A stretch of DNA of 64,000 nt, taken from NCBI GenBank assembly GCA_965223505.1, contig CBDCWP010000021.1, forward strand, positions 256,001 to 320,000. Direction: 5' to 3'. The DNA is from Planctomycetota bacterium (GTDB lineage Bacteria > Planctomycetota > PLA2 > JAEUHO01). Made by a program: the position numbers and the translations under genes. Shown one piece after another: positions 1 through 64,000 of this stretch (positions are counted from its first letter, which is position 1; each line of letters starts with the position of its first letter). The notes under the pieces were generated by a model, which had not been told where the DNA came from, made no database searches, and saw only the letters and a program-made list of their open reading frames with translations.

Positions 1-123
1 ACCACGCGCGAAGCCGCTCATCAGGATCACCAGCGTCGTGATCAGAGAGACGCCCAACAACGTGAGCAGCGTCCGCGTGCGGCGGCGCCAGAGGTTTCGG
101 AGGGCATAGGCGAAGGGCAGCAT
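1..123 (-). CDS. ABC transporter permease (FtsX/MacB-like), N-terminal part only; runs off the window
   Basis: Reverse translation MLPFAYALRNLWRRRTRTLLTLLGVSLITTLVILMSGFARG is a typical MacB/FtsX permease N-terminus; ATG overlaps the stop of the upstream permease. Confidence 0.85.
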   Translation of the reverse strand, partial: MLPFAYALRNLWRRRTRTLLTLLGVSLITTLVILMSGFARG

Positions 124-1265
124 CAGTCGGGTTTCACCGCGAGTGCGAGGTTGCGGCGGAAGGTCTGAACGGCCGGGCCGATGGCGGCGAAGACGCCGAC
201 CAGCAGCGTCACGACGCCGGCGGCCCAGATCAACGGCAGGTCCGGTTCGATGTCGATGCCCCAGCCCTCGACGCCGAGCGTGAGCGGATCGCTCAACAGC
301 CAGCCGGCGACGGCGCCGACGCCGAGCACCGCACCGAAGACGCTCAGCGACAGGCTCTCCGCGAGAACGAGCCCCGAGAGGATGCCCGGTGTCACGCCGA
401 GCGTCTCCATGACCCCGAGCTCGGCGCTTCGCGTCTGCGCGCTGATGTAGACGGTGTTGCCCAGAATCAGGATCACGACCGCGACGGCCAAGTATCCGAG
501 CATGCGCGCGAAGTCCACGACCTCGTTGACCTCGCCGACGGCGCCTTGCACGAACGCCTGCATGGTCTTCGTGTCGGTGGGCTGCTCGTCCGTCCGGAAG
601 CGTTCGTCGATCTGTCTCGCGATCTGCTCGGGATTCGAGCCCGGCTTCAGCCGCACCATGAACTGCGTCGCGATGCCCTGCTTGTCGCGTGCCAGCTGCA
701 GCTGGTCGAGGTTGACGAAGGCCAGGTTGTCCAGACCCGCGGTCTCGGAGCCGATGATGCCGGCGACGTGCACGTCGACGTTGCCGAGCCGGACGCGGTC
801 CCCCGGCCGCAGTCCTCGACGCTTTGCGAGGCGCTGCCCCACGAGCGCGCCGTCGCTGCGCTGCGCCCAGTTGCGGGCGTCGCCGGCAAGCGTCTGGAAA
901 TCGTGGATCTCGTCGAGGCCCTTGCCCGGTACGCCATGCAGCGTCACGAGGTCCAGGTTCGCGCGGCAGGAGTTGATGAACAGCAGCGTCGGCAGCACCG
1001 ACTCGACACCGTCCATGCGTTCGATCTCGGACTGATAGCGCATCGGCAGCTCGGACGTCAACGGACAGAAACGGCTGCTCTGGAACACGACGAGCACCGG
1101 CTGGTCGGCGGAGTCCGACAGCCGGTCCACACCGCTCTCGAGCATCCGCACGAACGCGAACAGCGCCATCGCCAGCGCCATGCCGAGCACCGTGAGGATC
1201 GATCGCGTTCGAGCGCGCACAACGGTGCGCCGCACGTACGTCAGCAGCTTGAAGAACACGCTCAT
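123..1265 (-). CDS. ABC transporter permease (FtsX/MacB family)
   Basis: Start trimmed to MSVFFKLL (ATG 1265, overlapping the ATPase stop); RTRSILTVLG TM1, periplasmic core, C-terminal R.ELGVMETLG motif and three TMs. Confidence 0.9.
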   Translation of the reverse strand: MSVFFKLLTYVRRTVVRARTRSILTVLGMALAMALFAFVRMLESGVDRLSDSADQPVLVVFQSSRFCPLTSELPMRYQSEIERMDGVESVLPTLLFINSCRANLDLVTLHGVPGKGLDEIHDFQTLAGDARNWAQRSDGALVGQRLAKRRGLRPGDRVRLGNVDVHVAGIIGSETAGLDNLAFVNLDQLQLARDKQGIATQFMVRLKPGSNPEQIARQIDERFRTDEQPTDTKTMQAFVQGAVGEVNEVVDFARMLGYLAVAVVILILGNTVYISAQTRSAELGVMETLGVTPGILSGLVLAESLSLSVFGAVLGVGAVAGWLLSDPLTLGVEGWGIDIEPDLPLIWAAGVVTLLVGVFAAIGPAVQTFRRNLALAVKPD

Positions 1266-1984
1266 GATGCGTCTCCTTCGGCGATCGTCTGCGGCTCGGG
1301 ATCCGTGATGCGACCCTTGTCGAGATGGATCACGCGCTCGGCGACGGCTGCGGCGCGCGGATCGTGCGTCACCATCACCAACGTCTGGCCGAAACGCCGG
1401 TGTAGCTCGGAGAGGAGCGCCAGCACGGCCTTCGCCGCCGTCTCGTCGAGGTTCCCGGTCGGCTCGTCCGCGAGCAACAGCTCCGGCCCCGCCACGATGG
1501 CGCGCGCGATCGCAACGCGTTGCTGCTGCCCGCCGGACATCTCGCGCGGCAGATGGTCGGACCGGTCCGAGAGCTGCACGGCTTCGAGCGCGACCTCCAC
1601 CTTGCGCCGGCGCTCCGCCTTCGAGAGCTTCGTGAGCAGGAGGGGAAGCTCCACGTTCTCGAACGCCGTCAACACCGGCACGAGGTTGTACTGCTGGAAG
1701 ACGAAGCCGACCGACTCGTTGCGCCACGCGGCAAGCGCGCGAGCGCTCAGGTTCGAGACGCGCGTGTCGCCGATGTCGATCGCGCCGTGGGTGGGTCGAT
1801 CGATCCCAGCGAGAAGATGCAGGAGCGTCGTCTTGCCGCTACCGCTCGGGCCCATGAGCGCGACGAATTCGCCTTCGGCGATGTCGAGATCGAGATTCTC
1901 GAGCGGCGTCACGTCCTCGCCCTTGCCGAAGAAGGTCTTGGTCAGGCCGCGGATGCGAATCAGGGATTTGCGCTCGGTCATCAC
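1262..1984 (-). CDS. ABC transporter ATP-binding protein (LolD/MacB type)
   Basis: Walker A GPSGSGKT, signature MSGGQQQRV, Walker B LLLADEPTGNLD, VTHD. Confidence 0.95.
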   Translation of the reverse strand: MMTERKSLIRIRGLTKTFFGKGEDVTPLENLDLDIAEGEFVALMGPSGSGKTTLLHLLAGIDRPTHGAIDIGDTRVSNLSARALAAWRNESVGFVFQQYNLVPVLTAFENVELPLLLTKLSKAERRRKVEVALEAVQLSDRSDHLPREMSGGQQQRVAIARAIVAGPELLLADEPTGNLDETAAKAVLALLSELHRRFGQTLVMVTHDPRAAAVAERVIHLDKGRITDPEPQTIAEGDAS

Positions 1985-3528
1985 GGTTTCCTCACGGCTT
2001 CGCCGTCACGGACGACGTCGAGAATCACCTTCGAGGAGAGGCCGAGGCGGGCTTCCACCTCGGTCCACTCCCCGTCTTCGCGGATCGTTCGGACGGGCAC
2101 GCGTCTGGCCTTGCCGCCTTCGGTCGGGTCGTAGACGAAGACCGCGCCGTCGCGAATCGCTGCCGTCCTCACGAGCACGACCGACGGTCGATCCCCCGCC
2201 GGCCGCTCGGCGCCATCGTTCTTCACCTCGAAGCGCGCCCGGCAGAGCATCTCGGGGCGCAGCAGCGGATCCGGTTCCTCGATGCGCACCTTCACCTGCA
2301 GGGTGTTCTTGTTGAGATCGGCCTCGTGCACGAGGCGATCGACGACGCCGCGGAACGCGCGGTCGCCGACGGCATCTACCTTGATCTCGACCTTCGTCCC
2401 CGCGCCGATGCCCCGCACGTCGGGTAGCAACACGTCCACGCGCGCGGCAAGGCGGGACGGGTCGTAGAGCGAAACAAGGGTCCCCGTAAGGCGGTTGAGA
2501 CTGCCTGTCGATCCGGTGCCGGATCCCTCGCCCTCCCGGAAGTCCCCCTGCGGGCCGACGAGCGCGCCGGGCGCGCTCTCCAGCCGCAGCACGATGCCGT
2601 CGACGGGCGACGTCACGGTCAACGCGTCGACGAGCCGCTGCACGGTGCGAAGGACGACCTGCGCTTCTTCGCGCGCAGCGATCGCGCGCGCGTGCTCCGC
2701 CCGTCGAACGGCGACGTCGCCGGCCAGGTCGCGCGGATCGCGCAGGCCTTCCTCGGCGATCTCGAGCAACGCTTCGAGCCGCGCGACGTCGGCCTCGGCC
2801 TCGGCCTTGCGCGACCGCATCTCCTTCGCGCGCGCAGCGGCCTCTTTGACACGCGCGGACGCGCGGTCCTTGGCAAGCGGGGTGACGCTGCCGGCCAGCT
2901 CGAGCTCCTCCTGCGCGCGCAGATCCACCCATGCACGCTCCTCCGCGGCATCGGCCTCCGCCGCATGGGCGTTGCGGGTCTCGACGTTCTTCCGCGCCGC
3001 GGCGAGCTGTCCCGCAAGCGTCGCGACGTTCGCCCGCAGGTCGAGCTTCTGCTCGAGGAGCGACGCGGCGACGTCGAGCCTGGCCTTCGCCTCGGCTTCT
3101 TCGGCCGTGCGCACGTCGAGCTGCGCCTTGGCGCGCTCCTTCTCGTTCTCGACGTCGAGGTTGCGCAGGACGCCGATGACCGTCTCGTCCTTCACGACCG
3201 CCTGGCCCTCGAGAACGTCCAGGCGTTCGACGACGCCCGTTACGAGCGGCCGAACCGTGATCGGGAACGGATCGGCTTCCAGCCACCCCGCCGCCTCGAC
3301 ATAGGTGGCCGAGCGGCTCATGGAAACATCGCCGCCGACGACGCGCACGCTGCTGAGCTGCACGGTCCGCGGCGGGAACAACACGGGCTCCAGCACGGCG
3401 TAGAGCACGGCGAGCGCGCCCAGCACCAGCACCGCGATCATCAGACGCGGCAGCACGGGCTTGCGCGGCGCTCGCGGCGCCTGCGCCTCGGTCTTGCGCA
3501 GTGCCTCCAGATTCGGTCCGCTGCTCAT
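1981..3528 (-). CDS. Efflux periplasmic adaptor (membrane fusion protein, HlyD/MacA family)
   Basis: N-terminal TM, lipoyl half-motifs (GVVERLDVLEGQAV; SPVDGIV), long coiled coil, LRPEM beta-barrel motif. Confidence 0.9.
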   Translation of the reverse strand: MSSGPNLEALRKTEAQAPRAPRKPVLPRLMIAVLVLGALAVLYAVLEPVLFPPRTVQLSSVRVVGGDVSMSRSATYVEAAGWLEADPFPITVRPLVTGVVERLDVLEGQAVVKDETVIGVLRNLDVENEKERAKAQLDVRTAEEAEAKARLDVAASLLEQKLDLRANVATLAGQLAAARKNVETRNAHAAEADAAEERAWVDLRAQEELELAGSVTPLAKDRASARVKEAAARAKEMRSRKAEAEADVARLEALLEIAEEGLRDPRDLAGDVAVRRAEHARAIAAREEAQVVLRTVQRLVDALTVTSPVDGIVLRLESAPGALVGPQGDFREGEGSGTGSTGSLNRLTGTLVSLYDPSRLAARVDVLLPDVRGIGAGTKVEIKVDAVGDRAFRGVVDRLVHEADLNKNTLQVKVRIEEPDPLLRPEMLCRARFEVKNDGAERPAGDRPSVVLVRTAAIRDGAVFVYDPTEGGKARRVPVRTIREDGEWTEVEARLGLSSKVILDVVRDGEAVRKP

Positions 3529-4754
3529 CGCGCACCTCCTCCGACCATCGCGGCCGTCGGCCAGCCCGCCGCGCGCGCCGCGGCGACGCGAGCGCGAACG
3601 AGCGCAATCGTCGCGTTGCGAAGCTCTCGGAACGCCTGCACCTGCGTTCCCATCACGAGCACGGCGCTCGTGAACGCATTCGGGTCGTCGCCCAGGCGTC
3701 CGACCTCCGCTTCGAGCAGCGCGGTGGCGGCTTCGAGGCGCGCGCGGGCGCCGTCGGCACGTGCTTCTGCGGCTTCCAACGTCAGGGCCGTCGAAGCCGC
3801 GTCGTGCATCGCCTCCAACACGCCCGCATCGAGATCGGCGAACGCCGCCGCGCGCGCCGCCTCGGCCACACGCGCTTCGGCCGGCGCATCGAGCGGCAGC
3901 GAGATGCGCAACAGCTGCACGGGAATCTCCAGATCGAAGTTCCCGCCGAGGGCGAGACCGACGTCCGGCGTCTGCTCCGCCACGGCGAGTCGGAACCTGT
4001 GGTCGGCCACGCAGTACCTGGCGTACAGGGTTTGAATGTCGCCACGCGCGAGCAGCAGCTTCTTGCGGTCGGCTGCAGGCGCTGTCGGCCAGCCCAGGGG
4101 CGCCGCGACGATCGCCGCCTCGTCCTCGGGGCCGGAGCCGATCAAGCGCGCGATGTCACGACGCGCGTCACGACGCTGCGCGTCGAGGATGCGGCGCTCG
4201 GAGTCGCGCTCGACCAGTGCGGCGTGCGCCGCTTCGCCGGCGGACGTCGAAACGAGCCCCGCCTGCGTGTACGCCTCGACGTCGAGCTCGTCCGACGGAA
4301 CGCGCAGATCGGCCAGCGCGCGCTCGAGCGCGTAGGCAAGCGCGAGCTCGCCGACGAGATCGCGCGCCTGCTGGTGGTGCGCGCGGATCCGCTCGCTTCG
4401 AATCGAGCGGGCAAGCGCCTTCTCGGCCGCACGCGGGCCGATCCCCAGTAACGCGAGAATGTCGGTGCCGATCAGCGTCTCGGTGACGTCGCCGTCGGCG
4501 ACCTTCAGCGAGCCGAGCAGCGGGTCCGGACCGGGATCGAGATTGACGGCCGCGATGCGCGCGCGCGCCGCGCGCAAGGCTGGATTGCGCAACACGACGA
4601 GCTCGGCGGCCTCTGCGAACGCCAACGGACGCTGCGGCACGTCCGGAACGCGCGTTAGCGATCGGCGGGGGCTCGCCACGAGGGGCCGGTAGCTCACGCA
4701 ACCGGTCAACAGCAAGAGCGCCACCACGGCGGTGGATCTGGAGAAGCAGGACAA
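3525..4754 (-). CDS. TolC-family outer membrane efflux lipoprotein
   Basis: Lipobox LLTGC, RNPALRAAR motif, Ala-rich helical repeats; first gene of the efflux operon. Confidence 0.75.
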   Translation of the reverse strand: MSCFSRSTAVVALLLLTGCVSYRPLVASPRRSLTRVPDVPQRPLAFAEAAELVVLRNPALRAARARIAAVNLDPGPDPLLGSLKVADGDVTETLIGTDILALLGIGPRAAEKALARSIRSERIRAHHQQARDLVGELALAYALERALADLRVPSDELDVEAYTQAGLVSTSAGEAAHAALVERDSERRILDAQRRDARRDIARLIGSGPEDEAAIVAAPLGWPTAPAADRKKLLLARGDIQTLYARYCVADHRFRLAVAEQTPDVGLALGGNFDLEIPVQLLRISLPLDAPAEARVAEAARAAAFADLDAGVLEAMHDAASTALTLEAAEARADGARARLEAATALLEAEVGRLGDDPNAFTSAVLVMGTQVQAFRELRNATIALVRARVAAARAAGWPTAAMVGGGAR

Positions 4755-4829
4755 GAGAGAACCTCGAAACGAAGGAACGCGAGTGAGAACACGGCGCGCG
4801 CGTAGCGGCCATGACGCTCGTTTCGAGGT

Positions 4830-5207
4830 CTAGACGATGAGAACTTCCGTCGATGCCGCTGGCGATGAGTCGTAGATCTCCACCTGCGGCGGGACGAGAT
4901 CGACCGCGCGAGGCGCGTCGACTTCGAACGACGGAAGGAATGCGGTGAGAGCGGGAGCGTCGAGCGTGACGCGATCACCGACCGGCGGGAGCTCGTGCAT
5001 GCACCCGACCGAGCTGCAGGTCGGGCAGTCGTCGGTGCCCGACTTCATCGGCGCCTTCTCGGCGGCCTTCTCGGCGCAGCAGGCGCACGGCGCCTCGTCC
5101 GTGGTGTCGCCGACCAGCACGCCCGCGTACAGGCAGGGGCACGTGCCCCACGCCAGAACGACGAAGGAGAGCACGGCGGTCAGGGCGATGGCTCCGGTCT
5201 TGCGCAT
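4830..5207 (-). CDS. Small exported Cys-rich protein (possible metal-binding leader of the efflux operon)
   Basis: Hydrophobic N-terminus then CPC, CACC and CPTC..GCMH motifs; directly upstream of the TolC gene. Confidence 0.6.
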   Translation of the reverse strand: MRKTGAIALTAVLSFVVLAWGTCPCLYAGVLVGDTTDEAPCACCAEKAAEKAPMKSGTDDCPTCSSVGCMHELPPVGDRVTLDAPALTAFLPSFEVDAPRAVDLVPPQVEIYDSSPAASTEVLIV

Positions 5208-5331
5208 TCGAGAATCAGCTTACGGCAGGTCGGCGGGCAAAGCACATCCCGCTTCCAACCGTCGGACGAACGTTCGCCAAACGGTGTTCCGCGGCGTCGG
5301 GCACGGTCGCCCCGGAGGCCCGACAGAGCGC

Positions 5332-6126
5332 CTATCGTTCGGTCTTGAACAGCTTCGAGGGCTTGGATTTGTTCGCCTTGTACGCCTCGTGCCAGGCCTC
5401 GGCCGTCTCGAAGCTCTGGCCCGTCAGCTTGTTCAGCGCGGCGATCAGAGGGGCCTGGAGGCTGCGGAAGCGGGCCCGCGCGGCGCCACCCATGCCGCGA
5501 TTGCTGCCGCCTCGCACGGCGCCGGGCGCCAACGACGCCATGAACTCGATCAGCTGCTTGAGAATCTTGACGCGCTGCTTCGAGTAGCTGTAGCTCCCGA
5601 GCGCGCGCACCGCGGCGGTGGCGGCGTTCATGTCCTTGCCCTTCTTGGCGAGGTTGAACAGGTCCTTGACCGCGGTGTCGGGCGCGAGCTTGTCGACGGC
5701 GCTCAATACGCGCATCTCGAGCTGCCCGGCCGTTTCGTCCTTCTCCTTCGGCATGAACTTCTTGAGCTGCTTGTAGGCGCCCTTCTCGTCGTAGAGCTCG
5801 CCCAGGGCGTCGACCGCCTCGAGACGCAGGACGATCACGAGATCCTTGTCCTTCACCACGTCGCCGATCGCGTCCTGCAACTTCGAACGCGCGGCGGGGG
5901 TGCGCAGCTTGTTGTGAAGCGCGACCGCTTGCTTGTAGGTGACCTTCAGGCCGGCGCGGTCCTTCGCCTCGTGCTGCGCCTCGATCTTCTCGACGAGCTT
6001 CGCGGCGTCCTTGACCCGGTACTCCTCGTCCGGATCGGAGGCGAAGGCGGTTCCGCAGCAAACGACGAACGCGACGGCGATTCCGATTCGCCGTCGCGTC
6101 GCAGAGTGATCGGTGCGGTTCGTCAT
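5332..6126 (-). CDS. Secreted HEAT-repeat-like protein
   Basis: Start trimmed to MTNRTDH (ATG 6126); signal peptide ...GTAFA; LRLEAVDALG and AAVRALG HEAT-like units. Confidence 0.7.
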   Translation of the reverse strand: MTNRTDHSATRRRIGIAVAFVVCCGTAFASDPDEEYRVKDAAKLVEKIEAQHEAKDRAGLKVTYKQAVALHNKLRTPAARSKLQDAIGDVVKDKDLVIVLRLEAVDALGELYDEKGAYKQLKKFMPKEKDETAGQLEMRVLSAVDKLAPDTAVKDLFNLAKKGKDMNAATAAVRALGSYSYSKQRVKILKQLIEFMASLAPGAVRGGSNRGMGGAARARFRSLQAPLIAALNKLTGQSFETAEAWHEAYKANKSKPSKLFKTER

Positions 6127-6224
6127 CGTTCCCTGAAACACAGGGTACCGGCGACGGTTGCGAATTGACTCTCGAAGGGGCCGCAAGGCCCTGAGCAGCG
6201 CGCAGGCCGCCCACCGTCGAACGG

Positions 6225-7157
6225 CTATTCGCCGTCGCCGTCCTTCTTGCCGCCGTCGCCGTCCTTCTTCTCGCCGCCGTCGTCGCCTTCCTTTTTCTCG
6301 CCTTCGCCCTCGCCTTCCTTCTTCTCGCCTTCGCCTTCGCCTTCCTTTGCGTTGGCGGCCTCCTCGGCGGCGGCTTCGGCCTCTTCCTTCTCGCGCTCGA
6401 GCGCCTCTTCCAGCGCCCGCTCGGCCTCCTTCTTCGCGCGCCGAACGGTCGGCTGGGCGACCTTCAGGGGCAGCAGGAACGGACGCATCATCGCACCCTC
6501 GCCCACGCCTTCCTGCTGGACGGCGATGCCCGCCACAGCGCCTTCGGCGTTGTAGAGCGGCTCGGCGATGAAGTTGCCCGCGCCCTGCACGGCCCACATC
6601 GTGCGCGGCTTGGTGACGCGGCCGACGACGCGGACCTCGTCGCACATCGGCGCGTGGTCGAAGCCCTGACCCAGGCGCGTGACGCCGTAGAGCGTGTCAC
6701 CGATCTTCGGCTCGACGGTCTGGGTGAGATCGACGACGGTGATCTCCTTGCCCTCGAGATCCTTGATCAGGACGAAACCCAGGCCGAGCTTGCTGTCCTT
6801 CGCGCCGAGGATCGCCGGGTACTCCTTCTCGTCACCGGGGAAGATGACGCGCAGGTTGGTGGGCGTCGCCTTCGCATCGACCTGCATACCGAAACGCGGC
6901 GCGTTGAACAGCCCGGCCGGCGCCATCACGAGCCCCGCGGGATCGACGAGCACGCCCGTCGCCTCGCGGTTGAACTCGCGGTCGATGTTCTGCCCCTGGA
7001 AGTTGATCTGCACGGCCAGCACGAACTTGAGTTGGACGACGGCGGCAGCCTTCGTCTCGATCAGCTGACCGTGCGGCGTGTCGCCCCTCGCCGTAGCCGA
7101 CGCGAGACACAGGACGGCGACCGCGGCGGCCGCCGAACCGAATTTGCGAATGTTCAT
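6225..7157 (-). CDS. Secreted trypsin-fold protein lacking the catalytic triad, with an acidic Gly/Lys/Glu repeat tail
   Basis: ATGVLVDPAGLV and PLYNAEGAVAGI match trypsin/HtrA strands, but the His and GNSGG motifs are absent; signal peptide. Confidence 0.7.
   Translation of the reverse strand: MNIRKFGSAAAAVAVLCLASATARGDTPHGQLIETKAAAVVQLKFVLAVQINFQGQNIDREFNREATGVLVDPAGLVMAPAGLFNAPRFGMQVDAKATPTNLRVIFPGDEKEYPAILGAKDSKLGLGFVLIKDLEGKEITVVDLTQTVEPKIGDTLYGVTRLGQGFDHAPMCDEVRVVGRVTKPRTMWAVQGAGNFIAEPLYNAEGAVAGIAVQQEGVGEGAMMRPFLLPLKVAQPTVRRAKKEAERALEEALEREKEEAEAAAEEAANAKEGEGEGEKKEGEGEGEKKEGDDGGEKKDGDGGKKDGDGE
6229..6348 (-). repeat. Imperfect in-frame tandem repeats (21-27 nt units) encoding KEGEGEGEK/KDGDGGK
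   Basis: Visible repeated tcgcc(t/g)tc...cttctt units. Confidence 0.8.
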
Positions 7158-7184
7158 CAATCTGCTCCTTCCACAGCCCTTGGT

Positions 7185-9245
7185 CTAGTTGTCGCGCGGC
7201 CAATCCGGCTGCACGAAGACGAAGGCTGTGGAGCGCCCCCGCCGGACAAAGAATCGAATGCGCTTCGGCCGCTCGTCGGCGAGCCGCTTCACGAACTCCT
7301 TGAACGCCTTGATCGTCCTGATCTCCTCGCCCTGAATCCGCAAGATCATGTCGCCCGAACGCAGGCCGGCCACGTTGGCCCAGCTGCCGAGCGTGACGTC
7401 GGCCACCATCAGGCCTTCGTACTCCTTCGTGAGCTCGAGGTCCACGCGGTCCATGTAGGTGAGCTCGCGAACCTTGTACTCGAGGAGCTCGTCCTCGGCG
7501 GAGCGAGCGTCGGCGGCCGTCTCGGGGGTCTCTTCCAGCGTGACCGAGACCTCGATCTCCTTCAGGCCGCGAATGACGGCGAGCTTGGCGTCGACGCCGA
7601 TGTCCATGTCCTCGATCTTGTGCCTCAAGATCTGCGCGTCCTGAAGGCTCGTTGCGTTCAGCTCGTCACCGTCGACCGCCGTGATGATGTCGCCCGCCTT
7701 CAGGCCGGCCTTCTCCGCCTCGGTCCAGGGCAGGACGCGCGTGACGCGGAAGCCCTTCTTGCCTTCGAGGTTGAGCGCCGTGGCGACCTTCGGCGTCAAC
7801 ACCTGCGTCTGCACGCCGAGCCACGCCTTGGCCAGCTCACCGCTGCCGCGACGGCTGGGCTTCTTGGACATGTCGAGCACCGTGATCATGTCCCGCTTGC
7901 CGCGACGGAACTTCACCGACAGCGCCTTGCTGCGCTTGTGCTTCCGCATCAAGCGGGCGAAGTCCTCACTGTTCTTCACGGGCTTGCCCGCGATCTCGAG
8001 GATCACGTCGCCCGAACGAAGCGCCGGCTTGGCCGCGTCGGGCGGGCCGCCGGGGCGCAGGGTGCGAAGCAGGACGCCGTCGGTGTTCGGGTAGTTGCGC
8101 GAAAAGGCCATCATCGTCGTGATGTCCATGGCGCTGACGCCCCAGATGGAGTACGCCTGCTCTTCGCCGGCGTGCTTCTCCATGGGCGCGACCATGACGT
8201 CGATCGAGTGGATCTCGCCGCCGCGCTCGTAGACGACCTTGGCCGGCTTGTTCTGCGGAAGATCCGCGATGCGCGACAACAGCGTCGGCACGTCCTCGAA
8301 ACCCTGGACGGAGACGCGCTCACCCGCGATCGAGACGATCACGTCGCCCGGCTGAATGCCCGCCTTGTCGGCGGGACCGCCGGGCATCACGGCCGAGACC
8401 AGGGCGCCGTCCTCGCGCTCGAGGTGATTGACGGGGTCCACCGAGAGGCCCACGAACCCGCGGCGAACTTCGCCGTAGGTCAGGGCCTGGTTCAACACCT
8501 TCGTGACCATGTTCGAAGGGATGGCGAAGCCCACGCCGCCGCCGCCGCGCGTGTTGATCCCGACGATCTCACCCTGGAGGTTGATGAGCGGGCCGCCGCT
8601 GTTGCCGGGCAGGATCAGCGCGTCGTGCTGGATCCACTGGTTGAAGATGCCGGTCGCGTTTCCGCCGAGCTGCATCGACTCGATGCGGTCGCCCGTGAAG
8701 CTGGTGAAGACGCGCGCCGTGTTCGAGACGATGCCGAGCGTCACCGAGCTGCTCATCGCGTGGGGGTTGCCCATCGCGAGCACCTGGTCGCCGACGCGCA
8801 GCTTCGACGAGTCGCCCACGGCCGCGAACGCCACCGGCTTCGTCGTGTCCTTGCGCTGGTCGAGCCGCATCTTGAGGATGCAGAGGTCGGTGAAGGGGTC
8901 GCCGCAGATGATGTCGGCGTCGACGACCTCACCGGTGGTCAGCTTGCACGTCACACGCGTCGCGTCACCGGCGACGTGGTAGTTGGTGACGACGTAGCCG
9001 CCGGGGCTGACGACCACACCGCTGCCCGCGCCGGGCGCCCGCATCTCACGTCCCTGCACGAACTGGCGCGCGATCACCGCGATGTTGACGAGCGCCGGGT
9101 AGACCCGGTCGCGCGCGAACTCGACGGCCTTGCGGACCTTGGCTTCTTCGTCCGTCTCGGCGCGAACCGTGGGAGGAGCGAAAGTCCCGACGGCGATGAG
9201 CAATGCAAGTGACAGCGTGAAAAGGCGAAGGCGAGACGACATCAC
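7185..9245 (-). CDS. HtrA/DegP-family serine protease with about four PDZ domains
   Basis: TNYHV, DPFTDL, PGNSGGPL triad motifs; repeated AG(I/L)..GD.I PDZ motifs. Confidence 0.92.
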   Translation of the reverse strand: MMSSRLRLFTLSLALLIAVGTFAPPTVRAETDEEAKVRKAVEFARDRVYPALVNIAVIARQFVQGREMRAPGAGSGVVVSPGGYVVTNYHVAGDATRVTCKLTTGEVVDADIICGDPFTDLCILKMRLDQRKDTTKPVAFAAVGDSSKLRVGDQVLAMGNPHAMSSSVTLGIVSNTARVFTSFTGDRIESMQLGGNATGIFNQWIQHDALILPGNSGGPLINLQGEIVGINTRGGGGVGFAIPSNMVTKVLNQALTYGEVRRGFVGLSVDPVNHLEREDGALVSAVMPGGPADKAGIQPGDVIVSIAGERVSVQGFEDVPTLLSRIADLPQNKPAKVVYERGGEIHSIDVMVAPMEKHAGEEQAYSIWGVSAMDITTMMAFSRNYPNTDGVLLRTLRPGGPPDAAKPALRSGDVILEIAGKPVKNSEDFARLMRKHKRSKALSVKFRRGKRDMITVLDMSKKPSRRGSGELAKAWLGVQTQVLTPKVATALNLEGKKGFRVTRVLPWTEAEKAGLKAGDIITAVDGDELNATSLQDAQILRHKIEDMDIGVDAKLAVIRGLKEIEVSVTLEETPETAADARSAEDELLEYKVRELTYMDRVDLELTKEYEGLMVADVTLGSWANVAGLRSGDMILRIQGEEIRTIKAFKEFVKRLADERPKRIRFFVRRGRSTAFVFVQPDWPRDN

Positions 9246-9352
9246 GGAAACCTCCGGAAGAGCGGGTCGAGCCCACGGGCAGGGGGCGCGAGTTTAGCCC
9301 GTTTCCAGCGCGTTGGGGCTCGGCGCCGAAGCGTTTCACGCCCAAAGGCCCC

Positions 9353-10804
9353 CTACGAGTCGCTCAAGCGCTTCTCGGCCCTCTCCGCGGCTGCCGTTCC
9401 CGGGTAGCGTTCGCGGATGTCACGCAACCCGCGCTGCAACGACTTCGTCGAGGCTTCGGGATCCGTCTCCGCCTTCGCGGCCGCCTCGACGGCGGCCAGC
9501 GCCTCGGCGGCTTGCTTCTCCAGCTGCTCGAGGCCCAGCTTGGCCACGGCCGCGAGCGGCGCGACGTTCTGAAGCCGGGACATCCACGCCACGTCCTCCA
9601 AGGCCTTGGCGGTGCGCTTCTTGGCGTCGATGTCCTTCACCACGCGACCCCAGAGCTTGGCCAGCTTCTTGCGGGTCTTCTTCTCGTCGAGGACCAGCGC
9701 CACGTCCCACGCGGCGGCGCGCATCTCCGGGTCGGCGGCGTTCTCGTGCTTGCGCGCCTCCTTCGTCGAACGCGTACGCCGCCACAGGCCGAGCTCGCGC
9801 AGCATGCGCGGCCGCTGTTCGGCCGCGGGCGTCTGCCGGAAGAGCTGAAGCTCGTTGCGCAGCTGTCCGTCGACGATCTCGGGGATCTGCGTGCCGTTGA
9901 TCTGCACGAACGCGATCGTCAAGTAGCAGAGGCCGCCCTTGCTGCGCGCGATCCCGCACGCGCAGTGGGTCAACACCTCCGACGTCAGCGGTAGACAGAA
10001 CGCGGGATAGCGCTTCCATCGCGCGAGGAACGTGTCGAGCCCCCGGCGACCGTCCACGACGACCGCGATGTAGCTCTTCGCGCCGACCTGCTTCGTCGGC
10101 CGGTCGATCGGCACGCGGTAGACCAGATGCTCCCAGCGGTACTCCTGGTAGAGCCGGTGCGCGAGGTTGCCGTCGTCGTTCTCGCTGTCGAGGCGATGGT
10201 CCACCTTGCCGGCCTTCGCGGCGGCCTGGGAGTGCAGCCGCGCCTGGCGCGCGATCGGCTCCGACCACGGGACCTGCTCCAGACCGACCGACTTGCGAAA
10301 CGCGTTGACCTGCTCGAACAGGCGCGCTTCGAGCAGCACCTCGGGGACGTCGAGCGGCGCCGGCACGTCCTCGGGCAACGGGTCGTCTTCGGGCTGCGCG
10401 GGGACGCCGATGAAGAAACGGATGCGCGCTCCGGAATGGGTCCGATCCCCGGACGTGAGTCCGGTGATCTCGAGGCGGTAGACGCCCTTGCCGTGCGACA
10501 AGCGGAACGGGATCTTGAACCGGCCGGAGTCACGGTCCGACTCGAGGTTGCGCAGGCGGTACGCGCGTCCGTTCGGGCGAATCATGACGGCGCGCGGGTT
10601 CCGGTACGCCGGGAGCAAGCGGCCTTCGACCTCGAAGATCGCGGGATGCGGGTGCTCGGTGTCGATGACGGAGAGCTCGACCACCTTCTTGTTGAGGTAG
10701 TCGACGCCGACGACGGTCTCGTCGGCCGCCGCGCGAGGCGCGAACGCGCATGCGGCTGCGAGGCAGGACATCCACCAGACGATTCGCGCGCGCAACGAGG
10801 TCAC
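9353..10804 (-). CDS. Secreted CAP (SCP)-domain-containing protein
   Basis: Signal peptide; LFEQVNAFRKSVGL...ARLHS...DH resembles the CAP domain core. Confidence 0.65.
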   Translation of the reverse strand: MTSLRARIVWWMSCLAAACAFAPRAAADETVVGVDYLNKKVVELSVIDTEHPHPAIFEVEGRLLPAYRNPRAVMIRPNGRAYRLRNLESDRDSGRFKIPFRLSHGKGVYRLEITGLTSGDRTHSGARIRFFIGVPAQPEDDPLPEDVPAPLDVPEVLLEARLFEQVNAFRKSVGLEQVPWSEPIARQARLHSQAAAKAGKVDHRLDSENDDGNLAHRLYQEYRWEHLVYRVPIDRPTKQVGAKSYIAVVVDGRRGLDTFLARWKRYPAFCLPLTSEVLTHCACGIARSKGGLCYLTIAFVQINGTQIPEIVDGQLRNELQLFRQTPAAEQRPRMLRELGLWRRTRSTKEARKHENAADPEMRAAAWDVALVLDEKKTRKKLAKLWGRVVKDIDAKKRTAKALEDVAWMSRLQNVAPLAAVAKLGLEQLEKQAAEALAAVEAAAKAETDPEASTKSLQRGLRDIRERYPGTAAAERAEKRLSDS

Positions 10805-10877
10805 GAGCGGAAATGATAGTGGCGAGCGCTGCCGGGTGTTCCTCCGGCGGCGCGATGTCGCGACGGCTGGGCGCTCC

Positions 10878-11867
10878 CTACCGCTGCGCGATGTTGTTGT
10901 CGGGGGGACCGGACGGCAGCAGCGGATCCGAGACCTGCGGACCGCTCGGCGGAACGACCGAAGGCGGCGGCGGCGAGGGCGCGAAGTCCGGCGATCCGAA
11001 CTCGGGCTGCGCGTCGATGGACGGCGGCACGTTGGCCGACGGGGTGCCCGTGCCGGGCACGCCGTACGCGGCGGGGCGGTTCGTGTGTCGCACGATGCGG
11101 TGCGGGTACTCGGGCGTGCGCACCGTCACGTTGATGTTCCCGACGCCTTCCGCACCCGGCTTCGCGGCCGCCAGAATGGTGTACCGGCCCGGGCGGGGCG
11201 CCGTGAACGTGAGGAACATCGTGCGGCCGTTGCGACTGACGCGCGGCGGGTTCGCGCCTCGCGGCACCTGCGTCTTGTCGAGGGCGCGTCCGCCCCACGG
11301 GTCCTTGACGCCTCGGATCTCGGGTTGGAGGTCGGAGCGGCTCGCCGGCTCGATCTTGACCGCGATCAGGCCGCGGCGCGGCGCCGTGATGTAGATGGGA
11401 TACGTGTCGTTCGACTTCAACGCGGCCTTCGTGCTCAGCGGCGGGAAGATGAGATTGTGCGAGAACTTGTAGTAGGTGGACGACTTGCCGGTGGGCGTCG
11501 CGACGACTTTGTACGTCCCGTTCTTGCGCAGCACCACGCCACGTACGTTCATGGTGGCGGCGCCTGCATCCGACGCCACGTGCGCGCTGAGATCGACCTC
11601 GTTGCCCTCCGGGTCGAAGAGAGCGACGTTCGGCGCCGCCCAGTTGCCTCGGTCCGACTGGATCGTGAAGTCCAACCCCGACGACTCCACCCCTTCGAAC
11701 GTGAAGGCCTGCTCCGCACGGCCCTCCGGCAGACGACCGTGGAGCGTTTCGCCGACGGCGACCTCCGTTCGGTTGGCCGCCGCCGGATTGGACCGGCAGC
11801 CGCCCACCGCGGCGACGATGAGGAACAAGACGGCTACTTGACTCACGTGAACCCGTACCATGCGCAC
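10878..11867 (-). CDS. Lipoprotein with PPC-like beta-sandwich repeats and a Pro-rich tail
   Basis: Lipobox-like VGGC; two units with LFDPEG/VKDPWG and G.Y motifs; start uncertain. Confidence 0.6.
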   Translation of the reverse strand: MRMVRVHVSQVAVLFLIVAAVGGCRSNPAAANRTEVAVGETLHGRLPEGRAEQAFTFEGVESSGLDFTIQSDRGNWAAPNVALFDPEGNEVDLSAHVASDAGAATMNVRGVVLRKNGTYKVVATPTGKSSTYYKFSHNLIFPPLSTKAALKSNDTYPIYITAPRRGLIAVKIEPASRSDLQPEIRGVKDPWGGRALDKTQVPRGANPPRVSRNGRTMFLTFTAPRPGRYTILAAAKPGAEGVGNINVTVRTPEYPHRIVRHTNRPAAYGVPGTGTPSANVPPSIDAQPEFGSPDFAPSPPPPSVVPPSGPQVSDPLLPSGPPDNNIAQR

Positions 11868-12010
11868 CTCCTGCCCCGCCGCACTCCCATCGCGGTTGCT
11901 CCGTTCGCCGGCGAACTCTTCCGGCAGATCGGCAACGGGATGGGGGCTCGGTTCCCGGGCCGGCCGCGCGCATCCCTTGGGGCTCTTTCGACGCCGAGTG
12001 TAACTGGATC

Positions 12011-12799
12011 ATGCAGCCGAACCACCTTCCCTTGTGTACAATTGCAGGTTCGGACCCTACAGGTGGTGCGGGCCTGCAGGGCGACCTCAGGGCGTTCGCT
12101 GCGCTCGGCGCCCGGGGCACGGCGGTGGTCACGGCCGTCACGGTCCAGGACCGGGAGCGCGTCTCCGCGGTGCACCCGGTCCCCGCGCACGTGGTCCGCG
12201 GACAGCTCGAGGCGGTCCTTGGGACACGCACGCCGGCCGCTTGCAAGACGGGCATGCTCTGGTCGGCGGACACGGTCCGCGCTGTCGCCGCGACGCTGGC
12301 CGGCACCGGCATCCCGCTCGTCGTGGATCCCGTCCTTCACGCCTCGGTGGGGCAGCCCCTGGCAGAGAGGGATGCCGCCGCGGCCTACAACGACGCGCTC
12401 GCGGCGTGCACCACGGTGGTCACGCCGAACGCCGACGAGGCCGGGGCGCTGCTGGGCCGCGCGCCGCCCGCGCCGGGATCGGAGAGCGAGGACGCGGCGC
12501 GGGCGCTCGTCGACCTCGGCTGGAGCGCCGTCGTCCTGACGGGCGGAGACGCCACCGGCGCCGAGGTGATCGACACGCTGGCGATGCGGGACGCGGCCGA
12601 GACGATCTCGCTCGAGCACCCGCGCGTCGAAGGCCGGTTTCACGGGACGGGCTGCGCGCTGTCGGCGGCGCTGGCGTTCGAGCTGGCGCGCGGGGCGGAC
12701 GTCGCAGAGGCGCTTCGGCGCGCGCGACGATTCGTTCACGCGGCGATCGAGCGCGCCGCGGCGCGCGGCGACGGATGGTTGCTTCGCTACGACGCGTAA
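12011..12799 (+). CDS. thiD: Hydroxymethylpyrimidine/phosphomethylpyrimidine kinase
   Basis: TIAGSDPTGGAGLQGDL, KTGML, VVDPV, TPNADEA, HGTGCALSA. Confidence 0.93.
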   Translation: MQPNHLPLCTIAGSDPTGGAGLQGDLRAFAALGARGTAVVTAVTVQDRERVSAVHPVPAHVVRGQLEAVLGTRTPAACKTGMLWSADTVRAVAATLAGTGIPLVVDPVLHASVGQPLAERDAAAAYNDALAACTTVVTPNADEAGALLGRAPPAPGSESEDAARALVDLGWSAVVLTGGDATGAEVIDTLAMRDAAETISLEHPRVEGRFHGTGCALSAALAFELARGADVAEALRRARRFVHAAIERAAARGDGWLLRYDA

Positions 12800-12864
12800 G
12801 CAGCCTTCCGTCCCAACGGGCCGACAGGTACGCTCCGCGGCAGACGGGGGCGGGTGGCAGGGTC

Positions 12865-13776
12865 TTGAAGATCGCGATCATCGGCGCGGGCGTACTGGGG
12901 ACCGCGCTCGGGATGTTGCTGCGGCGCGCCGGATACACCATCACGGCGGTGAGCAGCCTGACCGTTCGCTCGGCGGAGAGAGCCGTCGAGCACATCGGCG
13001 AGGGCGAGGTGATCGGCGATCCCGGGATGGCCGCCATGGGCGCCGACGTCGTCATTCTCTCGGTGCCGGACCGCGCGATCCCGTCGGTCGCCATCCAGGT
13101 CGCGGCCGGGGGCGCCCTGCGCCGCGGGGCGGTCGTGGCGCATCTCGCGGGCGGCCTGCCGTCGGGCGTGCTGTCCGGGGTGACCGCCGCCGGCGGGCTG
13201 CGCGGCGCCATGCACCCGCTGCAGAGCTTCGCCGACGTCGACACCGCGATGCAGCAGCTCCCGGACTCGTTCTTCTTCCTGGAGGGCGAAGACGAGGCGG
13301 TCGAGGTGCTTCGGACGCTGGTCGTCGCGATCAAGGGCCGCCCCATCGCGTTGCCGCAAGGTTCGAAGGCGCTGTATCACGCCGGCGCCGCCGCGGCCTC
13401 GAACTTCCTCGTCACGCTGATCCAGTACGCCGTCACGCTGCTGATCCGGGCGGGCGTGCCGCGTGACACCGCCCTTCCGGCGCTGCTGCCGCTCATCCGC
13501 GGCACCGTGGCGAACCTCGAGAGCGTCGGGTTGCCGGACGCGCTGACCGGGCCCATCGAGCGCGGCGACATCGGAACGGTCAAGCGCCACCTGCGCGCGC
13601 TCGAGTCCATGCCGGGCGACTTCGTGCGCCTGTACCGCCATCTCGCGCGCAAGACGATCGACATCGCGCTGCAAAAAGGCAACGTCAGCATGGACGAAGC
13701 CGGGCGCCTGCTCGAGCTGCTGGAGACGGCCGACTGGCTTCCACCGTTCGAGGAGCCGCCGCCCGGGGCACGTTAG
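12865..13776 (+). CDS. Rossmann-like + DUF2520 oxidoreductase (PanG-like ketopantoate reductase candidate)
   Basis: TTG start; IIGAGVLG, HPLQSF, YHAGAAAASNF, LTGPIERGD. Confidence 0.85.
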   Translation: MKIAIIGAGVLGTALGMLLRRAGYTITAVSSLTVRSAERAVEHIGEGEVIGDPGMAAMGADVVILSVPDRAIPSVAIQVAAGGALRRGAVVAHLAGGLPSGVLSGVTAAGGLRGAMHPLQSFADVDTAMQQLPDSFFFLEGEDEAVEVLRTLVVAIKGRPIALPQGSKALYHAGAAAASNFLVTLIQYAVTLLIRAGVPRDTALPALLPLIRGTVANLESVGLPDALTGPIERGDIGTVKRHLRALESMPGDFVRLYRHLARKTIDIALQKGNVSMDEAGRLLELLETADWLPPFEEPPPGAR

Positions 13777-13837
13777 GCTCCGTGCCGGGCGAGCGTTCGC
13801 GGCCCGCCTTCACGGGAATCCGGCCGCGGATTACCCT

Positions 13838-14416
13838 TTGGACGTGTATCCGGAACAACAGCGGTATTGGATCGCGCTGCTGAACCTGCAGCGCACGTGG
13901 CAGACGGACGACGGATCCGTCTCGTTCATTCCGCCCCGGCATCGCGACTTCGAGAACCCGCCGGCATGGCCCATGCGCAAGGCGCAGGCATACCTGCTGA
14001 ACAATCTCGAGCTGATCCGCGAGAGCTACCGCCGGCTCGAGGCGGGTGTGCAGCTCGACTACGCCCTCCTGAACCACGGCCTGGAGGGGTTGACGCTGCG
14101 TCTCAACCCCTGGGACAGCATCTCGACCTTGCGCGCCGCCGCGCGCGCGAAGGACGACCTCGGCGGCCGGCTCGAGACGTTGCAAATCACGTCGGATGCG
14201 AACGGCCTCAACCCCGGAACACGCTACGTACGAGCGACGATCCAGCGGGCGCTGTACTACTTCGCTCAGTACGTGGACTACCGGCTCTCCGACCCCGCAT
14301 ATCCCGCGGTCTCTTCCGATCTATGGTGCGTACGCGAGTGCGAGAGCGGCACGGGGGATCTGGTCCTCGTGCCACCCGAGTTCGATCTCACCGAAGAGGA
14401 AGCGACCACTGCTTAG
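13838..14416 (+). CDS. Hypothetical protein
   Basis: Protein-like composition and genome-typical codon usage; fills the gap before purB; start uncertain. Confidence 0.6.
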   Translation: MDVYPEQQRYWIALLNLQRTWQTDDGSVSFIPPRHRDFENPPAWPMRKAQAYLLNNLELIRESYRRLEAGVQLDYALLNHGLEGLTLRLNPWDSISTLRAAARAKDDLGGRLETLQITSDANGLNPGTRYVRATIQRALYYFAQYVDYRLSDPAYPAVSSDLWCVRECESGTGDLVLVPPEFDLTEEEATTA

Positions 14417-14429
14417 TCCGAACAAGCCC

Positions 14430-15872
14430 GTGTCTCAAACGCCGCAAGACGAGTATCGAAGTCCGCTGGTCGTTCGCTACGCCGGGCGCGAGATGCGGCG
14501 GCTCTTCTCCGAGCGCACGCGCATCGAGCGCTGGCGCGACATGTGGATCTGGCTGGCGGAGGCGGAGCGCGAGCTCGGCCTCGACATCGAAGCAGCGCAG
14601 ATCGATGCGATGCGCGCCGCCCGCGAGAACATCGACTTCGATCAAGCGTCGGAGTACGAACGCCGTTTCCGGCACGACGTCATGGCGCACGTGCATGCGT
14701 TCGGCGACGTGGCGCCCGACGCCCGCGCCGTCATCCACCTCGGCGCCACGTCGTGCTACGTCACGGACAACGCCGACGCGTTGATCCTGCGCGACGGCTT
14801 GCGGCACATCGAGACGAGCCTCGCCGAAGCGGTCGACGCGCTGGCGGGTTTCGCGGAGCGCACGAAGAGCGACGTCTGCCTGGCGTACACCCACTTCCAG
14901 CCGGCGCAGCCCACGACCTTCGGCAAGCGCGCCTGTCTCTGGATCCAGGACTTCCTCGACGATCTGAACCGCATCCGAGCCGCCGCCGAGGACGTCCCGT
15001 TCCTCGGATCCAAGGGCACGACCGGCACACAGGCCTCGTTCGTCACGCTCTTCGACGGCGACGCGGAGAAGTGCGAGCGGCTCGACGCGCTGGTGGCCGA
15101 GAAGGCGGGGTTCGACGGTCCGATCCCGGTTTCGGGCCAGACGTACCCGCGCAAGGCCGACTACGCGATCACGGCCGCGCTGGGCGGCGTCGCGGTGTCC
15201 GCGCACCGCTTCGCCAACGACGTGCGGCTGCTCTCCGGCCTGCGGGAGATGGCGGAGCCGTTCGAAAAGGAACAGATCGGCTCGAGCGCGATGGCCTACA
15301 AGCAGAACCCGATGCGCAGCGAACGCATCACGTCGCTTGCGCGCCACGTGATGGCGCTCGTGCCGGAAGCGGCGTCGACGGCCGCCTGCCAGTGGCTCGA
15401 ACGCTCGCTCGACGACTCGGCGGGACGGCGCATCTATCTGCCGGAGGCGTTCCTCGGCGTCGACGCGATCCTGCGCTTGGTGATCAACGTCGGGCGGGGC
15501 CTGCACGCCAACACCAAGGTGGCGCGCGCGCGGCTCGAGCGTGAGCTGCCGTTCATGGCGACGGAAGAGATCCTGATGCGCGCCGTGCGCGCCGGCGGGG
15601 ATCGGCAGGCGCTGCACGAACGCATTCGTGTGAACAGTCTCGCTGCGAAGGAGCGGCTCCTGGAAGGCGCCGAGCGCAACGACCTCTTCGATCGGATCCG
15701 TGACGACGATGCGTTCTCGGCGATTCGGGACGACCTCGACGAGCTGTCGTCGCCGGAGCGCTTCATCGGTCTGTCCACACGCCAGTGCGAGCGCTTTCTC
15801 GCATCGGACGTCGCGCAGGCCCTCGCCCCCTACCGCGAGCGCCTGGGTCGGGACGTCGAGATCAACGTCTAG
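14430..15872 (+). CDS. purB: Adenylosuccinate lyase
   Basis: GTG start; RHDVMAH, IHLGATS, THFQPAQ, GSSAMAYKQNP signature. Confidence 0.95.
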   Translation: MSQTPQDEYRSPLVVRYAGREMRRLFSERTRIERWRDMWIWLAEAERELGLDIEAAQIDAMRAARENIDFDQASEYERRFRHDVMAHVHAFGDVAPDARAVIHLGATSCYVTDNADALILRDGLRHIETSLAEAVDALAGFAERTKSDVCLAYTHFQPAQPTTFGKRACLWIQDFLDDLNRIRAAAEDVPFLGSKGTTGTQASFVTLFDGDAEKCERLDALVAEKAGFDGPIPVSGQTYPRKADYAITAALGGVAVSAHRFANDVRLLSGLREMAEPFEKEQIGSSAMAYKQNPMRSERITSLARHVMALVPEAASTAACQWLERSLDDSAGRRIYLPEAFLGVDAILRLVINVGRGLHANTKVARARLERELPFMATEEILMRAVRAGGDRQALHERIRVNSLAAKERLLEGAERNDLFDRIRDDDAFSAIRDDLDELSSPERFIGLSTRQCERFLASDVAQALAPYRERLGRDVEINV

Positions 15873-16669
15873 CTCTGCGTCGCGGCGGATCGACGGGGCC
15901 GCTCGCGACGCTTCCCGAACCAACGGTAGTGGCACCACAGCCGCATCAAGCCGATGGCCGAGCGCGGGAAGTCGTACCAGTGGAGCTTGCTGCCGCCGAT
16001 GTCGTGCCACTGTTGCAGCGGATGCTCGATCACCGCGGTCTCGGGCGCAAAGCTCGGGTCGACCTCGGCAACGAGACGCATGCGCGCGATCAGCTCGACG
16101 TCGAAGACCCAACGCGTCTGGAAGGGCCGCTCGAACAGCCACCGGGTGTGCGCGCACGCGCGCATGAGCTTCGCCCCGCACTGGGTGTCGTAGACGGGCA
16201 GCCGCAGGAAGCTCGACGCCGCCGTGGCGAAGACGCGTCCGAGGTAGTGGCGCATCGCGCTGCGCTCGATCGAGCGGCCCAGCATCTTCACGCGCGAACC
16301 CATGACGAGCTTCGCACCGGGACGCCGCTCGAGCTCGGCGCGAAGGTCCGCCACCTCGCGAAGCGGCGTCGAGAGATCCGCGTCCCAGTAGCCGATCCAG
16401 GCGGCATCGGTCTCGAACGCACGCAAGACGCCTTGGCGAACGGCCTCCGCCTTGCCGCGGTTCGCCGGCAGATGGACGACGTCGATCCGGTCCGCGCCCC
16501 CGCTCAATCGGTCGAGTCGCTCGCCGGTCTCGTCGGTGCTTCCGTCGTCGACGAACACGAACGCGGTCTCGGGACTCTTCGCGAGGTGCGCGCGAAAGGC
16601 GTCCTCGTCGAGGCGCCCGGCCTCGTTGAAGCAGGGGACGACGAGCGTCGTTTGGGGGCCGGGCGACAT
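15869..16669 (-). CDS. Glycosyltransferase family 2 (Dol-P-Glc synthase-like)
   Basis: VVPCFNE, VDDGSTD, NRGK, DADL, DTQCGAK, FDVEL. Confidence 0.92.
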   Translation of the reverse strand: MSPGPQTTLVVPCFNEAGRLDEDAFRAHLAKSPETAFVFVDDGSTDETGERLDRLSGGADRIDVVHLPANRGKAEAVRQGVLRAFETDAAWIGYWDADLSTPLREVADLRAELERRPGAKLVMGSRVKMLGRSIERSAMRHYLGRVFATAASSFLRLPVYDTQCGAKLMRACAHTRWLFERPFQTRWVFDVELIARMRLVAEVDPSFAPETAVIEHPLQQWHDIGGSKLHWYDFPRSAIGLMRLWCHYRWFGKRRERPRRSAATQS

Positions 16670-16879
16670 GGGGGCGGGATTCTGCCATACGTCCGCCTCG
16701 GACCGCCGCGTCCGGCCCCGACGCGCCTTGTTAGCGCTGCGAATCGACTAACCCTCAACCTGCGTACGCAGCGCTGTCGATAGGGCCGCCGGATCCGGGA
16801 CCGGGCCCTCTCGTCCGTCGAGCGGGCCCCCAGAAGGGTGATGCGGGGGCGTCGAGCGCTCCCCGTCAGGCGAGACGCG

Positions 16880-18448
16880 ATGACAGCAACTCGAAGGGTG
16901 CTTTGGGCATGGGTGGCAGGGCTGGCGCTTTGCCTCGGCGGCTGCGGCGGCTTCGACACCGAGGACGTGTCCGAGGGCGTCGGAGAGCCCGGCGGCAGCG
17001 GGAGCCCCGGCCTCGGTTCGCTCACGATCGTGACGCAGTCGATTCCGGCCGGCAGCGAAGGCGCCGGGTACGGCGAGGCGCTGCAGACGTACGGCGAGCG
17101 CGGTCCCGTGGTCTGGACGGTCACGAGCGGCGAGCTGCCCACGGGCGTGACGCTCAGCGACGACGGCATGGTGCAGGGGACGCCGGCCGACACGGGCTTC
17201 TACACCTTCACGGTTTCCGCGACGGACGGCGTCGCCACGGACTACCAGCCGCTGGCGCTCTCCGTCGATGCGTTCGGCGCGTTCGTCACCGACGGACTAC
17301 GCTTCGGCGACGCATGGAGCGCCGCGCCGGTGTCGATCCAGACTGTCGGGCACGCCGGCAGCGTGGCCTTCGAGGTGGTCGCGACCGAGAGCGGCGGCGC
17401 GTTGGTGAACACCCATGCCGATCTCGGCACGGCGACGTATCTGCCCGGCGACGTCCCGGTGCAGGGCGGGATCGACACGATTCGCGTCACGGACACGGCC
17501 AGCGGACGCACGGCCGAGGTCACCCTCACCGTCCGACCCAATCCGCTCGAGAACCATGTCGCCCGTTGGGGGCTGACCGACGTCTGGTACGTCGATCTGA
17601 ACCGGAAGTTCGGCTCGCACCCGTACGCCTCGGACTTCCACGCCGCGCTCGTGGCGATGGGACTGCGCAACCCGGCGTCGGTCGACACGATGGGCACCGA
17701 GGCGGACCAGCTCGCCGAGACGGTCGTGCGTGTGATGCTGCATCGGCACTTGAACACGCACTTCCACCGCGATACCGACGGCTCGGCAGGTGTCGCCGGC
17801 ATGGCGATCTCGTTCGCCTACGACGAGCCCGGCGCGACCTACGTGAAGCCGGCCCCCGGCTCGTGGCTGAACGCGAACGCGGGCGTGTACAGCGTGATCG
17901 CCGTCGTAGACAACGCCACGCCCGGCTTCCTCGGCGCCGCGTTCGTCGACTCGCCGTCCAACGATCTGCACGAGAACAACACGCCGAGCGCCGCCGGCAT
18001 GCTCGGGGTGTTCGTGAACCGCGTCACGAGCAAGGTCCAGATCGGCTACAACGCGTACGGCACCACGCTCGTCGCGGACCCGGTCAACGCGTCGGACGTC
18101 GACGCGCTCAAGGCGCTTCTGTTCGAAGGACCCAACCCGGGCGGCCGCTACCACGTCCTCGAGTACAAGATGCGCGGACTGGCGCGCAGCCTCGCCGCGG
18201 TGACGGCGCACGAGATCGCGCACAGCCTCGGTCTCGGCCACACGGTGCCGGCGGTGTTCGGGTCGATCATGAACGCCGGCACGGCGATCGCGCCGAGCAA
18301 CACGTACGAATTCCTGCCGCAGGACGCGGCGGCGCTGCGCCTGGCGCTGCCGGGCCCGAGCCGGCTTTGGGCTCAGGCGGCCGCGAAGGCCACGGGCATG
18401 CCCGAGGGCGGCGCCTGTGTGTGCCATTTGGGCGGCGACGACGAGTAG
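16880..18448 (+). CDS. Lipoprotein metalloprotease (putative Ig domain + metzincin/matrixin)
   Basis: Lipobox LGGC; GELPTGVTLS..G He_PIG-like Ig; HEIAHSLGLGH and Met-turn SIM. Confidence 0.8.
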   Translation: MTATRRVLWAWVAGLALCLGGCGGFDTEDVSEGVGEPGGSGSPGLGSLTIVTQSIPAGSEGAGYGEALQTYGERGPVVWTVTSGELPTGVTLSDDGMVQGTPADTGFYTFTVSATDGVATDYQPLALSVDAFGAFVTDGLRFGDAWSAAPVSIQTVGHAGSVAFEVVATESGGALVNTHADLGTATYLPGDVPVQGGIDTIRVTDTASGRTAEVTLTVRPNPLENHVARWGLTDVWYVDLNRKFGSHPYASDFHAALVAMGLRNPASVDTMGTEADQLAETVVRVMLHRHLNTHFHRDTDGSAGVAGMAISFAYDEPGATYVKPAPGSWLNANAGVYSVIAVVDNATPGFLGAAFVDSPSNDLHENNTPSAAGMLGVFVNRVTSKVQIGYNAYGTTLVADPVNASDVDALKALLFEGPNPGGRYHVLEYKMRGLARSLAAVTAHEIAHSLGLGHTVPAVFGSIMNAGTAIAPSNTYEFLPQDAAALRLALPGPSRLWAQAAAKATGMPEGGACVCHLGGDDE

Positions 18449-18479
18449 TTCTCTCTCATTGAACCCGAGAGTGTGAACC

Positions 18480-18516
18480 GAAGGGAGCGCCCGCTTGGGT
18501 GCTCCCTTCACCTTTG
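18480..18516 (+). terminator. Intrinsic terminator-like hairpin
   Basis: GAAGGGAGCGCCC-GCTT-GGGTGCTCCCTTC followed by acctttg. Confidence 0.6.
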
Positions 18517-18689
18517 GGTCCGCGCGGACCCGTGCGCAGATCCGCATGAGCATGCGGCCTGCGGGCGTCTCGATCCCGCTTCGCCGCCGGTCCGGCCGTC
18601 GCAGCGACCCTCGACGCGCACCCGGTCCCCCTTCAAGCAGACCCGCCCCCCGAAGTAGAGTGCGCGGTCCCTCCGGCGGAGACCCGTAC

Positions 18690-21368
18690 GTGTCCGAGCA
18701 TCGCAATCCCGACGACGCTGACCCGATCGAAACCCAGGAGTGGCTCGAGTCGCTCGACGCCGTGTATCGCATCGCCGGCCCGGACCGCGCCCGGTTCCTG
18801 CTCGGACGCCTGCTCGGCGAAGCGCGCGAACACGGCTTCGTTCCCGACCGACTGCTCTCCTCGGATCACGTGAACACGATTCCGGTGGAGCGTGAGCCCG
18901 CCTACCCGGGCGACGAGGAGCTCGAAGAGCGCATCAACGAGATCATTCGCTGGAACGCGGCCGTCATGGTGAGCCGCGCCAACATGAAGTTCGCCGGATT
19001 GGGCGGACACATCTCGACGTTCGCCTCGTCCGCGGACTTGTACGACGTCGCGTTCAACCACTTCTTCCGCGGAAACGAGGGCGGAGGCTCCGGCGATCAG
19101 ATCTACTTCCAGGGACACGCGTCGCCGGGCATCTACGCGCGCTCGTTCCTCGAAGGACGCCTCGGCGAGGAGCACATGAACCGCTTCCGCCGCGAGGTCG
19201 AGCGGGGCAAGGGCCTGTCTTCGTACCCGCACGCGCGACTGATGCCCGACTACTGGCAGTTCCCGACGGTCTCCATGGGTCTCGGGCCGATCTGCTCGAT
19301 CTACCAGGCGCGCTTCAATCGCTACCTCAACGCCCGCGGCATCGTGAACACCGAAGACTCGCGTGTGTGGTGCTTCGTCGGCGACGGCGAGACGGACGAA
19401 CCCGAGAGCCTCGGCGCGCTCTCGGTCGCCGCGCGGGAGGGCCTGGACAACCTCACGTGGGTGATCAACTGCAACCTGCAGCGGTTGGACGGCCCCGTTC
19501 GCGGCAACGGGCAGATCATCACGGAGCTCGAGACGGTCTTTCGAGGGGCCGGCTGGAACGTGCTGAAGGTCATCTGGGGCAGCGGCTGGGACGACCTTTT
19601 CGCGCGGGACACCGAGGGTCGACTGCGCCGGCGGATGAACGAGGTCGTCGACGGCGAGTTCCAGCGCTATCGCGCCGAGAGCGGCGCGTACATCCGCGAA
19701 CACTTCTTCGGCGCCGATCCGAAGCTGCTCGATCTGGTCGCGCACCTCAGCAACGCCGACATCTGGCGGTTGCGGCGCGGCGGACACGACCACCGCAAGA
19801 TCTACGCCGCCTACAAGACCGCTGTCGAGCACAAGGGTCGTCCGACCGTGATCCTCGCGCACACCGTGAAGGGGTTCCTCCTCGGCGAAGGCTTCGAGTC
19901 CAAGAACGTGACGCATCAGAAGAAGGTCATGTCCACGGACGACTTCAAGCAGTTCCGCGACCGGCTCGAGCTGCCGATCACCGACCAGCAGCTCGCCGAT
20001 CCGCCGTTCTTCAACCCGGGGCCCGACAGCGACGAGGTGCGCTACATGCTCGAGCGCCGCGCGGCGCTCGGGGGGCCGGTGCCGGCGCGGCGCACCCAGC
20101 TCCACGTGAAGCTCGAGGTGCCGGGCGAGGACCTCTACGACGAGTTCCTGGAGGGGACGAAGAACCCGGGCGGGGTGTCGACGACGATGGCCTTCGTGCG
20201 GCTGTTGACGAAGCTGCTGAAGGACAAGAACCTGGGCAAGCGCGTCGTGCCGATCATTCCCGACGAAGCGCGTACGTTCGGCATGGAGCCCTTGTTCCGC
20301 CAGGTAGGCATCTACGCGGCGCAGGGCCAGAAGTACGAGCCCGTCGACCACAGCCAACTGCTCTTCTACAGGGAGTCGGAGGACGGCCAGGTCCTGCAGG
20401 AGGGCATCACCGAGGCCGGGTCGATGTCGAGCTTCATGGCGGCCGGTACGACGTACTCGTCGCACGGCGAGCCGATGCTGCCGTTCTACATCTTCTATTC
20501 GATGTTCGGCTTCCAGCGCGTGGGCGACCTGGCGTGGGCGTTCGGCGACGCGCGCGGGCGGGGATTCCTGATCGGCGCGACGGCGGGGCGTACGACGCTC
20601 AACGGCGAGGGGCTGCAGCACGAGGACGGGCACAGCCACGTGCTCGGGAACACGATCCCCAACCTGGTGAGCTACGACCCGTCGTTCGCGTTCGAGATCG
20701 CGTTGGTCGTCAAGGAAGGCATGCGCCGCATGTACGGCGAAGAGCAGGACGTCTTCTACTACATCACCGTCCACAACGAGAACTACCCGCAGCCGCCGAT
20801 GCCGGAGGGCACGGATCCGGAACACGTGATCGAGGGGCTGTACCTGTTCAAGAAGGCGAAGCGGCGCAACAAGAAGCACGTCGTGTTGCTCGGCAGCGGG
20901 TCCATCATGATGCAGGTGCTCGCTGCGCAGGAGCTGCTCGCGGACAAGTTCAAGGTGTCTGCGGACGTGTGGAGCGCGACGAGCTACCAACAGCTGCGGC
21001 ACAATGCGCTGACCGCGGAGCGCTGGAACCGGCTGCACCCGACGGACGAGCCGAAGACCTGCCACCTGTTCGACGTCATGAAGCAGATCGACGCGCCCGT
21101 GATCGCGGCGAGTGACTACATGAAGTACGTACCCGACCAGATCGCGCGCTGGGTCCCGACGACCTGGGTCCCGCTGGGCACGGACGGGTTCGGCATGAGT
21201 GACACGCGCGAGGCGCTGCGTCGTCACTTCGAGGTGGATGCCGAGTCGATTGCGATCGGCGCGCTGGACGCGCTTGCCCGGGACGGCGCGATCACGGCGG
21301 CCGACGTCGACAAGGGCATCAAGGCGCTCGACTACGATCCCGACAAGCTGCGCCCGACGACGATCTAG
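18690..21368 (+). CDS. aceE: Pyruvate dehydrogenase E1 component, homodimeric type
   Basis: DADPIETQEWLES, GGHIS, QGHASPG, GDGETDEPES, NLQRLDGP, EGITEAG. Confidence 0.96.
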   Translation: MSEHRNPDDADPIETQEWLESLDAVYRIAGPDRARFLLGRLLGEAREHGFVPDRLLSSDHVNTIPVEREPAYPGDEELEERINEIIRWNAAVMVSRANMKFAGLGGHISTFASSADLYDVAFNHFFRGNEGGGSGDQIYFQGHASPGIYARSFLEGRLGEEHMNRFRREVERGKGLSSYPHARLMPDYWQFPTVSMGLGPICSIYQARFNRYLNARGIVNTEDSRVWCFVGDGETDEPESLGALSVAAREGLDNLTWVINCNLQRLDGPVRGNGQIITELETVFRGAGWNVLKVIWGSGWDDLFARDTEGRLRRRMNEVVDGEFQRYRAESGAYIREHFFGADPKLLDLVAHLSNADIWRLRRGGHDHRKIYAAYKTAVEHKGRPTVILAHTVKGFLLGEGFESKNVTHQKKVMSTDDFKQFRDRLELPITDQQLADPPFFNPGPDSDEVRYMLERRAALGGPVPARRTQLHVKLEVPGEDLYDEFLEGTKNPGGVSTTMAFVRLLTKLLKDKNLGKRVVPIIPDEARTFGMEPLFRQVGIYAAQGQKYEPVDHSQLLFYRESEDGQVLQEGITEAGSMSSFMAAGTTYSSHGEPMLPFYIFYSMFGFQRVGDLAWAFGDARGRGFLIGATAGRTTLNGEGLQHEDGHSHVLGNTIPNLVSYDPSFAFEIALVVKEGMRRMYGEEQDVFYYITVHNENYPQPPMPEGTDPEHVIEGLYLFKKAKRRNKKHVVLLGSGSIMMQVLAAQELLADKFKVSADVWSATSYQQLRHNALTAERWNRLHPTDEPKTCHLFDVMKQIDAPVIAASDYMKYVPDQIARWVPTTWVPLGTDGFGMSDTREALRRHFEVDAESIAIGALDALARDGAITAADVDKGIKALDYDPDKLRPTTI

Positions 21369-21395
21369 CTCGACGCTCGGACTCGCGATCGCCCG

Positions 21396-22556
21396 TCAGT
21401 CCAACTTCAACTTCTTGCGCAGCACCGCGACGTACGCGGCGCGCTGCTCTTCCGTCCAGCCGTCGGGCGGATCGGGGAGGCGCTTGCGCGCGGAGCCCTC
21501 CATGAGCGACACCTGGATGCTCTGGACGAGCGACACGGCGGCCCGCGCCTTGCGTTGATCGTCCTCCGCGACGGCGGCGGGCAGGCCGTCGAGCAGAGCG
21601 CGTAGCGCGCGTGTCTTGTCGTCGTCCTTCACGCGCGAAGCGATCGCGCCCAGCGCGTGCGCGACGCTGCGGCTCGTGCCGTTGTAGGGGTTCATCTGCT
21701 TCGAGAACGCGGCGAGCGCGTCGATGCACGCCGCGTCGCCCGACTTGACCATGCACTTGGCCGCCCACCCACGCAGCACGTTCGGATTGCCCGACGGCAC
21801 GTCCTTGCCGGCGCCCGCGAACAGCTTGGCGAGGATCGGCGCCAGGTCGGTTCGTTCGTGCGACTCGAGCGCTTTGAGGACGGCGAAACGAATCGTGTCG
21901 CTGGGCGCTTCGAGGAAGCCCTCCGCGCCGTCCACGAGCTCCTGGGGCGCCTCCTCGGCCATGTACTGCACGCAGCGAATGCGAATCACGATGTCCTCGT
22001 AGGGATTCGCCGCCAGCTGGTTCAGCTTCTTCGGCTTGACCTTCCTCTTGTCGCGCAGCTGTTCTTCGAGCTCGAGCAGGCGCGTGTGCTGCTCTTCGAA
22101 CGCGGCGATCGCCTGCTCGTCGCCCTTGACGTCTCGGCCCTCGAAGCCCTTCTTCAACGCGTCGACGCTGCGCCCCAGGCGCGCCAGGATCCGGTCGTCG
22201 TTGGGGTCGATGAGGAAGAGATGCGGCCAGCTGGTGACCCCGAAGCGGTCGTGCGTGCGCGCGGCTTCGCGGTCGGACTCGTCGTCACGCCAGGTGCGAC
22301 AGACGTAGATCCAGACGACCTTCTCGTAGCTGTCCTTCAGGTCTTCGTGAGGCAGCACCTGCTCCTCGATGGGGACGCAGTGGGGTCAGTGCTTCTTCGT
22401 GAAGTAGGCGAAGATCGGCCGGCCCTTGCTCAGCGCCTCCTTTTTCGCTTCGAGCCAGGTCGGCTTCCACGGCGGCCCGTCGGGAATCGTCTCCCCCGCG
22501 AACGCGGCCGGCGCGATGAAGACTCCGACCAACACGAACGGAAGCGCGCACCTCAT
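21396..22556 (-). CDS. Putative selenoprotein: secreted thioredoxin-like domain (UxxC) fused to a HEAT-like helical domain; in-frame TGA at 22386-22388
   Basis: ATG 22556 gives MRCALPFVLVGVFIAPAAFA...PPWKPTWLEAKKEALSKGRPIFAYFTKKH-TGA-PHC-VPIEEQVL, in frame with the track ORF 21396..22358; cis-Pro motif FGVTSWPHLFLIDP. Confidence 0.8.
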
Positions 22557-22643
22557 CGTGGGATCCTAGCCCATTCCCACTCCAGGAACCTCGCGCTCTT
22601 TCGCGAGTGCGTGCCCTGACCCTCTTCCGCCGGTTCGCCGGCG

Positions 22644-22752
22644 GTAGGCGGACTCGGGGCGACGGCAGGGCGTAGCCATCCTTGCGACGACGCGTGGTAC
22701 CCCACGCGAGGAGCGGATGGCATAGCCCGGACGAGCATCCGAGTTCGCCTAC
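22644..22752. repeat. REPIN-like long imperfect hairpin with GTAG termini
   Basis: GTAGGCGGACTCGG...CCGAGTTCGCCTAC with nested stems GCCATCC/GGATGGC and CGCGTGG/CCACGCG. Confidence 0.6.
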
Positions 22753-22880
22753 AAGAAGATGGCCGGGGGGCCGGCCCAAAACGGGCGGCCCCACCGGCCA
22801 GGGGGAGCTCAGTGGGAGGGAGGGAGGGTAGGGCAGGGAATGAGCTCACCCCTACACGTGGCCTTTTGGCCATCCATACT
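22753..22880 (-). ncRNA. Candidate small RNA with a C-rich (CCCU)n loop and intrinsic terminator
   Basis: Three consecutive hairpins; the last is followed by TCTTCTTG on the minus strand; ECF-like promoter immediately upstream. Confidence 0.5.
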
Positions 22881-22884
22881 CTAT

Positions 22885-22911
22885 GACGGAAACCAGGCAT
22901 CAGTTGTTTCA
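22885..22911 (-). promoter_or_regulatory. ECF sigma-type promoter candidate TGAAAC-N17-CGTC
   Basis: TGAAAC at 22911-22906 and CGTC at 22888-22885 on the minus strand. Confidence 0.45.
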
Positions 22912-22942
22912 ACGATTACCCGGAATGAGCGCCGAATTCAGA

Positions 22943-22970
22943 AGCGCCGGGCGGCGAGCCGCCCGGCGCT
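22943..22970 (-). terminator. Perfect GC-rich inverted repeat downstream of the 22999..23421 gene
   Basis: AGCGCCGGGCGGC-GA-GCCGCCCGGCGCT. Confidence 0.65.
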
Positions 22971-22998
22971 CAGAGTGGCCGCGAATAGGGGTTCGGAC

Positions 22999-23421
22999 CT
23001 ACAAGCGGAAACGGCCGCCGATCGTGACATGGCCCACCGGACGGCGGTGGACGCGGCGGTGAATGACTCGCCGGTGCGGCACCCAGCGGCGGACCGGCAC
23101 ACGGACGGTTTCCACGTCCCAGTGGCCCTCGCTGTAGACGGCATGCCCATGGCTGTCGTAGCCGATGAACTCCGGCGCGTGATAGACGCGCCGCCGCTCG
23201 TAGCGGTACTCCGTCACCCAGTAGCCGCCGGTGTGGCGAACCCGGGTGCGGTGCGCGTGGCGGTGCCCGCCGATCGGAATCGAGACGCCGATGCCGATGT
23301 GGGTACCGCCGAAGGCCACGCCGGATGCACCGGAGCTGAGCGGCGCTGCCTCCGCCGTGCTCGGAAGTGCCAGGGCCAGGCCGGCCACCAGCGCTGCGGG
23401 AAGGATCAGAATGCGAAGCAT
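22999..23421 (-). CDS. Small secreted His/Arg-rich protein (YXWGXW-repeat-like)
   Basis: Signal peptide MLRILILPAALVAGLALA...AEA; GGYW, EGHW and RRWVP units. Confidence 0.7.
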   Translation of the reverse strand: MLRILILPAALVAGLALALPSTAEAAPLSSGASGVAFGGTHIGIGVSIPIGGHRHAHRTRVRHTGGYWVTEYRYERRRVYHAPEFIGYDSHGHAVYSEGHWDVETVRVPVRRWVPHRRVIHRRVHRRPVGHVTIGGRFRL

Positions 23422-23622
23422 GGTCTTGTTCTCCGTTCGGCCCGCCGGATCAGGCCTTGGCGATGCGGGAGACTTCACACGTTCCGTGCCAGACGGCGCG
23501 CCGAGTCCGTAAACCACTGTACAATATGTGGTTAGAGAGAGGGCCTGCCGCAGGACGACGCGCGGCTGTCCCCGCAGGTGGACAGTCGCGGTCGCCGCGT
23601 CGGGCCCCTACGATGAGGGGCC

Positions 23623-24066
23623 GTGTCCGAACCGATCTCCATTCGCGCTCACATGGTCCTCTGTCTGCAGGGGTTTCGCGGGGAGGGGTACTCGATCACG
23701 TTCGTCTCCGAGATGGCCCAGGTGCTGCGGGAACTGACCGAGGATCCGGAGCGGCCGGTGCGCCTGATCACGAGCCCCGACCGCATCTGCCGCGCCTGCA
23801 GCAACTTGCGAAACGGCGGCTGCACCCTCGGAGGACCGGATCACGAGAGCCACATGCACGATCAGGACGCAGAGGTCCTGCGGCGGCTCTCCCTGGACGA
23901 GGGCGGCGTCTACCCCTGGCGCCTCGTCCTCCAGCGGATCGGGGCAAACGTGCGTGGAGCCGACCTCCCGGCGATCTGCACGACCTGCCCTTGGCTCGAG
24001 CTCGGATATTGCACCGAGGCGATGGACCGGCTCGCCAGCGCCCCGGCGGCCCCGGAAACCGACTGA
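23623..24066 (+). CDS. DUF1284-like Cys/His-rich protein
   Basis: IRAHMVLCLQGFRGEGYS..F, PDRICRAC, CTTCPW...C pattern. Confidence 0.75.
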   Translation: MSEPISIRAHMVLCLQGFRGEGYSITFVSEMAQVLRELTEDPERPVRLITSPDRICRACSNLRNGGCTLGGPDHESHMHDQDAEVLRRLSLDEGGVYPWRLVLQRIGANVRGADLPAICTTCPWLELGYCTEAMDRLASAPAAPETD

Positions 24067-24824
24067 TGGCCGGGGAGCGCCCCCCGTCCGCCGACGCCGC
24101 GCCGGAACCGGGGGGAAGCGGGAAGGACGAAGGCCCGGAGGCGTCCAAGAGGCGACCTCCCGACCCGGAACGCCCCATGTCCGCATCCCTCGCCCGATCC
24201 CAGCCTCGTCGTGCGCCCCGGCGGCCAACGCGCCGCCGCGTACGCGGGCCCGACCGCGCCGTCCAGGACCTGTGGACGGCACGACTGCGCGAGGGCGACC
24301 ACGACACGCTGCGCGAGGTGATGCAGGCCTATGGGGAGCGCATCACGGCCGTCGTTGCGGGCATCCTGCGCGACCGGGACGCGGTGGACGACGTCGTCCA
24401 GGAGGCGTTCACCAAGGTCTTCTACCGCATCCACTCGTTCAAGGGGACGTCGAGCCTGTACACGTGGATCTACCGCATCGCGGTCAACGCCACCAAGGAC
24501 TACATCAAGTCCCGCAAGCGCCGTCCCGCGTCGTCGCTCGACGACCTCCCGGCGCCGTTGGCGCTGCCGCAGCAAGGACGACCGATGCTCGAGGGCATCG
24601 AACAACGCGAGCTGCGTCTGCGCGTGCGCGGCGCCATCGATCGCCTCCCTACCAAGTTTCGTTCCGTGCTCGCGCTCCGCGAGATCGAAGGCATGGCGTA
24701 TCACGAGATCGCCGAGGTCATGAGCCTGAGCCTGGGCACGGTGGAAAGCCGGCTCTTCCGAGCACGAAAGCGTCTGCGTTCGCTGCTCGCCCGGGAAGAG
24801 CAACGTGAGAAAGGGACCTCGTGA
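24066..24824 (+). CDS. ECF RNA polymerase sigma factor (start uncertain; 24066 or 24177)
   Basis: DDVVQEAF, TWIYRIAVN (region 2); LREIEGMAYHEIAEVM, GTVESRLFRAR (region 4). Confidence 0.92.
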   Translation: MAGERPPSADAAPEPGGSGKDEGPEASKRRPPDPERPMSASLARSQPRRAPRRPTRRRVRGPDRAVQDLWTARLREGDHDTLREVMQAYGERITAVVAGILRDRDAVDDVVQEAFTKVFYRIHSFKGTSSLYTWIYRIAVNATKDYIKSRKRRPASSLDDLPAPLALPQQGRPMLEGIEQRELRLRVRGAIDRLPTKFRSVLALREIEGMAYHEIAEVMSLSLGTVESRLFRARKRLRSLLAREEQREKGTS

Positions 24825-25291
24825 AGCAACACCACGAACATGGGCTCTCGCATGAAGAGTCGCGCTACCTCGACGGCGAGCTGCCGCCGGAGGACATGCG
24901 CCGATTCGAGCGCGAGCTCGCAGCCGACCCGGACCGGGCCGCGCGCCTGGACGCCTATCGCGACGCGATGGGGCTCTGGAAGCAGGACGTCGAACGCCGC
25001 ACCGCCATGGTCGACGAGGACGCCTTGGCCGATCGCGTCATGGCGTCGATCTCGTCGGGCGAGGCGCTCGAGCTGCTGCGGCCCTTGGCGCCGCGCTGGA
25101 TGACCGCCGCCGCCGTATTGCTCATCGGCGTCGGCGTCATCGGCACCACGGTCGTTCGCTCGCAACGGGCCGGGGCGGCGCAGGCAAGTCAGAAGTTGGA
25201 GAAGCTCAGCTTCATGTCGGAAGCGATGGTCGAGATGATGGCCGCGGATCCGGCATTCCAGCCGAGCACGATGTTGAACGGAGGCCGCTGA
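24821..25291 (+). CDS. Transmembrane anti-sigma factor
   Basis: SRYLDGEL anti-sigma domain start, AAAVLL TM helix; overlaps the sigma stop. Confidence 0.8.
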   Translation: MKQHHEHGLSHEESRYLDGELPPEDMRRFERELAADPDRAARLDAYRDAMGLWKQDVERRTAMVDEDALADRVMASISSGEALELLRPLAPRWMTAAAVLLIGVGVIGTTVVRSQRAGAAQASQKLEKLSFMSEAMVEMMAADPAFQPSTMLNGGR

Positions 25292-25629
25292 TGATGGGCC
25301 CCAGCGTCAGGACGACCGCGATTCTCATGTTGCTGGCAGGCGTCTCGATGGGCGTCTTCGCCGGCACCTTGACGGCGGGCGAGAAACCCTCCGTCGAGCC
25401 CACGCTCAACCAGCGCATCGAGATGCAGGTCAGCGAGTACCGAAAGTTCTACGGGCTCGACGACGTGCAGACGGACCAGGTGCGGATGATCCTGAAGGAC
25501 TATCAGCGCCAGCTCCTGGACGGCATCCGGGACGTCTACCGAGAGAACCAGAGCCGGTTCGACCGGCTGCAGGGCGTGGCCGAGAAGCGCATCCAGGACG
25601 TCGTGAAGAAGAACGGCAAGGCGAACTGA
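25291..25629 (+). CDS. Small periplasmic helical protein (Spy/CpxP/heavy-metal-sensor-like)
   Basis: Signal/TM segment, YGLDDVQ..QVR.IL motif; last gene of the ECF operon. Confidence 0.55.
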   Translation: MMGPSVRTTAILMLLAGVSMGVFAGTLTAGEKPSVEPTLNQRIEMQVSEYRKFYGLDDVQTDQVRMILKDYQRQLLDGIRDVYRENQSRFDRLQGVAEKRIQDVVKKNGKAN

Positions 25630-25844
25630 GCGCGAGCGGGCCTCTCCGCGGTCAACCGGCCGCGGGAGCCGGCCGATGTTCAGTCTGACGTAGGTTTGGC
25701 GGGCAAAAACGGGGGAATCGGTCCTCGGTTGGATCGAGAGCGCTCCTGAACACGCCCCTATAATCCGCGGGAATTCCCCAGGAGCGGGGCCTCACGGCCT
25801 CAAACGGCCATCCGGATCGCTCCTGTCCGGTTGGAGACGAACGC

Positions 25845-27656
25845 ATGGCACGGGCCATTGGCCTCGATATCGGCGCACGATCGATCAAGGTCGTCGAGCT
25901 GGCAGGCAGTGCCAAGGCGCCGAAGATCCAGCGCCTCGCCGTTCGAGAGATCCCGCCGCCGCTGCCGCCCGAAGAGCGGCCGGACGCCGACGAGAACCCG
26001 TACGACCCGGACACGGTCGTCGTCGAGCTGATCAACGAGATGTTCGCGTCGCTGCAGCTCCCGAAGGACGACGTCTGCGCCGCGTTCGACTCCGGCGTGA
26101 CGATGATCCGCGAGATCACGGTCCCGTTCTTCGAAGACGATCAGATCCGCAAGGTCGTCAAGTTCGAGGCCGAGAACCACCTGCACAGCCACGCCATCGA
26201 AGACGTGGTCGTGAACTGGATCAAGACCGGCGAGACGCGTGACGGCAGCCGCCTGACGATCTTCGCCTCGCCGAAGGTCGACCTCGCGCGGCGCATCTCC
26301 ATCCTGCGCCGCGCCGGCATCGAGCCGGCATCCGTCGATCTCGACTCGACGGCGCTCTTCACGGCCCTCGAGTCGGCCGGCGTCTTCGAAGAGAACCCCA
26401 ACGTCGTGGTCATCGACATCGGCGCGCACTCGACGAACTTGATTCTCGTCGTCGACGGCAAGCCGCGCGTGCTGCGATCGTTCCTGCTCGGTACGGCCGC
26501 GCTCGAGTCCGAGGTCGTCGCCGAGCTCGGCGTGTCGGCCGAAGAAGGGCGCCGACGCGTCCTCACCAGCGGTGCGCCGCAGTCGGACGACCTCTTCGTG
26601 CCGGCGTCGCAGCTTCCGACCGCCGCCGGCGATGATGAAGAGGCCGAGAGCGAGAAGAGCCTCGTACAGATTCAGACGGACGTCGTCGGTGAACGCCGGC
26701 TGGCGTTCATGCGCAAGCTGCAACGCGAGGCGAACCGTTCGATTGCCCCGGTGCAGACGGACACGCCGCCGGAGAAGATCATCCTGCTCGGCGGCGGGGC
26801 GCTGGTTCCCGAGTGCGCCGAGTTCCTCGGCGACCGTCTCGAGCTTCCCGTCGAGCGCATGAACCTGCTCGACCGTGTCCCGTGCAAGGACGCGGGCCCG
26901 GATCCGCAGTACGCCGGTGCGGCGATCGGCCCGGCCATCGGCTGCGGCCTGCGCATGATGGGCCGCACGGGCCTGGGCGTGGAGCTGCTGCAGGACGAGT
27001 TCTCACCGAAGAACACGTTCGACGTGATTCGCATCGCGATGACGACGGCCGTCACGCTCCTGTTCCTGATCGTGCTCGGCGTTACCTTCGTCGAGAAGCA
27101 GAAGTTCCAGGCGGAGCAGCGCACGTACAACAACTGGCTCTTCGCCGCGAAGCAGATCTTCTACAAGGTCGAGCCCGCGTACCTACGCGAAGTGGAGAAC
27201 AAGGACGAGAAGGCGGCGCAGAAGGCGGCCGAGCGCTGGCTGCGCGCGCAACCCAAGGACCACACGCAGATCAACCGGATCCGCAACCGCCTGCGCAAGC
27301 GCCACAGCGACCTCCAGGTCGACCTCGGCTTGGCGAAGAACATCCCCAAGCTCCCGAGCGCGACGAAGGTGATGCTCGAGATCTACAAGGCGCTGTCGGC
27401 CAAGCCGCGGGAGTCGCTGGGCGGGTTCTTCCAGATCCAGAAGATGCACATTCGCGAGCGCAACATGTCGATGACGCTGATCATGGACGACCCGCGCACG
27501 TCGGACACGGTTCGCGACCTGCTCCAAGCGAACGAGTACCTGCGGTCACGCGCTTCGGACGCGTCGAACGTCGTGGAGATCGGTTCGCAGCAGAGGTTGA
27601 GGCAAGAGAATCTCTATCGCCAAGAGATCTCGATGAAGTTCAAGGACGAAGAATAA
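25845..27656 (+). CDS. pilM: PilM (GspL-like) actin-fold protein fused to a TM and PilN-like periplasmic domain
   Basis: IGLDIGARSIKVV, IDIGAHST, LLGGGA, then a TM helix and periplasmic extension. Confidence 0.8.
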   Translation: MARAIGLDIGARSIKVVELAGSAKAPKIQRLAVREIPPPLPPEERPDADENPYDPDTVVVELINEMFASLQLPKDDVCAAFDSGVTMIREITVPFFEDDQIRKVVKFEAENHLHSHAIEDVVVNWIKTGETRDGSRLTIFASPKVDLARRISILRRAGIEPASVDLDSTALFTALESAGVFEENPNVVVIDIGAHSTNLILVVDGKPRVLRSFLLGTAALESEVVAELGVSAEEGRRRVLTSGAPQSDDLFVPASQLPTAAGDDEEAESEKSLVQIQTDVVGERRLAFMRKLQREANRSIAPVQTDTPPEKIILLGGGALVPECAEFLGDRLELPVERMNLLDRVPCKDAGPDPQYAGAAIGPAIGCGLRMMGRTGLGVELLQDEFSPKNTFDVIRIAMTTAVTLLFLIVLGVTFVEKQKFQAEQRTYNNWLFAAKQIFYKVEPAYLREVENKDEKAAQKAAERWLRAQPKDHTQINRIRNRLRKRHSDLQVDLGLAKNIPKLPSATKVMLEIYKALSAKPRESLGGFFQIQKMHIRERNMSMTLIMDDPRTSDTVRDLLQANEYLRSRASDASNVVEIGSQQRLRQENLYRQEISMKFKDEE

Positions 27657-28237
27657 TGGCCAAGGGTCCCAAACAAGAGGGCGACTGGCTCAAGTACTAC
27701 TGCATCGTCTTCGGTCTGTTGATCGTCGTGGTGGGCGTTCTGTACTTCAAGATCAAGGGCGAGCGCGCGGAATACGAGAAGGCGAACTCGCTGGCCAAGC
27801 AGTTCCTGACCACTCCGAAGACGGATCGCGACGGACGGCCGACGGACATTCCGAACCTCGCGCTCGAGATCAAGCAGTTCGTCGACGCGTACCAAGGCGC
27901 CGTCGGCGGTGACACGAGCGGATCGATCTCGACGACGGTCGTGGATCGCGCCGCGACGAAGGCCAACATGACCGGCCTGGGCGCAGGGAGCGAGCGCCGC
28001 GATCCCAATCTTTCCAAGGGATACGAGACGATCTCGCGCGACTTCACGTACAAGCCCGCCGACCTCGAGCGCTTGATCAAGCTCATGTACAACATCGAGG
28101 TACGCAGGTATCGCGTCTACGACGTGCGCTGGCAACTCGCCGAAGAGAAGCTGCAGACGCCGGCGCCGAAGAACAAGATCATCAAGTCCGTGATCAAGGT
28201 CGGGTTCCGAAAGCCGCTCGCGAAGGAACGCAACTAG
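27656..28237 (+). CDS. PilO/GspM-like bitopic membrane protein
   Basis: ATG overlaps the pilM stop; N-terminal TM, coiled coil, LERLIKLMYNIE ferredoxin-like motif. Confidence 0.6.
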   Translation: MAKGPKQEGDWLKYYCIVFGLLIVVVGVLYFKIKGERAEYEKANSLAKQFLTTPKTDRDGRPTDIPNLALEIKQFVDAYQGAVGGDTSGSISTTVVDRAATKANMTGLGAGSERRDPNLSKGYETISRDFTYKPADLERLIKLMYNIEVRRYRVYDVRWQLAEEKLQTPAPKNKIIKSVIKVGFRKPLAKERN

Positions 28238-28247
28238 CTCGTTCCGC

Positions 28248-28315
28248 GTAGGGGCAGCCCTTGTGGCTGCCCAACAAGCGACGCCCCCGCTATGCGACCA
28301 CGAAGGTCGCCCTAT
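28248..28315. repeat. Inverted REP doublet (GTAG-type)
   Basis: GTAGGGGCAGCC-CTTGT-GGCTGCCC (+) and ATAGGGCGACC-TTCGT-GGTCGC (-) between convergent genes. Confidence 0.7.
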
Positions 28316-31300
28316 GCGGACGCCGGCGCGTGCAGCTCGGCGAGGTAGTCCTGCACGGGACGCGCCGTAACGGTCTCGGCGCGGTACGCCTCGAGGGCGC
28401 TGACCAGCGCACGCGCGCCGGACATGGTCGTAATGCACGGAATGTTGCGCACTGCCGCCACGCCGCGGATGCGACCCTCGTCGGTGCGCGCGCCGCGACC
28501 GCTCGGCGTGTTCACGATGAGCTGCACCTCGCGGTTCTTCACGATGTCCAACACGTTGGGACGCGCGCCGTCGGCGATCTTGTACACCATCTCGCAAGGG
28601 ACGCCCGACCTCGTCAGCAGCTTGTGCGTGCCCGACGTCGAGACGATCTGATACCCCAGCGCCGCGATCCGGCGCGCGATCTCGATCACGGTGCGCTTGT
28701 CGGCGTCTTTGACGGAGACGAAGACCTTGCCCTCGCGCGGCAGCTGCAGAAACGCGCCGAGCTTTGCCTTCGCGAACGCGACGCCGAGATCCGGGTCGAT
28801 GCCCATCACCTCGCCCGTGCTGCGCATCTCCGGGCCGAGGATGATGTCCGTGCCGGGGAAACGGTTGAACGGGAAGACCGGCTCCTTGACGGAGTAGTAC
28901 GGCGGGATGACCTCGTCCGGCACTTCCAGCTCGTCGAGCGTCTCCCCCGCCATCACCCGCGCCGCGTGCCGGGCGAGCGGCACGCCGGTCGCCTTCGAGA
29001 CGAAGGGCACCGTGCGGCTTGCGCGCGGGTTCACCTCGATGAGGTACAGCATGTCGTCCTTGACCGCGTACTGCACGTTCATCAGCCCGCGGACGTCGAG
29101 CGCCTTGGCGAGCTTGCGCGTCGAGGAGCGGATCTCGTCGAGCACGTGGTCGCGCAACGAGTTCGTCGGGAGGGTGCACGTCGAGTCGCCCGAGTGCACG
29201 CCGCACTCCTCGATGTGCTCCATGATCCCGCCGATCACGCACCGCGTGCCGTCGAAGATGGCGTCCACGTCGACCTCGATCGCGTCCTCGAGGAACTTGT
29301 CGACGAGAATCGGCTTCTCCGGCGAGGCCTCCGCCGCCTCTTCGATGTAGCGCCTGAGCGTCTCGTCGTCGTAGACGATCTCCATGGCGCGGCCGCCCAG
29401 CACGAAGGACGGGCGGACGAGCACGGGGTAGCCGATCCGGTGCGCGACCGTCACGGCCTCCTCGTACGACGTGGCCGTGCCGTTCTCGGTCTGCCGCAGA
29501 CCGCAATCCTCGACCAAATCCTTGAACTGCCCACGATCGTCGGCGAGATCGATCGAATCGGGCGACGTGCCGATGATCGGCGCGCCGGCCTGCTCGAGCG
29601 TGCGCGCCAGGTTCAACGGCGTCTGGCCGCCGTACTGGACGATGACACCGTTGGCCCCCGTGCGCTCGATGACGTCGAGTACGTGCTCGACCGTCAGCGG
29701 CTCGAAGAAGAGCACGTCGCTCGTGTCGTAGTCCGTCGAGACGGTCTCGGGATTCGAGTTGACCATGACCGTCTCGTAGCCGGCGTCGCGCAAGGCGAAG
29801 GCCGCCTGGACGCAGCAGTAGTCGAACTCGATGCCCTGACCGATTCGGTTCGGGCCGCCGCCCAGGATGACGATGCGCTCCCTCTTCGCTTCCCGCAGCT
29901 CGTCCTCCTCGTCGTACGAGGAGTAGTAGTAGGGCGTTGCCGCCTCGAACTCGCCCGCGCAGGTGTCGACGAGCTTGTAGACAGGCTTGATCCCGCGCCC
30001 GGCACGGTGCGCCCGCACCTCGAGCTCGGGCAGGTTGAAGATCGTGCCGATCTGATGGTCGGAGAAGCCGTCCTGCTTGGCACGGTACAGGAGCTCGTCG
30101 GGGACCGCCGCGAGCGTGTTGAACGCGCGCAGCTCGTTCTCTCGCTCGATGAGCAGCCGCATCTGCTCCAGGAACCACGGATCCACGCCCGTGTGCTCGT
30201 AGAGGCGATCGATCTCCCAGCCGGTTCGCAGCGCGTCGCGGATGCGGAAGATCCGGTTGGGGCCCGGATTCTGGATCCGCCGTCGCAACTCCTCTTTGTC
30301 CGCGAGCGTTTCGGCCTGCTCCTTCGCGTCGCAGCCGAACCCGAACCGGCCGGTCTCGAGGCTGCGCAGCGCCTTCTGCAGGCTCTCGCGGAACGTGCGG
30401 CCGATCGCCATGCCCTCGCCGACGCTCTTCATCTGCGTCGTGAGCACGGCCGGCGTTTCGGGGAACTTCTCGAAGTTGAAGCGCGGCACCTTCGTGACGA
30501 CGTAGTCGATCGTCGGCTCGAAGCAGGCGCGCGTCTTCTTCGTGATGTCGTTCGCGAGCTCGTCGAGCGTGTAGCCGACCGCGAGCTTCGCCGCGATCTT
30601 CGCGATGGCGAACCCGGTCGCCTTGCTGGCGAGCGCCGACGAACGGGACACGCGCGGGTTCATCTCGATCACGACCTGCCGGCCGGTCTCCGGATCGACG
30701 GCGAACTGGATGTTGCTGCCGCCGGTCTCGACGCCGATCTCCCGGATGACGCGAATGGCGGCGTCGCGCATCAGCTGGTACTCGCGGTCCGTCAACGTCT
30801 GCGCCGGCGCAACGGTGATCGAGTCGCCGGTGTGAACACCCATCGGATCGATGTTCTCGATGCTGCAGATGATGACGACGTTGTCGGCGAGGTCGCGCAT
30901 GACCTCGAGCTCGAACTCCTTCCAACCGACGACGCTCTCCTCGATGAGGATCTCGTTGACCGGCGAAAGGTCGAGGCCGCGCCGGCAGATGTCGTGAAAC
31001 TCGTCCACATTCCACGCGATGCCGCCGCCCGTGCCGCCCAGCGTGAACGACGGCCGGATGACGCACGGCAGGCCAATGTCCTCCTTGGCCGCCAGTGCGG
31101 CTTCGAACGACGTGACCGTAACGCTGCGCGGCAGATCGAGGCCGATCTTCAGCATGGCCGTGCGGAACTCTTCGCGGTTCTCCGCCTTGTGGATGACGTC
31201 GGGGCGCGCGCCGAGCATCGTCACGCCGTACTTCTCGAGCACGCCCTTTTCGTGGAGCTCGATGGCGACGTTCAGTCCCGTCTGCCCGCCCATGGTCGGC

Positions 31301-31560
31301 AGGAGCGCGTCGGGACGTTCTTCGGCGATGACGCGCTCGACGACCTCGGCGGTGACCGGCTCGATGTAGGTGCGGTCCGCGGTCTCGGGATCCGTCATGA
31401 TCGTGGCGGGGTTGCTGTTGACGAGGAGGACCTCGTAGCCCTCTTCGCGCAGCGCCTTGCAGGCTTGCGTTCCGGAGTAGTCGAACTCCGCCGCCTGACC
31501 GATGACGATGGGGCCCGAACCGAGAATCAGAATCCGGTGGATGTCGTCTCGACGGGGCAT
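28312..31560 (-). CDS. carB: Carbamoyl-phosphate synthase large subunit
   Basis: [28 protein letters not shown]; duplicated ATP-grasp halves; C-terminal MGS domain. Confidence 0.98.
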
Positions 31561-31690
31561 CGCGGGCAGAAGATACCGGAGCCCTCCACCGCCCCGAAGG
31601 CGTACCGCACCGGAGGGTGCCGCAATTCGCTGCCGCGCGCGACGGCGGCCGGGTGGTGGGATTCCGGGGCGGCGCCTAGGATGGCCGCGG

Positions 31691-32308
31691 ATGCCCTGGG
31701 CGCGCCATCGCTATCGCAAGAACAAGGTGTGGATCCGCGTGGACGACGCGGGCCGGCCGGTCCTCGACGACCGCGGCCTGGCCGCGCTGCGCTACAAGGT
31801 CGACGACGACCGCACCTACACGGTTCGGACCGACGAGCTCCGGGTGCTGGCGGAGCCGGAGCCGGTCGCGCCGGACCCCGATCCGCCCCCTCAGGCGCCC
31901 GACGACGACGCGATCCACATCTACACCGACGGCGCGTCTTCGGGGAACCCGGGGCCGTCGGGCATCGGCGTCGTGCTGCTTTGGCACGGCAAGCGCCGCG
32001 AAATCTCACGGTTCCTCGGCGAGGCCACCAACAACATCGCGGAGCTGACCGCCGTCCTGGAGGCCCTGCGGGCCGTCAAGCGACCCCGGCTCGCCGTTCG
32101 CGTTCACACCGACTCCACGTACGTGCTGGGGGTGCTCGTGGAGGGCCACAAGGTCAAGGCCAACGCCGAGCTCGTGGCAAGGATCCGCGAGGAGATGAAG
32201 CGTTTCGCGGATCTCCAATTCATCAAGGTACCCGCGCACGCAGGGGTCCCGGGGAACGAACGCGCCGACCGGCTCGCCGTCGACGCGATTCGCGACAAAT
32301 CGCCATGA
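31691..32308 (+). CDS. rnhA: Ribonuclease HI with a ~65-aa N-terminal extension
   Basis: [41 protein letters not shown]. Confidence 0.92.
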
Positions 32309-32395
32309 AGACGGTGCGGACCGGCCCCGCCGTCGCCGGTGCTTTCGCTATGATGCGCTCGTAGGTCGCCCCCCAAGGGAAACGAGGAGAGACCC

Positions 32396-33082
32396 GTGTC
32401 CGAAGAAACTGAAGCTGCTTCGACGCCCGCAACCGAGGCCGCGACGGAAGGGACCAGGCCCGACCGCGTCGTCGTGCGGCCTTACCCCAAGGTGATCTTC
32501 TTCTGGATGACCTGGATCACGTCGTTGGTCGCCGGAATCATCACGAGCGCCGGAAGCGACCCGAAGCACCTCGGCACCGTGTGGATGTGCATCTTCGCGT
32601 TCAACCTGATCGTGATCGCGTACGACTTCACCGAGATCATCTCGATCATGTTGTTGGCGCTGTTCGGTCTGCTGATCTTCGCCGGCCTGTACTTCGATTT
32701 CCTGAGCTTCATCGGCGAGTTCTTCGCGAAGCTGCAGCTCGACATGAACCCGAGCTTCTACTGGACGATGTTCGGGCTGTTCTCGATCATCTACCTCTTC
32801 GTGTTCCTCAAGACCCGATTCGACTACTGGGAGTTCCGCTACAACGAGGTCATCCACCGCCGGGGCGTGTTCGCGGACATCAAGCGCTACAGCACGGAAG
32901 ACCTACGTTGGTTCAAGGAGATCCCGGACGTCCTCGAGCGCATCCTGTGCCAGTCGGGACGCATGATCCTGACGACGCCGCGCGAGACGCATCCGATCGT
33001 GATCGAGCACGTGGTCGGCATCAACCGGATCGACGAACAGGTCGCCGACATCCTCGGCGTCAAGCGCGTCACCCTGGGGTAG
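32396..33082 (+). CDS. Membrane protein (4 TM + bacterial PH-like C-terminal domain)
   Basis: RBS GAGGAG, GTG start, four hydrophobic segments, YWEF..NEVIHRRG. Confidence 0.7.
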   Translation: MSEETEAASTPATEAATEGTRPDRVVVRPYPKVIFFWMTWITSLVAGIITSAGSDPKHLGTVWMCIFAFNLIVIAYDFTEIISIMLLALFGLLIFAGLYFDFLSFIGEFFAKLQLDMNPSFYWTMFGLFSIIYLFVFLKTRFDYWEFRYNEVIHRRGVFADIKRYSTEDLRWFKEIPDVLERILCQSGRMILTTPRETHPIVIEHVVGINRIDEQVADILGVKRVTLG

Positions 33083-33110
33083 GCCCTGGCACGGTCCGAC
33101 TCGAGCGCGT

Positions 33111-34463
33111 TCACTGCGCCTTGAGCGTGCCTTTCAGATTGCGCGTCTGCGGCGAACCACGAACGCCTTGGATCAGGCGCTTGATGCGCACGTCCACGAG
33201 GTCGCCCTTCTTCACGAACTGCAGGAACCGGAGCAGGTCGTCCGAGTTCTTGATTTTCCAGGGTCCGAGCCCGACGACGATGTCTTGCGGCCGCAGCTTG
33301 ATCGACTCGGCCGGCCCTTCCTCGCGCAGGTCGGTGATGACGACGCCCTCGACGTCGTCGACGTCCTCGCCCACGAAGCCGAGGTGGTCGGCGCTGAGAC
33401 GCGCGGTCGGCACCTGCTCCTGTCCCACCGAGAACGGCGTGGGGATGACCTTGCCGGCGCGGCGCACCTTCAAGCTCAGCGGACCGGTCAGCGGCGCGGA
33501 CATCATCGCGACGCGCACGTCGTACAGCGTCGGCGTGGAGCGACCGTTGACCGCGAGCACCACGTCCTTCTCTCGAAGTCCCGACCCGCGAGCGGGGCCC
33601 TTGTTGTAGACCACCTGGACGAGCGCCTCGCCTGACTCGCCCTCTTCGAAGTCGACGCCGATCCAGTGCCCGTTGACCAGCCGGCGTTTGAACGCGGCGG
33701 CGATGAGCGAGCGCACGCGGTCCATGGGAATCGCGAAGCCGATGCCCTCGGCGCCCGTCGCGCGGTTGTAGATCGCCGTATTGACGCCGATCCAGCGGCC
33801 GGTGACGTCGATCAGGGGGCCGCCGGAGTTGCCGGGGTTGATCGCGGCGTCCACCTGGATGAAGTCGTCGAAGTGGTGGTTGCCGAGCTCGAGCCTGCGG
33901 TCGAGGCCGCTCACGATGCCCTTCGTCACCGTGATGCCGAGCTTGAACGGGTTGCCGACCGCGAGCACGGTCTCGCCGATCATCAGGTCGTCGGAGCGCC
34001 CCATCGGCAGGTGCGGGTAGCGCCGGCCGTCGCGGTCGATGAGCTGCAGGATGGCGAGATCGTTGGGAATGTCGACAGCCAGCGGACGGGCGGGGCGCTC
34101 GTACTGCTCGCCGTCCTCGTCCGTCAAGATCACGAAGATCTTGCTGGCCCGCTGCACGACGTGAGCGTTCGTAACGACGTACCCGTCCTGGTGGAAGATC
34201 GCGCCCGAGCCCAGGCCGCCTTCGCGCTCCATTGGGTCGCCGGCATAGACGCGGCCGCGCAGGAAGTCGTACCACTCGCGCCGCACGATCTGGGTCGTCT
34301 TGATCGCCACGACGGCCCCGCGCGTCTTCTGTACGGCCTTCGTGATCGCGTTCTCGCGCAGGTGCTTCTCGCCGTCGGCGCTCGCGTCGGAGGGCGGGAC
34401 GACGAGCACCACGAAGAGCAGGGGGCAAAGGAGGAGGGTGACGAGGTGTCGCTTGGTCAGCAT
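33111..34463 (-). CDS. HtrA/DegQ-family serine protease with two PDZ domains
   Basis: GSG, TNAHVV, NDLA, AINPGNSGGPL. Confidence 0.93.
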   Translation of the reverse strand: MLTKRHLVTLLLCPLLFVVLVVPPSDASADGEKHLRENAITKAVQKTRGAVVAIKTTQIVRREWYDFLRGRVYAGDPMEREGGLGSGAIFHQDGYVVTNAHVVQRASKIFVILTDEDGEQYERPARPLAVDIPNDLAILQLIDRDGRRYPHLPMGRSDDLMIGETVLAVGNPFKLGITVTKGIVSGLDRRLELGNHHFDDFIQVDAAINPGNSGGPLIDVTGRWIGVNTAIYNRATGAEGIGFAIPMDRVRSLIAAAFKRRLVNGHWIGVDFEEGESGEALVQVVYNKGPARGSGLREKDVVLAVNGRSTPTLYDVRVAMMSAPLTGPLSLKVRRAGKVIPTPFSVGQEQVPTARLSADHLGFVGEDVDDVEGVVITDLREEGPAESIKLRPQDIVVGLGPWKIKNSDDLLRFLQFVKKGDLVDVRIKRLIQGVRGSPQTRNLKGTLKAQ

Positions 34464-34596
34464 GCGAGGAACTCCTGACACGGGCGGACATAGCAGAATA
34501 CGTGTGCCGCGGGGCTGTTGATAGCGGCGCCGGCGCCTGTCCAACCCTCGAACGGCTGATTTTCGCGGTCCTGATAGGATCCACGGCCCGTTGCAC

Positions 34597-35547
34597 ATGA
34601 CCTCCAACCCCATCAACCCCGACGACTGCGACCGACGCGAGCCCGACGTGTTCGAGGAGCTCGTGCGCGTGCGCGCCGACGGAACACGCGCGGCGCTGGC
34701 GACCGTCATCTCGACACGCGGCAGCACGCCGGGCAAGGAGACCATGCGCCTGTTGGTGACGGAGAACGGCGAGTTCATCGGCACCGTCGGCGGCGGGTGC
34801 GTCGAAGCCGAGGTCGTCGATGCGGCGCTCGACGTGATCGAATCGGACGTACCCCAGCGCGTGACCTACCGGCTCACCGAGTCGGCCACGGGAACATCGG
34901 GGTTGATGTGCGGCGGAGAGATCGAAGTGTTCATCGAGCCGGTCAGCGCGCCGCAGCTCGTGCTCTTCGGCGCCGGACACATCAGCAAGGACCTGTGCGC
35001 CATCGCGACGCGCGCCGGGTTTCGCGTCACCGTCGTTGACGACCGAACGTCGTTTGCCAATCCGGAACGTTTCCCGCTGGCGCGGGCCGTCGTCGCTGGC
35101 GAGACCTTCGACGAGTGCTTCGAGACGCTTCGGATCACGCCCTCGACTTACTGCGTCGTCGTAACGCGTGGCCACAAGATGGACCTCGAGTGCACGGACT
35201 TCGCACTGCACTCGCCGGCGCAGTACGTCGGTCTGATCGGCAGCAAGGTCAAGGTGCGATCGATCCTCGGCAAGCTGCGCGACGCGGGCCGGCTGACGGA
35301 CATCGACCTCGCGCGGCTGCACGCCCCCATCGGCATCGACCTCGGCGGCGGGACGCACGGCGAGATCGCGGTGTCGATCGTCTCCGAGCTGATCGCCCAT
35401 CGCCGACGTTCGCTCGAAGGCCTGCGAACGAAGCGTATCGAGGCCGAGGACATGCGAGCACTGGCCGAACGGGTCCGCAAACGGGCCCCGAAGCCCGGCG
35501 GCGCGCCGAGTCCGACCCCAGGCGCCTCGCCCGGGGCGCAGCGCTAG
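34597..35547 (+). CDS. xdhC: XdhC/CoxI-family molybdoenzyme maturation factor
   Basis: GSTPG, GTVGGGCVE, GLMCGG, FGAGH, TRGH..D, LHAPIG. Confidence 0.88.
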   Translation: MTSNPINPDDCDRREPDVFEELVRVRADGTRAALATVISTRGSTPGKETMRLLVTENGEFIGTVGGGCVEAEVVDAALDVIESDVPQRVTYRLTESATGTSGLMCGGEIEVFIEPVSAPQLVLFGAGHISKDLCAIATRAGFRVTVVDDRTSFANPERFPLARAVVAGETFDECFETLRITPSTYCVVVTRGHKMDLECTDFALHSPAQYVGLIGSKVKVRSILGKLRDAGRLTDIDLARLHAPIGIDLGGGTHGEIAVSIVSELIAHRRRSLEGLRTKRIEAEDMRALAERVRKRAPKPGGAPSPTPGASPGAQR

Positions 35548-35689
35548 CGAACCGCCGAGGGGGTCCGTTCGTTGGTGGCACAGGAGTGCTCTTTTCGCGC
35601 GGACGGCTCCGGGTCGGGTTGACCGTTCCTGGGGGCCTCGTTACCCTCCCAATCGGCCTGAAATCGACCCTAGAGGGGCCACACCTCCT

Positions 35690-36928
35690 ATGAACATCCG
35701 TCTTCTCGCGGCTGCCGTTGCAGTCGCTCTCATCATTCAAATCGCTCCCGGTGCCTGCGCGGACGTCATCCAAGAGATCGGCGAGCCGCCGCCGACGCCG
35801 CGAGAGGAGTTCGACGCCAAGAACGCGAAGCTCAAGGAGTTCAACTTCAAGACGGTCAAGGCCGGCGCGAAGTCCGTTTCCGCGGCGAGAGTCGAGGACG
35901 TTCACTTCTACGGAAGCCTCGGCGATGGCTACGAGATGGGGCTCGCTCACGCCAACTCTGGCGCGTTTCGTGAAGCAGCGATGGCGTTCGAAGCCGCCGC
36001 CGGCGAGCACAAGGACGAGAAACGCCAGTACATTCTCTACAAGCGCGTCCAGGCGTGGCGCGCCGCGGGAGAGGTCGAGCGGATCAAGCAGGCCGCCGAG
36101 GAGCTCCTCGCGGAGTTCCCCGATACGTACTACTTCTATCCGGCGCAGGAGCTGCGCGCGCGCATCTTCCTCCAGCAGCGCAAGGCCGGGGATGCGAAGG
36201 CCGCGTTGGAAGCCGTGACGTCGGCCGCGGGCATGAACGCTCGCGACTACTTCGAGGCGGAGCTGGCGAAGATCCGCTTCTTCGACGTTCCGAAGGCCGG
36301 CAACAAGAAGGACAAGAACGCGGAGATCGAGCGCAAGTACCGCGACCTCATCCGCCGCATCGACGCGCATCCCGCCAAGGAAGACGCCGTGATCCAGCGC
36401 ATGAAGGCGACGGTCGGCGTCAGCCAGGCGTTGGTCATGCAGCAGAAGCACGCCGAGGCGCAGAAGGAGCTCGAAAAGGTCGTCAACGACAACAGCGTGA
36501 AGGACAAGGCGCTGCTGGCGTCGGCCTACCGCGGGCTGGGTGACGCCATCTACGTGCAGGCGAAGATGGCCGACAAGGCGGCGGCGGGCGACCAGGAGAA
36601 GAAGAAGAAGGTCGTCGAGCAGCTCGAGGAGGCGATGCTGCACTACATGCGCGTCATCCTCCTCTACGCGCCTTCCGGCGAAGGACATGACGAGCTGCTG
36701 CCCTCGCTCACGTCGTGCGCGCGCGTTTGCGCCAATCTGTTCGTCATGGGTGGCGAGAAGGACGAGGCCATGGGCCGCAAGGCATACGGCTTCTTCCACA
36801 AGGCCTACAACATGATGGGCCGCGGTGAGGCGAAGCGGAAGCTCGGCGCGGAGGCGATGCAGATCAAGCAGGCGCTCGACGCGTTGCAGAACGGCGGCAC
36901 CGAAGAGAACGGCAACGGGAACAACTAG
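35690..36928 (+). CDS. Secreted TPR-like helical repeat protein
   Basis: Signal peptide; AYRGLGDA and LHYMRVILLY TPR-like motifs. Confidence 0.7.
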   Translation: MNIRLLAAAVAVALIIQIAPGACADVIQEIGEPPPTPREEFDAKNAKLKEFNFKTVKAGAKSVSAARVEDVHFYGSLGDGYEMGLAHANSGAFREAAMAFEAAAGEHKDEKRQYILYKRVQAWRAAGEVERIKQAAEELLAEFPDTYYFYPAQELRARIFLQQRKAGDAKAALEAVTSAAGMNARDYFEAELAKIRFFDVPKAGNKKDKNAEIERKYRDLIRRIDAHPAKEDAVIQRMKATVGVSQALVMQQKHAEAQKELEKVVNDNSVKDKALLASAYRGLGDAIYVQAKMADKAAAGDQEKKKKVVEQLEEAMLHYMRVILLYAPSGEGHDELLPSLTSCARVCANLFVMGGEKDEAMGRKAYGFFHKAYNMMGRGEAKRKLGAEAMQIKQALDALQNGGTEENGNGNN

Positions 36929-36963
36929 TCTCCCCAGAGGATGCTGACCGCGCAGGTCACCGC

Positions 36964-37707
36964 ATGTCGGCGAACCGGAACAACCTGAGCCTCCCGGTTC
37001 GCCTGTATCGCTTCGGCTACGAGCACGTCTATCGGTGGTTCAAGGGCGTCGTCACGATCCTGACCGGTCCGTTGTTTCGTGTACGCCGTGTGGGGCCGCG
37101 CACGAAGCTCCCGCCGGGCGGCATCATCATCTGCGCCAACCACGCCTCGTACCTCGACCCGCCCTTCATCCAGATGGTGGTCAGGCGCCGGCTCGTGTTC
37201 GTGATGACGAACGAGTTCTACAAGAAGCGGTTGGGCCGCTGGTTCTTCAAGCTCGTTGACGCGGTGCCGATCGGCTCGGGTCGAATGGCTCGATCCGGCC
37301 TCAAGCGCGCCATCGCACACGTGAGGCGCGGGCAAGCGGTCGGGATCTTCCCGGAGGGCCGCCTGACCCGGGATGGCAAGCCGAACAAGGCCCAGCGGGG
37401 CATCGCGATCGTGGCCCGGAGAACGGGCGCGACGATCTACCCGGCGGGCATCGCCGGATCGATGCGCGCCTGGCGGCACGGCGCGAAGCGACCGCGGCGG
37501 GCGCATGTTCGGATCAAGTTCGGTGCGCCCGTGCGCTGGGCCGACGGGCCGTGGACGCCCACCAGGGCCGATGAACAGGCGTTTGCGGACATGCTGCTCG
37601 CCCGCAGTCTCGAGCTGAAGGACTGGATCGAAACCAACGCTCCGAGCCCTTTCGACCCGCCTCGAACCGCGGCCGAGGCTCCGGCCGCCGAACGTTCAGA
37701 TTCTTGA
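36964..37707 (+). CDS. plsC: 1-acyl-sn-glycerol-3-phosphate acyltransferase
   Basis: NHASYLD (HX4D), IFPEG. Confidence 0.88.
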   Translation: MSANRNNLSLPVRLYRFGYEHVYRWFKGVVTILTGPLFRVRRVGPRTKLPPGGIIICANHASYLDPPFIQMVVRRRLVFVMTNEFYKKRLGRWFFKLVDAVPIGSGRMARSGLKRAIAHVRRGQAVGIFPEGRLTRDGKPNKAQRGIAIVARRTGATIYPAGIAGSMRAWRHGAKRPRRAHVRIKFGAPVRWADGPWTPTRADEQAFADMLLARSLELKDWIETNAPSPFDPPRTAAEAPAAERSDS

Positions 37708-37770
37708 ACGGAAGGTCGATAGGACCCCGGCAAGACCGCACCAAACCGGCGGTTGGCCCGAGGTCAGTGA

Positions 37771-40700
37771 ATGTCGACCGATTCCAACATCGGCCAGATT
37801 CTGGTCGGGCGGTACCTCCTGCGCCGTCTGCTCGGGAGCGGTGCGCACGGACGGGTCTACCTCGCCGACGACCTGGGTCGCGGCGGTACGCGCGTCGCGT
37901 TCAAGCTGGTGGAGGGACTGGTCGGCGGCGGGCCGCGTGATCCCGCCGAGTCGATCCTGCGCTGGCTTCGCCACCCGAACTGGGCCGACGTTCTCGACGC
38001 GGGCGCCTGTGGGGCGCACGACTATTTCCAGGTCACGCGCTACGTGCAGGGACGGAGCCTCGACAAGCTCGCAGGGCCGCAACCGGTCGAGCTCGTCTGG
38101 CAGGTGCTGGAAGACGGCGCGCGGGTACTCCGCGCGCTGCACCAACAGGGGCTGATCCACTACGACGTCACGCCCGGGAACCTGCTGCTCGAGCCCGACG
38201 GCGACCGATCCGCTTTCGTGCTGACGGACGGCGGCCTGGCCCACGTAGGTCCGGTGCGTGGCGTGGCGCGCGGCACGCCGCAATACATGGCGCCGGAGGT
38301 CACCGAGGACCGGGGCCATGATCACCGCACCGATCTCTATTCGCTCGGACTGGTCGCATACCGCCTCGCGGTGGGACGCGACCCGTTCGAGGGGGGTGCC
38401 GGGGACGTGTTGGGACAGCGGCGGCGTTACGACTCACCTCGTGCGTCCGTCGTTCGTCCGGAACTTCCGCCGGAGCTGGACGACCTGATCGCGGATCTGC
38501 TGGCTCGGGATCCGAACGCACGTCCGTTTGACGGCAACGCCGTGCTCGATCGCGTTCGGGATGCGCGCGACGCGCAGGTGCCCGAGTTCACTGCGGTGGA
38601 GGGGCTCGCGGCCGCAAGCGGAGGCCCGTTGGTTGGTCGCTCTCGCCAGCTCGTCCGCTTCCGCCGGACGGTCCGTGAGCTCGCGCGGCACCTTCCGGCG
38701 GAATCCGAAGCGCGTGTTCGGGGACCCGTGTCGCATCTGACGGATCCGGTCGTGCTCGTCCGCGGTGCCCCAGGCGCCGGCACGACGCGGCTGGTGAGCG
38801 AGTTTGCGTCGCTCGCGCGGGATGACGAGCTGCCGGTGATGCTGGTCGCCGGGCGTGAACGAGCGCCTGACCGACGCGGCCCGCTGCGTCGACTCGTCGA
38901 CGGACTCTCGTCACTCGGATTGGGAGAGGACGAGAAACCGGAGAAGATCCGCTTGGATCTGCGCTCCAACGGCATGCAGCGCGAGGAAAGAGCGCACGCG
39001 GCGAACCGAGCGATCGAAGTCGTGATCCGCGAGGTCGAGCGAGCGGCGGAACGCACGCCCTTCGTGCTGCTGGTCGAAGACTTCGCCGACCTGCCTTCGG
39101 GGGCGAGGGAGGCGGTGCGCGTTCTGTCGAGGCACCTCCTTTCGCGCGCCGAGGAGCCGGGCCGGCACGACGCGTCACCGGTTTCGCTCGTCGTCGACCT
39201 CGGCGTGGCTTCTCCGGACTCGCTCTTGATCCCGGACGCCATGAACTTGCAGCGTCCGGTCATCGAGCTCGACGCGCTGCAGTACGGCGATCTGCAGACG
39301 ATGTGCGAGACGCGGTTCCCCGGGCTCACGATGGTCTCGGAGGACGTCGCACGGCTCTACGAGACGTGCGACGGAATGCCGTCGACGTTGGTCGCGGTGA
39401 TGAGCGAGGCCGGGCGTCGCGGAGACCTGAGGTACGACACCGGCCGCTGGCACTGGGACCTGTCGGCGCTCGACGCGTACGAGATCCGTCGCGGGCTGAC
39501 GCCGATGCATGCGGAGGCCCTGGGGCGGGCCGGACCGCGAACGAGGACGCTGTTGCAGCAGCTCGCGCTGGTGGAGTCCAACCTGGGGGAGCCCGTCGTT
39601 CGAGCGTTGTGCGAAAGAGCGGGGCTGGAGGAGATCCCCGCGACCACGCTGTTGTCGGTGCAGGCCCAGACGACGTCCGCGGCCTATGCGCTTGCCAACA
39701 AGTCGATTCGTGACGAGCTTCTCAGAACACTGACGGAGGACGAGGTCCTCGCACATGCCGAACGGCTGATCAAGACACTGGAGGCGCACGCGTCGCCGGA
39801 GACGGTGCTCGAGCGCGCGCGTCTCCTGGTACGCGTGGGACGAGGTGAGGATGCCGTCCGGCTGCTGCACGACGCCTGCGACGACCTGACGGTCGAGGAC
39901 CGACATGCGACGCAGTCGGTCCTTCGCACGGCGCTCGACGCCGACGAGTCCCTGGCACGGGGCGAGACACGCAACGCCATTGCAGCGCTGCTCGACCATG
40001 GCCCCGACGCCGTACACCTCGCGACGGCACTTGCTTCGACCGAAATCGCGCACGAGCGTTGCTCCAACGCAATCGCTATCGCGCAGACACTGCAGTCAGG
40101 CCAAAAATACCGTGACGCTCTTGACTTCCTGAAGAACGACATCGACCCCGGTGATTCGGCCATTGAAAGTAGCCTGCTGCACTGCATCAGGGCGCAAGTC
40201 TTGCTCGCGACCCAACAACTGGAACTCGCGCATGATGCGGTTCGTGAGGCGCGCCTCTGGATGAGAAGGGGGAGAAGCGCCCGACACACTCACCCGGGCA
40301 GAGTCTTCGCATACCTCGCGACGACCGCTCAGATGATGTTCTTTCGAGGCCGGTTGGACCGCGCGGCGCGGCTCCTTCGAAGAGCCACGCGCTACGCGGC
40401 GAAGGACGGCAGCCTCTTCAAGCGTGCGAGCGTTCTGAACAACCTCGCTATCACGCTGACGTCCAGCGGAAGGCCACGAGAAGCGCAGCGGTATTTCCAG
40501 AGGGCACTCCGCCTAATGCGGCTCATTGGTGACACCGATGGTGTGGTCTTCACCACACTAAACGTAGCCCGTTTGAACTACCTCGCTGGCGATCCATTGG
40601 GAAGCGCGTCGCTCTACAAACAATGCGCGGCGCTAGCGCAACGATATGCGCTGCACGTAACGGTCACGAAGGCCCTGCGCGCCTTGGCGCTGATCTTCGA

Positions 40701-43299
40701 CGAAGGCGGCAATCCCACGCTGGCGTTGTCCACGCTGACGCGGGCGCTTCGCACCGCCGAAGAGAAGGATCTGGCAGCGCGGAGCGCGCGACTGGCGTGG
40801 GACATCGCGCCGCTCGCAGCGGCGCTCGGCGAGAGCCAGGCGGCCCGCAAGGCGCTCGCCGTGTCCGCCCGATGCGCCCGGCAGCGCGTCACGACCGAAT
40901 GCCGGCCGATGCACTTCATCACGAGCGGCGTCTCGTCACTGCACGTCGGCAACCCGGCGCGCTTCCGCCGCAGGATCGAGCTGGCGGAGCGGCACCAGAC
41001 GGATCTCCTCGGCGAGAACGCGCCGCTCCTGCCCATCCTGCGCTCCGCGGCCGTCGCGCTCTCCCAGGGCAACTTCGCCCCGGACCTGTCGGCGCGGCCC
41101 GCCCCGCGCGAGTCGGGCCGACTGATCTACCGCGCCCTCGCATGGATGGCCCAAGCCGGGCGGAATCCGGCGCAGCTCTCGGTAGCCGACGCGCCGTACC
41201 TGGTGCACGATCGCGCGCGGGCCGGCTACCAGCCGGGATTCGAGCAGCGCATCGCCGTCGAGCTGTGCCTACACGTATTCACCTACTCTCGGGCTCCACT
41301 GCGCAGCGAGGCGATCGCCGACATCCGAGCGCGCGCCCAACGCGCCGGCGAGAAGATGATCCTCGCGAGGACGTGTGCGCTGTCCTCGGCCCTACAGGAC
41401 AGTCCGCTCACACCGGACGACGCCCGTCGCTTCTCGCAGGCCGTATCGCTGCTCGGTTCGATTCCCCGGTTCGTCGATTTCGGCTCGCACGGCCTTCCCA
41501 AGGAGTTCGACGTTGCGGTGCAACGTCACGCCGCGACGGTTCGACCGATCACGTCCGAGGAGACCGTCTCCGTCGAATCGCTACACGCGCTGGCGCATCG
41601 GCTGCTCGTCCACAGCGGATCGACGGACGCGCCGGACAAACGGCTCGCCTCGGCACTTCGACGCGTTCTCGAAGCCACGGCCCTCATGAAGGCCGGCGCG
41701 GACGTCGATGCGCTGCTGGCCGACATGACCCGCAACACGATCGAGATCACGGGCGCGGAGCGTGCCTGCGTCGTTCGATTGGAGGGCGACACCGAGCTGC
41801 AGATCAAGGTCGCGACGAGCGCGACGGAGCAGGATCACAAGGTCAGCATCGAGGACCTCTCGCACACCGTCATCCATCGCGTCATCGTCTCCCGCCAGGC
41901 GCTCTTGCTGCATGACGTGTTCGACGACGAGGAGCTCCTGGGGCGCCCGAGCATCACAGCCCTCTCGCTCCGCTCGATTCTGTGCGTGCCGATGCTGCGC
42001 GGCGAGACGCTCTACGGGGTGATGTACGCCGACAACACGTCAGCGGCCGGCTCGTTCGACAAGACCGACCTCGAGGTCCTGATGCTCTTCGCAGAGCAGG
42101 CAGCGGCCGCGCTCGAGACGATGCGCCTCGTCGCCGACGTCCAGGCGAGCATGGAGGAGCTCAAGGCCATGCAGGACCGGCTCGTTCGCGGCGAGCGACT
42201 GCGCGTCATCGGTGAGTTGAGCAGCGGCGTCGCGCACGAGTTCAACAACCTGTTGACCTCGATCCTCGCGCGCGTCCAGCTGATCAGCCTCAACCCGCTG
42301 AGCGTCGAGCTGAAGAACGACCTCGATCTGATCGAGAAGGCCAGCCTCGACGCCGCCGAGGTCGTACGCCGCCTCCAGAGCTTCAGCCGCTCCCAACGGC
42401 AGGCCGACTTCCGGCCCGTGAAGATCGAGGAGATGTGTTCGGACGCGGTCGAGTTCCTCCGTCCGCTCTGGGCGACGCGCAGGCGCCACGGACGCCCGGC
42501 GATCCGGGTTCAGGTCCGCTGCGAAGACGACCTCGACGTCGCCGGAGATCCGACGGAGCTTCGCGAGGTGCTCACGAATCTGATCAAGAACGCCCTCGAC
42601 GCGCTCGACGACGGCGGGGACATCACCGTCTCCGCCGCCGAGCGCGACGGTGAGATCCGCGTTCGCGTCGAGGACACGGGCAGTGGCGTCCCCGAGGAGC
42701 TGCTTTCGAAGGTGTTCGACCCCTTCTTCACCACGAAGGGCGAGCGCGGGACCGGGCTCGGACTCGCATTGAGCCAGCAGATCGTCGAACGACACGGCGG
42801 CTCGATGACGATCGACCGGGGAGCGGGCGGCGTCGGCACGCTGGTTTCGATCACGCTACCCAAGCTCGAAGACAGCGCGTCCCCCGTGCTCGCCGACACC
42901 GCGACCGAGGACACGTCCGAAGGAAACGGCTCCATCAAGGTGCTCGTCGTCGACGACGACGAGAGCGTGCGCGAGCCGCTCTGCGAGTATCTCGAGCTGT
43001 CGGGCTACGAGGTTCACGCCGCTCGAGACGGCAGCGAGGGTCTGCGCGCCGCTCCGGCCGTCTCCCCCGACATCGTGATCAGCGACGTCGGCATGCCGGG
43101 CATGGACGGTCTCGAGCTCTGCCGTCGACTGCGAGCGCTCTTGCCGGAGCTCCCGGTGATCTTGATCAGCGGATGGGCGAGCGGCATCAAGCCGGTGCAG
43201 GCTCGCCGGGCTGGGGCGCGCGCCCTGCTGGCGAAGCCGTTCGCCATGCAGCAGGTGACGGAGCTCGTGACCTCGCTCACCTCCGCGGCCCGCAATTGA
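37771..43299 (+). CDS. Multidomain signalling protein: Ser/Thr kinase-like - STAND/AAA NTPase-like - TPR - GAF - histidine kinase - receiver
   Basis: LGSGAHG/HYDVTPGN/DGG/YMAPE; GAPGAGTT and LLVED; LNNLA TPRs; SILCVPM GAF; AHEFNNLL, NALDA, FTTK.GTGLG; VVDDD, SDVGMP, KPF. Confidence 0.9.
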   Translation: MSTDSNIGQILVGRYLLRRLLGSGAHGRVYLADDLGRGGTRVAFKLVEGLVGGGPRDPAESILRWLRHPNWADVLDAGACGAHDYFQVTRYVQGRSLDKLAGPQPVELVWQVLEDGARVLRALHQQGLIHYDVTPGNLLLEPDGDRSAFVLTDGGLAHVGPVRGVARGTPQYMAPEVTEDRGHDHRTDLYSLGLVAYRLAVGRDPFEGGAGDVLGQRRRYDSPRASVVRPELPPELDDLIADLLARDPNARPFDGNAVLDRVRDARDAQVPEFTAVEGLAAASGGPLVGRSRQLVRFRRTVRELARHLPAESEARVRGPVSHLTDPVVLVRGAPGAGTTRLVSEFASLARDDELPVMLVAGRERAPDRRGPLRRLVDGLSSLGLGEDEKPEKIRLDLRSNGMQREERAHAANRAIEVVIREVERAAERTPFVLLVEDFADLPSGAREAVRVLSRHLLSRAEEPGRHDASPVSLVVDLGVASPDSLLIPDAMNLQRPVIELDALQYGDLQTMCETRFPGLTMVSEDVARLYETCDGMPSTLVAVMSEAGRRGDLRYDTGRWHWDLSALDAYEIRRGLTPMHAEALGRAGPRTRTLLQQLALVESNLGEPVVRALCERAGLEEIPATTLLSVQAQTTSAAYALANKSIRDELLRTLTEDEVLAHAERLIKTLEAHASPETVLERARLLVRVGRGEDAVRLLHDACDDLTVEDRHATQSVLRTALDADESLARGETRNAIAALLDHGPDAVHLATALASTEIAHERCSNAIAIAQTLQSGQKYRDALDFLKNDIDPGDSAIESSLLHCIRAQVLLATQQLELAHDAVREARLWMRRGRSARHTHPGRVFAYLATTAQMMFFRGRLDRAARLLRRATRYAAKDGSLFKRASVLNNLAITLTSSGRPREAQRYFQRALRLMRLIGDTDGVVFTTLNVARLNYLAGDPLGSASLYKQCAALAQRYALHVTVTKALRALALIFDEGGNPTLALSTLTRALRTAEEKDLAARSARLAWDIAPLAAALGESQAARKALAVSARCARQRVTTECRPMHFITSGVSSLHVGNPARFRRRIELAERHQTDLLGENAPLLPILRSAAVALSQGNFAPDLSARPAPRESGRLIYRALAWMAQAGRNPAQLSVADAPYLVHDRARAGYQPGFEQRIAVELCLHVFTYSRAPLRSEAIADIRARAQRAGEKMILARTCALSSALQDSPLTPDDARRFSQAVSLLGSIPRFVDFGSHGLPKEFDVAVQRHAATVRPITSEETVSVESLHALAHRLLVHSGSTDAPDKRLASALRRVLEATALMKAGADVDALLADMTRNTIEITGAERACVVRLEGDTELQIKVATSATEQDHKVSIEDLSHTVIHRVIVSRQALLLHDVFDDEELLGRPSITALSLRSILCVPMLRGETLYGVMYADNTSAAGSFDKTDLEVLMLFAEQAAAALETMRLVADVQASMEELKAMQDRLVRGERLRVIGELSSGVAHEFNNLLTSILARVQLISLNPLSVELKNDLDLIEKASLDAAEVVRRLQSFSRSQRQADFRPVKIEEMCSDAVEFLRPLWATRRRHGRPAIRVQVRCEDDLDVAGDPTELREVLTNLIKNALDALDDGGDITVSAAERDGEIRVRVEDTGSGVPEELLSKVFDPFFTTKGERGTGLGLALSQQIVERHGGSMTIDRGAGGVGTLVSITLPKLEDSASPVLADTATEDTSEGNGSIKVLVVDDDESVREPLCEYLELSGYEVHAARDGSEGLRAAPAVSPDIVISDVGMPGMDGLELCRRLRALLPELPVILISGWASGIKPVQARRAGARALLAKPFAMQQVTELVTSLTSAARN

Positions 43300-43300
43300 A

Positions 43301-43325
43301 AGCGGCCGGCGCGATGCCGGCCGCT
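43301..43325. terminator. Hairpin between convergent genes (possible bidirectional terminator)
   Basis: AGCGGCCGGC-GCGAT-GCCGGCCGCT. Confidence 0.6.
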
Positions 43326-43350
43326 CTCCAGTCGATCGTTCGGCCCGATC

Positions 43351-43677
43351 CTAGTTGATCCACTCCCACTCGGTGGACTGGATGGCGTGCCACTTGCCGC
43401 CAACGGAGACGTGCAGGATGGTGCCATCCATGCCGGTGCCCGCGTTCAACGCCGGCACGCACTCGAGGTAGGTCTGGAGCTCGCCGGCGGTTACCGGAGC
43501 GCCGTAGACGTCGTAGACCTGGATGTCCTTGCCGGCGGCGCCGAGCACGGAGAGCGTGCCGAACGAGCCGGACCACTGGTACTGAACGCCCACCGGCTCG
43601 GGAGCCAGGTCCGCGCTCGCCGTGGTCGTAACAAGGCTGGCCGCAAGGACGACGGCCACAATCCCGAGGAACTTCAT
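43351..43677 (-). CDS. Small secreted protein (108 aa) with an aromatic C-terminal tail
   Basis: RBS AGGAGAG; signal peptide MKFLGIVAVVLAASLVTTTASA; good codon usage; ends QSTEWEWIN. Confidence 0.8.
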   Translation of the reverse strand: MKFLGIVAVVLAASLVTTTASADLAPEPVGVQYQWSGSFGTLSVLGAAGKDIQVYDVYGAPVTAGELQTYLECVPALNAGTGMDGTILHVSVGGKWHAIQSTEWEWIN

Positions 43678-43788
43678 CGGTGCTCTCCTGGTGGATCTGA
43701 AGCGCTCCTTGCGCGTCAGGTGTTGAGATTCTTAAACAGTGGTCGATTTTTTTCAACATAGAACGTTGCAGAAAAACCACTTACGTCG

Positions 43789-46700
43789 ATGGCCGATGCA
43801 AACGCCCACGAAACAGCGGGCCGGGAAGGGCCTCGTAACCCCTTGCGGGCAATAGCCCTCCGGACGTATGCCTTTTCGATGCGCCGCTGCCGCCCGCTCT
43901 TGATCTGCTGTCGGCCGAGAGCCCGTAGGAGCCGCCGACGCGGTCGGCCGTGGTGGCTGAGGCGACGTCGCTTTCAGCTCAGGGTCACCATCCACGCGTG
44001 CGAAGTCACCGAGTACGGGGTGGTCATCACGTTCTCGCTCCTCCGTGCCATGTTCACGCACGGGCGCTTCCCTCGAGTGATCGCCTTTGAATACGACCCC
44101 TCCCTCCCGGCTCATCGGTTTGTGGCGAGCACGCTCCTGGCGACTGCCGATCCGACGCCAAATACTCTGGCTGAACTCAGGCGTAGCCCACCCCAACCGC
44201 AGGTGCCGACGCGCCCATCAACCAGTTGGTGGTACCGACGCGGCTTCATGCAGGAAGGCGTCGTGCGCTTGGGGCGCACTCTCGAGCGGAGACCCACACG
44301 TCGAGTCGCTTGGCTCGCAATAGTCCGCTTGCTTTCGACGCCGCAGCCCGCCTCACGACTCCGTTCAGACTTCGTCCGAATTGCGCGCAAGGCCGCGGGC
44401 GTCGTCGCAGAGACTGATGTCGTCCGAGTGTTTGGGCAGGATCTGATCCGATATCTGCTCAACGAAGGCGACCTCGACTTGCGCCGCTACCGTGATGCAC
44501 TCCGGAGTGTTGACGAAACCGAGCGGGACTATCTCCGTGCAGTAGTCGCGATCCTCAGTGCTCGACATGCTGTTTCAACCGCCAAGTCGCCAGCCGTAAG
44601 GCTCGTCGCTGCTTGGCGCGCCGAACGACGCTCGCGCCGAGCGGGACTGCTGTCACTGCAGGGGACCGCGCGCTCGTTTCGAAGGCGTATGGAAGGAGCG
44701 TACGAGGATGTCGCGCGAGTGATGGTCCGAAGCCACCGAACGAGGGCTCTGTTGCCGGAAGCGAGTCGATTCGTTTCGCCGGCCAATGACTGGCTGTTCT
44801 TCGCACTTCAGCAAGGGAGAACCCCCTATTCGCAGATTCGTGCGGCCATCGGCTGTCTTGCGGACGCGTGGCCGAATGCAAGAGTGCCAATTGGCGTCGC
44901 AACCGCACTCAGGTTGCGTGACTTGCGACGCTGCTTCCCTGGGTCAGCGGAGCGGCTCAGGTCGGTACTAGCTGAGCGATCGCTTCTGGACAACGAGTTC
45001 GCTCAGACGACTGCGCCTTCGGCTAGCGCCGCGAACGTCCTGCACATCCTCTCCGCCGGGATACTAGGTGAGCCTCTTCGACGTGCATTTCCGCTTGAAC
45101 CAGGGCACCTCGCCTTCTTACCGGCGCTATGGCGGCGCCACCGGCCGATGGGCCGGAACAGCGCTCGTGGAGGCACTCTCGATAGGAATGCGGCCGTAGA
45201 CCTCGCCTGCAGCCTAGTCATTCATGGGCAGCCCGTTGATCGCCAGCAGCGGAGAGTACTAGTCTCGGCACTTCGTAGCGAACGGCCGTGGTCCCGGCGG
45301 CTGATTGTTGGGATGGTTGCCTGCCGGATGCTCCTCAGAGAGGGCAACGTCCCACTCGCGGGCAAACAGCTCGTCAAGGCCAAGGACGCCTACGACGGGT
45401 TTCGTGCACTCTGTCGGCAACACGACGTCGAGAAACAACCGGATCTGCTCGACGACTACGAGTCGCACTGCACTCGCGTGCTGGAGGCCTTCACCCCTCG
45501 CGTCGCTCCCGGAAAGCACGTCGTCCGAACCCTCGAGCGCGTGATCGCGCGCCTACCGCGCCGCCGGCCCCGTCACCCGGGCCGAACGCTCGCAGCGCTC
45601 GACGCCGTCATCACCGCGGGCCAGTCCGCGCCGGATCAAGAGATCGACCAGCGGGTCGTGCGGGAACTCGCACGAATGCTGCGGGCCCGCGTCCTCTTCC
45701 ACTACGCCGCGGGACGCTACCTCTCGCTCGAACATCAACGACGACACACGCTCTCGACCTGGACGATGAGGCGGCTGGTCTGCGACGACGAGTTTCTCGT
45801 GAAGAAGGTCCGCCGCCGACCCGAGTTCTGGCGACCGGAGCAACGACGACCCGGAGGCGTCATCCGCTTCGCCGTCGGACGCGGTGTCGCGTGTCTGGCA
45901 AGGAAGTCCCCGTTCCGCAATCGCGAAGCCCGCGCCGTACGAACGGTCCTGCGCTTCCTGGCCGAGCGCCGGGAGAAGCCGCAGGCGCCTCTGACGGTGG
46001 CGAGGGACATCCGAGGCCGTCGAACGCGCGAGCCGCGCCCCATCGAGGGGCTGGTGGGGACCTCGCGTCCGTGGCGGCGCACGCTGCGAAACGTGTGGCG
46101 ATTCGCGCCGACGGACTGTTCCGTGATCGTCTTGGGTGAGACCGGCACCGGCAAGGAAGGCGTCGCCCGGGCGCTGCATCTGGCGTCCGAGCGCGCGCAG
46201 GGCCCCTTCATCACGGTCAACTGCGGGGCTGTCCACACCGAAACACTGGCCTCGACCCTCTTCGGTCACGTGCGCGGCGCCTTCACGGGCGCAGACCGCC
46301 CACGTCGCGGTCTCTTCGTCGCCGCGCATCGCGGCACGCTCTTCTTCGACGAGCTCAGCGAAATGCCCTACGACATGCAGACCGCTCTGCTGCGGGTGCT
46401 GGAAGAAAGGACCATCCTGCCGCTCGGTGCGACCAAGCCGCGCCGCATCGACGTTCGAATCGTGTCGGCGACCCACTCCGACATCGACGCCGCCGTTGCC
46501 ACAGGCCGACTGCGCTCCGATCTCGTCCATCGATTGGACGTCGCACGCCTGGTGCTCCCGCCGCTGCGCGAGCGCATGTCCGACCTGCCGTTGCTCACGA
46601 GCCATCTCCTCGCACGCGCCGAGATCGCCCAGACGATGCACATGGACGCGCTCGAAGCGCTGGCCCGCCACACGTGGCCGGGCAACGTACGAGAGCTGGA

Positions 46701-47046
46701 CAACGTGCTTCGCGCGGCCGCACTTCTCAGCGACGGCCCGGTCATCGAGCCGGCCGTCGTGGAGCACGTGCTCGACTCTCGGCGTCGCGCACAGGCGAGC
46801 GCCCCGCGTCTCGCGGCTCCTCTGACCCCGCGCGCGCGAGAGATCGTGCTTCGCATGGGGGATCGCTGGTGTTCGACCCCGGAGCTGGCAGCAGAGCTCG
46901 GCGTCTCACCCCGGACGATCAACCGCGAACTGGCCGAGATGCTGGATTCGGGGCTCGTAGAGGCTTTCGGCCGCGCTCGTGCGCGGCGCTATCGCGCCTG
47001 TCGCGATTCGTCGGGTTTCGGCGTCGCCCAGCCCGAAGTCCACTAG
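43789..47046 (+). CDS. Sigma-54 enhancer-binding protein with a long unrecognised N-terminus and C-terminal winged HTH (start uncertain)
   Basis: GETGTGKE, VNCG, LFGHVRGAFTGA, LFFDE, WPGNVREL; ELAAELGVSPRTINREL HTH. Confidence 0.82.
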   Translation: MADANAHETAGREGPRNPLRAIALRTYAFSMRRCRPLLICCRPRARRSRRRGRPWWLRRRRFQLRVTIHACEVTEYGVVITFSLLRAMFTHGRFPRVIAFEYDPSLPAHRFVASTLLATADPTPNTLAELRRSPPQPQVPTRPSTSWWYRRGFMQEGVVRLGRTLERRPTRRVAWLAIVRLLSTPQPASRLRSDFVRIARKAAGVVAETDVVRVFGQDLIRYLLNEGDLDLRRYRDALRSVDETERDYLRAVVAILSARHAVSTAKSPAVRLVAAWRAERRSRRAGLLSLQGTARSFRRRMEGAYEDVARVMVRSHRTRALLPEASRFVSPANDWLFFALQQGRTPYSQIRAAIGCLADAWPNARVPIGVATALRLRDLRRCFPGSAERLRSVLAERSLLDNEFAQTTAPSASAANVLHILSAGILGEPLRRAFPLEPGHLAFLPALWRRHRPMGRNSARGGTLDRNAAVDLACSLVIHGQPVDRQQRRVLVSALRSERPWSRRLIVGMVACRMLLREGNVPLAGKQLVKAKDAYDGFRALCRQHDVEKQPDLLDDYESHCTRVLEAFTPRVAPGKHVVRTLERVIARLPRRRPRHPGRTLAALDAVITAGQSAPDQEIDQRVVRELARMLRARVLFHYAAGRYLSLEHQRRHTLSTWTMRRLVCDDEFLVKKVRRRPEFWRPEQRRPGGVIRFAVGRGVACLARKSPFRNREARAVRTVLRFLAERREKPQAPLTVARDIRGRRTREPRPIEGLVGTSRPWRRTLRNVWRFAPTDCSVIVLGETGTGKEGVARALHLASERAQGPFITVNCGAVHTETLASTLFGHVRGAFTGADRPRRGLFVAAHRGTLFFDELSEMPYDMQTALLRVLEERTILPLGATKPRRIDVRIVSATHSDIDAAVATGRLRSDLVHRLDVARLVLPPLRERMSDLPLLTSHLLARAEIAQTMHMDALEALARHTWPGNVRELDNVLRAAALLSDGPVIEPAVVEHVLDSRRRAQASAPRLAAPLTPRAREIVLRMGDRWCSTPELAAELGVSPRTINRELAEMLDSGLVEAFGRARARRYRACRDSSGFGVAQPEVH

Positions 47047-47129
47047 TTTTCCACAATTCTCCTTTTCGTGTGGAATCACAACTCTCGTCAAATGAATGAG
47101 TTGTGACCAATCGTCCACATGCGCCGGCT

Positions 47130-47145
47130 CGGCACGGCGAATGCG
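47130..47145 (+). promoter_or_regulatory. Sigma-54 (-24/-12) promoter candidate
   Basis: CGGCACG-GCGA-ATGC with exact GG-N10-GC spacing, downstream of two inverted repeats. Confidence 0.4.
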
Positions 47146-47380
47146 AAATGGCGGGCGATGTCGATCAAACAGCCCTTTCGCGCCGCGCCGGTCACCTTTC
47201 GGGCGCTCGCGGTGCTGCTCGTCCACTTCACGGGGCGCGGCGTTCCGCCGCGGGCCCATCTGCCCCCTGACCTCCCTGGTTCGTGGGGGACGCTCGCCCC
47301 GGTCTTTCGCTCGGCACGACCCGTGGAACCGCAGACGAAAGCGCTGCCGCCGTTCCGCATTCCGTATAACGGCGCACCGC

Positions 47381-49501
47381 ATGCGACTCTCTCTGCGCAC
47401 GGTCCTCCTCGGTTCGTTGCTCGCGATCCTCGTAGCGACCGTGGGGACGGTGGCAGCCGTCTCCCACACCAACTCGAAGGACATGGTCGACGACCTTGCC
47501 GGCCATACGAAGCGGCAGACCGCCGACCGCATCCACGATCAGATCCGCTCCCTCCTCGACCGCGCCGTGCTCGTCAGCGACGTCAACGTGAACGAGTTCG
47601 AGGGTCGCAAGCTCAGCTACGAGTCCTTCGAGAGTGTGACCAACCACTTCTACGAGTCGATGGCGTTGGTGGAGGAGCTGAGCTACCTCTCGCTCAGCCT
47701 GCCGACGGGTGACTACTGTCACGTCGACCGCAAGCCCGGCGCGGAGAGGTTGGCGATCGTCACGCGCAGACGTCTGGACGACCACAGCCTGCTCCATCGG
47801 TACGAAATCGAGAACGGGAAGCGCAAGCTGCTGTACGAGACGAAAGACGAGTACGACCCTCGCGTTCGTCCGTTCTACAAGCAGGCAGCGGAAGCCAAAC
47901 GACGGATCTGGACCGACGTCTACGCCTTCTTCAACTCGCCGGAGCCGGACTATCCCGGATTGTCGCTTGCGACCCCCGTCTACGACCCGGACACGAAGGC
48001 GCTCGCAGGTGTATTCACCGCGGACTTCAACATGGTGGAGCTCGGGCGATTCCTCGAGGGGTTGCCCATCTTCGACAACGGAACGGCGTTTCTCGTCGAG
48101 GTCGACCGCCAGGGTGTCCGCCATGTGATCGCGCATCCCAACTCGTCTCTTCTGCTGAAGACGGAGCCGGACGAGAAAGGGAACGACCGATCCGTGCTGC
48201 GCCGCATCGACGAGATCGAGAGTCCTGTCGTACGCGCGTTTCTGGCGCAGGTGCCGTCACATGGAGACCGACACGAACACCTGCAGCGGCTCGAGTTCAG
48301 CGTCGGTGATGACGACTACGTCGGGGCATACGATCCGCTCGTCAGTCGTCACGGCCTCGACTGGCACGTCGCGATCGTGGTCCCCCGCGACGACCTGATG
48401 AAGCAGGCAGATCGAAACATCGAGACGACGCTGCTGATCGGCGCCTTGAGCTTGATCCTGGCGCTGCTCCTCGGGATCTACCTCGCGGGTCGCGTGTCGC
48501 GCCCCGTGCGCGCGCTCGTCGATCAGACCGAGAAGATCGCCAAGATGCGTCTCGACCCGGCGCCCGAGCCGAGCTCCCGGTTCGAGGAGATCGCGCAGCT
48601 CGGAGCGGCCATGGAGGAGATGAAGACGGGCCTGCGCTCGTTCGGCAAGTACGTTCCCGCGGACCTCGTGCGAGAGATGCTCGAGTCCGGCGCCGAAGCC
48701 AAGCTCGGCGGCGAGCGCAGCACGCTCACGATCTACTTCTCCGACATCGAAGGATTCACCTCGATCGCGGAGAAGCTCGATCCGGAAGATCTCGTCGCGC
48801 TCTTGGGCGAGTACCTCGAGGAGATGAGCCGCGGCGTCGCGTCGACCGGCGGGACCGTGGACAAGTACATCGGTGACGCGGTGATGGCGTTTTGGGGCGC
48901 GCCCAATGACGACCCGAGCCACGCACAGAACGCTTGCGCCGCGGCGCTCGAGAACCAAAGGCGGCTCGCTGTCCTCAGAGAGGACTGGCGGGCCCGGGGA
49001 CAACCGGAGCTACGCGCGCGAATCGGCATCAGCTCCGGCGAGGTGATCGTCGGCAATCTCGGAAGCGAGTCGCGGCTGAACTACACGGTGATCGGCGACA
49101 CCGCGAACCTTGCCAGCCGGCTGGAAGCGCTCAACAAGTTCTACGGGACGTCGATTCTGATCAGCGCGGCGACGCACGGACGTGTGAAGCGCGCGTTCGT
49201 CGCGCGGCCGTTGGAGCGCGTGACGGTGAAGGGCAAGGAGGAGGGCGGCGTCGTCTACGAGCTGCTGGGCGAGGCCGGAGCCGTCGACGACGACACGCTA
49301 CGACTCGTCGAAGCGGCCACGGTGGGACTGGAACGGTTTCACTCTCGAAAGTTCGAGGAGGCGATCACGGCGTACGAGGAGGTGTTGCGGCTGCGAACAG
49401 GCGATGCGCTCGCGACGCTGATGATCGACAGCTGCCGCGCGTACCTGGAAACGGCGCCCCCACCTGGATGGGACGGCGTCCGTCGCATGACGAAGAAATA
49501 G
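47381..49501 (+). CDS. Class III adenylate cyclase (TM - dCache - HAMP - cyclase - TPR-like tail)
   Basis: YDPRVRPFY Cache motif; FSDIEGFT, DKYIGDAVM, GDTANLASRLE, VKGK. Confidence 0.92.
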   Translation: MRLSLRTVLLGSLLAILVATVGTVAAVSHTNSKDMVDDLAGHTKRQTADRIHDQIRSLLDRAVLVSDVNVNEFEGRKLSYESFESVTNHFYESMALVEELSYLSLSLPTGDYCHVDRKPGAERLAIVTRRRLDDHSLLHRYEIENGKRKLLYETKDEYDPRVRPFYKQAAEAKRRIWTDVYAFFNSPEPDYPGLSLATPVYDPDTKALAGVFTADFNMVELGRFLEGLPIFDNGTAFLVEVDRQGVRHVIAHPNSSLLLKTEPDEKGNDRSVLRRIDEIESPVVRAFLAQVPSHGDRHEHLQRLEFSVGDDDYVGAYDPLVSRHGLDWHVAIVVPRDDLMKQADRNIETTLLIGALSLILALLLGIYLAGRVSRPVRALVDQTEKIAKMRLDPAPEPSSRFEEIAQLGAAMEEMKTGLRSFGKYVPADLVREMLESGAEAKLGGERSTLTIYFSDIEGFTSIAEKLDPEDLVALLGEYLEEMSRGVASTGGTVDKYIGDAVMAFWGAPNDDPSHAQNACAAALENQRRLAVLREDWRARGQPELRARIGISSGEVIVGNLGSESRLNYTVIGDTANLASRLEALNKFYGTSILISAATHGRVKRAFVARPLERVTVKGKEEGGVVYELLGEAGAVDDDTLRLVEAATVGLERFHSRKFEEAITAYEEVLRLRTGDALATLMIDSCRAYLETAPPPGWDGVRRMTKK

Positions 49502-49543
49502 CGTTCGGGCTCGGGCTCGCGACGTGGCAGTCCCAAACAGGGC

Positions 49544-50479
49544 CTAGCCGTCCGGCAGCGCCGCCATCGCCTTCTTGCGACGGCTTCGAATGAAGAAGAA
49601 GGCCACCGCCGCGATCAGCGCGATGCCGAAGAAGATCGTCCCGGTCAGGTCGCGCCAAAGCAGGTGGTACCAGGGGTCGGCCGTCTCCTCGAGCCGCGTC
49701 TTCCAGCGCGCATGCCACTGATCCACCGAGTGCTCCGTGCGCTTCCAGATCAGGTAGTCGAACGGTCCGTCGAATCCCTCCCCCTGCGGCGCGCCCTTGC
49801 CGTCGGCCACGTCCAGCAACACCGCGTGAAGCGCCGGCCAGCCGGCCTCGGCGATGAAGAACCGCACCCAGCTGCGCCCCTGCTGATACGCCAAGCCCGC
49901 GCGGCCGGCCTTGGCCGGGAATCGGTCGCGGATCTGGTCGAACGGGATCAGTCGGTCGAACGCCGCGGCGAAGTCCAGCGACGCGCCCGCGTCCACGGAG
50001 ATGCCGCCCCCGATCTCCTCCGCCAGTCCCTCCTCGAGCCACAGCGGGATCTCGCGGCGATGTCTGCCCGAGCGGCGCGCCCATGCCAGGTGAACCCACT
50101 CGTGCCGCAACACCGTGTTGGCGGAGCTGAAGGGCGTCGGCGGCTCGATGCGTTCGGCGCGCAGCACGATCAAGGACTTCGAGCTCACGCACACGCCGCC
50201 TGCCCATTCCGGGACGCCGCTGCCGGCCTCGGCACGCATTCGCTCGAGCCCGGATACCACCCAGATCGTGGCGGGGCCGCCGACGAACTCGAACCCGAGG
50301 CGCGTCTCGACCTCCTGACTGATGGCCGGCACGAGCCGCACGACCCGGGGACCGATATCGTCCAACCCCTCGTCCCACCTCACGGTATGGCCGTCCGCGG
50401 TCTGCATCTCGCCCGCAAACGCCGGCACGAGACCGGCGAAGAAAGCGAGGACGAGCAGCAGCAGGACGGTGGTTCGCAT
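49544..50479 (-). CDS. Peptidase MA-like metallopeptidase with C-terminal membrane anchor
   Basis: Signal peptide; LRHEWVH, PLWLEEGLAE, LAY motif; C-terminal TM followed by basic residues. Confidence 0.82.
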   Translation of the reverse strand: MRTTVLLLLVLAFFAGLVPAFAGEMQTADGHTVRWDEGLDDIGPRVVRLVPAISQEVETRLGFEFVGGPATIWVVSGLERMRAEAGSGVPEWAGGVCVSSKSLIVLRAERIEPPTPFSSANTVLRHEWVHLAWARRSGRHRREIPLWLEEGLAEEIGGGISVDAGASLDFAAAFDRLIPFDQIRDRFPAKAGRAGLAYQQGRSWVRFFIAEAGWPALHAVLLDVADGKGAPQGEGFDGPFDYLIWKRTEHSVDQWHARWKTRLEETADPWYHLLWRDLTGTIFFGIALIAAVAFFFIRSRRKKAMAALPDG

Positions 50480-50781
50480 GAGCGGCCGGGCATCGTACGC
50501 GTGGGGTGGGCGCGACGCGCGAAGGCCGCATGTTCAGCCCCCGCGACATCGGCGCGGGGTTCCATCGGACCACCAGCGATCCGAACCTGTTTCTTTCCAA
50601 TGAGTTACGGCCTGGAGGAACACTTCGGCGGGCGTGGGCATGGGCCGTGCGAGAGGCCGGCCCTGTCTTGCGAAGCTCTCGTGGGTGAACGAGAGCGGGC
50701 CGGAGACCTCCGACGGGACGAGAATCGCGAGGACTGGGGATCGGGCCGGAGCCGAAAGGCTCCGGCCCGCTTTCGTTCGGT

Positions 50782-51213
50782 CTAGAACCGCACGAGCAGC
50801 ACGTCGCACGGGGCCTTGCGCATGACGCGCTCCGCCACGCTGCCGATCAGCAGGTGGTCCAGCCGCGAACGGCCGTGGGTCCCCATCACGATCAGGTCCG
50901 GCTCGAGCTCCCGCACGGCCTCCAGGATCACCGTCGCCGGCTTCCCTTCCTTCACCATCGTTCCGAAGTCGTGCTCCGGGTGCGCCCGCGCTTCCTGCTC
51001 GAGCTTCTCCACCGACAGTTGCTTGATCTTGTCGATGTCCTTGCGGTGAGGGTAGATCCCGAACGCGCTCTCCGTCACGACCGGGAGCCACTCCACGACG
51101 TGAAACAACGTGATCTTGCCTTCGGGCGCGGCCACCCGCATCGCCGTCTGAAGGATGCGCTGGGAAGACTCCGCGAAGTCGAGCGGCACCAGGATGTTGT
51201 CAAAGCCCTTCAA
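50782..51213 (-). CDS. Universal stress protein
   Basis: ILVPLDF, DLIVMGTHGR, IGSVAERV..APCDVLLV. Confidence 0.93.
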   Translation of the reverse strand: MKGFDNILVPLDFAESSQRILQTAMRVAAPEGKITLFHVVEWLPVVTESAFGIYPHRKDIDKIKQLSVEKLEQEARAHPEHDFGTMVKEGKPATVILEAVRELEPDLIVMGTHGRSRLDHLLIGSVAERVMRKAPCDVLLVRF

Positions 51214-51256
51214 CGCACCGCTCCAACGTCAATCCGCCGCGCGCCAGTATCGCACA

Positions 51257-53098
51257 TCACTTGGGCGCAACGAGCCGGTCCCCCGCGACGACGCGACGCG
51301 CATTCAGAAAGTCCTTCACGGCCATCACGCGCCCGCCGGACGGCCGCACCCGCAGGATGCGCAGCACGCCCTCGGCACATGCCACGTCGATGCCCTCCTT
51401 CGATGCCGCCAGCACCGTCCCCGGCCGAACCTCGGTCTGCGTCTGCACGGCCTCGGGATCGACTTGCACGGCCCCCTCGGCCTCCGACGCCGTAGCCGGG
51501 GCGCCCGCCCCCTCCGCCAGCCTGGGATCGTCCGCAGGCGCGCACTCCGCGACGATCAACGGCAACGGCTCGTGCTTCACCTTGGGCTGCCACGCCGTCT
51601 GCGCCCCGGGCCAGCTCGTCACCGAACGAATCTGGTTGTAGACGTCGGCCGCCGGCGCGTCCCAGTCGATCACGCCGTCCTCTTTCGTGAGCTTGCCCAC
51701 GTACGTCGCGGCCTCGTGGTCCTGCTCACTCGGCTCGATCTCGCCGTCCAGGTACGAACCGAGTGTGCGCACGAGCAGGTCGGCGCCGACCTCCGCCAGC
51801 TTCACGGTCAGCTCGTCCGCCGTCTCTGTGCCGTTGAGCTTGATTCCACGCTGCGCCACCATCGGTCCGTGATCGAGCTCCTCGTCCATGACGAAGATCG
51901 TCACGCCCGACTTCTTCTCGCCCGCCCGAATCGCCGCTGCGACCGGACTCGCCCCGCGGTACTTCGGGAGCAGGCTCACGTGCACGTTCAGGCACCCATG
52001 CTTCGGAAGGTCCAGAACACCGCGCCCGAGCTTCTGCCCGAACCCCGCCGTGATGACCACGTCGGGGTTCTCGGCCTTGATCGCATTGCGCGACGTCATC
52101 CCGTTTACGTCGCCCGTTCGATGCAACGGAAGCTCGAGAATCTCCGCCTCCTTGGCGACCGGCACCTCTTGCTTGCGCCGTCCACGGCCCGACTTGCGCG
52201 GCGGCGGCGTCACGACCAGCAGCGGCTTGAAACCCGCGCCCACCAACGACCGCAGTGACGGAACGGCGAAATCGGGCGATCCCATGAACACGACACGGGG
52301 GCCGGCGGGCGCGTCCTCGATCTCGATGTGGTCGAGCGTGTCGGCGGCGAGGTCCTTGTCGACCTCGCCCTGAATCTCCAGGCCGGCTTCCCGCAAGCGA
52401 ACCTGGATGTCGTTCAGGCCCTCCTGCGTAACCTCGACCTTGCGTAGCTTCATCAGCTCCAACAGCGCGAGGAACGCGCCGATCACGTACGTGCGGTCGC
52501 GCTTCGCCCCGATCAGCTCCGTGAAGCTGAGCGCGCCGCCCTCCGACGTGAGGTGATCGAAGATCAACCCGACGAAGTGCGTGATCGGAAGCCGCTCCTT
52601 CGGCATGTGCACCGACTCGTCGTCGCCCGTCTCGCGCATGAGCCGCTGGAAGGCCTCGACGAGCACGAACAAGTCCACCTCGAGCGGATCCTCGGACCGA
52701 TCACGCTGCGCGGCGGGCTGCGTCACCTTCGCCTGACGCTTGTCCCGTTGTTGCGCGGCGCGTTCTTCGAGCTCCGCCGAGATGTGCTTGAAGTCGCGGT
52801 ACTCGATGAGCTGCCGCACGAGGTCGAGCCGCGGATCGATCTCCTCGACATCGACCTCGGTTTCGCGCGGCAGCAGCGCACGGCTCTTCATGACGAGAAG
52901 CTGACTCGCCATGACCAGAAACTCACCGGCCTGGTCGACGTCGAGGTCTTGTACCTGGTTGCGACAGATGTCGAGGAAGCGGTCGGCGATGCGAGCGATC
53001 GAGATCTCGTAGATGTCGACCTCCTCCTGTTGCACGAGGTGCAGGAGCAGGTCCAGGGGGCCTTGAAAAGCGGCTAGATCGACGCGGAGCTCGTCCAT
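51257..53098 (-). CDS. fmt: Fusion protein: segregation/condensation protein A (ScpA kleisin) + methionyl-tRNA formyltransferase
   Basis: N-terminal FQGPLDLLLHL...FLVMASQLL..KSR...FLALLEL (ScpA); from ~52297 RVVFMGSPDFA, NVHVSLLPKYRGASP, DHGP (Fmt); a single uninterrupted ORF. Confidence 0.9.
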   Translation of the reverse strand: MDELRVDLAAFQGPLDLLLHLVQQEEVDIYEISIARIADRFLDICRNQVQDLDVDQAGEFLVMASQLLVMKSRALLPRETEVDVEEIDPRLDLVRQLIEYRDFKHISAELEERAAQQRDKRQAKVTQPAAQRDRSEDPLEVDLFVLVEAFQRLMRETGDDESVHMPKERLPITHFVGLIFDHLTSEGGALSFTELIGAKRDRTYVIGAFLALLELMKLRKVEVTQEGLNDIQVRLREAGLEIQGEVDKDLAADTLDHIEIEDAPAGPRVVFMGSPDFAVPSLRSLVGAGFKPLLVVTPPPRKSGRGRRKQEVPVAKEAEILELPLHRTGDVNGMTSRNAIKAENPDVVITAGFGQKLGRGVLDLPKHGCLNVHVSLLPKYRGASPVAAAIRAGEKKSGVTIFVMDEELDHGPMVAQRGIKLNGTETADELTVKLAEVGADLLVRTLGSYLDGEIEPSEQDHEAATYVGKLTKEDGVIDWDAPAADVYNQIRSVTSWPGAQTAWQPKVKHEPLPLIVAECAPADDPRLAEGAGAPATASEAEGAVQVDPEAVQTQTEVRPGTVLAASKEGIDVACAEGVLRILRVRPSGGRVMAVKDFLNARRVVAGDRLVAPK

Positions 53099-53345
53099 GC
53101 GCCCAGAGTCTACGCCCCCTGTTCCTCAGGCTTCGCTAAGCCCAACCCCCTTGAATTGGGGGCCGCCCGAGGGAACGACCGCAGGACCCCTTGTTCGTAT
53201 GGACGTAGGTGATCCGATGTGGGAAAACAAGCCCCGTCTACACCGCGCTTCGGGCGGAGGGATTGCAAGCCGAAGGCGTAGAATTGCGGGACAGCCGGAC
53301 GGCCGCCCCGGGGTGGGCTACGAAGGAGGCGAGGTGAGCTCGGTG

Positions 53346-53870
53346 ATGCGAAGGATCCGGCTCTTCGCGATGGACGTCGATGGGACCCTCACGGACGGAA
53401 CCATCACGTACACCGCGGATGGCAGCGAGTTGAAGACGTTTCACGCTCGCGACGGCCAAGGCATCAAGCTCCTTCGACTCGCCGGCATCGTCCCGGCGCT
53501 CATCAGCGGGCGCACGTCCGCACACGCCGCACGCCGGGCCGCCGAGCTCGGCATCGAAGAGGTGCACCAGGGCGTGCACGACAAGGCCGCCGTCCTCGAC
53601 GCGTTGTGCGCGCGCATGGGACTCTGTTCCGGCGACGCCGGCTTCATCGGCGACGACCTCTCCGACATTCCGGCCATGCGTCACGCGGGCTTCTCCGCGG
53701 CGCCGGCGAACGCCGCCCCGGAGACGCGCGCCGCCGCGACGTTCGTTTGCTCCGCCGACGGCGGCATGGGCGCCGTTCGTGAAGCGATCGAAGCCCTGCT
53801 TCGTTCCCAGAACCGCTGGGACGACGTCCTGTCCATGCTCGACGCGGCCGCGCAGGAGGCGGGAGCGTGA
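53346..53870 (+). CDS. kdsC: KDO 8-phosphate phosphatase
   Basis: MDVDGTLTDG, F..RDG.GI, IGDDLSD, GG.GAVRE. Confidence 0.9.
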   Translation: MRRIRLFAMDVDGTLTDGTITYTADGSELKTFHARDGQGIKLLRLAGIVPALISGRTSAHAARRAAELGIEEVHQGVHDKAAVLDALCARMGLCSGDAGFIGDDLSDIPAMRHAGFSAAPANAAPETRAAATFVCSADGGMGAVREAIEALLRSQNRWDDVLSMLDAAAQEAGA

Positions 53871-56800
53871 AGCGCGTTCTCACCTTCCTTCTGCTCGCCG
53901 CCGTCGGGATCGGCGTCCTTCTGTGGAAGGCCGGCGATTGGAACGGGATCAGCCCCGAGGAGAGCGACTCGGGCTCGACGACGGAACGCGCCCGCGCACC
54001 GCGCACGGCCGTGACCGGCGACTCGGGCGTCCCCGTGCCCGATGCCGGCGTCACGTTCGGCAAAGGCAGACAGCTCGAGCTCGCCTCGGACGCCGAGTTC
54101 TTCACCTGGAGCGATCCGGAGGCGCCCGACGACATCGTCGAGATTCCGAACTTCATCCGCTACGAGTTCAAGACGGCAGACTTCGAGCCGCTGTCACGGG
54201 ACGACGCGGACCGCCTCGGCGTGCTGTGCCACGACGTCGTGCTGAAGACCTATCGCAATCCGCGCACCCGCGCGGAGGCGCTCGCGGTCAAGCAGGGCCG
54301 GCCCGGCGCGCGCAAGCGACTGTTGAGCCGTGTTTTCACGGCCTCCGAGGCCCGCGCCTACGGGCGCCTCGCGGAGCGCATCGGCGGCGCCGACGACGAG
54401 ATGGACCTGAGCAACGACTCGAAGATCCACCTGACGGGGAACGTCGAGGTCGAAGACCTCGACGAGGACGTCGTCATCACGGGTTCCGACTTGACGGTGA
54501 TGCCGAAGATCGAGTCCGCGTCCGGCGAAGGCCGCTTCGAGCTGGTCCACGACGGCTTCACCATCACCGGCGACGGCCTCGAGCTCGACAAACTCGCCGG
54601 CGACCGCACGCGCATCAAGATCAAGCAAAGCCCGATCTTCGACCTCAAGCGCGACGTGCGCGACAAGCAAGACCGCTCTGTGCTGGGCTTCGAGGAGGGG
54701 GCGTTCCGGCCGAGCTCCATTCGGGCCGAGGGCCACGCCATCGTCATGCGTGACGACTTCGGCAACCAGTCCCAGCTCGAGATCGAATTCCAAAGGCACG
54801 TTCGCGCCGAGCAGGAGGGCGGACGCAGCCTCCACGCTCATCGAATGGTGATGGTCGCGCGCAAGCCGCGCGAGGAGCGCGCGAAGGAAAAGGGCTGGCA
54901 CGTCGACGAAGTGCGCGCCACCGCGATCAAGAACGGCAAGGTTCGTCTGGAGTACGCCGACCAGTCCAACAAGGGAACGTCGCTGCTCTCGGTCTCGGCC
55001 TCACGGCTCAAGCACGTCATGCCCAAGAACGGGCGCTCGACGACGCTGTTGGAAGGCGGCACGGTCTTCGTGTTCCGCGAGGTCCCGCCGGGCGGCGTCG
55101 ACGATCGCTCGAACGGCATGGTTCACGTCTCGTGCCGCCGGCGTGCTTGGATCGGCCCCTACCGTGAGGGCCCGGTGCCCGAGGGGCTGAAGCGTGACGA
55201 GCTGCAACGCATCTCGTTGGTCGGAGACGCGCGCATCGAGCGGCACGGCTCGGTGCGCCGCTCGTTCCAGGACGTGATCTCGGGCGACGAGATCGAGTTC
55301 ATCTTCATGTCCGCGAGCGATCCCTTCACATCACGGCCCACGCGCGCGAATCGCACGGACGGCGAGGAGCCGGGCGGATTGATCGCGGTCGCGTTCACCG
55401 CGCTTGGCAACGTGAACGTCTCCGGCACGCGCGTGAACGGAACCACCGAACGGCTCGTCGCGCGGGCACTGCACACCGAACGGCCTTGGGTGATTGCGTC
55501 CGGACAGGCGACGCGTTTCCGGTTCACGGACATCCGCAACGACCAGCGGCTTCTCGGCGGACAGCCCGCCGTGCAGGCCGACGGAGCGACCGCCCCGGCC
55601 GCCTCCACGAAGGGCGAGTGGAAGCTTCGCTACTTGCGCGCCCGCCAAGACGTGATCGTCCAGACGAGCCTGGGCGGCCCCTCCTTCGGCATTCCGGCGC
55701 GTGTCACCGGCGAGGCCCTGGACTACGACGACCAGACCGGCCTCGCGCAGGTGACGGGGACGCCCGTGGCGCCGGCCTTCCTCTCCGCCGAGGCGGCGAA
55801 CGGAAAGCCCAACACGATTCATGCGCACACGCTCTCGCTTCGCCGCGGCACCGGTCAGGTGACGGCGAACGGCAACGTGCGCAGTGTCATCTTCGTGACG
55901 TCGAAGCGCGGCCAGGGCCCCAGCGGCATGCGCGCCGCGATGCGTAGCGCGCCGCCCAAAGAAGCCGCGGCGCTCGAGATCGAAACCGATCACGAGATCG
56001 ACATCCGAATGGTGCGAACACCCACGGCCATGCGAGCGCAGGAGGACGCGGAGCAGATCATCACCATCAACGGACCGCTCACCGCCGAGCTGCGTGCCAA
56101 CGACCTCACCGTTGACCGGATGCGCGCCCGCTCGATGAAGCTGAGCATGGTGCTCGCCTCGCCCGAGGCGGCGCAGGCCGCGCCCACGACGGCCCGCGCC
56201 GGTTTCGGCCATACCGTTCGCGGCAACGAGCCGACCCGCACCATCCCGGCAGCCGAGATGACCGAGGTCGAGATCGACGCCGCCGAGATCACCGCGAACG
56301 TGCTCACTGACGGCAAGCGCGTCTTCGAAGCGTTCGGCGGCGTCGAGCTTCGCACGGAGATGGGCCGGGTGCTCGGCCAGCGGATGGTGTTCGACGAGAG
56401 CGCGCGCGAAGTTCGGGTCACCGGCAGCGACCAGCACAAGGCGGAAGCCTGGTACGGCACGAGCGAGGCGCGCAATCACGTCGTGTCCGAACAGTTCGTC
56501 CTGCTCCTGGGAGACCACGGAGGCGAGCGCCTCGTCGCGCGCGGCAAGGCCGACGATCCGGTCGTTGCCCGCCTGTACCGCAAGAACCCCGAGACACCGG
56601 GCCGCACCGAGCACTACTTCGTCACGTGCTGGGCCAAGATCACGATCCTCCCCGAGCGGCTCGACGCCGAAGACGTTCGCGTCATCCGAACGATCACCGG
56701 ACAAGGCGCCGACACACAGGCTCGACTGCGCCTGTACGCCAAGCGGCTGCGCGTGACCGGCCGGCACTTCCTATCAGCGGAGGAGACCGATGTACGTCGT

Positions 56801-57055
56801 GTCGTTGCAAGCGGCAAGGACACCTATTTCGGCTCCGGGAGCGGCATCAAGGACGACACGCGGGTTTGGGGCTCGCGCTTCGACCTCGACGTGCCTCGAC
56901 AAGAAGCGACGATTACCGGAACACCGGACGAGGACGTGGTTTTCCAGCACAAGGACGAGGTTCACAGCGAGCAGTCGACGGTTACGATCGATCTCGCCAC
57001 CGGCCTCCCCAAGAACTGGAGAGCTGGAAGGGTGATCCGGAAGAAACCCAAATGA
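53867..57055 (+). CDS. Large LptC/LptA (OstA-like beta-jellyroll) repeat protein
   Basis: N-terminal TM; repeated L.GNV.V / A.G.V strands; coupled to kdsC as in kdsC-lptC-lptA operons. Confidence 0.6.
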   Translation: MKRVLTFLLLAAVGIGVLLWKAGDWNGISPEESDSGSTTERARAPRTAVTGDSGVPVPDAGVTFGKGRQLELASDAEFFTWSDPEAPDDIVEIPNFIRYEFKTADFEPLSRDDADRLGVLCHDVVLKTYRNPRTRAEALAVKQGRPGARKRLLSRVFTASEARAYGRLAERIGGADDEMDLSNDSKIHLTGNVEVEDLDEDVVITGSDLTVMPKIESASGEGRFELVHDGFTITGDGLELDKLAGDRTRIKIKQSPIFDLKRDVRDKQDRSVLGFEEGAFRPSSIRAEGHAIVMRDDFGNQSQLEIEFQRHVRAEQEGGRSLHAHRMVMVARKPREERAKEKGWHVDEVRATAIKNGKVRLEYADQSNKGTSLLSVSASRLKHVMPKNGRSTTLLEGGTVFVFREVPPGGVDDRSNGMVHVSCRRRAWIGPYREGPVPEGLKRDELQRISLVGDARIERHGSVRRSFQDVISGDEIEFIFMSASDPFTSRPTRANRTDGEEPGGLIAVAFTALGNVNVSGTRVNGTTERLVARALHTERPWVIASGQATRFRFTDIRNDQRLLGGQPAVQADGATAPAASTKGEWKLRYLRARQDVIVQTSLGGPSFGIPARVTGEALDYDDQTGLAQVTGTPVAPAFLSAEAANGKPNTIHAHTLSLRRGTGQVTANGNVRSVIFVTSKRGQGPSGMRAAMRSAPPKEAAALEIETDHEIDIRMVRTPTAMRAQEDAEQIITINGPLTAELRANDLTVDRMRARSMKLSMVLASPEAAQAAPTTARAGFGHTVRGNEPTRTIPAAEMTEVEIDAAEITANVLTDGKRVFEAFGGVELRTEMGRVLGQRMVFDESAREVRVTGSDQHKAEAWYGTSEARNHVVSEQFVLLLGDHGGERLVARGKADDPVVARLYRKNPETPGRTEHYFVTCWAKITILPERLDAEDVRVIRTITGQGADTQARLRLYAKRLRVTGRHFLSAEETDVRRVVASGKDTYFGSGSGIKDDTRVWGSRFDLDVPRQEATITGTPDEDVVFQHKDEVHSEQSTVTIDLATGLPKNWRAGRVIRKKPK

Positions 57056-57459
57056 ACGTCGCCACCACCCTGGCGTTTCTCAGTCCCGGCCTCTTCGAGA
57101 TCATGGTGATCGGCGTCGTGGCCCTGCTCGTGTTCGGCGGGAACCTACCGGACGTGATGCGCAACGTCGGCCGCGCGTACGCGAAGTTCCGGCAGGGATT
57201 ACAGGACATCTCGAAGCCGGTGCGCGAAGAGATCCGACAGGTGCGGGAGCTGCCGCAAAGCGCGCCGATGCAGGGAAGCGACGGCGAGCGCCGCAACGAG
57301 GGCAATGAAGACCTCTACGCGCCGGATGAGACGCCGACCGACGACGCGGACGACAGCTCGACCTCGGGTGCGCCCGAGGAGGAAGCGCGCCGGCGTAAGG
57401 CTCAGGACGACGGCGAAGACACGTACGAAGGCGTCGCGGACGAACCGCCGCCGATCTGA
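57052..57459 (+). CDS. Twin-arginine translocase TatA/TatB family subunit
   Basis: GLFEIMVIGVVALLVFG..LPDVMR.VGR..AKFR; acidic tail. Confidence 0.88.
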   Translation: MNVATTLAFLSPGLFEIMVIGVVALLVFGGNLPDVMRNVGRAYAKFRQGLQDISKPVREEIRQVRELPQSAPMQGSDGERRNEGNEDLYAPDETPTDDADDSSTSGAPEEEARRRKAQDDGEDTYEGVADEPPPI

Positions 57460-57485
57460 ACGCCGCGCTCGGTTTGCCGAGTCGG

Positions 57486-58043
57486 CTACTCCTCGGCCTC
57501 GGCCTCGGCGGCGCTCTGTTCCTGCTCGATCTCTTCGCTCACGCGGCGTTCGCCCGTGTCGAAGATCGACTGCCAACTGGTGTCGGACGAGACGTCGACG
57601 ACCTTGACGTTCTCCTGAAGCGCCTGCTGCACCTCTTGGACCTCGGAGACGAAGAAGAAGAGCGAGTTGCCGCACGTCTCGCGCAGGGCCTCGATGGCCT
57701 CGCGCGACGGCGGCTCGACGACCGCGAACGACCAACAGCGGCCGAAGCGGCCCACGGGGACGATCTGGTACTGGTACAGCGTCGACGCGGGCACGCCCTC
57801 GAGCAGACCGGCATCGAACCGGTAGTCGAATAGCGGCAGCACCGGCATCTGGTAGTGGGTCGCGACGGTCTTCGCGAGGTCCCACGCCGTCAGATGGCCG
57901 GCCTCGACCAGTACGGCGCCGAACGGCTCGTTCGACTCGTACGCGGCCTCGACAAGCTCGTCGGCTTGTTCCTGGTTCAGTACGCCCTGGGTGACCAGTA
58001 CGTCCCGCAAGCTGCGGCGGTGAAAGCGCTCAAAGGGGTCCAT
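57486..58043 (-). CDS. Stand-alone MshEN/T2SSE_N-like domain protein
   Basis: LRDVLVTQGVL...FGAVLVEAGHL tandem motif followed by a GspE N-terminal-like fold; no ATPase domain. Confidence 0.65.
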   Translation of the reverse strand: MDPFERFHRRSLRDVLVTQGVLNQEQADELVEAAYESNEPFGAVLVEAGHLTAWDLAKTVATHYQMPVLPLFDYRFDAGLLEGVPASTLYQYQIVPVGRFGRCWSFAVVEPPSREAIEALRETCGNSLFFFVSEVQEVQQALQENVKVVDVSSDTSWQSIFDTGERRVSEEIEQEQSAAEAEAEE

Positions 58044-58164
58044 CGAAACTCTCCGCGCTTCTTATCGACCACAGCGCGGCGCCGCGTGAACCCCCAGTTC
58101 GGGCGCTGCACGAACTTTGCACAGGCAGAGCTAAGTATCTGTTCTCAAGGTACTTAGAACCTCG

Positions 58165-60639
<2,475 letters not shown>

Positions 60640-60659
60640 TCACTGCAGCGATCTGCCTC

Positions 60660-60992
60660 TCATGCACCTCGCCCGTCCGTCTCCGGAACGAACTGCAGTC
60701 CGATGAGGACCACGTCCGGCAGGGCGACGCGCAACACGTCGAGAAGCCTGTCCTTGTGGAAGTGTGTGAGCTCGTCACGGAGCACCGACGATCGAACGCC
60801 GATCTCCAGAACACCTCCTTCGAGCCGTCGCAGCTCGGTTGCTTCGAGCCAAGCCGGTTCGCAAACATTCTCCCAGGCGCGGGCCACCGCGGTTCCGATG
60901 CGTTGCGAGGGGACGCCCATGTCACGCAGGACCTTCGAAACGAGGTCCCCTGCTCGCTGGGACTTCCGCACGGAGCGCCGGTCGCCCATCAC
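60660..60992 (-). CDS. dciA: DUF721/DciA helicase-loading protein
   Basis: AW..VC...G.L.I.V.SS...EL pattern; located between dnaN and gyrB. Confidence 0.75.
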   Translation of the reverse strand: MMGDRRSVRKSQRAGDLVSKVLRDMGVPSQRIGTAVARAWENVCEPAWLEATELRRLEGGVLEIGVRSSVLRDELTHFHKDRLLDVLRVALPDVVLIGLQFVPETDGRGA

Positions 60993-60994
60993 AC

Positions 60995-62092
60995 CTACTC
61001 CAGCGCAATCGGCATGATCACGTAGGTGTAGTCGTCGTGGTCGCTGAGCTTCCCCGGCGACTTGGCGTTCGTGAACTCGAACCGGATCTCGCTCGCCGGC
61101 TCCATGACCTTCAACGCGTCCTGGAGGAACAACGGATTGAACCCCACCGTCTGGGGCTGGCCGTCGTATTCGACCGGGACCTCCACCTTGGCCTCGCCGA
61201 CGTCGCGGGCGCGGCTGCGAATCACGAGCGTCTGCGGTTCGATGTGGAGCTCCACGGAGAGCGCGTCCCGGGTGGTCAGCAACGACGCGCGGCGAAGCCC
61301 CGAGGCGAAGTCGGCCGCCGTCGATCGAAACTCGTGATCGCTCTGCGCCGGAATGACGCCGTCCAACGAGGGGAACGACCCGTCGATCAAACGCGAGATG
61401 ATCAGGACGCCGCCCACACGGAACATGGCCTGCCGATCGGCAATCGCCAGCTCGATCTCCGCGTTGTCGCCTGAAACACGCTCGAGGAGCTGCAAGCCCT
61501 TGGGACCGACGATCGCCTGCACATCGCCGGATTTCCTTCCGAGGTCACCCGTCGCGCGGGCCAGGCGCCGCCCGTCCGTCGCCACCATTTGGATGTTCCT
61601 GCCGGAAATCTGGAACTGCACGCCGTGCAAGGCGAACCGGCCCGCCTCCTTGGCAGTAGCGAACGCCGTCCGTCGAATCATGTTTCGAAGGAGCTCCGCC
61701 GAGATCGTCGTTGCGCCCTTGTCGGGAAAGAACGGCAGCTGCGGGAACTCTTCGATCGACTCGCCCCGTACGTGAAAGTGCGAACGGCCGGTGTCCACCG
61801 AGAGTCCGCCGTCCTTCTCGAAGAGGGTCGTGGTTTCCTCGTCGATCTCGCGGACGATGGCCAGGAACCGCGCGGCCGAAATCACCAAGGCTCCGGACTC
61901 GGCGACGTCGGCATCAGGAATGTGATGACGAATGCCGACGTCGAGATCCGTTGCTTCGAGACTGAGTCCGGTCGTCGCATCCGCACGAATGGCCAGACAC
62001 TCGAGAATCGGCTTCGGACTCTTGTTGGCAGCAACGCTCGCTACGTAGGTCGTAGCCTCCAAGAGGACTTGTGTCGGAAGCGAAACTCTCAT
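60995..62092 (-). CDS. dnaN: DNA polymerase III beta sliding clamp
   Basis: ATDLD, VATDGRRLA, SRLIDGSFP, GFNP, YVIMP. Confidence 0.96.
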   Translation of the reverse strand: MRVSLPTQVLLEATTYVASVAANKSPKPILECLAIRADATTGLSLEATDLDVGIRHHIPDADVAESGALVISAARFLAIVREIDEETTTLFEKDGGLSVDTGRSHFHVRGESIEEFPQLPFFPDKGATTISAELLRNMIRRTAFATAKEAGRFALHGVQFQISGRNIQMVATDGRRLARATGDLGRKSGDVQAIVGPKGLQLLERVSGDNAEIELAIADRQAMFRVGGVLIISRLIDGSFPSLDGVIPAQSDHEFRSTAADFASGLRRASLLTTRDALSVELHIEPQTLVIRSRARDVGEAKVEVPVEYDGQPQTVGFNPLFLQDALKVMEPASEIRFEFTNAKSPGKLSDHDDYTYVIMPIALE

Positions 62093-62594
62093 GGTGTTTC
62101 CGTTCGTTCGAAGCCTTCAGACCGAACCCTGACGAGGGTTCCTTTCTATGAAGAAGAAAGACTGAATTCTGAATTGGGTAGTAGCCGAATTGGGTCGTGT
62201 CGCTTTGCGCAAACCCGCGTGGGCTGGGTCTCGGAAGTTTTTTCTCTGAAAGGGTTTACGGCACTCCGCATACGGCTCACGCGCCCGCCGGGGTCGACCC
62301 AATATTGTACGAATGCCGGTGGTCGCATCGAGGGATTTCAGCGCTCCGAAACCCGGCGAATCGTGGCTGGGAACCGCCGTTCTTGGCCTCTTCAAAACGC
62401 CGGCACCGGCACTGCCCGAGCTTTCCCACGCGAGACCACCGAAATGCGACATGGCCGCCCGAGCCCACGTCCCCCGGCGCTTGTGGAATGTCCTTGAACG
62501 GGGGACATAACTCCCCACGGCAAAGGGGGTTATAGGCATCTCGGTGTTGTGGAGAAGCGCGTGGAATCGCGCTTCGGGGTTGGGCGTGGGTGTC
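62093..62594. other. Candidate chromosomal replication origin (oriC)
   Basis: 500-bp dnaA-dnaN intergenic region; DnaA-box-like TGTGGAGAA (62548-56), TGTGGAATG (62482-90), CGTGGAATC (62560-68); AT-rich tract with GAAGAAGAA/TAGTAG near 62140-62185. Confidence 0.7.
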
Positions 62595-64000
62595 CTAGGG
62601 GCCGGACGTCTCTCCGGGGCGGCTCCAGCCCGCCCCCAGGCGGTCCAGATGACGCTCGATGGCGGCCGCGAAACGCGGCTCCCGGTCGACCCGATCCTGC
62701 ATCTTCCGTACGGCGTAGAGGACCGTGGAGTGGTCCCGTCCGCCGAAGAAGTCACCGATCTCGTCCAACGAGTGCGACGTCGCGCGCCGGATGAGGAACA
62801 TCGCGGTCTGCCGCGGCTCCGAAACGCTGCGGCCGCGCTTCTTCGACCTCAGATCGGCCGGCTTGACCTGGTGGTGCGCGCACACGAGCTGGACGACCTT
62901 CTCGATCGTGACGGCATGCCGTCCGGAGTGCACGGCAGGCTCAAGCGCCTCTTTCGCGAGCTCGAGATCGATGCCCGTTCCCTTGACCTGCGAACAGGCC
63001 TGAACGCTGACCAGCGCGCCCTCGAGCTCGCGGATGTTGTTCCTGAAGTTGCTCGCGATGTACTCGACCACGTCGTTCGGGATCCGCGTCCCCTGGAGCT
63101 CCGCCTTGCGGTGGATGATCGCCATGCGCGTTTCCATTTCCGGCTGCTCGAGCTGCGAGACGAGGCCCCACTGGAAACGCGAGACCAACCGGTCCTCGAG
63201 ATTGGGGATCTCGGACGGCGCCGCATCGCTGGAAACGACGATCTGGCGGTTGCTCTGGTAGAGCTGGTTGAACGTGTGGAAGAACTCTTCCTGGGTGCGC
63301 TCCTTGCCCTGAAGAAAGTGGATGTCGTCGATGACGAGCAGGTGCACCGTCCGGAACCGATCGCGGAATGCCTGGTGGTCAGCGCGCTTGATCGCCGACA
63401 CGAATTCGTTGATGAACTCTTCGCACGAGAGGAAGCACACGCGATCGGACGGAAAGTTCTTCATGAACTGCCGGCAGGCGGCGTGCAGGAGATGCGTCTT
63501 TCCGAGCCCGACGGCGCCGTGGATGAACAACGGGTTGTACGCACGGCCCGGCTTCTCGGCCACGGCCTGCGCCGCCGCGTAGGCGACGCTGTTCGACGGG
63601 CCCTTGATGAAGTTCTCGAACGTATAGTGCTCGTTGAGCTGCAGCGGAATGTCGTCGGGACCCGATCCGACGAAGGGCGCCGGCTGATAGCCGGTCGGCT
63701 TCTTCTCCGCCGGTGGGGGCGGCGTGGTCGGGGCATGCGTGGGCGGCGGGGGCATGGCTGCGGCGTCCGACTCCGGGCCCGCTTCCGGCTCTTTGGCTTC
63801 GGCGACGGTCAGGTTGACCTGCACCGGAGCGTGATCGAGCTCGGACGCGACCTGAGTGATCGGCGTCATGAAATGCTTGCGCAGCCACTCGAGGTAGAAC
63901 CGATTCGGCACCCCGAGGACGAGACGGTTGTCGTGCCAGCGCAGAACGGACGTTCGTTCGAACCACGTCGTGTACTGCTGGCGCGAAACCCGCCGCCGCA
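62595..64000 (-). CDS. dnaA: Chromosomal replication initiator DnaA (5' end beyond the window)
   Basis: YTTWF domain I; YTFENF, YNPLFIHGAVGLGKTHL, IDDIHF, TQEEFFHTFN, GGRDHSTV. Confidence 0.98.
   Translation of the reverse strand, partial: RRRVSRQQYTTWFERTSVLRWHDNRLVLGVPNRFYLEWLRKHFMTPITQVASELDHAPVQVNLTVAEAKEPEAGPESDAAAMPPPPTHAPTTPPPPAEKKPTGYQPAPFVGSGPDDIPLQLNEHYTFENFIKGPSNSVAYAAAQAVAEKPGRAYNPLFIHGAVGLGKTHLLHAACRQFMKNFPSDRVCFLSCEEFINEFVSAIKRADHQAFRDRFRTVHLLVIDDIHFLQGKERTQEEFFHTFNQLYQSNRQIVVSSDAAPSEIPNLEDRLVSRFQWGLVSQLEQPEMETRMAIIHRKAELQGTRIPNDVVEYIASNFRNNIRELEGALVSVQACSQVKGTGIDLELAKEALEPAVHSGRHAVTIEKVVQLVCAHHQVKPADLRSKKRGRSVSEPRQTAMFLIRRATSHSLDEIGDFFGGRDHSTVLYAVRKMQDRVDREPRFAAAIERHLDRLGAGWSRPGETSGP

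Follow-up and report, generated by a model that had tools for sequence, protein, structure and literature searches.

This locus raises the question of whether a TGA codon lying in frame upstream of a predicted open reading frame (ORF) is a stop or a selenocysteine (Sec) codon and, if it is read as Sec, what kind of protein the complete gene encodes. The gene lies on the minus strand of the window (the whole stretch of DNA that was analysed, 64,000 nucleotides in length), which belongs to an uncultured member of the Planctomycetota.

The reading frame and its public annotation

The original prediction proposed that the frame of the ORF continues upstream through one TGA to an ATG at 22556, adding a secreted thioredoxin (Trx) domain with Sec in its active site to a helical-repeat domain. 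Translation with read-through bears out this extension. From the ATG to the stop codon the frame holds a single in-frame TGA at codon 57, and the 386-amino-acid (aa) product has a hydrophobic leader, the residues K-K-H-U-P-H-C around the TGA and the motif F-G-V-T-S-W-P 47-54 residues further on. In light of the evidence described below, the locus is very probably a genuine Sec-encoding gene for an exported protein of Trx plus HEAT-like architecture (Table 1).

Table 1. Features of the probable selenoprotein gene, in coordinates of the window
Feature	Position	Strand	Description
Probable selenoprotein gene, complete	21396..22556	minus	386 codons plus stop; ATG 22554-22556, terminal TGA 21396-21398
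Predicted signal peptide	22497..22556	minus	Residues 1-20, A-F-A before G21; no lipobox Cys; read by eye
Thioredoxin-fold domain	22125..22481	minus	About residues 26-144; DsbH / DsbD-gamma / ERp18-AGR type; from Pfam, AF2, Foldseek and VIA-align
UGA codon, very probably selenocysteine	22386..22388	minus	Residue 57; 37 orthologues with TGA and 3 with TGC in this column
Redox motif U57-P58-H59-C60	22377..22388	minus	U/C57, P58, H59, C60 and V61 invariant in alignment A2
Predicted bacterial SECIS hairpin	22349..22367	minus	7 bp, one bulged G, loop AGGU, -9.3 kcal/mol
cis-Pro loop motif T108-S109-W110-P111	22224..22235	minus	S109 and P111 invariant, W110 nearly so, in A2
All-helical HEAT-like (PBS-lyase type) repeat domain	21408..22118	minus	Residues ~147-383; invariant S-x-N-P-N-V-x-R (255-262)
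Truncated table 11 ORF	21396..22358	minus	320 aa, GTG start; form found in public databases (P0010)

Under translation table 11 the 386-codon frame yields just the shorter ORF that begins at GTG. Gene callers truncate the front end because the active-site Sec is encoded by TGA. Such a loss in automated annotation had been anticipated, and it is what the databases contain: none of the 20 relatives recovered at E <= 1e-20 includes the N-terminal part (query coverage 50-83%), and roughly half of the 100 top-ranking cluster representatives begin at residue 1-2 directly past the TGA. Public annotation systematically loses the redox half of these proteins and leaves either a "HEAT repeat protein" or a "hypothetical protein", the names carried by those of the 20 relatives that are named at all.

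The neighbours of the gene in the window (pyruvate dehydrogenase E1, an unknown ORF, an ECF sigma factor and PilM) give no hint of function. No gene neighbourhood is conserved across 19 loci, the clusters that recur being those of close relatives or antisense shadow ORFs, and no RNA-labelled public runs with the locus are listed.

Conservation of the TGA codon among orthologues

In the U-x-x-C motif of the thioredoxin fold, the UGA specifies the leading residue, the nucleophile. The proposal that a TGA at the first Cys of a CxxC site denotes Sec predicts that homologues carry either TGA or a Cys codon at this position, and both are found. The same alignment column holds TGA in 37 distinct Planctomycetota orthologues and TGC in three (L093, L095 and L096), so that a conserved UGA column and Cys homologues at the Sec position, both marks of a selenoprotein, are present in one family. 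The orthologues match the 386-aa gene in length and layout, and the 13 that were aligned share 33-47% identity. Among 40 genomes of the order, all 15 genes found carry TGA within the motif Y-[FL]-T-K-x-x-U-P-H-C-V, and in 401 evenly sampled genomes of the phylum every one of the 28 near-full-length matches (E <= 1e-86) has the TGA motif, to which a split match in genome G124 can be added. Matches to the family turned up solely in metagenome-assembled genomes (MAGs) of Planctomycetota.

Some database representatives have CPHC at the Sec site, and one of these shares its active-site stretch with the TGC locus L095. One Cys form is nested inside a 98% clade of Sec forms in a neighbour-joining bootstrap tree whose deep nodes are unresolved. 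Three Cys-form homologues (P0008, P0027 and P0040) possess an N-terminal extension of about 200 aa. That the extension is a DsbD-alpha domain is no more than hinted at: only P0008 matches DsbD_N, with a score (18.1 bits) below the cut-off of 25.

Were the TGA a true stop, the locus would be either a 56-codon upstream ORF followed by an independent HEAT-repeat gene with its start at GTG 22358, or a pseudogene inactivated by nonsense mutation. The two-ORF arrangement is exactly what table 11 returns, public gene calls have the same form, and TGA works as a normal stop in other parts of the window, where it ends 7 of the 24 long GC3-rich frames. However, the thioredoxin fold spans the TGA, and the occurrence of TGA in 37 diverged orthologues and TGC in three is incompatible with decay. 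GC3 is 0.911 upstream of the TGA and 0.912 downstream, versus 0.679 in the 5' flank, and a covarying hairpin lies downstream. The pN/pS ratio is 0.60 upstream and 0.57 downstream, which indicates only similar behaviour upstream and downstream of the TGA, since dN/dS is saturated and GC3-biased at the divergence of these orthologues. Real decay in this family looks different: in G125, a true decay product, an internal deletion takes out the active site. Termination at codon 57, whether in a pair of genes or in a pseudogene, is therefore very improbable.

An error of sequencing or assembly at what is really a TGC, TGT or TGG codon also has to be considered, as the sequence comes from a MAG and the depth of the contigs at the locus is low (3-5.7). 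The codon is covered by contigs of runs X2 and X4, the latter from a second sample in the same study, and these agree with 0 differences (run X1 may be the source data). The same codon is present in 36 other assemblies, which makes an error hardly credible.

A conserved stem-loop downstream of the UGA

The original prediction also included a possible SECIS hairpin directly following the UGA. This stem-loop (about 22359-22380) is feasible in this mRNA at -8.2 kcal/mol, but it pairs only in the gene itself and in L015 and L017. It is clade-specific and was rejected as the SECIS element of the family, whereas a conserved hairpin is situated a few bases further 3' (Table 1). Across the family, the core of this hairpin consists of a stem of 5 bp capped by an AGKU loop, located here at 22352-22365, and the stem begins at a distance of 23 nt from the UGA's U.

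RNAalifold recovers the conserved hairpin unaided. Across the 37 sequences, 95.1% of 185 cells pair, versus 38-76% when the partner is slid, and in three of the five stem pairs both partners have changed (16 cells). The pairs reach a covariation score of 0.304, versus 0.113 +/- 0.020 for shuffles, none of 500 of which attain it, although kinship among the sequences means that their independence is overstated. The most variable pair joins the first base of codon 65 (G, A or C, encoding E, K or Q) to the wobble base of Leu68 (C, U or G), and its counts are GC 19, AU 7, CG 6, GU 2 and other 3. In the gene itself this covarying pair is a G.G mismatch, so that the hairpin requires an alternative with a bulged G, and, on inspection, the canonical 5-bp form is absent from 7 of the 37 Sec forms.

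The three TGC forms have neither the conserved hairpin nor the E-x-Q-L-L-P peptide that it encodes, and none of the CPHC database forms examined has Q at position 66. At the same distance, L095, which is one of the Cys forms, folds a 6-bp hairpin unrelated to the conserved one. Folding of the whole 76-nt region (22320-22395) is no better than that of shuffles (z -0.20), and an Rfam scan of 22200-22500 at E <= 10 returned no SECIS family and one chance match to a snoRNA; the hairpin may be too short for these models.

The conserved, covarying stem-loop 3' of the UGA is a candidate binding site for SelB. In the fdhF mRNA of Escherichia coli, Sec is inserted by SelB-GTP-Sec-tRNA(Sec), which binds a hairpin as the ribosome stands at the UGA. 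Both elements are stem-loops that lie within the coding region immediately 3' of the UGA and carry G and U in the apical loop; the Planctomycetota element differs from that of fdhF in its 5-bp stem and AGKU tetraloop and has no Rfam match. By analogy, SelB-GTP-Sec-tRNA(Sec) would bind the hairpin with the ribosome at the UGA and insert Sec, and translation past the UGA would then produce the rest of the Trx fold and the HEAT-like repeat domain. Reading of the hairpin by SelB is a prediction from this likeness.

Selenocysteine machinery

The genome encodes the full machinery for Sec that such decoding calls for: selA (436.7 bits), selB (wing domain, 56.6 bits), selD (338 bits), which itself contains one in-frame TGA, and selC, a tRNA-Sec with the anticodon tca (UCA) that scores 69.2 bits (gathering score 47). 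In the phylum sample, each of the 29 genomes that carry the gene encodes SelA, versus a background of 290 of 401. In a phylum with SelA in so many of the sampled genomes, a compact covarying SECIS consensus could help to recover other hidden selenoproteins.

The identity of the inserted residue is deduced from sequence, so it is conceivable that the UGA is read as something else: as Cys from a mischarged tRNA-Sec, as Trp by near-cognate reading, or as another residue under a reassigned code. TGA terminates this gene and others in the window, however, and the code is therefore not reassigned. The hairpin and the complete selABCD set, in a family whose carriers always have SelA, point to the canonical route, and insertion of a residue other than Sec is quite improbable.

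Architecture of the protein

The product begins with an export-type hydrophobic leader, in keeping with the proposed exported N-terminus. The leader is present in 14 of 14 aligned full-length orthologues, ending in A-x-A-G in 13 of them and in A-S-A-E in L017 (judged by eye), and residues 1-20 have a pLDDT below 50 in the AF2 model. The protein would be exported through the Sec secretion pathway and its leader then cleaved, leaving the mature protein in the periplasm.

The proposed U-P-H-C thioredoxin site with a downstream cis-Pro motif, FGVTSWP, is confirmed by the read-through sequence and by two Pfam domains that span the TGA: Thioredoxin_2 (PF13098; residues 43-127, 36.9 bits against a cut-off of 27) and Thioredoxin_7 (PF13899; residues 30-118, 33.2 bits against a cut-off of 27). 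The AF2 model of the protein (pLDDT 91.2, pTM 0.86) places U57-C60 just ahead of a helix at residues 61-66, as expected of a thioredoxin fold with an invariant cis-Pro loop (S109 and P111), and VIA-align gives Z = 10-13 between the N-domain model and many Trx-fold chains. In the wider set of orthologues the third residue of the redox motif is H, A or S.

The C-terminal part was predicted to be a helical repeat, and this holds. HEAT_2 (PF13646) matches residues 258-329 with 29.7 bits against a cut-off of 27.7, which identifies the domain as HEAT-like; the AF2 helices span residues 147-383, a profile search against the PDB matches the domain to alphaRep proteins (E 2e-13), and its structure matches HEAT/ARM/CpcE-F proteins at Z 10-12. 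Redox-dead relatives retain the fold, so that some function of the repeat domain may be independent of redox chemistry.

Relation to known selenoprotein families

Selenoproteins with a UxxC motif in a thioredoxin fold are the commonest known kind, and the present family is a new variant of them at the level of the family. The advance is incremental, and the biochemical role is one that we infer. No selenoprotein with a Trx plus HEAT architecture was found in a search of the literature outside subscription journals and supplements.

The inventory of PMC13188914 (2026) lists 119 prokaryotic selenoprotein families. It has no row for a Trx plus HEAT architecture, and "HEAT" occurs 0 times in the main text; no NCBIfam selenoprotein model fits either, which agrees with the earlier suggestion of an undescribed family. 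The gene adds a well-supported family to the prokaryotic selenoprotein catalogue, with an architecture absent from NCBIfam and from that inventory. The nearest family there is the "Thiol:disulfide interchange protein", with the domain PF13098 and a UxxC motif (PMC13188914), which shares the Thioredoxin_2 domain, a single Sec first in UxxC and a predicted redox role; the present family has about 240 residues of HEAT-like repeats, a domain of which the entry for that family makes no mention, and the conserved motif Y-F-T-K-x-x-U-P-H-C. The gene itself has the PF13098 domain with Sec at the first UxxC position. The best NCBIfam match is to NF041199 (Trx7/PDZ (seleno)protein), at 16.7 bits against a cut-off of 300, so that the protein falls outside it. 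NF041199 is likewise a selenoprotein family in which a Thioredoxin_7-type domain is fused to a second, protein-binding domain, but it has CxxU (according to the table of PMC13188914) and PDZ in place of UxxC and HEAT-like repeats, and the present protein has no PDZ match.

Foldseek also ranks proteins of the YbbN/CnoX type (3qou and 3qdn) third and sixth. These combine a thioredoxin fold with a helical-repeat module that binds clients, but the structural match is weak (TM 0.16-0.21) and the likeness is an architectural analogy rather than membership. YbbN/CnoX proteins reside in the cytoplasm, carry TPR instead of HEAT repeats and are not known to contain Sec.

Proposed role in periplasmic redox chemistry

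The N-domain is most similar to a group of exported Trx domains that belong to the reducing branch of thiol-disulfide exchange, namely DsbH, DsbD-gamma and the DsbD-like cytochrome-c-biogenesis C-domain. It superimposes on DsbH (PDB 2ju5) with Z 12.9 and rmsd 2.4 over 115 residues (profile search E 3.7e-4), on the C-domain of 3f9u with Z 11.7 and on DsbD-gamma (1vrs, 1uc7 and 2fwe) with Z 10.7, and Foldseek matches it to the DsbH/DsbD-gamma group at E 4.5e-4. Unlike the present protein, these are Cys proteins that stand alone or are part of a membrane transporter, and they have no repeat domain. The score against the DsbH equivalog NF043050 (16 bits, cut-off 190) puts the protein outside that family, and a resemblance of fold remains.

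Because the fold is closest to these three, a role on the reducing or isomerising side, as a DsbH/DsbD-gamma-type reductase or isomerase in the periplasm, appears the most likely, with roughly an even chance of being correct. The protein would act as a periplasmic selenol/thiol-disulfide oxidoreductase that forms a U57-C60 selenenylsulfide. If it is reducing, it may be re-reduced by one of the two DsbD-type transporters of the genome, while the rigidly attached repeat domain may dock a specific protein client. One of these DsbDs has W-C-A-K-C, and the gamma domain of the other is hidden behind a TGA of its own. The idea that the DsbDs of this genome are without a gamma domain and that the selenoprotein supplies one was rejected, as both of them have it.

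Sec might instead serve the oxidising side, with the protein acting as a DsbA-like selenenylsulfide donor, an envelope isomerase or a scavenger of peroxides or electrophiles. The motif of the oxidase DsbA is C-P-H-C, and the same P-H dipeptide stands between U and C here. Of the 40 genomic forms 37 retain Sec, which suggests a reaction for which it is clearly superior to Cys, and DsbB was not found in the genome, which is 92% complete. On the other hand, the fold has no DsbA helical insertion and its best matches are DsbH, DsbD-gamma-like and ERp18/AGR-type proteins. The genome already contains a VKOR-DsbA fusion that covers oxidation, and the DsbA-like dipeptide is gone where the third position of the motif is A or S. 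An oxidising role is possible but rather unlikely.

A broader and more speculative proposal, put forward with little confidence, is that the protein founds a Planctomycetota-specific family of exported selenoenzymes for which selenium is nearly obligatory, given 37 Sec and 3 Cys forms in genomes. Its rigid HEAT-like platform would hold out to the U-P-H-C centre a single envelope client, or else a small ligand containing selenium, sulfur or metal, and the protein would be not a general disulfide reductase but a node of a largely "selenised" periplasmic redox network that includes the Sec-containing DsbD gamma domain. A Sec codon is also present in the DsbD gamma domain of the same genome, suggesting that periplasmic thiol-disulfide chemistry in this bacterium is partly selenium-based.

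Gene structure and decoding of the in-frame TGA

The gene on the minus strand of the window is very probably a genuine selenoprotein gene that has gone unannotated. Read through its TGA, the frame encodes a product of 386 aa in which K-K-H-U-P-H-C surrounds codon 57 and F-G-V-T-S-W-P lies downstream. The translation begins with a hydrophobic leader in which A-F-A is followed by G21. Three Pfam matches score above the cut-off: Thioredoxin_2 (residues 43-127, 36.9 bits) and Thioredoxin_7 (residues 30-118, 33.2 bits), both spanning the TGA, and HEAT_2 (residues 258-329, 29.7 bits). Translation and Pfam thus agree with the original prediction, which had described a single TGA, an ATG at 22556, a thioredoxin-like N-terminus with these motifs, and a HEAT-like C-terminus. 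It had also anticipated that automated annotation would truncate the gene, as does the ORF given by table 11.

Features of the selenoprotein gene (window coordinates)
Feature	Position	Strand	Remarks
Complete selenoprotein gene	21396..22556	-	ATG 22554-22556 to stop 21396-21398, one in-frame TGA
In-frame TGA, codon 57	22386-22388	-	Sole interruption of the frame
ORF given by table 11	21396..22358	-	320 aa, GTG start; sole ORF listed in this frame
Predicted SECIS hairpin	22349-22367	-	7 bp, one bulged G, -9.3 kcal/mol

Codons 1-56 and 58-386 have nearly the same GC3 (0.911 and 0.912), and the 168 nt upstream of the ATG have 0.679. The two sides of the Sec codon also have similar pN/pS over 78 orthologue pairs, 0.60 across the 31 preceding codons and 0.57 across the 60 that follow, the absolute values being uninformative at such divergence. 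Codon 57 is covered without any difference by contigs of two public sequencing runs: X2, made from the same sample as X1 (the run from which the assembly may come), and X4, from a different sample within that study.

The window lies on contig C21 of assembly G000 (5.15 Mb, 92% complete), and this genome holds the Sec machinery that the prediction called for. It has selA (436.7 bits), a SelB-specific winged-helix domain in a 662-aa frame, and a tRNA-Sec (69.2 bits versus an Rfam gathering score of 47) that ARAGORN reports as tRNA-SeC with anticodon tca. The selD gene adjoins selA (C8:37088-39232; loci L001 and L011) and contains one in-frame TGA, so that SelD is probably a selenoprotein itself. 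TGA is also used as an ordinary stop, terminating the selenoprotein gene and 7 of the 24 long GC3-rich frames of the window. SelA is present in all 29 carrier genomes versus 290 of the 401 genomes of the whole phylum sample, a contrast weakened by relatedness; by the latter count, Sec use is apparently widespread in Planctomycetota.

Conservation of the TGA and exchange with cysteine

A six-frame search of 60 relatives yields 14 orthologues outside G000, each with exactly one internal TGA; 13 are near-full-length (about 34-48% identity) and one is cut by a contig end. The TGA always falls inside Y-[FL]-T-K-x-x-U-P-H-C-V, and every extracted orthologue has a similar leader and a start codon 53-62 codons before the TGA. 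Within the order, 15 of 40 genomes carry the gene, with TGA in all 15 copies. In the phylum sample of 401 genomes, which was drawn evenly, all 28 near-full-length matches (E <= 1e-86) to a family-alignment query also have TGA, and genome G124 gives a split match with U-P-H-C present. A pattern scan of GTDB species genomes adds 23 loci, all from MAGs (21 labeled Planctomycetota or a subgroup, one 'Planctomycetia' and one just 'bacterium'). After deduplication, the genomic loci comprise 37 distinct TGA sequences and three TGC sequences (L093, L095 and L096).

In a neighbor-joining tree (53 rows, 343 columns, Sec/Cys column masked, 200 bootstraps), the core family and the more remote G-C-P-H-C forms are separated at 100% support. 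Seven Sec forms, among them the window's gene, form a 98% clade in which the Cys form L095 is nested, and three other Cys forms make up a 99% clade; deep nodes are not resolved by this tree. The branching indicates at least one switch between Sec and Cys inside the family.

Other relatives depart further from this pattern. A full-length relative in genome G382 (L074:945-2265, G382:C60) has no redox motif at all, and the database proteins P0088, P0058 and P0030 similarly keep the thioredoxin fold and HEAT-like domain around an active site without Cys or Sec (for example, '...YLRTQNSMSEQ...'). Such redox-dead paralogues may serve as binding proteins. Locus L075:800-1430 (G125:C118) has lost the active site through an internal deletion that fuses the leader and first strand ('...PIFVYLT') to the repeat domain, the result of either decay or an artefact of assembly. 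Many weaker N-domain matches in other Planctomycetota genomes contain, within frames of 330-450 aa, a single in-frame TGA (for example, G001:C127:143789-144241, G154:C8:522855-523283 and G029:C43:78032-78394); they are further candidates for thioredoxin-fold selenoproteins, perhaps of the Trx7/PDZ family.

The predicted SECIS hairpin

RNAalifold on 15 sequences, followed by pair counts on 37, identifies a conserved hairpin with its stem starting 23 nt from the U of the UGA. It consists of a 5-bp stem (consensus GGAGC/GCUCC) and a loop of AGUU or AGGU. In the 37 sequences, 95.1% of 185 cells are paired, a share that drops to 38-76% if the 3' partner is shifted by 1-3 columns; both sides change at three of the five stem pairs (16 cells), and the covariation score of 0.304 (0.113 +/- 0.020 when shuffled) is reached by none of 500 shuffles. 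The most variable pair joins the first base of codon 65 (G/A/C, giving Glu/Lys/Gln) to the wobble base of Leu68 (C/U/G), with counts of GC 19, AU 7, CG 6, GU 2 and unpaired 3. Since an amino-acid change at codon 65 is matched by a synonymous change at Leu68, selection on the protein does not easily account for this pairing. The three TGC forms serve as an internal control: they have neither the conserved hairpin nor the E-x-Q-L-L-P peptide encoded by it. Gln at position 66 is found in none of the CPHC database forms inspected.

Some observations weigh against the hairpin as the recoding signal. Read by eye, the canonical 5-bp form is present in 30 of the 37 Sec forms. Of the other seven, some have a hairpin that is displaced or of another kind in roughly the same position, some keep the 4-bp core only, and none is visible in locus L068. 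The Cys form L095 has an unrelated 6-bp hairpin at the equivalent place. The covarying pair is G.G in the gene of the window itself, so the hairpin there must form with the longer, bulged stem (see table). An Rfam scan of the region returns no match to the hairpin. The hairpin originally proposed, at 22356-22382, is feasible in this mRNA but can form only in the three closest sequences. It overlaps the conserved hairpin, is mutually exclusive with it and is slightly weaker (-8.2 versus -9.3 kcal/mol).

Predicted structure and relation to known families

The AlphaFold2 model (14-row alignment; pLDDT 91.2, pTM 0.86) has two domains, with residues 1-20 disordered. U57-C60 directly precede helix 61-66 of a thioredoxin fold that spans about residues 26-144; the repeat domain is made up of helices 147-383. 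In structure comparison DsbH (2ju5; Z 12.9, rmsd 2.4, 115 residues) is the closest match of the N-domain, followed by a UAS domain, 3f9u (Z 11.7; C-domain of a DsbD-like protein of cytochrome-c biogenesis), AGR3/ERp18-type proteins and DsbD-gamma (1vrs, Z 10.7). The C-domain matches HEAT-like alphaRep, armadillo and CpcE/F lyase repeats at Z 10-12, and at the sequence level the family profile matches alphaRep chains at E 2e-13. The invariant residues of the repeat domain in the orthologue alignment include S-x-N-P-N-V-x-R (255-262).

The best NCBIfam match is the Trx7/PDZ (seleno)protein family at 16.7 bits (cut-off 300), followed by DsbH at 16 bits (cut-off 190) and TsoB at 11.7 bits (cut-off 805); the selenoprotein belongs to none of the three. 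The word 'HEAT' is absent from the main text of PMC13188914, which tabulates 119 prokaryotic selenoprotein families. Sec use in some planctomycetes is described in PMC4807772, where the matching passages name other selenoproteins. The literature searched contains no paper on a thioredoxin-HEAT selenoprotein. The suggestion of an undescribed family is in line with these results: by architecture and signature, the protein is a variant, new at the family level, of the most common kind of bacterial selenoprotein known so far, with a biochemical role that we infer. In public protein sets the family occurs almost exclusively as truncated gene calls. The N-terminal part is missing from all 20 database relatives at E <= 1e-20 (query coverage 50-83%), those with names being 'hypothetical protein' or 'HEAT repeat protein', and in 48 of the best 100 representatives (E <= 1e-30) the alignment begins with residue 1-2 opposite profile positions 61-72.

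Function and genomic context

The gene stands by itself with plus-strand genes on either side, and no neighbor is conserved among the orthologue loci compared, so that context offers no functional help. Divergently upstream is a 258-aa ORF with no Pfam family (window:22759-23535(+)). An ECF-type sigma factor gene (window:23367-24824(+)) probably starts far later than its 485-aa open frame, because sigma-70 domains fill only residues 320-471.

G000 has two DsbD-type transporter genes and, at G000:C31:87556-88830, a 481-aa open frame in which VKOR and DsbA are fused; a search for DsbB found none in the genome, which is 92% complete. The likeliest role, which has about an even chance of being correct, is that of a periplasmic reductase or isomerase fed by DsbD, with the repeat domain docking the client. 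Instead, the protein could be an oxidase or scavenger, given the family's strong preference for Sec and the P-H dipeptide between U and C, which is the active-site dipeptide of DsbA. This role is less probable, since the VKOR-DsbA fusion already serves oxidation and the fold relatives of the N-domain are reducing-branch domains, both of which favor the reductase or isomerase. The retention of both domains by redox-dead relatives suggests that the scaffold has an additional binding role.

Three Cys-form homologues (P0008, P0027 and P0040) have an extra N-terminal domain of about 200 aa, which in P0008 only gives a DsbD_N match (18.1 bits, below the cut-off of 25). If genuine, it would make an alpha-gamma-like fusion and tie the selenoprotein family to electron relays of the DsbD type. 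G000's second DsbD-like gene (L100:304-2706; C11, about 5262-7664) encodes DsbD_N and DsbD_TM in 714 aa by table 11 and halts after '...LLDFTADW' at a TGA (L100:2446-2448), exactly at the W-x-x-x-C site of the gamma domain. Read-through gives W-U-A-T-C and 85 more residues of thioredoxin fold, making this probably a Sec-containing DsbD gamma domain truncated by annotation.

Follow-up and report, generated by a model that had tools for sequence, protein, structure and literature searches.

Positions 51257..53098 of the minus strand of the window (the whole 64,000-nucleotide stretch of planctomycete DNA that was analysed) hold a single open frame of 613 aa with no internal stop, the translation of which joins the condensin kleisin ScpA to methionyl-tRNA formyltransferase (Fmt), as supported by Pfam and TIGR00460. 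The ScpA half occupies aa 1-236 (52391..53098, minus strand) and consists of an N-terminal helical domain, a middle region and a C-terminal winged helix (PF02616). It is followed by an acidic linker of 31 aa (aa 237-267; 52298..52390, minus strand) and by the Fmt half (aa 268-613; 51257..52297, minus strand), as delimited by TIGR00460 and alignment to 1fmt. Within the C-terminal domain of Fmt, an alignment of 99 fused proteins (described below) delimits a hypervariable Ala/Pro/acidic loop (aa 522-558; 51425..51535, minus strand). The junction between the halves reads ...IEDAPAGP-RVVFMGSPDFA. A first-pass annotation of this DNA had proposed an in-frame ScpA-Fmt fusion of 613 aa in which Fmt, joined at APAGP-RVVFMGSPDFA, lacks its own start Met, and the uninterrupted frame, the Pfam and TIGR00460 matches to both halves and the junction sequence all bear this out. 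The full ScpA and the acidic nature of the linker also stand, but the lengths given for them (~245 and ~25 aa) do not, the boundary of ScpA falling near aa 236 and the linker comprising 31 aa.

An AlphaFold2 model of the fusion, built on the 99-row alignment, has a mean pLDDT of 84.4 and a pTM of 0.62, with the Fmt half confident, the end domains of ScpA fairly confident and the linker at a pLDDT of ~50. Contigs assembled from public runs agree with the junction, which the first-pass annotation had singled out for checking: one covers the whole stretch (and may be its source), and a 168-nt contig from a second run bridges 52266-52433 with 0 differences, although both come from one sample in one study and their support is not independent.

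Directly downstream of the fusion lies a universal stress protein gene (usp; 50782..51213, minus strand; PF00582), a conserved neighbour in the family. Just 3' of the usp stop, a 12-bp G+C-rich hairpin (50742..50769; scored on the plus strand, a consensus match only) is a possible end of the scpA-fmt/usp transcript, and a promoter scan found no sigma-70-like promoter. The neighbourhood in the family comprises gyrB, an MshEN-domain gene, a tatA-like gene, a large gene, a HAD hydrolase gene, the fusion, usp and a peptidase gene; this order is complete in seven of ten named loci, and the other three match as far as their contigs reach. The large gene, downstream of the HAD hydrolase gene (53867-57055, plus strand), encodes a protein of 1062 aa that has a hydrophobic stretch at its N-terminus and weakly matches LptA/LptD_N towards its end; the gene is found beside the fusion across the family at 30-37% identity. 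The MshEN-domain protein (57486-58043, minus strand) stands alone directly downstream of gyrB, and is likewise conserved in the family.

By its testable features, the N-terminal half appears to be an ordinary member of the ScpA family. SMC_ScpA (PF02616) matches aa 21-234 (profile positions 1-230 of 232; 110 bits), and the PDB ScpA chains 3w6j_A, 4i98_A and 3zgx_C match within aa 1-156. ScpA is described as binding the Smc cap with its C-terminal winged helix and the Smc neck with its N-terminal helical domain (PMC4442127, PMC7055376), and both ends are recognisable here. At the N-terminal end, G13, P14, L15 and L17-L19 are present in 99/99 proteins and 3zgx_C matches aa 1-82, while in the winged helix the cap-binding helix F-L-A-L-L-E-L (F209-L215) is present in 99/99; the modelled winged helix has three helices plus a wing (H172-217, E221-235). 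The middle region, which in ScpA binds ScpB, is covered by the sequence match to 3w6j_A and 4i98_A over aa 6-156. The NCBIfam ScpA equivalog cut-off was missed (best 160 bits versus 315), but this miss says little, since a ScpA domain of unfused type in another planctomycete fell short as well (204 versus 315). The fusion thus shares with the ScpA of Smc-ScpAB condensin the whole Pfam domain, both Smc-binding ends and the presence of smc and scpB in the genome and across the family, but differs in the enzyme of 346 aa attached to the ScpA C-terminus. ScpA with an N-terminal extension is also on record: the long model NF001751/PRK00478, which we take to be the Mycoplasma form, places ScpA from position 161 of 505.

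The C-terminal half similarly appears to be an ordinary member of the Fmt family. Formyl_trans_N (PF00551) matches aa 292-446 and Formyl_trans_C (PF02911) aa 469-601, and the TIGR00460 fmt model covers aa 268-605 at 236.3 bits against a cut-off of 201.5 (profile positions 2-308 of 315). Alignment to 1fmt places R305, N371, H373, D409 and K472 at E. coli R42, N108, H110, D146 and K209. The presumed catalytic residues (E. coli N108, H110 and D146) are retained almost throughout, with N371 in 98/99 proteins and H373 and D409 in 99/99, and the same holds for G304-R305-G306 of the tRNA-recognition loop (99/99), the Arg of which aligns with E. coli R42. Both features that distinguish Fmt from PurN, this Arg and the C-terminal domain, are present, and the modelled half superposes on solved Fmt structures with a TM of 0.92-0.94, Fmt ranking ahead of ArnA. 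Equivalog score, catalytic and tRNA-loop positions and fold are therefore shared with Fmt (TIGR00460; PDB 1fmt/2fmt, 4iqf), whereas the absence of an own start codon, the ScpA in front, the variable C-domain loop and the lack of an adjacent def set the fusion apart. The acidic insertion reported earlier in the C-terminal domain does exist, with ~35 residues more than in E. coli Fmt by the 1fmt alignment, but it is a hypervariable loop and not a conserved element: it measures 37 aa here, against a median of 16 (range 10-63; length SD 9.5) in the 99 proteins, and its column conservation is 0.16. In ArnA and 10-formyl-THF dehydrogenase the formyltransferase fold likewise works within multidomain proteins, but those enzymes join steps of one pathway, while ScpA and Fmt share no known pathway.

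In the source genome, which is 92.5% complete, the fusion is the sole match to PF02616 and, in a class-wide search, the one match to TIGR00460; PF00551 has two matches, the fusion and a 208-aa protein that is PurN-like by sequence. As only one scpA and one fmt were found, both jobs would rest on the fused gene. A full-length smc is encoded on contig C1, scpB on C44 and def on C39, while the window lies on C21, so the earlier statement that neither scpB nor def is adjacent is correct, and the check for other copies that accompanied it finds no further scpA or fmt in this genome, with smc and scpB on other contigs. The separation from scpB differs from most bacterial genomes, in which scpB adjoins scpA according to PMC7055376.

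The fused state characterises the family of the source genome, the members of which are uncultured. The GTDB class contains 40 genomes in two families, the source family (f1, 29 genomes) and its sister (f2, 11 genomes). The genes are fused in all 27 f1 genomes with an assembled junction, the junction being cut by contig ends in the other two (G018 and G021), and in the 28 f1 genomes other than the source smc and scpB were each found in 27. A protein search extended this, as 99 of the best 120 of 8000 scored candidates, including the query, have all three domains. These proteins cover 99-100% of the query, are 580-649 aa long and share 49-84% identity with it; the 98 others come from four sources (JGI, ENA, NCBI and Logan), all named organisms being 'Planctomycetota bacterium', and they settle the earlier concern that the linker might conceal a stop or frameshift. 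When 1.84 billion representatives were searched with a profile, the best 150 matches contained one 50%-identity cluster with the full-length fusion plus fragments, and a second, independent fusion would be expected to have scored among them. Nine shorter database proteins were considered as natural fission products and rejected: five start in mid-protein like contig-edge fragments, three (P0104, P0106 and P0109) are broken within the fusion and have stretches that look out of frame, and the last, an Fmt containing a duplication, is unrelated.

Two f1 genomes of one genus, G016 and G021, also carry a free-standing fmt that scores over the TIGR00460 cut-off and lies downstream of purN-purH (L113:3772-4869 in G016; L112:2974-4044 in G021), which limits the sole-copy status of the fused Fmt to at most 27 of the 29 genomes. 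In the tree it lies apart from the fused Fmt, and may be an acquired copy or co-binned DNA.

Both halves are under purifying selection. From the four closest genome pairs (pN under 0.10) among 25 coding sequences, dN/dS was 0.08 for ScpA, 0.11 and 0.05 for the two Fmt parts and 0.38 for the variable loop; an earlier set of nine pairs, several of them saturated, gave 0.30/0.51/0.31/0.85/0.24, in nearly the same order. The linker too is under purifying selection and not free to drift, with a dN/dS of 0.14 on 20 non-synonymous changes. Its length is 27-34 aa in 97/99 proteins (SD 1.95 aa versus 1.27 for the ScpA middle region), its median net charge is -6, and the model places a low-confidence helix at ~247-256, within which position 255 is L or I in 96/99 proteins.

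We found no description of a ScpA-Fmt fusion in the literature searched, which covered few subscription journals. NCBI names relatives plainly as 'methionyl-tRNA formyltransferase' (e.g. MDJ0974236.1, MCA9315331.1), so that annotation gives no hint of the ScpA half. ScpA-Fmt is a real, conserved and new architecture of known parts, and provides a natural, family-wide example of a kleisin with a housekeeping enzyme attached. By this example, the C-terminus of ScpA would seem able to carry 38 kDa of cargo for long evolutionary periods. The fusion also offers both a molecular marker for f1 and a correction of the Fmt-only annotation.

The unfused relatives point to how the fusion arose. In f2, separate scpA and fmt genes follow one another directly in 10/10 informative genomes (1/11 being cut). 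In five genomes the start of fmt and the stop of scpA overlap (-4 nt), in three fmt starts 3 nt after the stop and in frame, and spacings of +5 and +49 occur in one genome each; the three in-frame genomes are one stop codon short of fusion and still unfused. The unfused f2 ScpA proteins end in tails of 12 to 78 aa. Across the phylum, 251 genomes were searched for scpA and positions were taken from the best 150 matches, which makes this a biased sample; 144 of these lie outside the GTDB class of the source, and 141 have an fmt match too. With contig breaks making the counts lower bounds, fmt follows scpA on the same strand at a distance of no more than 6 kb in at least 48 of the 141 genomes (17 of 64 families) and of no more than 350 nt in at least 22, and tight coupling recurs in seven more families. 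None of the 48 adjacent pairs shares one frame (25 judged on DNA, the rest by differing open-frame lengths), in line with the earlier view of the fusion as lineage-specific. These clusters have the same order and strand as the fusion but, unlike in the fusion, a stop codon still divides the genes and fmt has its own start codon.

What separates scpA from fmt in looser clusters is often a thioredoxin gene, found in 7/7 examined loci with a gap of 440-640 nt (L126, L128, L131, L139, L140, L142 and L143, from five Planctomycetota families). A search of 59 loci with the Def of the source genome, run with a positive control, gave no match between scpA and fmt. An apparent long fmt frame in family f34 was dismissed as a shadow frame of high-GC DNA, another gene lying in between. 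At L136:2167-3549, in the same family, a 460-aa protein without a Pfam match is encoded between scpA and fmt, and f89 has a gap of similar size.

Phylogenetic evidence is consistent with one event. The f1 sequences form one clade in the trees of both halves (SH-aLRT 99-100), although every tree was a quick one built from a subset of sequences (19, 8 and 6 f1 rows), and the deep branches are too weak, for both halves, to establish f1 and f2 as sisters. Transfer of the Fmt half was considered since the quick tree split f1 and f2, and was discarded because a clade of the two was not rejected by the AU test (p-AU 0.46).

The best reading of this evidence is a merger of neighbouring genes, given the abutting or overlapping scpA and fmt in f2 and in other Planctomycetota. 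The simplest history would run from scpA-trxA-fmt to abutting scpA and fmt and then, by one stop loss, to the fusion in the f1 ancestor, its direction following from the confinement of the fused state to one family among many unfused. The relatives would thereby provide a clean series for the origin of a gene fusion: scpA-trxA-fmt, overlapping scpA and fmt, genes in one frame with a single stop between them, and the fusion. In the f1 ancestor, scpA and fmt would have abutted and probably been translationally coupled, as they still are in f2; the scpA stop would then have been lost once, through a point change or small indel at the overlap, joining the genes, turning the former acidic C-terminal tail of ScpA into the linker and removing the fmt start codon. 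The product would be one bifunctional polypeptide, presumably expressed at full length and with both activities, in which ScpA, through its N-terminal helical domain and winged helix, would join ScpB in closing the Smc ring, and the Fmt module on the free ScpA C-terminus would formylate Met-tRNAfMet.

Most copies of the fusion probably work as ordinary soluble Fmt, off the ring, because ScpA exceeds Smc dimers in Bacillus subtilis, if the same applies here; PMC6125636 gives averages of 87 ScpA molecules per cell versus ~30 Smc dimers. B. subtilis ScpA-YFP forms normal foci according to PMC1188057, so that a C-terminal cargo is compatible with localisation. We propose that the fusion persists because both halves are sole copies and fmt has no start of its own, and not because of cross-talk.

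ScpA-Fmt is thus probably a tolerated, locked-in bifunctional protein that arose in one ancient merger, without cross-talk between its halves. In favour of this, family-specific invariant sites are not in excess in the ScpA half (about 20 in f1, range 15-29, versus 26 in f2), and single-genome ScpA frames run into a MurD or a metallo-beta-lactamase fold in two other planctomycetes, although as a singleton the MurD case is a weak precedent. Counting against it are the constraint on the linker, in contrast to the varied tails of unfused f2 ScpA, the absence of any clean reversion to split genes among the 27 f1 genomes, even though three f2 genomes stay unfused one stop codon short of fusion, the extra free-standing fmt of G016 and G021 and the family-specific invariant sites of the Fmt half (about 23 in f1, range 13-38, versus 12 in f2, f1 being slightly less diverse). 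In addition, overlapping gene pairs are richer in subunits of complexes in E. coli (30% versus 7%), according to PMC10666635. The possibility of a neutral gene fusion, raised in the first-pass annotation, therefore survives in part: abutting genes in relatives speak for a merger of neighbours, but family-wide fixation and selection on the linker speak against 'neutral'.

It is unlikely, though worth considering, that the fusion was selected for tying initiator-tRNA formylation to condensin, whether by placing Fmt at Smc-loaded (origin-proximal) chromatin, by letting tRNA or folate binding modulate ring closure or by setting the ratio of the two at 1:1. In that case the long-standing proximity of scpA and fmt would be an earlier, looser form of the same link, and the tight coupling in seven further families, the constrained length and helix of the linker, the fixation of the fusion in 27/27 f1 genomes and the modest surplus of f1-specific Fmt sites would all fit. 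However, the linker is of low confidence in the model (pLDDT ~50; pTM 0.62), f1-specific sites show no excess in ScpA, and in 93 of the 141 sampled relatives the 6 kb downstream of scpA contain no fmt, partly owing to contig breaks. The thioredoxin gene that often lies between the two genes fits a housekeeping operon, and the tRNA on which Fmt acts is diffusible. In a more specific and rather doubtful form of the idea, Smc rings would carry the only Fmt of the cell, so that formylation takes place at the nucleoid or the tRNA and formyl-folate status feeds back on ring closure, and coupled pairs elsewhere would reflect the same interaction. If the halves do communicate, the fusion would directly and physically tie translation initiation to the organisation of the chromosome.

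The preferred reading of a merger without cross-talk takes the polypeptide to be expressed at full length; the release of free Fmt from the same gene, through internal initiation or proteolysis of the linker, appears improbable. The linker is acidic and probably exposed, as cleavage would favour, but the 99 proteins share no conserved cleavage motif in it. Across 28 loci there is no shared in-frame start upstream of Fmt strand 1: candidate ATG, GTG or TTG codons occur 3-12 codons upstream of V270 in 8/28, at varying positions and with a Shine-Dalgarno-like motif at two of the eight, and the window itself has no candidate. As the real 5' ends of these genes often have no obvious Shine-Dalgarno sequence, absence of the motif is weak evidence. 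M272 is invariant (99/99), but was rejected as a hidden start since it lies inside Fmt strand 1 in the model, has no Shine-Dalgarno-like motif in 28/28 loci and occupies a position at which Met is the commonest residue in stand-alone Fmts (59/135). Synonymous conservation is also not raised near the junction.

An assembly or frameshift artefact, or one dead half, has next to no probability: every genome is a metagenome assembly and the three broken proteins mentioned above could hint at such errors, but conservation across genera refutes this explanation, with the fusion recurring at full length in 98 further proteins (49-84% identity) from four sources; both halves are moreover under purifying selection, retain nearly invariant catalytic and kleisin motifs and are sole copies in the source genome.

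Other extensions of ScpA were seen in planctomycetes. In one genome (G072; L117:1704-3908), ScpA and a complete MurD share a 735-aa frame with TIGR01087 over its cut-off; no second example occurred among the 120 homologues listed, and this may be a one-genome event or an error. In another single genome (G191; L116:1170-3113), the ScpA frame runs ~350 aa into a metallo-beta-lactamase-fold domain (PF12706). Five genomes of family f39 (L118, L119, L120, L121 and L123) have ScpA followed in frame by 400-680 aa without a Pfam match, a possible second family-level extension or fusion of ScpA, and in family f55 (L127 and L132) ScpA bears charged C-terminal extensions of 230-440 aa with a similar start.
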